DNA from: a virus
Lineage: Duplodnaviria > Heunggongvirae > Uroviricota > Caudoviricetes
Reading direction: 5' to 3' (one strand)
Length of the DNA: 4,077 nt
IMG/VR virus record: IMGVR_UViG_2671181040_000009
The position numbers and the translations under genes are program-made. Positions 1 to 4,077 of the stretch are shown here, one piece after another. Under the pieces are notes generated by a model. It did not search any database, was not told the origin of the DNA, and saw only the letters and a list, made by a program, of their open reading frames with translations. Every line of letters begins with the position of its first letter. The stretch's first letter is position 1.

Positions 1-99
1 CTTCCATCGGAAACGATGATCTGGCAGCCTGAGTTCACAGATAAAACACTCTCCAGGAAACCCGGGGCGGTTCAGAGAGGTGCTGGCTCAAAAGGATAG
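1..99 (+). CDS. 3' end of an upstream ORF open at the window start (frame 1, stop TAG 97-99); identity unknown, possibly C-terminus of a Q-like late antiterminator by position only
   Basis: Frame 1 is open from base 1 to TAG at 97-99 (LPSETMIWQPEFTDKTLSRKPGAVQRGAGSKG*); the other two + frames hit stops within 30 nt. It sits just upstream of a tR'-like terminator and the lysis cassette, where lambdoid phages carry Q. I do not recognise the residues themselves. Confidence 0.25.
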   Translation, partial: LPSETMIWQPEFTDKTLSRKPGAVQRGAGSKG

Positions 100-262
100 A
101 TGTACTTCACATGTTGCTTCTATATGGCAGTACATTTTCTGACAGACAGTGACGGATGTTGTCAAGATATTGTGTCATTTATAACCTGAATCAGGGGAGG
201 CCGGAATGTTATCTGGCATTTTTAGCAGAGCCTGAATGCCATAATCACGGCTCCCGGCGTTG

Positions 263-299
263 GCCGTCAGTGGGTGACACTGGCGGCTTTTTTGTTTTT
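263..299 (+). terminator. Rho-independent terminator in the tR' position, upstream of the holin gene
   Basis: Stem 263-272 GCCGTCAGTG pairs with 278-287 CACTGGCGGC (10 bp, one G-U pair at 267/283), loop GGTGA, followed directly by TTTTTTGTTTTT (288-299). Seen directly in the sequence. Confidence 0.7.
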
Positions 300-343
300 C
301 TTTACTTTCATTTTCTGTCGGCGGTGACGGAGACATACATCAG

Positions 344-550
344 ATGGAAAAAATCACAACAGGTGTGTCATACACCACGTCAGCGGTGGGGACGGGATAC
401 TGGTTACTGCAGCTGCTGGACAAAGTCTCTCCGTCCCAGTGGGTGGCAATAGGTGTGCTGGGAAGTCTGCTGTTTGGCCTGCTGACGTATCTGACAAATC
501 TTTATTTCAAGATTAAAGAAGATAAGCGTAAGGCTGCGAGAGGTGAATAA
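344..550 (+). CDS. S: Class II holin (pinholin), phage 21 S21-type, 68 aa
   Basis: [68 protein letters not shown] closely matches my recollection of the S21 / DLP12 EssD pinholin (...[24 protein letters not shown]...[21 protein letters not shown]). Two predicted TMDs: a weakly hydrophobic Gly/Ser/Thr-rich TMD1 and a TMD2, with a charged C-terminus. GGAG at 329-332 as SD. Stop TAA 548-550 overlaps the next start (TAATG). Confidence 0.9.
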
Positions 551-1047
551 TGTCGCCGTCATTACGCAAGGCTGTTGCAGCTGCTATTGGTGGTGGGGCT
601 GTTGCCATAGCGTCTGTGCTCATCACTGGTCCAGGTGGTAACGATGGTCTGGAAGGTGTCAGCTACATACCATACAAAGATATCGTTGGCGTATGGACTG
701 TATGTCACGGACACACCGGAAAAGACATCATGCCCGGTAAAACGTATACCGAAGCAGAATGCAAAGCCCTCCTGAATAAAGACCTTGCCACGGTCGCCAG
801 ACAAATTAACCCGTACATCAACGTCGATATACCGGAAACAACGCGCGGCGCTCTTTACTCGTTCGTTTACAACGTGGGCGCTGGCAATTTCAGAACATCG
901 ACGCTTCTTCGCAAAATAAACCAGGGCGATATCAAAGGCGCATGTGATCAGCTACGGCGCTGGACATACGCTGGCGGTAAGCAATGGAAAGGGCTGATGA
1001 CTCGCCGCGAGATTGAGCGTGAAGTCTGTTTGTGGGGGCAACAATGA
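550..1047 (+). CDS. R: SAR (signal-anchor-release) endolysin, T4-lysozyme-like muramidase (GH24), phage 21 R21-type, 165 aa
   Basis: N-terminal Gly/Ala-rich SAR domain ([23 protein letters not shown]) followed by a lysozyme core with E35, D44 and T50 in the positions of the catalytic triad ([17 protein letters not shown]). Near-identical to R21 / DLP12 RrrD as I recall them. Start ATG 550 overlaps the holin stop; GAGGTG as SD. Confidence 0.93.
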
Positions 1048-1481
1048 GCAGGGTAACCGTTATTATCTCCGCTCTGGTTATCTGCATTATCGCCTGCCTG
1101 TCATGGGCTGTTAATCATTACCGTGATAACGCCATCGCCTACAAAGAGCAGCGCGATAAAGCCACATCCATCATCGCTGATATGCAGAAGCGGCAACGTG
1201 ATGTAGCAGAACTTGACGCCAGATACACAAAGGAGCTTGCTGATGCTAATGCGACTATCGAAAGTCTCCGTGCTGATGTTTCTGCTGGGCGTAAGCGCCT
1301 GCAAGTCTCCGCCACCTGTGCAAAGTCAACGACCGGAGCCAGCAGCATGGGCGATGGAGAAAGCCCAGGACTTACAGCAGATGCTGAACTCAATTATTAC
1401 CGTCTCCGAGGTGGAATCGACAAGATAACCGCGCAGGTTAACTACCTGCAGGAATACATCAGGACGCAGTGCTTAAAATAA
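1044..1481 (+). CDS. Rz: Rz i-spanin (inner-membrane spanin subunit), lambda-like, 145 aa from ATG 1044
   Basis: [31 protein letters not shown]... matches the lambda Rz N-terminus ([31 protein letters not shown]). N-terminal TMD then a charged coiled-coil periplasmic domain. ATG 1044-1046 overlaps the endolysin stop TGA 1045-1047 (ATGA). The ORF track starts at GTG 1032, but ATG 1044 matches the lambda Rz start and is preceded by a GGGGG SD. Confidence 0.9.
1243..1428 (+). CDS. Rz1: Rz1 o-spanin (outer-membrane lipoprotein spanin subunit), embedded in the +1 frame of Rz, about 61 aa
   Basis: ORF in the +1 frame lies entirely inside Rz. From ATG 1243: [36 protein letters not shown]..., with a lipobox-like VSAC and a Pro-rich mature region, as in lambda Rz1. 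AGGAG SD at 1231-1235, 7 nt upstream. The track start at TTG 1213 is less likely. Confidence 0.75.
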
Positions 1482-1518
1482 TTTTAATTTCACTGAAATT
1501 TAACAAGTGACTTTCAGG

Positions 1519-1548
1519 AAAATGCCTCGCAGATGCGGGGCATTTTTG
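1519..1548 (+). terminator. Rho-independent terminator downstream of Rz/Rz1
   Basis: GC-rich stem 1524-1530 GCCTCGC pairing with 1535-1541 GCGGGGC (one G-U), tetraloop AGAT, extended by A:T pairs (1519-1523 with 1542-1546), followed by a T-run at 1543-1547. An A-tract upstream allows bidirectional function. Confidence 0.7.
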
Positions 1549-1699
1549 TACCGGTATTTCACCGCGCACCGCAGCGCACAATAAACACCGAACCTGACCC
1601 TTTGGAATGGGCCTTTGAGGATACCAGTTAGTGCTGGCGAGCCTCGGTGGGCTGGTTTCCTGTGCGGCAAAGGTTCATTTCAAAGAAGCAGGCAACGCC

Positions 1700-2248
1700 A
1701 TGAATGAATTAATTGCGAATCATGACTTCGACTTTCGCCAGTTAGTTACCGCAGCAGAAGGTCAACCGGTAACTGACACCTTCCAGATTGCCAGGGCATT
1801 TGGTAAACGCCATCAGCATGTGATTAGGGCTATTAAATGTTTGAGATGTTCTGAGGAATTCTCGACAACCCATTTTTGGGCCGTCGAGAAAATCAATGAC
1901 TTAGGTATTTTTGACAAGAAACAGATTTACTACCGCATGGACTTTAGTGGCTTCGTTATGCTGGTTATGGGATTTAACGGGGCAAAAGCCGATGCTGTTA
2001 AAGAAGCCTATATCAATGCGTTTAACTGGATGTCAGCAGAACTCCGTAAGTACAGCGAAAGTTATGAAGCAGAACGTAACGCCGTAATGCTGGAGTACAT
2101 GAAAGAGAAGGATGTCGCCAGCATGTCAGGCCGTCTGCTCAATCGCTGGGGGAGAACGAAAAAAACTCAATTGCTTGCAAAGCTGGAACGTCTGGAGAGA
2201 CAGGGACAGTTTTTATTACCGGGATTCGATAAAGGTATTCAAGCCTGA
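1700..2248 (+). CDS. Rha-family phage regulatory protein (Phage_pRha-like domain), about 182 aa from ATG 1700; alternative GTG start at 1631
   Basis: Motifs VTDTFQIARAFGKRHQHVIRAIK and GFVMLVMGFNGAKADAVKEAYINAFNWM resemble the conserved Rha-domain blocks (FGKRHdnVlRdI and LLvMgftGkkA...YIeaFN) as I recall them. The short C-terminal tail is helical and charged. Start is ambiguous: ATG 1700 (MNELIANHDF...) or GTG 1631 with a GAGGA SD 9 nt upstream. Confidence 0.6.
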   Translation: MNELIANHDFDFRQLVTAAEGQPVTDTFQIARAFGKRHQHVIRAIKCLRCSEEFSTTHFWAVEKINDLGIFDKKQIYYRMDFSGFVMLVMGFNGAKADAVKEAYINAFNWMSAELRKYSESYEAERNAVMLEYMKEKDVASMSGRLLNRWGRTKKTQLLAKLERLERQGQFLLPGFDKGIQA

Positions 2249-2273
2249 CACATTATGCGCTGTATCGTCGCCG

Positions 2274-2338
2274 TATTCCCGCATTAACCATGACCGTAGC
2301 CCGACGGGGAATTCCTTCTGCGTGAGTGTGCGGGAATA
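2274..2338. repeat. Perfect 10-bp inverted repeat (TATTCCCGCA / TGCGGGAATA) flanking a 45-bp spacer, just after the Rha-like stop
   Basis: 2274-2283 TATTCCCGCA is the exact reverse complement of 2329-2338 TGCGGGAATA. Seen directly. No T-run follows on the + strand. Confidence 0.5.
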
Positions 2339-2435
2339 ATCAAAAACGATGCACACCGGGTTTTACTGTGCTGACAGACGCAGGGTTACCCTCATAGTCG
2401 CTTTTCCGGTGCGATGGTGGAAGAAACCGGGATGT

Positions 2436-2630
2436 TCATCCATCATCACTTTGGATTGATGTATATGCTCTCTTTTCTGACGTTAGTCTCCGACGGCAGG
2501 CTTCAATGACCCAGGCTGAGAAATTCCCGGACCCTTTTTGCTCAAGAGCGATGTTAATTTGTTCAATCATTTGGTTAGGAAAGCGGATGTTGCGGGTTGT
2601 TGTTCTGCGGGTTCTGTTCTTCGTTGACAT
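2436..2630 (-). CDS. ylcI: Small ribbon-helix-helix-like DNA-binding protein, YlcI/YnfO (DUF3950)-like, 64 aa
   Basis: Reverse-strand ORF MSTKNRTRRTTTRNIRFPNQMIEQINIALEQKGSGNFSAWVIEACRRRLTSEKRAYTSIQSDDG: basic N-terminus, then a beta-strand/helix/helix pattern (NIRFP / NQMIEQINIALEQ / NFSAWVIEACRRRL) typical of Arc/CopG-type RHH proteins. Same length (64 aa) and same position beside the Nu1 homologue as ylcI in E. coli K-12 DLP12, as I recall. ATG confirmed as reverse complement of 2628-2630. SD is weak. Confidence 0.6.
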   Translation of the reverse strand: MSTKNRTRRTTTRNIRFPNQMIEQINIALEQKGSGNFSAWVIEACRRRLTSEKRAYTSIQSDDG

Positions 2631-2691
2631 GAGGTTGCCCCGTATTCAGTGTCGCTGATTTGTATTGTCTGAAGTTGTTTTTACGTTAAGT

Positions 2692-2724
2692 TGACGCAGA
2701 TCAATTAATACGATACCTGCGTCA
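2692..2724. promoter_or_regulatory. 8-bp inverted repeat TGACGCAG / CTGCGTCA with a 17-bp AT-rich spacer; candidate operator or promoter element in the divergent region between the ylcI-like gene and Nu1
   Basis: 2692-2699 TGACGCAG and 2717-2724 CTGCGTCA are exact reverse complements. The surrounding 2640-2800 is AT-rich with recurring TGAC(G/A) motifs at about 2625, 2692, 2737 and 2767. Function is inferred, not shown. Confidence 0.35.
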
Positions 2725-2798
2725 TAATTGATTATTTGACGTGGTTTGATGGCGTAGATGCACGTTGTGACATGTAGATGATAATTATTATCATTTTA

Positions 2799-2815
2799 CT
2801 GTCGTTTCCTTTCTC
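2799..2815 (+). promoter_or_regulatory. cosB R1-like Nu1 binding element (CTGTCGTTTCCTTTCTC), the only lambda cos element retained
   Basis: Matches lambda R1 (lambda coordinates about 151-167, CTGTCGTTTCCTTTCTC) as I recall the lambda left end. Lambda-identical sequence continues from here into Nu1, but the sequence upstream of about 2799 does not match lambda. Confidence 0.55.
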
Positions 2816-2838
2816 TGTTTTTGTCCGTGGAATGAACA

Positions 2839-3384
2839 ATGGAAGTCAACAAAAAGCAGCTGGCTGACATTTTCGGTGCGAGTATCCGTACCATTCAGAA
2901 CTGGCAGGAACAGGGAATGCCCGTTCTGCGAGGCGGTGGCAAGGGTAATGAGGTGCTTTATGACTCTGCCGCCGTCATAAAATGGTATGCCGAAAGGGAT
3001 GCTGAAATTGAGAACGAAAAGCTGCGCCGGGAAGTTGAAGAACTGCGGCAGGCCAGCGAGACAGATCTCCAGCCAGGGACTATTGAGTACGAACGCCATC
3101 GACTTACGCGTGCGCAGGCCGACGCACAGGAGCTGAAAAATGCCAGAGACTCCGCTGAAGTGGTGGAAACCGCATTCTGTACTTTCGTGCTGTCGCGGAT
3201 CGCAGGTGAAATTGCCAGTATTCTCGACGGGATCCCCCTGTCGGTGCAGCGGCGTTTTCCGGAACTGGAAAACCGACATGTTGATTTCCTGAAACGGGAT
3301 ATCATCAAAGCCATGAACAAAGCAGCCGCGCTGGATGAACTGATACCGGGGTTGCTGAGTGAATATATCGAACAGTCAGGTTAA
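2839..3384 (+). CDS. Nu1: Terminase small subunit gpNu1 (lambda Nu1-type), 181 aa
   Basis: MEVNKKQLADIFGASIRTIQNWQEQGMPVLRGGGKGNEVLYDSAAVIKWYAERDAEIENEKLRREVEELRQ... is essentially lambda gpNu1 (N-terminal winged-HTH DNA-binding domain) with a few substitutions. The 546-nt length and spacing to A match lambda coordinates 191-736. Confidence 0.95.
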   Translation: MEVNKKQLADIFGASIRTIQNWQEQGMPVLRGGGKGNEVLYDSAAVIKWYAERDAEIENEKLRREVEELRQASETDLQPGTIEYERHRLTRAQADAQELKNARDSAEVVETAFCTFVLSRIAGEIASILDGIPLSVQRRFPELENRHVDFLKRDIIKAMNKAAALDELIPGLLSEYIEQSG

Positions 3385-4077
3385 CAGGCTGCGGCATTTT
3401 GTCCGCGCCGGGCTTCGCTCACTGTTCAGGCCGGAGCCACAGACCGCCGTTGAATGGGCGGATGCCAATTACTATCTCCCGAAAGAATCCGCATACCAGG
3501 AAGGGCGCTGGGAAACACTGCCCTTTCAGCGGGCCATCATGAATGCGATGGGCAGCGACTACATCCGTGAGGTGAATGTGGTGAAGTCTGCCCGTGTCGG
3601 TTATTCCAAAATGCTGCTGGGTGTTTATGCCTACTTTATAGAGCATAAGCAGCGCAACACCCTTCTCTGGTTGCCGACGGATGGTGATGCCGAGAACTTT
3701 ATGAAAACCCACGTTGAGCCGACCATCCGCGATATTCCGTCGCTGCTGGCGCTGGCTCCGTGGTATGGCAAAAAGCACCGGGATAACACGCTCACTATGA
3801 AGCGTTTTTCCAATGGTCGTGGCTTCTGGTGCCTGGGCGGTAAAGCGGCAAAAAACTACCGTGAAAAGTCGGTGGATGTGGCGGGTTATGATGAACTTGC
3901 TGCCTTTGATGAGGATATTGAACAGGAAGGCTCTCCGACGTTCCTGGGTGACAAGCGTATTGAAGGCTCGGTCTGGCCAAAGTCCATCCGTGGCTCCACG
4001 CCCAAAGTGAGAGGCACCTGCCAGATTGAGCGTGCAGCCAGTGAATCCCCGCATTTTATGCGTTTTCATGTTGCCTG
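3359..4077 (+). CDS. A: Terminase large subunit gpA (lambda A-type), 5' portion only (first about 239 codons), truncated by the window end
   Basis: Translation from 3359 gives MNISNSQVNRLRHFVRAGLRSLFRPEPQTAVEWADANYYLPKESAYQEGRWETLPFQRAIMNAMGSDYIREVNVVKSARVGYSKMLLGVYAYFIEHKQRN..., matching the lambda gpA N-terminus as I recall it, with a few substitutions. The start codon here is GTG (3359-3361), directly after an in-frame TGA at 3356-3358, and it overlaps the Nu1 3' end by 26 nt as in lambda (A at 711, Nu1 ending 736). Absent from the ORF track because it has no stop in the window. Confidence 0.93.
   Translation, partial: MNISNSQVNRLRHFVRAGLRSLFRPEPQTAVEWADANYYLPKESAYQEGRWETLPFQRAIMNAMGSDYIREVNVVKSARVGYSKMLLGVYAYFIEHKQRNTLLWLPTDGDAENFMKTHVEPTIRDIPSLLALAPWYGKKHRDNTLTMKRFSNGRGFWCLGGKAAKNYREKSVDVAGYDELAAFDEDIEQEGSPTFLGDKRIEGSVWPKSIRGSTPKVRGTCQIERAASESPHFMRFHVA

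Follow-up and report, generated by a model that had tools for sequence, protein, structure and literature searches.

What does the DNA between the lysis and packaging genes of a lambda-like phage consist of, and does it form one accessory module? We addressed this question in a 4,077-nt stretch of a caudoviricete genome (IMG/VR record IMGVR_UViG_2671181040_000009), analysed over its full length and hereafter called the window. On its + strand, 1357 bp separate the end of the spanin gene Rz (1044..1481; Pfam Phage_lysis, 1e-34), with Rz1 embedded in it (~1213-1428, +; Pfam Rz1, 4e-20), from the start at 2839 of the small terminase subunit gene Nu1 (2839..3384; Pfam Phage_Nu1, 3.9e-101). Nu1 and the start of the large terminase subunit at ~3359 (+) agree with the RefSeq annotation of two relatives (L001 and L174).

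The initial annotation had read this interval as a single accessory, moron-like segment inserted where lambda carries bor. All features that it listed are present in the sequence at the positions assigned to them, and the accessory reading stands for one of the two genes, rha, which is variable cargo, but not for ylcI and the AT-rich tract, which are lambda's own right end. We consider it quite likely that the interval is a patchwork of independently exchangeable, known lambdoid pieces, subsequently shortened by a deletion, and not a single accessory module. As cargo it is routine and already annotated in lambda-like prophages of Escherichia coli: the same DNA occurs base for base in complete E. 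coli genomes, with its genes labelled "Rha family transcriptional regulator" and "YlcI/YnfO family protein", and the sequences of rha in P22 and of a ylcI-type ORF in lambda have been available for decades.

An intrinsic terminator lies just 3' of Rz (1518..1549, +), with a 13-bp stem (1518-1530/1535-1547), a GC-rich core and a U-tract. Its predicted folding energy is -21.4 kcal/mol (z = -4.0; 0 of 200 shuffles equally stable), compared to -14.7 kcal/mol (z = -2.9) on the minus strand, and because an A-tract occupies the 5' side of the stem, weak action in the opposite direction is possible. A simple terminator scan omitted this site, we assume because the T run was counted into the stem. The segment had been credited with a terminator of its own; this one stands upstream of rha, not downstream, and closes the lysis cassette. 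A consensus scan, which is a weak test, found no promoter-like site between the terminator (1549) and rha (1700). Because rha is co-oriented with the late operon and has no detected promoter of its own, we infer that it is expressed late, when Q-modified polymerase passes the terminator.

The gene itself (1700..2248, +) encodes a 182-aa Rha-family protein homologous to P22 rha/orf201, with an N-terminal Phage_pRha and a C-terminal ORF11CD3 domain. HMM searches bore out the proposed family, with scores above the cut-offs for Pfam PF09669 Phage_pRha (5.6e-21, 75.4 bits; cut-off 29.9) and TIGR02681 (1.8e-20, 73.1 bits; cut-off 45.95), a match to PHROG 518 (3.3e-86), and ORF11CD3 (PF10549) at residues 121-174 of 182 (6e-22, 78 bits; cut-off 25). 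The protein comprises an alpha/beta N-domain, a long helix and the highly conserved ORF11CD3 tail, where conservation in the family alignment peaks. Phage_pRha and ORF11CD3 are members of the domain-swapping Bro network (PMC10111431), and Rha is thus one of the "Bro network" phage proteins, a class annotated as regulators or antirepressors. A passage in PMC4936722, citing Mozola & Friedman 1985 and Henthorn & Friedman 1995, describes rha/orf201 as a late-operon gene detrimental in IHF-deficient hosts. Near rha in the window, a single match to the IHF consensus was found, inside the coding sequence and not significant.

The location of rha directly after Rz, in the same place and orientation as P22 rha, places it in the late operon. 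Among collinear phages this slot, where lambda and the majority of relatives have bor, holds rha, bor, another ORF or nothing, and the initial annotation was right to regard rha as a variable accessory gene. Of the promoter and downstream terminator typical of morons, neither was found for rha, the consensus promoter scan again being a weak test. The true variable cargo would be the whole rha cassette (~1482-2255): the terminator that closes the lysis genes, a structured leader RNA and rha.

That leader becomes apparent once the start codon is reconsidered. RefSeq and P22 annotations begin rha at GTG 1631 (205/201 aa). The likely start is instead ATG 1700, judging from the sequences of homologues, because diverged rha genes carry in-frame stops 2-4 codons upstream of the equivalent of this ATG, most Rha homologues are 177-183 aa long, and the PHROG 518 profile begins at residue 23 of the GTG form. 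The common annotation would then start 23 codons too early and mask a conserved, covarying leader RNA.

The leader is a conserved long hairpin (1600..1685, ~86 nt, +), supported by covariation and by homology to a small RNA of P22. Window positions 1606-1694 are the homologue of the 89-nt P22F, with 88 of 89 nt identical (sequence from PMC13397905), and the corresponding P22 segment accumulates as an 89-nt RNA, sncRNA P22F (PMC13397905). The consensus fold (RNAalifold) contains 33 pairs. Across 20 distinct sequences from a covariance-model search, 96% of cells pair, and compensatory changes occur in 23 of the 33 pairs (83 cells), as counted in an alignment fitted to the covariance model. None of 500 shuffles reached this covariation and slid controls gave 4-9 pairs; folded as a single sequence, the 89-nt leader shows no unusual stability (z = -0.75). 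Neither the hairpin nor the inverted repeat in the rha-ylcI gap matched an Rfam family, the sole hit at E <= 1 being a minus-strand match to asX2 that scored 20.6 bits (E = 0.93), where the gathering score is 70. The hairpin had no match in lambda or in one bor-type locus, and a second copy precedes an ANT-family antirepressor gene.

The hairpin upstream of rha and of the ANT gene could represent a class of cis-regulatory RNA that Rfam lacks and that serves antirepressor-like genes of late operons, a proposal better supported than the packaging-linked reading of YlcI discussed below. Situated directly before the Shine-Dalgarno sequence, it probably limits or times Rha synthesis, either by RNA processing, as its accumulation as P22F in P22 might indicate, or by translational control. 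Such control would keep Rha low, a protein harmful to the growth of P22 and phi80 in IHF-deficient hosts, and the leader RNA, which coincides with a fragment detected during P22 infection, gives experiments a way into how phages hold back a gene that is harmful there.

To the right of rha, the gap reported between the two genes is present as described (2249-2435, 187 bp), with a perfect 10-nt inverted repeat (2274-2283/2329-2338, arms 45 nt apart) for which our own arithmetic gives a chance expectation of ~0.02-0.08. The genes on either side, titled "divergent regulators" in the initial annotation, are convergent. We rejected the repeat as a terminator or RNA element, given a fold no more stable than those of shuffles (z = -1.3 and -0.7), the lack of a U-tract or T-run and the lack of an Rfam match. 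Two ORFs overlapping the gap, 2216-2356 (-) and 2349-2459 (+), belong to no significant family, and a corresponding 92-aa CDS in the annotation of phage IdasGreatGrand runs through cos and was judged spurious.

The inverted repeat lies in a 175-bp non-coding linker (2256..2430) that rha-type and bor-type lambdoid phages share. Identity to a bor-type prophage (L004) is 98.7% over window 2256-2809, identity to the ylcI-less phages IdasGreatGrand and L126 is 91.5% over window 395-2430, and identity to lambda 46868-46974 is 82.6% over window 2256-2363. From these alignments, the linker is probably a recombination joint between rha-type and bor-type modules, a homology patch at which the modules would be swapped.

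Beyond the linker, a ylcI/ynfO-family gene (2436..2630, -) encodes a 64-aa DUF3950 protein. This assignment, too, passed curated HMM cut-offs (PF13132 DUF3950, 2e-20, 72.8 bits, cut-off 25; NF041551 YlcI_YnfO_N, 1.6e-9, 37.6 bits, cut-off 30), with a further match to PHROG 949 (2.3e-35). Lambda encodes the same 64-aa ORF at 48109-48303 (complement), 61/64 identical and unannotated in J02459. The proposed contrast, with bor in lambda and a small RHH protein and AT-rich region in the window instead, does not hold, since lambda has both the ORF and the tract next to cos.

The DUF3950 ORF is firmly in place, and the RHH label that had been attached to it is tentatively plausible. An AF2 monomer model of moderate confidence (pLDDT 67) has an extended segment at 13-18 and helices at 19-32 and 39-61. 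Compared by hhalign with Arc/Mnt/CopG/ParD/NikR, the motif NIRFP falls in register with FNLRWP of Arc (P = 0.003, probability 10%). Pfam RHH models gave no significant match to DUF3950 (one member at E = 0.09), the best RHH match in a profile search of PDB sequences was CopG (E = 1.4), and Foldseek of the model against the PDB returned nothing at E < 4; structure searches with Rha likewise gave no significant match. YlcI is probably a stand-alone small DNA-binding, RHH-like regulator, and a literature search retrieved no described function for YlcI, YnfO or DUF3950. The best 120 database matches to YlcI were mostly error-laden copies with no real diversity, and a codon-position test among close alleles had too few variants to inform.

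From its orientation, ylcI is probably transcribed against the late operon and expressed in the prophage state, mainly while late transcription is off. No consensus sigma-70 site for ylcI was found on the minus strand of an intact relative, and the inverted repeat downstream of the gene has no U-tract, so that the promoter and terminator expected of a moron were not found for ylcI either, the consensus scan being as weak a test here as for rha. The putative ylcI promoter/operator presumably lies in the AT-rich flank to the left of cos (2631..2797; GC 0.35), which is homologous to lambda ~48304-48471 and contains a 13-nt inverted repeat (2700-2712/2720-2732). The GC profile confirmed the AT-rich region that had been reported (0.35-0.37 over 2650-2874, against ~0.47-0.55 around it).

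The alignment to lambda extends over window 2419-2809 (lambda 48092-48483, 95.7%), the bases past 2797 being chance similarity. The ylcI cassette is absent from L126 and from the isolated phage IdasGreatGrand, in which the linker is followed by 56 bp and then an intact cos. Lambda's right end in the window (2431-2797, ylcI plus AT-rich tract) is thus an optional 367-bp cassette next to cosQ.

The AT-rich, Nu1-proximal part of the interval is where cos is expected, and its absence had been overlooked in the initial annotation. Compared with an otherwise identical prophage of E. coli AMSHJX01, 181 bp are absent at 2797..2798. By comparison with relatives L001 and L174, the missing bases hold cosQ (GGGTCCT), cosN (GGGCGGCGACCT) and the cosB elements R3, I1 and R2; base 2798, at the junction, is A and not T. 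Of the lambda-type arrangement upstream of Nu1, namely cosQ, the 12-nt cohesive end GGGCGGCGACCT and cosB R3-I1-R2-R1 (subsite layout from PMC4669245 and PMC9026076), only an R1-like repeat is left (GTCGTTTCCTTTCTCT; compare lambda R3, CGTTTCCGTTCT, in L001 and L174), which together with the Nu1 ribosome-binding region occupies 2801..2838 (+). The distance from ylcI to Nu1 is 208 bp here, versus 386-610 bp in 68/68 IMG/VR loci that have both genes. Searches for the junction sequence in 5,426 complete E. coli genomes, IMG/VR, GTDB representative genomes and JGI metagenomes found no copy of it.

Prophages are commonly immobilised by deletions. If this one is real, the loss of cosQ, cosN and R3-I1-R2 would leave a prophage that is not cut and packaged in cis, immobilised with intact lysis and terminase genes. 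There is an appreciable chance, somewhat short of even, that the gap instead arose during assembly, or from the joining of trimmed ends of a linear, cos-ended genome, in which case the phage itself would be intact. The gap has its centre at cosN, the site of the virion DNA ends (33 bp are missing left of the nick and 148 bp right of it), the window is otherwise identical to the intact prophage over 4,003 bp except for the one odd base at the joint, and the junction was found nowhere else in the four collections. Against such an artefact, the sequence itself bears no mark of an assembly joint, and the first 74 bases of the window also differ from close relatives, so that its source is a distinct strain, one that could carry a private deletion.

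We then considered whether rha and ylcI belong together, as the initial annotation's "Rha + RHH pair" implied. Among IMG/VR loci, which represent the closest 80 relatives per query rather than independent lineages, ylcI adjoined bor in 44 of 77, rha in 23, the lambda 68-aa ORF in 7 and none of these in 3, while rha occurred with ylcI in 30 of 68 loci and without it in 38. In 5,426 complete E. coli genomes, ylcI was present in 3,569 (8,370 places) and this rha in 357; within this species the two are usually neighbours, and 270 of those 357 have this rha allele contiguous with ylcI. Such contiguity is expected because the background frequency of ylcI is 66%, although that alone leaves room for an interaction. 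On both sets of counts the genes are scattered independently, an outcome that the initial annotation had itself named as refuting its reading. Spacing is fixed between Rz and rha (221 bp), and the distance from ylcI to Nu1 is 386-389 bp in 56 of 68 loci. The rha-ylcI "pair" is an accident of mosaic recombination, and there is no reason to study the two genes as one module.

These patterns bear directly on the reading in which Rha and the small RHH protein form a two-gene moron module, such as an antirepressor with its matching repressor, inserted as a unit for lysogenic conversion or phage exclusion. The two genes are adjacent and convergent here and contiguous in the 270 E. coli genomes, and an analogous order occurs in a prophage with another terminase (L165), where a KilA-N/ORF11CD3 protein is followed by the linker and an opposite-strand DUF3950 gene. 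Yet ylcI has bor as its neighbour in most loci and occurs in lambda too, the 38 rha loci that lack it include P22, homology breakpoints fall between the genes, the fixed spacings tie rha to Rz and ylcI to Nu1, and neither protein has a PADLOC defence match. Independent assortment largely refutes this module, which we regard as very improbable. Even less credible is a role for the small protein as a toxin-antitoxin antitoxin or as a component of anti-phage defence. A small RHH protein is often an antitoxin, and the interval is a typical cargo location, but no toxin-sized ORF adjoins the gene here or in any context examined, PADLOC gave no match, and the ylcI family had no constant neighbour across these contexts; on these grounds we discarded the toxin-antitoxin and PADLOC defence readings.

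A link between YlcI and packaging is also unlikely, if less so. The DUF3950 protein would then be a DNA-binding factor acting at or near cos or on terminase, for example in cos use or in competition with satellites, which would have co-opted DUF3950 and fused it to a TerS DNA-binding domain so as to disturb or divert the packaging of their helpers. Consistent with this, ylcI lies ~170 bp from cosQ at a constant distance to Nu1, a DUF3950 gene adjoins an HNH/Terminase_2 packaging module in L165, and P4-like satellites encode a complete 120-aa protein in which DUF3950 is joined to a small terminase's N-terminal DNA-binding domain (Pfam Terminase_2, 1.6e-11; PDB TerS DNA-binding domains 2cmp and 4zc3, E ~6e-4), in a context of integrase and primase. 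YlcI/YnfO family proteins are also listed in capsid-forming PICIs (PMC13612085). However, the viable phages IdasGreatGrand and L126 have the same cos and Nu1 without ylcI, diverged homologues lie at chromosomal sites that lack packaging genes (beside cyd genes, beside fimbrial and hsdM genes, and behind cdtABC), the constancy of the spacing may simply mirror the near identity of the sampled phages, and the known redirection of packaging by PICIs works through Rpp, which is a winged-HTH protein and has no relation to DUF3950 (PMC9026076). Were the link true, lambda's last unannotated right-end ORF would have a role at cos; as it stands, this small lambda-type ORF by cos is a member of a very small family, fused in satellites to the DNA-binding domain of a terminase.

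Returning to the patchwork that we favour, its pieces can be compared with known systems. As a long imperfect hairpin directly before a gene inside a long operon, the rha leader may resemble other structured phage RNAs, namely the 5' leaders and processed transcripts of late or delayed-early genes, of which the RNase III sites of lambda are an example. YlcI shares with the Arc/Mnt/CopG repressors its small size and a conserved N-terminal N-I-R-F-P followed by two predicted helices, but has no significant sequence or fold match to that group. Lambda bor, which is expressed in lysogens (PMC7067206), fills the polymorphic slot between Rz and the linker that rha fills here. It lies on the opposite strand, whereas rha runs in the direction of the late operon, shows no detectable promoter and is preceded, not followed, by a terminator.

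The left half of the interval matches the P22 rha (orf201) cassette, which likewise follows gene 15/Rz/Rz1 directly, is co-oriented in the late operon and encodes a protein with the same Phage_pRha + ORF11CD3 architecture. Nucleotide identity is 91.5% over window 1078-2169, a block that includes the terminator and the leader, and 91% for rha itself. In contrast, homology to P22 ends ~80 bp before the end of rha, so that the last ~26 residues differ, and P22 continues with orf25, orf80 and a pac-type terminase, whereas the window continues with the lambda right end and Nu1. That right end (lambda 48092-48502: the unannotated 64-aa ORF, the AT-rich tract and cosQ/cosN) is 95.7% identical to window 2419-2797, with the ylcI-type ORF in the same orientation, divergent from Nu1. 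It differs in having bor, lambdap78 and lambdap79 between Rz and the 64-aa ORF, where the window has rha, and lambda and all relatives examined keep cosQ, cosN and cosB, which the window lacks. The family name given to the window gene in RefSeq, YlcI/YnfO, is shared with ylcI of DLP12 and ynfO of Qin, both in cryptic prophages of E. coli K-12.

The window is late-region DNA of an E. coli lambda-like prophage. The interval under study (1482–2838) lies between the lysis cassette, comprising a Class II (S21-type) holin gene (344–550), a lysozyme gene (550–1047) and Rz with Rz1 embedded (1044–1481), and the packaging genes Nu1 (2839–3384; 3.9e-101) and the large terminase, which starts at about 3359. 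The lysis genes and Nu1 were assigned by Pfam and the terminase start by RefSeq annotation. Prophages in complete E. coli genomes match the whole window at 99.6–100% identity; 1–4077 is covered by one genome only among the matches listed. The closest relative is the complete lambda-like prophage of strain AMSHJX01 (cI, cro, O, P, nin genes, Q, lysis, head and tail genes), in which RefSeq names a “Rha family transcriptional regulator” and a “YlcI/YnfO family protein”. Positions 1–74 are unaligned in most of the closest E. coli relatives, indicating a further mosaic breakpoint upstream of the holin gene.

Every feature that the initial annotation listed for this interval, as an accessory (moron-like) Rha plus ribbon-helix-helix (RHH) segment, is present. 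The terminator has a 13-bp stem (1518–1530/1535–1547) followed by a U-tract (−21.4 kcal/mol, z = −4.0 versus shuffles). Profile searches place the plus-strand rha product in its proposed family (Phage_pRha, 5.6e-21; ORF11CD3, 6e-22; also TIGR02681 and PHROG 518) and do the same for the minus-strand ORF at 2436–2630, hereafter ylcI (DUF3950, 2e-20; NF041551; PHROG 949). The 187-bp gap between them (2249–2435) holds a perfect 10-nt inverted repeat (2274–2283/2329–2338), and GC content falls to 0.35–0.37 across 2650–2874. The two regulators, described as divergent, are in fact convergent.

Pairwise comparison split the interval into blocks with differing relatives. Salmonella phage P22 matches 1078–2169 at 91.5% (distal Rz, terminator, leader and most of rha), and phage IdasGreatGrand and the IMG/VR contig L126 match 395–2430, also at 91.5% (lysis genes, rha and linker); both of these carry rha but lack ylcI. 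On the right, a bor-type lambda-like prophage (L004) matches 2256–2809 at 98.7% (linker, ylcI and the flank left of cos), and lambda 48092–48483, its right end, matches 2419–2809 at 95.7%, with homology extending to 2797. Lambda encodes the same 64-aa ORF as the window's ylcI (48109–48303 complement, 61/64 identical), which is unannotated in J02459 (L002:3110–3304, minus strand). The small RHH protein and AT-rich region, previously taken as a replacement for bor, are thus lambda's own right end. In the stretch of J02459 examined, nothing right of Rz is annotated.

The linker at 2256–2430, the site of the perfect inverted repeat, is common to rha-type and bor-type phages and also occurs in ylcI-less phages and in a prophage with an HNH/Terminase_2 packaging module; its 2256–2363 portion matches lambda 46868–46974, between bor and lambdap78, at 82.6%. 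The repeat folds no more stably than shuffled sequence (z = −1.3 and −0.7), has no U-tract after it and has no match in Rfam, and profile searches found no family for ORFs within the segment. We read it as a conserved non-coding joint where modules are exchanged.

Rha and YlcI do not belong together as a unit: the pair fails the comparative check that the initial annotation had itself proposed, in that the genes assort independently. On the Rz side of ylcI, 44 of the 77 classifiable IMG/VR loci retrieved with YlcI carry bor, 23 carry rha, seven have the lambda 68-aa ORF and three have none of these, while among the 68 classifiable loci retrieved with Rha, ylcI lies downstream of rha in 30 and is absent in 38. 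The Rz–rha distance is fixed at 221 bp in the IMG/VR loci, and the ylcI–Nu1 distance is 386–389 bp in 56/68. Across 5426 complete E. coli genomes, ylcI is present in 3569 (8370 places), the window's rha in 357 and a contiguous rha–ylcI arrangement in 270. Because about two thirds of genomes have ylcI beside a lambda-type terminase, these 270 cases are as independent assortment predicts, although both samples are biased to close relatives and are given as counts, with no formal test. The ylcI cassette (2431–2797) is optional: in L126 and the isolated phage IdasGreatGrand, 56 bp separate the linker from an intact cosQ–cosN. An annotated 92-aa “hypothetical protein” of IdasGreatGrand (L164:3368–3646) crosses cosQ and cosN and is probably spurious.

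In RefSeq and P22 records, rha starts at the GTG equivalent to 1631, 23 codons upstream of ATG 1700. Diverged homologues have in-frame stops 2–4 codons upstream of the equivalent ATG, homologue lengths are mostly 177–183 aa, and the PHROG profile starts at the equivalent methionine, so that rha likely begins at ATG 1700 and encodes 182 aa. The 100 nt upstream of this ATG are more conserved than the Rha protein and contain a long hairpin at about 1600–1685 (+). Positions 1606–1694 are identical at 88/89 nucleotides to “P22F” (sequence from PMC13397905), an 89-nt RNA from P22-infected Salmonella reported without known function (PMC13397905).

RNAalifold on 15 sequences predicted a structure of 33 pairs in which 99.6% of cells are paired, and a covariance model built from these sequences retrieved far more diverged copies at the same position before rha in further loci. 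Across 20 distinct sequences, pairing holds in 96% of cells and compensatory changes occur at 23/33 pairs (83 cells), counts that are somewhat inflated by fitting the alignment to the model but retain a large margin: 0/500 shuffles matched the pairing and covariation values, and sliding partners by 1–3 columns gave 4–9 covarying pairs and 34–52% pairing. The model found no match in lambda or in one bor-type locus, and no Rfam family matches the hairpin. A second, diverged copy in the late region of another prophage (L154:2388–2500) directly precedes a gene for a 231-aa ANT/KilAC antirepressor-family protein (2498–3193), which suggests that the element accompanies antirepressor-like genes in general.

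The rha gene sits in the late operon directly behind the strong terminator, and a promoter scan found no promoter-like site of its own. In lambda and P22, polymerase modified by Q (or gene 23) reads through such terminators, and read-through of this kind would have Rha made late. P22 orf201 is stated to be made late, and Rha is detrimental in IHF-deficient hosts (PMC4936722); given this, the best explanation for both the terminator and the covarying hairpin beside the Shine–Dalgarno sequence is that they keep Rha synthesis low or timed. The hairpin would likely act through processing to a stable fragment or through translational control. In the protein, an alpha/beta N-domain (residues 17–89) is followed by a helix of 40 residues and an ORF11CD3 tail that is almost invariant; Rha belongs, with other phage regulators and antirepressors, to the domain-swapping Bro network (PMC10111431). 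Fold searches with Rha were uninformative.

The YlcI family is very small, with 141 representatives at E < 1e-3 among 1.84 billion proteins, many of them noisy copies. The 120 top database matches listed are mostly single-member proteins of odd lengths on contigs of ∼3.5 kb, at 84–97% identity, and some bear the label Staphylococcus aureus or Veillonella; they appear to be erroneous copies of control DNA from the lambda right end that has contaminated assemblies. YlcI has the conserved motif K-x-I-R-F-P ... N-F-S-A-W-V-x-E-A-C, and an RHH protein is compatible both with its secondary structure and with a profile match that is weak but in register. Homologues are stand-alone genes: those of lambda-like phages adjoin cos, those of P4-like satellites lie divergent from the primase operon, and others follow cdtABC or occupy chromosomal spots with no constant partner. 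In the cdtABC case (cytolethal distending toxin; L170:830–3689), a diverged DUF3950 gene lies directly 3′ and co-oriented, followed by IS elements. With modest confidence, we regard YlcI as a small autonomous regulator that binds DNA and whose gene is transcribed against the late operon. An imperfect 13-nt inverted repeat at 2700–2732 (ATCAATTAATACG / CGTCATAATTGAT), 70–100 bp upstream of the ylcI start and identical in lambda, is a candidate operator predicted for it. A packaging-related role is kept open by a P4-like satellite (L165:3590–4363, E. coli CP027459; integrase, D5_N/DUF5906 primase) in which a stand-alone DUF3950 protein is followed by a complete protein of 120 aa in which DUF3950 is fused to the DNA-binding N-terminal domain of a small terminase (Terminase_2), but phages with the same cos and Nu1 manage without ylcI.

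The packaging site (cos) itself is missing, apart from one repeat. The window equals the AMSHJX01 prophage across 2723 + 1279 bases without differences, and at 2797/2798 181 bp of that prophage are absent and one base differs. The missing segment takes in 33 bp to the left of the cosN nick and 148 bp to its right, and carries cosQ (GGGTCCT), the 12-nt cohesive end GGGCGGCGACCT, and R3, I1 and R2 of cosB; an R1-like repeat is retained at 2801–2816. Packaging requires cosN and cosB for its initiation and cosQ and cosN for its termination (PMC4669245, PMC9026076). Unless the gap is artefactual, the prophage could not be packaged. The junction has no match in the 5426 complete E. coli genomes, IMG/VR, GTDB representative genomes or JGI metagenomes, and the window's short ylcI–Nu1 spacing occurs in no IMG/VR locus examined. 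Either this is a private deletion immobilising the prophage or it is a joining artefact, for example of trimmed virion ends, to which we give slightly less than an even chance. The sole minus-strand promoter-like site upstream of ylcI (2778–2805; ACGACA-16-TATCAT, 9/12) spans the junction, is absent from the intact relative and was thus created by the deletion.

New or little-known here are the covarying rha leader RNA, the corrected rha start, the private cos deletion and the satellite DUF3950–terminase fusion. The gene content is already known. In P22, rha/orf201 occupies the same position, after gene 15; the 64-aa gene belongs to the ylcI/ynfO family of K-12 cryptic prophages; and the rha slot is the bor slot, so described, the interval is a P22 rha cassette joined to the lambda right end.

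Follow-up and report, generated by a model that had tools for sequence, protein, structure and literature searches.

The rha gene in this stretch of DNA is an ordinary gene of the P22 type, encoding an already known Rha protein. Comparison of homologous sequences indicates that it is probably transcribed late, is translated from ATG 1700 and is preceded by a leader RNA predicted to sequester its Shine-Dalgarno (SD) sequence. We give this explanation as a whole a probability of about 0.8. What is new is the leader, a strongly supported putative SD-sequestering RNA with a covarying alternative pairing, which is apparently uncatalogued.

The window, meaning the whole stretch of 4,077 nt that was analysed, is the late region of a lambdoid Escherichia coli prophage, with the order holin, lysozyme, Rz/Rz1, rha, ylcI-like gene, Nu1 and terminase. 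Positions 1482-2440 were found at 100% identity in seven complete E. coli genomes, and 292 genomes carried at least 80% of this segment. The identical E. coli gene is named "Rha family transcriptional regulator" in RefSeq (WP_024232585.1). The genes and protein domains of the window are as follows.

344-550: P21-type holin
550-1047: lysozyme
1044-1481: Rz, with the Rz1 frame embedded within it
1519-1547, plus strand: intrinsic-terminator-like hairpin directly after Rz, AAAAUGCCUCGC-AGAU-GCGGGGCAUUUUU, followed by a U run
1631/1700-2248, plus strand: rha ORF
1700-2248, plus strand: rha coding sequence from the conserved ATG, 182 aa plus stop
1772-2035, plus strand: Rha domain (Pfam Phage_pRha), predicted beta-beta-helix-helix-helix-beta-beta-helix
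2060-2221, plus strand: ORF11CD3 domain (PF10549), second half of a long helical hairpin and best-conserved part of the protein
2436-2630, minus strand: YlcI/YnfO (DUF3950) gene
2839-3384: Nu1
from about 3359: large terminase subunit, beginning only

Probable late transcription and the leader hairpin

The initial annotation had placed rha just downstream of a terminator, and a candidate hairpin was indeed found there, at 1519-1547. Folding of 1482-1580 gave a 13-bp stem with flanking A and U runs (-32.9 kcal/mol, z -4.45). The terminator hairpin is identical in P22 and in phage IdasGreatGrand, and in the phi80 record a putative terminator is annotated at the corresponding position. Terminator, leader and ORF follow one another in this order in P22, phi80 and Stx phages as well. 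Being located just downstream of a terminator, rha needs either read-through or its own promoter, which were the two options originally proposed. A consensus scan found no sigma-70-like promoter in 1482-1700, so that an own promoter is not predicted, but it is possible that the scan missed a weak promoter in 1548-1590. The late operons annotated in P22 and phi80 offer an analogy that favours the Q option, and rha mRNA most likely originates from Q-modified polymerase reading through the terminator. Because Q and pR' lie outside the window, read-through by Q is something we infer.

The roughly 115 nt before the ATG (about 1586-1699) very probably constitute a conserved leader RNA with real structure. 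Its elements, together with a small hairpin upstream of it, are listed below.

1564-1577, plus strand: P0, small hairpin GCGC-ACCGCA-GCGC upstream of the leader hairpin
1586-1591, plus strand: P1a, CACCGA, immediately 5' of the hairpin base and complementary to P1b
1593-1692, plus strand: main leader hairpin, 100 nt, MFE -46.8 kcal/mol, z -2.9 (by itself a modest score)
1593-1596 with 1689-1692, plus strand: anti-SD CCUG paired with SD CAGG
1600-1617 with 1668-1685, plus strand: lower stem and P2, including three G-U pairs
1618-1627 with 1652-1661, plus strand: P3
1633-1642, plus strand: apical P4, GCU-GGCG-AGC
1644-1649, plus strand: P1b, UCGGUG, in an apical bulge, partner of P1a
1662-1667, plus strand: 3' bulge GUGCGG
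1689-1692, plus strand: CAGG, putative SD of the ATG start, conserved in position and paired with the anti-SD in every MFE fold
1631-1699, plus strand: phantom N-terminal extension, GTG 1631 plus 22 codons, part of the leader RNA and most likely untranslated

The same imperfect hairpin of about 100 nt was the single-sequence MFE structure in all 50 homologous leaders, with energies from -34 to -56 kcal/mol. At its base, relatives pair an anti-SD CCUUU with an SD AAAGG. P0 also appears to recur in most homologous leaders, with stem variants such as GCGCC..GGCGC, GGCACA..TGTGCC and TGCC..GGCA, as read from the alignment of the 50 leaders (A3).

RNAalifold predicted no structure on this MAFFT alignment (A3), in which two length classes of leader are mixed. 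The mixing was overcome with a subset alignment and a covariance model. The subset (A4) was a MAFFT alignment of 21 diverse leaders, made with no structure fitting and containing no window-type sequence. In it, 85.8% of cells were paired, versus 37-56% when the partners were slid against each other. Eighteen pairs had changed on both sides, whereas shuffled alignments had a mean of 10.4 and none of 500 reached this number. P3 and the apical P4 were almost fully compensatory. The covariance model built from A4 (R1), and hence without window-type sequences, located the window leader on the plus strand at 1584-1702, with 55.7 bits (E about 5e-11). In a model-fitted alignment of 53 distinct leaders (A6), 93.1% of cells were paired, versus 35-50% in slid controls, and 28 of the 29 pairs showed compensatory change. 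Since fitting to the model leans A6 towards structure, the covariation in A4 is the stronger test.

A cis-acting leader that sequesters the SD is recognised by a conserved helix, supported by covariation, that pairs the SD with an anti-SD, and such a helix was found here. We consider it likely, though less firmly so than the structure itself, that the leader represses rha translation by hiding the SD.

A second pairing and the genes behind the leader

A second helix, P1, is suggested by the complementarity of P1a, which is 6-8 nt long, with P1b. At least six contiguous P1 pairs could form in 47 of the 50 distinct leaders, with about 16 sequence variants. As a control, mismatched leader pairs were cross-paired, and these reached six pairs in 20% of cases. 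P1a lies right at the foot of a stem some 35 bp long, so the apex is out of its reach while the hairpin is intact. P1 is thus topologically incompatible with the full hairpin, and the two structures would have to alternate. Folds in which P1 was enforced lay 5-15 kcal/mol above the MFE, and in several loci P1 was part of the MFE structure of the nascent 5' part. These results suggest an open state, transient or regulated, but P1 could alternatively be a tertiary or intermolecular contact. A further hairpin, CCAG-UUAGUG-CUGG (1623-1637), was considered for the alternative fold and appears in P1-enforced folds. That the leader is a regulated switch is a tentative reading, to which we give clearly less than even odds.

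The leader is not limited to the gene in the window. It precedes phi80 rha, where it scored 130 bits and the ATG at its end lies 36 nt 3' of the annotated GTG, and it also stands before a second phi80 ORF. In Stx phage phiON-2011 it occurs before both a P22_AR_N plus ORF11CD3 "ant" gene and a Rha gene, and in Rosenbergiella before a Rha plus KilAC gene. An exact-pattern scan of viral contigs found it in at least 120 contigs. Its matches were mostly near-identical leaders and were used for downstream-gene content only, not for covariation. Among the matches listed, the ORFs behind the leaders were mostly of 160-180 aa, and their products included Rha plus ORF11CD3, Rha plus ANT-like, other Rha, P22_AR_N-type, KilA-N, T5orf172/MUG113 and HNH_3 proteins. 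The leader is therefore best described as a 5' cassette held in common by genes of the domain-shuffling "Bro network". This term comes from earlier work, according to which RNA regulation is known to act at genes of the network (PMC10111431).

From this distribution a broader proposal can be framed: the leader may belong to an undescribed family of two-state RNA switches that, through a host or phage factor, gates rha and many "moron" genes of the Bro network (Rha, KilA-N, P22_AR_N, T5orf172, HNH) in lambdoid late operons. We regard this as rather doubtful, slightly more so than switching by the leader as such.

A different account holds that the block upstream of the ATG acts as DNA, serving as a promoter, as an operator or IHF site, or as a "linker" through which Bro-network cassettes are exchanged by recombination. 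The block is common to Rha, KilA-N, P22_AR_N, T5orf172 and HNH_3 genes, conserved flanks are classic modular-exchange sites, and IHF-consensus-like matches are enriched in the window (11 versus 3.8 expected). However, the helices are preserved by compensatory changes in nearly all pairs and tolerate G-U pairs, the covariance model scored 131 bits on the gene strand versus 24 bits on the opposite strand, and the SD invariably forms the end of the helix. Between 1548 and 1699 there was no IHF-consensus match; the matches lay inside the AT-richer ORF, and an IHF site in the leader was rejected on this account. A linker, moreover, would be compatible with an RNA function and would not replace it. 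We thus find it very unlikely that the block acts as DNA, and favour a leader that works as RNA.

The start codon and the Rha protein

Two formal starts exist for the ORF at 1631-2248: GTG 1631, which leads to the stop at 2246-2248 after 205 aa, and the in-frame internal ATG 1700. The initial annotation called the start ambiguous, and the annotations do conflict: PGAP and the P22 record use the GTG, while the record of phage IdasGreatGrand uses the ATG. To this extent the ambiguity is real, but comparison resolves it to the ATG. The comparison covered 72 loci from one-genome-per-species contigs, in which the conserved ATG was located and the upstream frame walked, and which yielded 50 distinct leaders. 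An in-frame stop lay at most 24 codons upstream of the conserved ATG in 31 of these. Alternative in-frame starts were absent from 33, and the remaining 17 had candidates at scattered positions. The Met equivalent to ATG 1700 was nearly invariant, and the majority of diverged homologues, with lengths of 177-183 aa, begin with it. An SD lies 7-9 nt before the ATG, as CAGG in the window, AAGG in P22 and AAAGG in most relatives. Judged by this conservation, translation in all probability starts at ATG 1700, giving 182 aa, and not at GTG 1631.

On the opposing view, the protein begins at GTG 1631 and has 205 aa, including a functional hydrophobic N-terminal extension for membrane association or as a signal. 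The frame is open from 1619, a GAGGA (1617-1621) stands 9 nt upstream of the GTG, and the same GTG is used by RefSeq WP_024232585.1 and by P22 DAA01042.1. Within the 50 distinct leaders, however, a GTG at codon -23 was limited to the window, P22, IdasGreatGrand and locus L039. The few differences among the window, P22 and IdasGreatGrand in 1631-1699 are mostly non-synonymous. Depending on the locus, the conserved upstream DNA falls into one of three frames with respect to the ATG, giving LASLGGLVSCAAKVHF, SAGEPRRADFLCGKGS or RWRPLSGGFSVRQAHF. The 23-codon extension is therefore kept as nucleic acid and not as protein. The GAGGA, described earlier as a good SD, supplies the 5' arm of P3, one of the covarying helices, and the GTG sits in the apical region of the hairpin. 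Likewise, the hydrophobic extension MLASLGGLVSCAAK appears only when an RNA element is translated as though it were coding sequence, with other frames or stops at its place in relatives. Taken together, initiation at the GTG is very unlikely.

Viewed in isolation, GTG 1631 does have the formal marks of a good initiation site, with its GAGGA at -9, and it was selected by two annotation pipelines.

The ATG reading has consequences for published records. The GTG starts of P22 Rha (201 aa) and phi80 Rha (GTG at 2465 of locus L076) fall within the leader hairpin and are probably over-extended. The start of WP_024232585.1 appears to be too early in the same way, and the over-extended start spreads to thousands of prophage records.

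The protein itself belongs to the Rha family, as first proposed. The Pfam Rha profile PF09669 (Phage_pRha) matched residues 48-135 of the GTG form with E 7e-21 (75 bits versus a cut-off of 29.9), and TIGR02681 scored 73.1 bits versus 45.95, both above the curated cut-offs. The outcome named at the outset as refuting the proposal, absence of a significant Pfam Rha match, thus did not occur. The match to phrog_518 (E 3e-86) begins at residue 23 of the GTG form. P22 rha aligned with window positions 1482-2151 at 90.9% nucleotide identity over 670 nt (megablast, with many P22 records), and the proteins share 84% amino acid identity. In P22 record BK000583, rha (ORF201) is found at 39575..40180, directly after gene 15/Rz1, as in the window. 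The family was founded on Salmonella phage P22 rha (ORF201), and the ORF is almost certainly the orthologue of that gene in an E. coli prophage.

The C-terminal tail, which the initial annotation had considered unusually short, is a defined domain. PF10549 (ORF11CD3) matched residues 144-197 over its full profile (1-54) with E 7e-22 (77.8 bits versus a cut-off of 25). Rha plus ORF11CD3 (PF09669 plus PF10549) in 177-205 aa was common to almost all of the 120 best homologue clusters. P22 Rha has the same architecture and phi80 Rha is equally short, which makes the architecture canonical for the prototype and not a curiosity. Mean pairwise identity was 83% in ORF11CD3 versus 56% in the Rha domain. 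In a 29-codon core of ORF11CD3, 32 distinct loci differed from the window by 386 synonymous versus 82 non-synonymous codon differences. By this codon comparison the domain is under strong purifying selection. A search with ORF11CD3 alone against 1.8 billion representatives returned 22 clusters, mostly fragments, and was uninformative on partner domains.

AlphaFold2 (mean pLDDT 76) predicted a small alpha/beta N-terminal domain and, after it, a pair of long helices (95-140 and 144-168 in ATG numbering), in agreement with the helical tail first described. A structural comparison to Rha and antirepressor proteins had been suggested at the outset. Among BFVD viral models, the fold matched Rha, antirepressor, KilA-N and Bro-N proteins, while Foldseek against the PDB gave nothing significant (best E 0.73, weak winged-helix regulators). 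Because of the latter, no function was assigned from structure. A sequence-profile search of solved structures returned a chance match only. The window protein is a small two-domain member of the Bro network, with an N-terminal Rha domain, predicted to bind DNA, and the C-terminal ORF11CD3 helical hairpin.

That the gene is instead a degenerate or truncated antirepressor, which has lost its effector (KilAC/ANT) and is carried as non-functional cargo, is scarcely credible: some relatives behind the same leader (L012, 224 aa) do carry Rha plus ANT/KilAC and several phage records label the gene "anti-repressor", but the architecture is intact in hundreds of clusters, the C-terminal domain is strongly conserved by selection, P22 and phi80 rha have genetic phenotypes, and no frameshift or ANT remnant was found downstream.

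Proposed mechanism and comparison with known systems

We propose that rha is transcribed only within the late operon, when Q-modified RNA polymerase passes the terminator at 1519-1547, and that translation begins at ATG 1700. The hairpin at 1593-1692 would pair the SD with the upstream anti-SD and keep Rha translation low. This may be set beside genetic work in which Rha harms the growth of P22 and phi80 in IHF-deficient hosts. P1 (1586-1591 with 1644-1649) would probably represent a conformer competent for translation, either an alternative or a transient one, that arises first while the RNA is being made, and the leader would thereby act as a kinetic or regulated switch. Candidate switching factors are RNase III, Hfq, transcription speed and IHF status.

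The features that had seemed unusual in this ORF result from treating an RNA element as if it were protein sequence, and its architecture should no longer be called unusual. A covarying leader that precedes two classical phage genes, as well as a network of domain-shuffled regulators and nucleases, offers a concrete, mutable handle on the silencing of potentially toxic late-operon passengers. It also reopens, in testable form, a question from 1985-1995, namely how IHF status controls Rha toxicity. If true, a two-state switch tied to IHF status would explain why Rha is toxic only in IHF-deficient hosts.

The closest known systems are the namesakes of the family, P22 and phi80 rha. According to PMC4936722, which draws on Mozola and Friedman 1985 and Henthorn and Friedman 1995, P22 rha is a late-operon gene that is detrimental without IHF, and phage growth in hosts deficient in IHF is inhibited by the products of both genes, a phenotype known for these two phages only. 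The phi80 record annotates rha with "DNA synthesis inhibition in IHF- hosts". Like the window gene, P22 rha lies directly after Rz/Rz1 and the terminator and encodes Rha plus ORF11CD3. Its last 30 or so residues and a patch of the Rha domain (nt about 1790-1890) diverge from the window. The phi80 gene also follows Rz and has the same leader, but its product has no Pfam ORF11CD3 match.

Ant-type antirepressors, such as P22 Ant and KilAC/ANT proteins, belong to the same domain-shuffling network as the window Rha. Behind the same leader, some relatives combine Rha with ANT, or P22_AR_N with ORF11CD3. Unlike these antirepressors, the window protein has no ANT, P22_AR_N or P22_AR_C domain (no match to ANT/KilAC (PF03374), P22_AR_N or P22_AR_C at E <= 0.01).

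Among RNA families, the nearest parallel is IsrK/C4. The leader had no match in Rfam 15, with only noise in the whole window (E <= 1), in 1480-1720 (E <= 10) and in nine homologous loci (E <= 0.1), and is apparently absent from that catalogue. In Gifsy-1, the IsrK/C4 leader lies upstream of the antirepressor-like AnrP, where an inactive fold hides the RBS and an alternative fold is active (PMC4825925). The rha leader resembles this system, together with P1 c4-icd-ant and P4 CI-seqA, in being a prophage RNA leader before a Bro-network gene with an RBS-hiding inactive fold; its alternative active fold is, in the window, our proposal. Membership in the C4/IsrK/c4-a1b1 group (Rfam clan CL00128, RF01394) was rejected, with no match in the window or the nine loci, while the Rfam isrK, C4 and c4-a1b1 models all matched Gifsy-1 as a positive control. 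Conversely, R1 gave 12 bits, no match, on the Gifsy-1 isrK locus. Since the Rfam models and R1 miss each other's loci, the rha leader is a distinct family that would work in a similar way. Unlike IsrK/C4, it has no evident upstream small ORF or terminated short isoform.

The hok mRNA and the leader of the MS2 maturation gene are also SD-sequestering RNAs with metastable folds. For the rha leader, no antisense partner or processing site was identified, and it has no sequence relationship to these RNAs. What the rha leader would share with both is the long-range pairing of anti-SD with SD and a competing 5' structure able to form first on the nascent chain.

Annotated Rha starts and other genes behind the leader

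In the reference annotations, P22 Rha (201 aa), phi80 Rha and WP_024232585.1 (RefSeq, E. coli) each begin at a GTG that lies within the leader hairpin; read from the conserved ATG (1700 in the window), each would be shorter:

P22 Rha: annotated GTG at L002 2650; 178 aa from the conserved ATG
phi80 Rha: annotated GTG at L076 2465; 172 aa from the conserved ATG
WP_024232585.1: annotated GTG at L001 3150; 182 aa from the conserved ATG

Copies of the rha leader also precede genes other than rha in several loci:

phi80 (L076): 3980-4080
Stx phage phiON-2011 (L077): 1022-1142
Rosenbergiella locus (L012): 2087-2204
viral loci L079-L198

These genes include an 'ant' encoding P22_AR_N and ORF11CD3 domains, which in an Stx phage has lysozyme on one side and Rz on the other, a Rha plus KilAC gene, KilA-N and T5orf172/MUG113 genes, HNH_3 endonuclease genes, and phi80 ORF x171.28. 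Downstream of the leader, ORFs of the Rha and KilA-N types have the N-termini MNYPTV, MTYPTV or MNNPSV in common, and from these shared peptides the conserved leader cassette seems to continue for a few codons past the start of the coding sequence:

1700-1730 in the window, with L016 and L017 and viral locus L084 as further examples: shared first 6-10 codons 3' of the leader

A diverged patch and IHF-like matches within rha

Outside window positions 1790-1890, rha is 90-100% identical to its homologues in P22 and phage IdasGreatGrand. Within this patch, which corresponds to Rha residues 31-64 approximately (counted from the ATG), it diverges strongly from both. The patch occurs in two allelic types, RHQHVIRAIK.LRCSEEFST.HFW versus RHADVLRALKNCHCSEDFRRAHFC, and among homologues the type assorts independently of the flanks. 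Since it covers predicted helices 2-3, the patch may represent a swap of DNA-binding specificity.

A scan for the IHF consensus WATCAANNNNTTR, allowing one mismatch or fewer, returned 11 matches in the window versus 3.8 expected. Six of these, within 1703-2177, fall in the rha ORF, including a perfect match at 1891-1903. The GC content of this ORF is 42-46%, compared with 49-55% in its flanks, and its AT-richness may explain the excess.

Regions flanking rha

Genes on the two sides of rha include:

1213-1428, plus strand: expected Rz1 o-spanin, an embedded +1-frame ORF in Rz with lipobox LLGVSAC
2436-2630, minus strand: YlcI/YnfO (DUF3950) gene, 64 aa, between rha and Nu1

Rz1 is annotated likewise in P22 and phi80. 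Positions 1482-1549 comprise the terminator and the A/T-rich 3' end of Rz mRNA. In Rfam, the 3' ends of Hfq-binding sRNAs (OmrA-B, GcvB) and the Leu leader matched this segment weakly, below threshold. The segment might give rise to a small RNA derived from the 3' UTR, or the matches could simply reflect generic likeness among terminators.

The YlcI/YnfO gene is followed by an AT-rich stretch (2640-2838, GC 39%), within which cos should lie. Promoter-like sites were predicted on both strands at 2765-2805.

The Gifsy-1 IsrK locus

In Gifsy-1, three Rfam families match a single leader of roughly 200 nt upstream of AnrP (STM2616):

L199 34131-34329, minus strand: AnrP leader, matching isrK, C4 and c4-a1b1

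This makes the IsrK system, as published, an immunity RNA locus of the C4 type.

Follow-up and report, generated by a model that had tools for sequence, protein, structure and literature searches.

A YlcI/YnfO-family gene with a probable ribbon-helix-helix fold next to a Fur-box-like palindrome and a cos-deleted spacer in a lambdoid prophage

A small minus-strand gene that lies beside AT-rich DNA, with a terminase gene on the other side, raises the question of what kind of protein it encodes and which part of the neighbouring DNA, if any, that protein might recognise. The gene was found in a viral sequence (IMGVR_UViG_2671181040_000009) of 4,077 nucleotides, the whole of which is referred to here as the window. 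A first-pass annotation had regarded the product as a YlcI-like ribbon-helix-helix (RHH) protein and the repeats upstream of its gene as the elements of a possible autoregulated switch. ORF calls and profile searches assign the window to the late region of a lambdoid prophage, with genes for a P21-type holin (344-550), a lysozyme (550-1047) and Rz (1044-1481), a Rha/ORF11CD3 regulator (1631-2248), the ylcI-type gene on the minus strand (2436-2630) and, on the plus strand, the small terminase subunit Nu1 (2839-3384; Pfam Phage_Nu1, E=4e-101), downstream of which only the 5' part of gpA is included. Bases 75-4077 are, one gap aside, 100% identical to a prophage in the chromosome of E. coli AMSHJX01. 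The segment 2436-2798 is homologous to the extreme right end of phages lambda and 434, a correspondence that had been overlooked in the first-pass annotation. The ylcI-type gene and Nu1 are divergently transcribed and separated by a spacer of 208 bp, and the GC content of 2631-2800 is 37% as against 49.7% for the whole window.

The ORF comprises 64 amino acids and begins with an ATG at 2630, the start that had been given for the minus-strand gene and with which our ORF check agrees. Direct reading of the sequence reveals a weak Shine-Dalgarno-like GGGG on the minus strand (2638-2641), 8-11 nt 5' of this ATG, and a ribosome-binding site is annotated at the equivalent position in phage 434. The protein matches Pfam DUF3950 (PF13132) with an E-value of 2e-20 and 72.8 bits against a cutoff of 25, as well as PHROG 949 with an E-value of 2e-35, and what had been described as YlcI-like is thereby a genuine member of the YlcI/YnfO family. 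The DUF3950 core IRF...I....NFSAWV.(E/D)AC is present in the window protein; among 39 diverse members, positions I15, R16, F17, I25, N36, F37, S38, W40, V41, A44 and C45 are invariant or nearly so. Identity to the copies of lambda, 434 and E. coli prophages is 97-100%, and the lambda orthologue (48115-48303, complement, 97% identical) is without an annotated feature in J02459. Comparison of the window gene with Stx-type copies gave pN/pS values of 0.08-0.17 at pS of 0.5-0.67; the ylcI-type ORF is under strong purifying selection and is a real, conserved phage gene. Transcription of the K-12 ylcI gene is seen in the convergent overlap of ybcW and ylcI, which occurs in at least 50% of RNA-seq samples. 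The function of the family had been described as uncharacterised, and a literature search likewise gave none. Lambda is among the best-studied genomes, yet a conserved and selected ORF located 170 bp from its cos site is unannotated and has no known function.

The genomic position of the gene is as characteristic as its sequence. In lambda-type elements it occupies the extreme right end of the chromosome, approximately 170 bp to the left of cosQ and antisense to the late operon, and in Stx/HK97-type elements it is again on the opposite strand, with Rz on one side and the packaging genes on the other, 41 bp from an HNH gene. The phage gene hence stands between the lysis and the packaging genes, in the opposite orientation, and heads two packaging modules that are not homologous, Nu1/A and HNH/TerS/TerL; this place is conserved while the upstream DNA is not. 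The family itself is narrow: clustering at 50% identity leaves 141 clusters from 1.84 billion proteins, and many of these are noisy copies of lambda DNA. Right-end DNA of lambda was encountered in assemblies of Streptomyces, Cohnella, Flavobacterium, 'Staphylococcus aureus' and others, often on contigs of about 3.5 kb. Presumably this DNA derives from a sequencing control or spike-in, and as such it inflates the apparent taxonomic range of DUF3950 and produces many frameshifted 'variants'. A scan with one genome per species identified about 40 genuine divergent homologues, in Enterobacterales and Pasteurellaceae.

For the fold of the protein, several comparisons were considered. The AF2 monomer (pLDDT 64) comprises an extended N-terminus, a helix at 20-32, a loop and a second helix at 37-58; no strand is formed in this single-chain model, as is to be expected when the partner subunit is absent. 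Using a profile of 39 sequences, the best match in the PDB was 9kkd, a CopG-family RHH protein, in the canonical register (E=0.15), and the same entry was also the best Foldseek match, more than half of the weak Foldseek matches being RHH proteins. In hhalign, NIRFPNQMIEQI was placed on NLRWPREVLDLV of Arc with a probability of 3-4%, and a small RHH profile was matched in the correct register at P=0.003. No significant sequence link to RHH families was obtained in searches of Pfam at E-values up to 10, of the PDB with phmmer and hmmsearch, and in hhalign comparisons with Arc, Mnt and the RHH profile; apart from DUF3950 no Pfam model was matched even at E-values up to 10, Arc included. All these sequence and structure matches are sub-significant, yet proteins of the CopG/Arc type are what they consistently indicate. 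For the window protein an RHH-like DNA-binding fold is likely; the RHH assignment made at first is in keeping with the helix pattern, the repeated best match to 9kkd and the Arc register, and no RHH match reaches significance.

The resemblance to the P22 repressors Arc and Mnt lies in the small size and in the order of an N-terminal arm, a strand of the form N-(L/I)-R-(W/F)-P and a helix-loop-helix. In the alignment with Arc, variable residues of DUF3950 fall at the equivalents of Q9 and N11, and an invariant Arg falls at the equivalent of R13. The sequence similarity of YlcI to Arc and Mnt is insignificant, however, and its fold is a predicted one. For the CopG-family protein StnY (PDB 9kkd), the alignment covers the end of the strand, helix A, the loop and helix B, although both scores are below significance and the identity is about 28%. 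The operator of Arc is a single 21-bp site bound by a tetramer; the satellite homologues of the window protein described below, by contrast, are associated with three 14-mers at a period of 23 bp, and the window has no clear operator.

The most informative members of the family are the divergent homologues. Most of them occur in P4/PICI-like satellites of the integrase-AlpA-antirepressor-primase type, where the YlcI-like gene is a lone gene on the opposite strand, and the others are orphans; near these divergent homologues no lambda-type cosN, Nu1, gpA or Rz was found. At about 20 satellite loci, two 14-mers of the form nGGTG-N6-CAC were found 23 bp apart upstream of the YlcI-like gene. After the second 14-mer comes an invariant GTCAA (a -35-like TTGACG when the other strand is read), and a third 14-mer lies over a TATAGT box just 5' of the gene. 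The repeats extend from about -130 to -20 relative to the gene start, over a divergent TTGACG-18-TAnnnT promoter as well as the gene's own TATAGT box. On comparing the 14-mers, identity was found to be 11.7/14 within a locus against 9.1/14 between loci (permutation P<1e-4). The clearest case is the pair of loci L084 and L159, which are 90-100% identical over hundreds of bases on each side of a single 170-bp patch with an identity of 54-70%. This patch consists of exactly the repeats and the first 12 or so codons, ending in ..KKGIRF at one locus and ..TTKGIRF at the other, and the divergent neighbour protein is unchanged. Similarly, locus L171 contains two paralogues, each with its own repeat set. 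At the sequence level, satellite repeats and N-terminal arm are shown to have been exchanged together as one module, and there is good comparative evidence that DUF3950 proteins read the adjacent repeats through the N-terminal arm and strand, in the manner of RHH repressors.

These arrangements resemble known control regions of satellites and phages. As with Stl of SaPIs or Rpr of PICIs, the satellite YlcI-like gene is transcribed divergently from an operon headed by an Icd-like gene, three operator-like repeats cover the two promoters, and the joint exchange of operators and protein N-terminus recalls phage immunity modules. Unlike those cases, the satellite YlcI-like proteins are not homologous to Stl or Rpr, they are putative repressors, and the likeness concerns relatives of the window protein and not the window itself. 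In the E. coli satellites (loci L171 and L176, 3542-4073; about 1,350 of the 5,426 E. coli genomes), the neighbour transcribed divergently from the YlcI-like gene carries the annotation of an Icd-like cell-division inhibitor. According to the PICI literature, the global repressor in Gram-negative elements is unclear, AlpA being an activator; if the DUF3950 proteins are RHH repressors, the repressor still missing from Gram-negative phage satellites might be sought among the relatives of YlcI.

Several further features of these loci were noted. In two very different satellites, DUF3950 is fused to a small-terminase-type HTH DNA-binding domain that is without the oligomerisation core (L171, 4001-4363, P0252; L175, 4001-4390, P0193). 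Locus L171 holds three DUF3950 genes within 4 kb, and the satellite of E. coli 90-3040 to which it belongs adjoins prophage HNH/terS/terL genes (6040-7776), the terminase genes of which are annotated as disrupted; this satellite may integrate into helper-type packaging genes. Just upstream of the satellite repeats in loci L127-L163 (about -175 to -135 relative to the gene start), a GC-rich hairpin, GAAGCCCGG...CCGGGCTTC, is conserved and precedes a T-rich stretch; it may be a terminator or a leader structure. The 'transcriptional repressor' annotated in Pasteurella phage Pmp7 (L084, 2583-3257, minus strand) was set aside, being an apparently low-complexity sequence opposite a conserved DUF3950 ORF (3001-3180, plus strand) and probably a mis-call. 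The idea of a terminase hijacker of the Rpp type was also rejected, as Rpp proteins are winged-HTH proteins and not members of DUF3950.

Many RHH proteins are antitoxins. YlcI could be an RHH-type antitoxin, or a modulator that binds proteins of the terminase or packaging machinery, and its weak fold matches do include KacA, HicB, MazE9 and Rv0298. The two fusions to a small-terminase DNA-binding domain, together with the invariable location of the phage gene beside packaging genes, would suit a packaging modulator, although one of the fusions, the one from E. coli, is annotated by PGAP as two pseudogene fragments. On searching for a type II toxin-antitoxin pair, no toxin-like neighbour ORF was found in the window or at the approximately 40 homologous loci. 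The operator-like repeats and the swapping of the arm and repeat module argue instead for DNA recognition, and we consider an antitoxin or modulator role improbable.

In the DNA upstream of the window gene, the first-pass annotation had pointed to an exact inverted repeat and further TGAC(G/A) copies, all of which are present: TGACGCAG (2692-2699) and CTGCGTCA (2717-2724) are separated by a gap of 17 nt, there are copies of TGACG or CGTCA at 2692, 2720 and 2737, and position 2768 has a TGACA. A second inverted repeat, ATCAATTA / TAATTGAT (2700-2707 / 2725-2732), is interleaved with the first; it is conserved in lambda-type copies and is not above chance. The third TGACG copy lies within TTGACGTG (2736-2743, plus strand), the same 8-mer as the invariant CACGTCAA beside the satellite repeats, which on the opposite strand is a -35-like TTGACG. 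According to the proposal of an autoregulated switch, YlcI would control its own promoter by binding there to TGACGCAG-N17-CTGCGTCA and to the remaining TGACG copies, and the switch may also affect Nu1. Autoregulation is strongly suggested for the DUF3950 family, the repeat is exact in the window, its distance of 60-100 bp upstream of the ATG is that of the satellite operator repeats, and its gene-proximal arm CTGCGTCAAC is at the position of the invariant ACACGTCAAC of the satellites.

The details of the repeat are less favourable to this proposal. Dinucleotide shuffling produces an exact 8-bp inverted repeat, gapped by at most 40 nt, in 6% of cases (P=0.06), and a uniform best-repeat statistic, which flags satellite loci at P<=0.005-0.045, gave 0.26 for the window, 0.22 for lambda and 0.70 for the Stx type; phased repeats in the upstream region of the window are likewise at chance level. 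Enrichment of TGACG in 2631-2800 has a P of 0.016, a value uncorrected for the choice of motif. Conservation in homologous prophages, which had been put forward as a check, went against the repeat: of 120 lambda-type copies no more than 9 have it in exact form, and in 110, lambda and K-12 among them, seven of the eight positions match. The exact repeat is thus a minority allele, the gene-proximal arm reading CTGCATCA in those 110 copies; the left arm is TGATGCAG in most relatives. The difference lies at 2695, where the window has C and most copies have T. About 190 bp upstream of ylcI are almost invariant among lambda-type copies, and being so they carry little information. The Stx-type copies, which share the recognition strand TTTRNIRFP, have upstream DNA unrelated to that of the window and are devoid of the flagged repeat, and no motif common to lambda-type and Stx-type upstream DNA was above chance. 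Moreover, the flagged arms have a centre-to-centre spacing of 25 bp and do not share the arrangement of the 23-bp direct repeats in satellites, and no good sigma-70 promoter for ylcI was found to overlap them. The suggestion of a switch survives for the family, in homologues with co-varying operator-like repeats, and fares poorly for the window, where the repeat is at chance level, of limited occurrence and absent from the Stx type. The inverted repeat at 2692-2724 is at best a candidate operator, and autoregulation through it appears unlikely to us.

The same repeat might alternatively act as RNA, as a hairpin in a rightward (late, Nu1-sense) transcript or in the 5' leader of ylcI. For the 48-nt segment, a folding energy of -13.5 kcal/mol is obtained with either strand, but in a context of 140 nt the z-scores are -1.6 and -0.7. 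With C at 2695, a G.U pair becomes G-C in plus-strand RNA and an A.C mismatch becomes G-C in minus-strand RNA; conversely, the common A allele keeps the pairing on the plus strand (G-C to G.U) and breaks it on the minus strand. A single variable position constitutes no real covariation. The hairpin is followed by no T-tract and is therefore not an intrinsic terminator, and it has no Rfam match; in the spacer as a whole, neither an IHF consensus nor an Rfam family nor a terminator was found. We regard a function as RNA as extremely improbable.

On examination of the rest of the spacer, a different element emerged which the first-pass annotation had overlooked. The AT-rich DNA contains the palindrome TGATAAT-T-ATTATCA (2779-2793), and the 19-mer at 2780-2798 on the minus strand agrees with the Fur consensus GATAATGATAATCATTATC at 16 of 19 positions, with 0.01 such matches expected by chance. 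Strong clusters of Fur sites, with scores of 22-25 bits, were reported by Chen et al. 2007 upstream of nohA and nohB, the K-12 homologues of Nu1 (PMC2189734), and the nohA site at -233 was supported by a Fur gel shift in vitro and by Fur titration in vivo (PMC2189734). In DLP12 the same palindrome is located 232 bp upstream of nohD, a position that was verified; the published nohB coordinate was mapped to it through our own conversion between versions of the K-12 coordinates. The Fur-box-like palindrome of the window (2779-2798) is the homologue of those in the nohA and nohB clusters, and differs from them in that, after a deletion described below, it is about 50 bp from the start of Nu1 as against about 232 bp. 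Judged by this homology, the AT-rich spacer DNA is a Fur box corresponding to the published nohA and nohB sites, and binding of Fur at the window copy is predicted.

The Fur box overlaps a sigma-70 promoter-like element, GTGACA-16-TATCAT (2767-2794, plus strand), which agrees with the consensus at 10 of 12 positions and faces Nu1. The -10 box of this element is now, after the deletion, 45 bp from the ATG of Nu1, and expression of Nu1 might be iron-responsive in the window. The counterpart of a documented Fur site is in this way placed directly before the small terminase gene.

Alternatively, the TGAC repeats could be neutral features of AT-rich lambda DNA, the functional DNA of the spacer being the Fur box and promoter, and formerly cos, while YlcI would have its targets at a packaging-gene promoter or at prophage or host sites elsewhere. 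The chance-level statistics of the repeats and a Fur box that is far above chance and backed by the literature are in keeping with such a reading, as are the conserved position of ylcI before two packaging modules with non-conserved upstream DNA, and the main satellite repeats, which lie over a divergent promoter and not solely over that of the gene itself. It is weakened by the analogy with the family, which favours sites beside the gene, and no alternative target of YlcI was found; the near-invariance of the 190 bp upstream in lambda-type copies would fit constraint on this DNA, and recent ancestry equally well. We consider neutrality of the repeats possible but doubtful.

The most concrete new finding in the window is that cos has been cleanly lost. 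In comparison with every relative, some 180 bp comprising cosQ, cosN, R3, I1 and R2 are missing between 2799 and 2800; in the alignment with the closest relative 181 bp are gone, including cosQ (GGGTCCT), cosN (GGGCGGCGACCT), R3, the I1 region and R2. The 12-nt cohesive-end sequence GGGCGGCGACCT is present in every relative and absent from the window, and of cosQ and the cosB elements R3, R2 and R1 along with I1, only R1 is left. This retained element, CTGTCGTTTCCTTTCT (2799-2814, plus strand), is a Nu1-binding repeat, and its identity as lambda R1 rests on the established anatomy of cos (PMC9026076). The first-pass annotation was correct in speaking of a former cos region. In K-12, lambda and all other copies the full spacer of 388 bp contains cosQ, cosN, R3, I1 and R2, as compared to 208 bp in the window, and the approximately 180 additional bases between ylcI and Nu1 are present in every relative, namely the phages, 5,426 complete E. 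coli genomes and DLP12 of K-12. Because its spacer is intact, DLP12 was rejected as a precedent for the deletion. Otherwise the pairs ylcI-nohD (DLP12) and ynfO-nohA (Qin) and the right end of lambda together with cos show the same gene, upstream DNA, Fur palindrome, R1 and Nu1 as the window.

The 2799/2800 junction was not found in the 5,426 E. coli genomes, the phage records, 185,579 GTDB representative genomes or any of the loci compared, and its flanks are 100% identical to an E. coli prophage in which the site is intact. It stems either from a natural deletion, rare and very recent, or from an assembly artefact in the source sequence; whichever its origin, the window copy as it reads is without cos. 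With cosQ, cosN, R3, I1 and R2 lost, the prophage cannot be cut or packaged at this site, and the window would represent a prophage rendered unpackageable by a clean 180-bp deletion.

Taken together, the reading that we favour, with moderate confidence, is that of a YlcI/YnfO-type RHH-dimer repressor encoded at the lambda right end, next to a Fur site and a cos-deleted spacer. YlcI would fold as an RHH dimer and act as a sequence-specific DNA-binding repressor, with the N-terminal arm and strand (..TTTRNIRFP..) as its DNA-reading part, and the phage-type protein would work like its satellite homologues. We infer the RHH fold, the repression and this common mode of action, and the satellite evidence is transferred to the window by analogy only. 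The spacer would be ordinary right-end DNA of lambda, joined to cosB R1 by the 180-bp deletion, in which the Fur palindrome overlaps a putative promoter reading towards Nu1. If YlcI is an RHH repressor, it would be an added regulator at the junction of lysis and packaging genes in lambdoid prophages.

A wider scenario may also be envisaged, in which DUF3950 forms a distinct clade of RHH repressors with an exchangeable module of arm and repeats, silencing the Icd-like/replication operon in Gram-negative integrase-AlpA-primase satellites and serving in lambdoid prophages, that of lambda among them, as a prophage-expressed guard at the head of the packaging genes which, together with Fur, keeps transcription away from cos and the terminase genes in the lysogen. 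We offer this as speculation, and hold it to be unlikely.

Beyond the spacer, the window departs from its relatives on the other side of the ylcI-type gene. The Rha/ORF11CD3 regulator occupies the slot that holds borD-ybcV-ybcW in DLP12 of K-12, or bor and two ORFs in lambda, and this slot is a mosaic 'moron' position.

Follow-up and report, generated by a model that had tools for sequence, protein, structure and literature searches.

A 180-bp deletion that probably removed the packaging site of a decaying lambda-type Escherichia coli prophage and left its terminase genes in place

The window, that is, the whole stretch of 4,077 bases that we analyzed, is the late region, from the lysis genes to the terminase, of a lambda-type E. 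coli prophage, and it lacks the 180 bp in which its relatives carry their packaging signals. An alignment of window positions 2560-2900 with phage PhiR11_1 and lambda DE3 contains a single 180-column gap at 2798/2799, with near-identity on both sides. Counted from the first base of the cohesive end, the missing stretch extends from -30 to +150. It comprises cosQ (GGGTCCT), the 12-mer of the cohesive end (GGGCGGCGACCT), R3, the IHF site I1, R2, and the spacer between R2 and R1; the positions of cos and cosQ are consistent with those annotated in the deposited DE3 and 434 records. Both flanks are collinear with those of cos-bearing phages and prophages, to which they are 95-100% identical, and together with the clean gap this supports a deletion. 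On the strength of these comparisons, we consider it likely that a private illegitimate deletion of 180 bp caused a packaging defect in cis in a decaying lambda-type prophage. A single event of this kind would have taken cosQ, cosN, R3, I1, and R2, that is, the whole functional packaging site except the accessory R1 element, and it was probably one further step of decay in a prophage that already bore an insertion sequence. An earlier note on this DNA had offered, as one of two options, that recombination removed cosN, R3, and R2 and spared the terminase; the alignment supports this option and makes the loss larger, as cosQ and I1 are also gone.

The features of the window are listed in Table 1. 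They follow each other in the order IS3 end, S, R, Rz/Rz1, rha, ylcI, (cos), Nu1, and A, and the cos regions of lambda, 434, PhiR11_1, DLP12, and Qin share the order of lysis genes, ylcI, cos, Nu1, and A. The slot between Rz and ylcI, which is held by bor in lambda, PhiR11_1, and DLP12, is here taken by the Rha/ORF11CD3 gene, the copy of which in E. coli MB06102 is annotated as "Rha family transcriptional regulator." Positions 1-74 are identical to the IS3 copy located upstream of the holin gene in MB06102 (L005), and in relatives other than MB06102 the match begins only at position 75. Among 5,426 complete E. coli genomes, only MB06102 matches the IS3 end and 75-2797 as a single contiguous piece; in several O26 strains, this query is matched in two pieces, and about 1.4 kb of additional sequence is present. 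An Rfam scan of the whole window returned zero matches.

Table 1. Coordinates of the features of the window, with strand and basis of assignment
Feature	Position	Strand	Basis or remark
IS3-family insertion sequence, right end (last 74 bp)	1-74	+	1-32 are the 3' end of the transposase CDS
Class II holin (S)	344-550	+	Pfam Phage_holin_2_1, 112 bits
Endolysin (R, lysozyme)	550-1047	+	Pfam Phage_lysozyme, 156 bits
Rz i-spanin	1044-1481	+	Pfam Phage_lysis, 120 bits
Rz1 o-spanin lipoprotein gene, out of frame inside Rz	1243-1428	+	Pfam Rz1, 72.5 bits
Rha-family regulator with ORF11CD3 domain	1631-2248	+	Pfam Phage_pRha, 75 bits; ORF11CD3, 78 bits
YlcI/YnfO family protein (DUF3950)	2436-2630	-	Pfam DUF3950, 72.8 bits; same annotation in relatives
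Intergenic stretch, 208 bp	2631-2838		Between ylcI and Nu1
Non-coding DNA homologous to the lambda right end, normally reaching cosQ	2631-2798	+	
Putative deletion junction TTTTA-C-TGTCG, 180 bp missing	2798-2799	.	Alignment
Orphan R1 element of cosB, core CGTTTCC at 2803-2809	2799-2815	+	Identical to R1 of lambda and PhiR11_1
Terminase small subunit Nu1, full length	2839-3384	+	Pfam Phage_Nu1, 336 bits
Terminase large subunit gpA, N-terminal 239 codons, past the window end	3359-4077	+	Pfam GpA_ATPase, 132 bits

The earlier note had described 2640-2798 as an unrelated AT-rich region and had placed a break in homology just before R1. The region is indeed AT-rich, with a GC content of 35% versus 50% for the whole window, but it is not unrelated: it matches lambda (the DE3 record) at 151 of 159 positions (95%), just upstream of cosQ, and phage PhiR11_1 at 157 of 159 (98.7%). 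Homology to lambda does not break before R1; it skips exactly 180 bp. In the circle or the prophage, the lambda right end adjoins cos directly on the upstream side, and the premise that this DNA was unrelated arose because only the linear left end of lambda had been considered. Nor is 2640-2798 itself a known cos region, as the note had allowed it might turn out to be; it aligns to the lambda right end up to cosQ, and in phage 434 the same right-end sequence stops at the deposited cosQ feature, GGGTCCT. On the plus strand of this flank, a sigma-70-like hexamer pair (GTGACA-16-TATCAT, 10/12) lies at 2767-2794 and points toward Nu1; the deletion brings it closer to the start codon of Nu1, from about 225 bp upstream to about 45 bp.

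From 2799 onward and into Nu1, the window is lambda-identical, as the note had stated, starting with the R1 element (CTGTCGTTTCCTTTCTC at 2799-2815), which is the sole cos subsite left in the window. The note's statement that the window contains no cosN was likewise confirmed: the 12-mer GGGCGGCGACCT has no match with two or fewer mismatches on either strand of the whole window, and the five matches found with three mismatches are at chance level (2.95 expected). The cosQ motif GGGTCCT is also absent, as window positions 2791-2805 read TCATTTTACTGTCGT and the relatives read TCATTTT(G/A)CGGGTCCT. R3, I1, and the inverted R2, which lie between cosN and R1, were not found in the window and all fall inside the gap. 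The note had reported no other CGTTTCC/GGAAACG in the window, which was incorrect: a second CGTTTCC (GGAAACG on the plus strand) is located at 9-15 in the IS3 end. It is at chance level, with 0.52 expected and at least two matches in 17 of 200 shuffles, and it has no bearing on cos.

The closest relatives of the window have a cos site where the window has none. Positions 1-2797, IS3 end included, are 100% identical to a prophage (A) of E. coli MB06102, an isolate from seawater in the Galapagos, in which cos is normal. Positions 2799-4077 differ from prophage A at 11 sites (SNP positions within 2976-3665) and are 100% identical to the second lambdoid prophage (B) of MB06102; the same right flank, again at 100%, is found in the second lambdoid prophage of AMSHJX01, ESBL 15, 19AR0254, 22-245, and 22-250. 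Prophages A and B are both lambdoid, co-resident, and in opposite orientation. A prophage of AMSHJX01 (L018, at 3.35 Mb) is 100% identical to the window over both 75-2797 and 2799-4077, with 0 mismatches in 4,002 aligned bases and cos intact, so that the IS3 insertion and the absence of cos are all that sets the window apart from it. As this single prophage combines an A-type left flank and a B-type right flank with a normal cos, we discarded a chimera or inversion between prophages A and B; judging from AMSHJX01, the A-left/B-right combination is a natural mosaic. The SNP pattern of this combination resembles the outcome of gene conversion involving prophages A and B of the MB06102 lineage.

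The MB06102 prophage (L021, 3279000-3328000) adjoins bioA/ybhB, i.e., the lambda attachment site. Its cargo consists of the type III effectors EspJ, Cif, and NleH, together with LpxR; IS621 interrupts its major capsid gene, and IS3 is located upstream of its holin gene. The closest genomes have three places with near-identical cos/Nu1 regions. The source of the window was probably a close relative of MB06102 with a prophage that was already decaying.

The other option put forward in the earlier note, namely that the prophage packages from a different, unrecognized cos (or from a pac site) elsewhere, is highly improbable. The window does give a view of only 4 kb of the replicon, and lambda-like phages with a simpler cosB exist, N15 being an example (PMC4669245). 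However, an N15-type simple cos itself keeps cosQ and cosN followed by a single R3, with rR2 as an accessory element within the TerS gene (PMC4669245), and cosQ and cosN are absent from the window, in which there is neither a cosN-like 12-mer with up to two mismatches nor a cluster of R elements. No foreign DNA has taken the place of cos: the flanks are abutted and otherwise identical to those of cos-plus relatives, including the 100% identical flanks of AMSHJX01, where cos is normal. Moreover, Nu1 is identical to lambda Nu1 at 179 of 181 residues, the only differences being at residues 75 and 132, so that residues 1-74, with the N-terminal wHTH DNA-binding domain, are those of lambda; the terminase is therefore expected to still require lambda R elements as its target. 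Lambda terminase in turn requires cosB to be properly placed beside cosN (PMC4669245). The gpA DNA in the window is 100% identical to that of AMSHJX01 and of MB06102 prophage B, and gpA is complete in the relatives, with 641 aa.

Across the junction, the window reads ...ATCATTTTA-C-TGTCGTTTCC..., and the relatives at the same site read ...ATCATTTT(G/A)-C-GGGTCCT...(cosN, R3, I1, R2)...GGCCT-C-TGTCGTTTCC... The left edge of the deletion is the first base of cosQ, and its right edge is located just before R1. The single C at the junction can be assigned to either flank, which corresponds to a microhomology of 1 bp. No direct repeats bracket the deletion endpoints in the parental sequence, and a repeat-mediated deletion was rejected on this ground. 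The left endpoint follows directly after an AT-rich palindrome, and the right endpoint lies within the 25-nt R2/R1 inverted repeat. The microhomology of 1 bp and the location of the endpoints at a palindrome and an inverted repeat fit replication slippage or hairpin-associated illegitimate recombination, and we infer that the 180-bp deletion arose by one of these mechanisms.

Two features of the sequence around the junction deserve a separate description. At cosQ, CGGGTCCTTTCC (L018 5169-5179) resembles the R1 sequence CTGTCGTTTCC (L018 5350-5360; window 2799-2809), and because of this resemblance the BLAST alignments of cos-plus genomes overrun the window junction by about 11 nt. GGGTCCTTTCC at cosQ is similar to TGTCGTTTCC at R1, and this similarity is offset from the junction by 1-2 nt. 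At position 2798, the window has an A, where the MB06102 prophage has G and AMSHJX01 has TG. The A allele occurs together with an intact cosQ (TTTTAC-GGGTCC) in nine IMG/VR contigs, one of which is 99.65% identical to the window over 2228-2798, and a non-templated filler base at 2798 is therefore a needless assumption. Either the parent had the A allele or a one-base change came with the event.

The cos site is kept in other genomes with the same flanks. In 10 of the 10 genomic contexts shown for the exact Rha protein, the spacing between ylcI and Nu1 is 388-390 bp, versus 209 bp here. Both flanks are held by about 3,300 of the 5,426 complete E. coli genomes. Records were sampled at even spacing along the match ranking, and those with both flanks were counted; in all 46 of these E. 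coli records, the span was 380-382 bp, meaning that 180±1 bp of cos are kept. They include K-12 records with the match under nohD (DLP12) and records annotated with nohA, as the Nu1 homologue of Qin is called. In addition, the cosQ-cosN 42-mer was present in 23 of 23 related loci that were fetched. With cos kept in 46 of 46 and 23 of 23 cases, the missing segment in the window is more than chance.

The junction itself was found in no other sequence. A 53-nt junction query was not spanned in any of the 5,426 complete E. coli genomes, its 18 partial matches there being intact cos sites in which a T-to-A SNP precedes R1 (e.g., L004), and it was absent from the phage and plasmid collections. Exact and degenerate junction patterns were absent from the IMG/VR viral contigs and the GTDB species representatives. 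Four metagenome or MAG matches to the junction pattern (L006-L009) were dismissed as chance 22-mers in unrelated DNA. These chance 22-nt degenerate matches include L007/L009 (ERZ772969 NODE_812; URJS01000025.1) and L008; among them are a contig from a gut metagenome, assigned by binning to "uncultured Roseburia sp.," and its near-identical counterpart in another co-assembly. As read from these searches, the deletion is a real feature of this sequence and is not a polymorphism common to any known genome; it looks private to one lineage and seemingly a one-off.

A junction that is a singleton among all the collections searched might also be an artifact of assembly or sequencing, in which case cos would be normal in reality and the contig mis-built across a repeat shared by two to three co-resident lambdoid prophages. 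The three near-identical cos/Nu1 places in the closest genomes are in line with this explanation, as is the identity of prophages A and B from about 2317 to 2975, a type of repeat that troubles assemblers, and the base at the junction is unlike that of the closest relatives. We nevertheless regard an artifact as unlikely. A k-mer graph cannot form a junction with a 1-bp overlap unless that junction is present in the reads, and the parental endpoints have no flanking repeat. The A-left/B-right arrangement is no chimera, as it occurs in AMSHJX01 with an intact cos, and the rest of the window is free of errors when compared to L018.

Deliberate removal of cos was also considered. In engineered lambda prophages from which cos has been deleted, phage DNA is left unpackaged and cosmids are still packaged (PMC11338833), and the window resembles such delta-cos helpers (the CY2120-derived strains for cosmid production) in that the terminase genes are kept and cos is gone. 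The edges of the deletion are functionally tidy, from the first base of cosQ to just before R1, with no scar and with the Nu1 ribosome-binding site kept, as might be expected of a scarless construct made for the production of packaged cosmids. Such an origin is, however, extremely unlikely here. The background is not that of laboratory lambda, given that Rha replaces bor and an IS3 insertion is present; wild prophages from animal and environmental isolates (AMSHJX01/MB06102) match the flanks at 100%; and the junction is missing from the plasmid and phage collections. Unlike the engineered helpers, the window is a wild-type-like mosaic prophage with an IS3 and no sign of manipulation.

A private deletion in a decaying prophage remains the explanation that we prefer, and its expected consequences can be drawn from work on lambda. 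In lambda, cosN and cosB are needed for the initiation of packaging, and cosQ and cosN for its termination (PMC4669245); the role of R1 is accessory and not critical (Feiss et al. 2015, PMC4669245). The loss of cosN would leave gpA without a nicking site, the loss of R3-I1-R2 would leave Nu1 without its anchoring platform, and the loss of cosQ would leave packaging without termination. By analogy with lambda, the DNA of this prophage can probably no longer be cut or packaged, and because the lesion is in a cis site, the terminase of a co-resident phage would not rescue it. Late transcription of Nu1 arrives from upstream, so the deletion need not alter terminase expression. The encoded terminase could remain active in trans on further cos sites of the lambda type within the cell, given that cos-deleted engineered lambda still packages cosmids.

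Two further ideas, namely that the prophage is a natural delta-cos helper that is inducible, makes terminase, and produces particles carrying only other cos-bearing DNA, and that the deletion is a scar of escape, are in our view quite improbable. As a helper, the prophage would form capsids perhaps with the help of co-resident prophages, and its cargo would be the two other lambda-type cos loci of the closest relatives or cos-type satellites (PICIs). As an escape scar, the deletion would reflect selection for the loss of cos after the terminase of a co-resident phage had repeatedly cut the chromosomal cos. By analogy with the closest relative, whose capsid gene is broken, helper activity of the window prophage is doubtful.

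Understood as a deletion in a decaying prophage, the finding is of a known kind, namely a defective lambdoid prophage whose lesion lies in a cis site, and it is the counterpart in nature of the laboratory delta-cos helpers. Relative to lambda-type cos systems, the window has flanks that are 95-99% identical, an identical R1, an Nu1 that is nearly so, and the N-terminus of gpA, and it lacks the 180 bp with cosQ, cosN, R3, I1, and R2 that every lambda-type comparator retains, including DLP12 (nohD) and the nohA records. The pool of Sp prophages in O157 Sakai and the lineage of the window are both lambdoid and IS-ridden, with signs of recombination between prophages (PMC2669165). Like that pool, the closest relatives of the window carry type III effectors and several near-identical co-resident prophages. 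In Sakai, Sp4 is packaged by the terminase of Sp14, since their cos sites match (PMC2669165). The Sakai defects affect genes and are open to complementation in trans, whereas the defect in the window is in a cis site, which no co-resident phage supplies.

The deletion amounts to one private mutation in a site that is well understood, and it raises no new question. For annotation, it teaches that an intact terminase does not equal a packageable prophage: the cis site needs checking, and this check needs the circular or prophage form of the reference and not its linear map. For the prophage, the deletion, if real, locks it into its host and ends the spread of this copy by virions; it also takes a terminase cutting site off the chromosome. 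The prophage in the closest relatives resides at attB-lambda and carries EspJ, Cif, and NleH.
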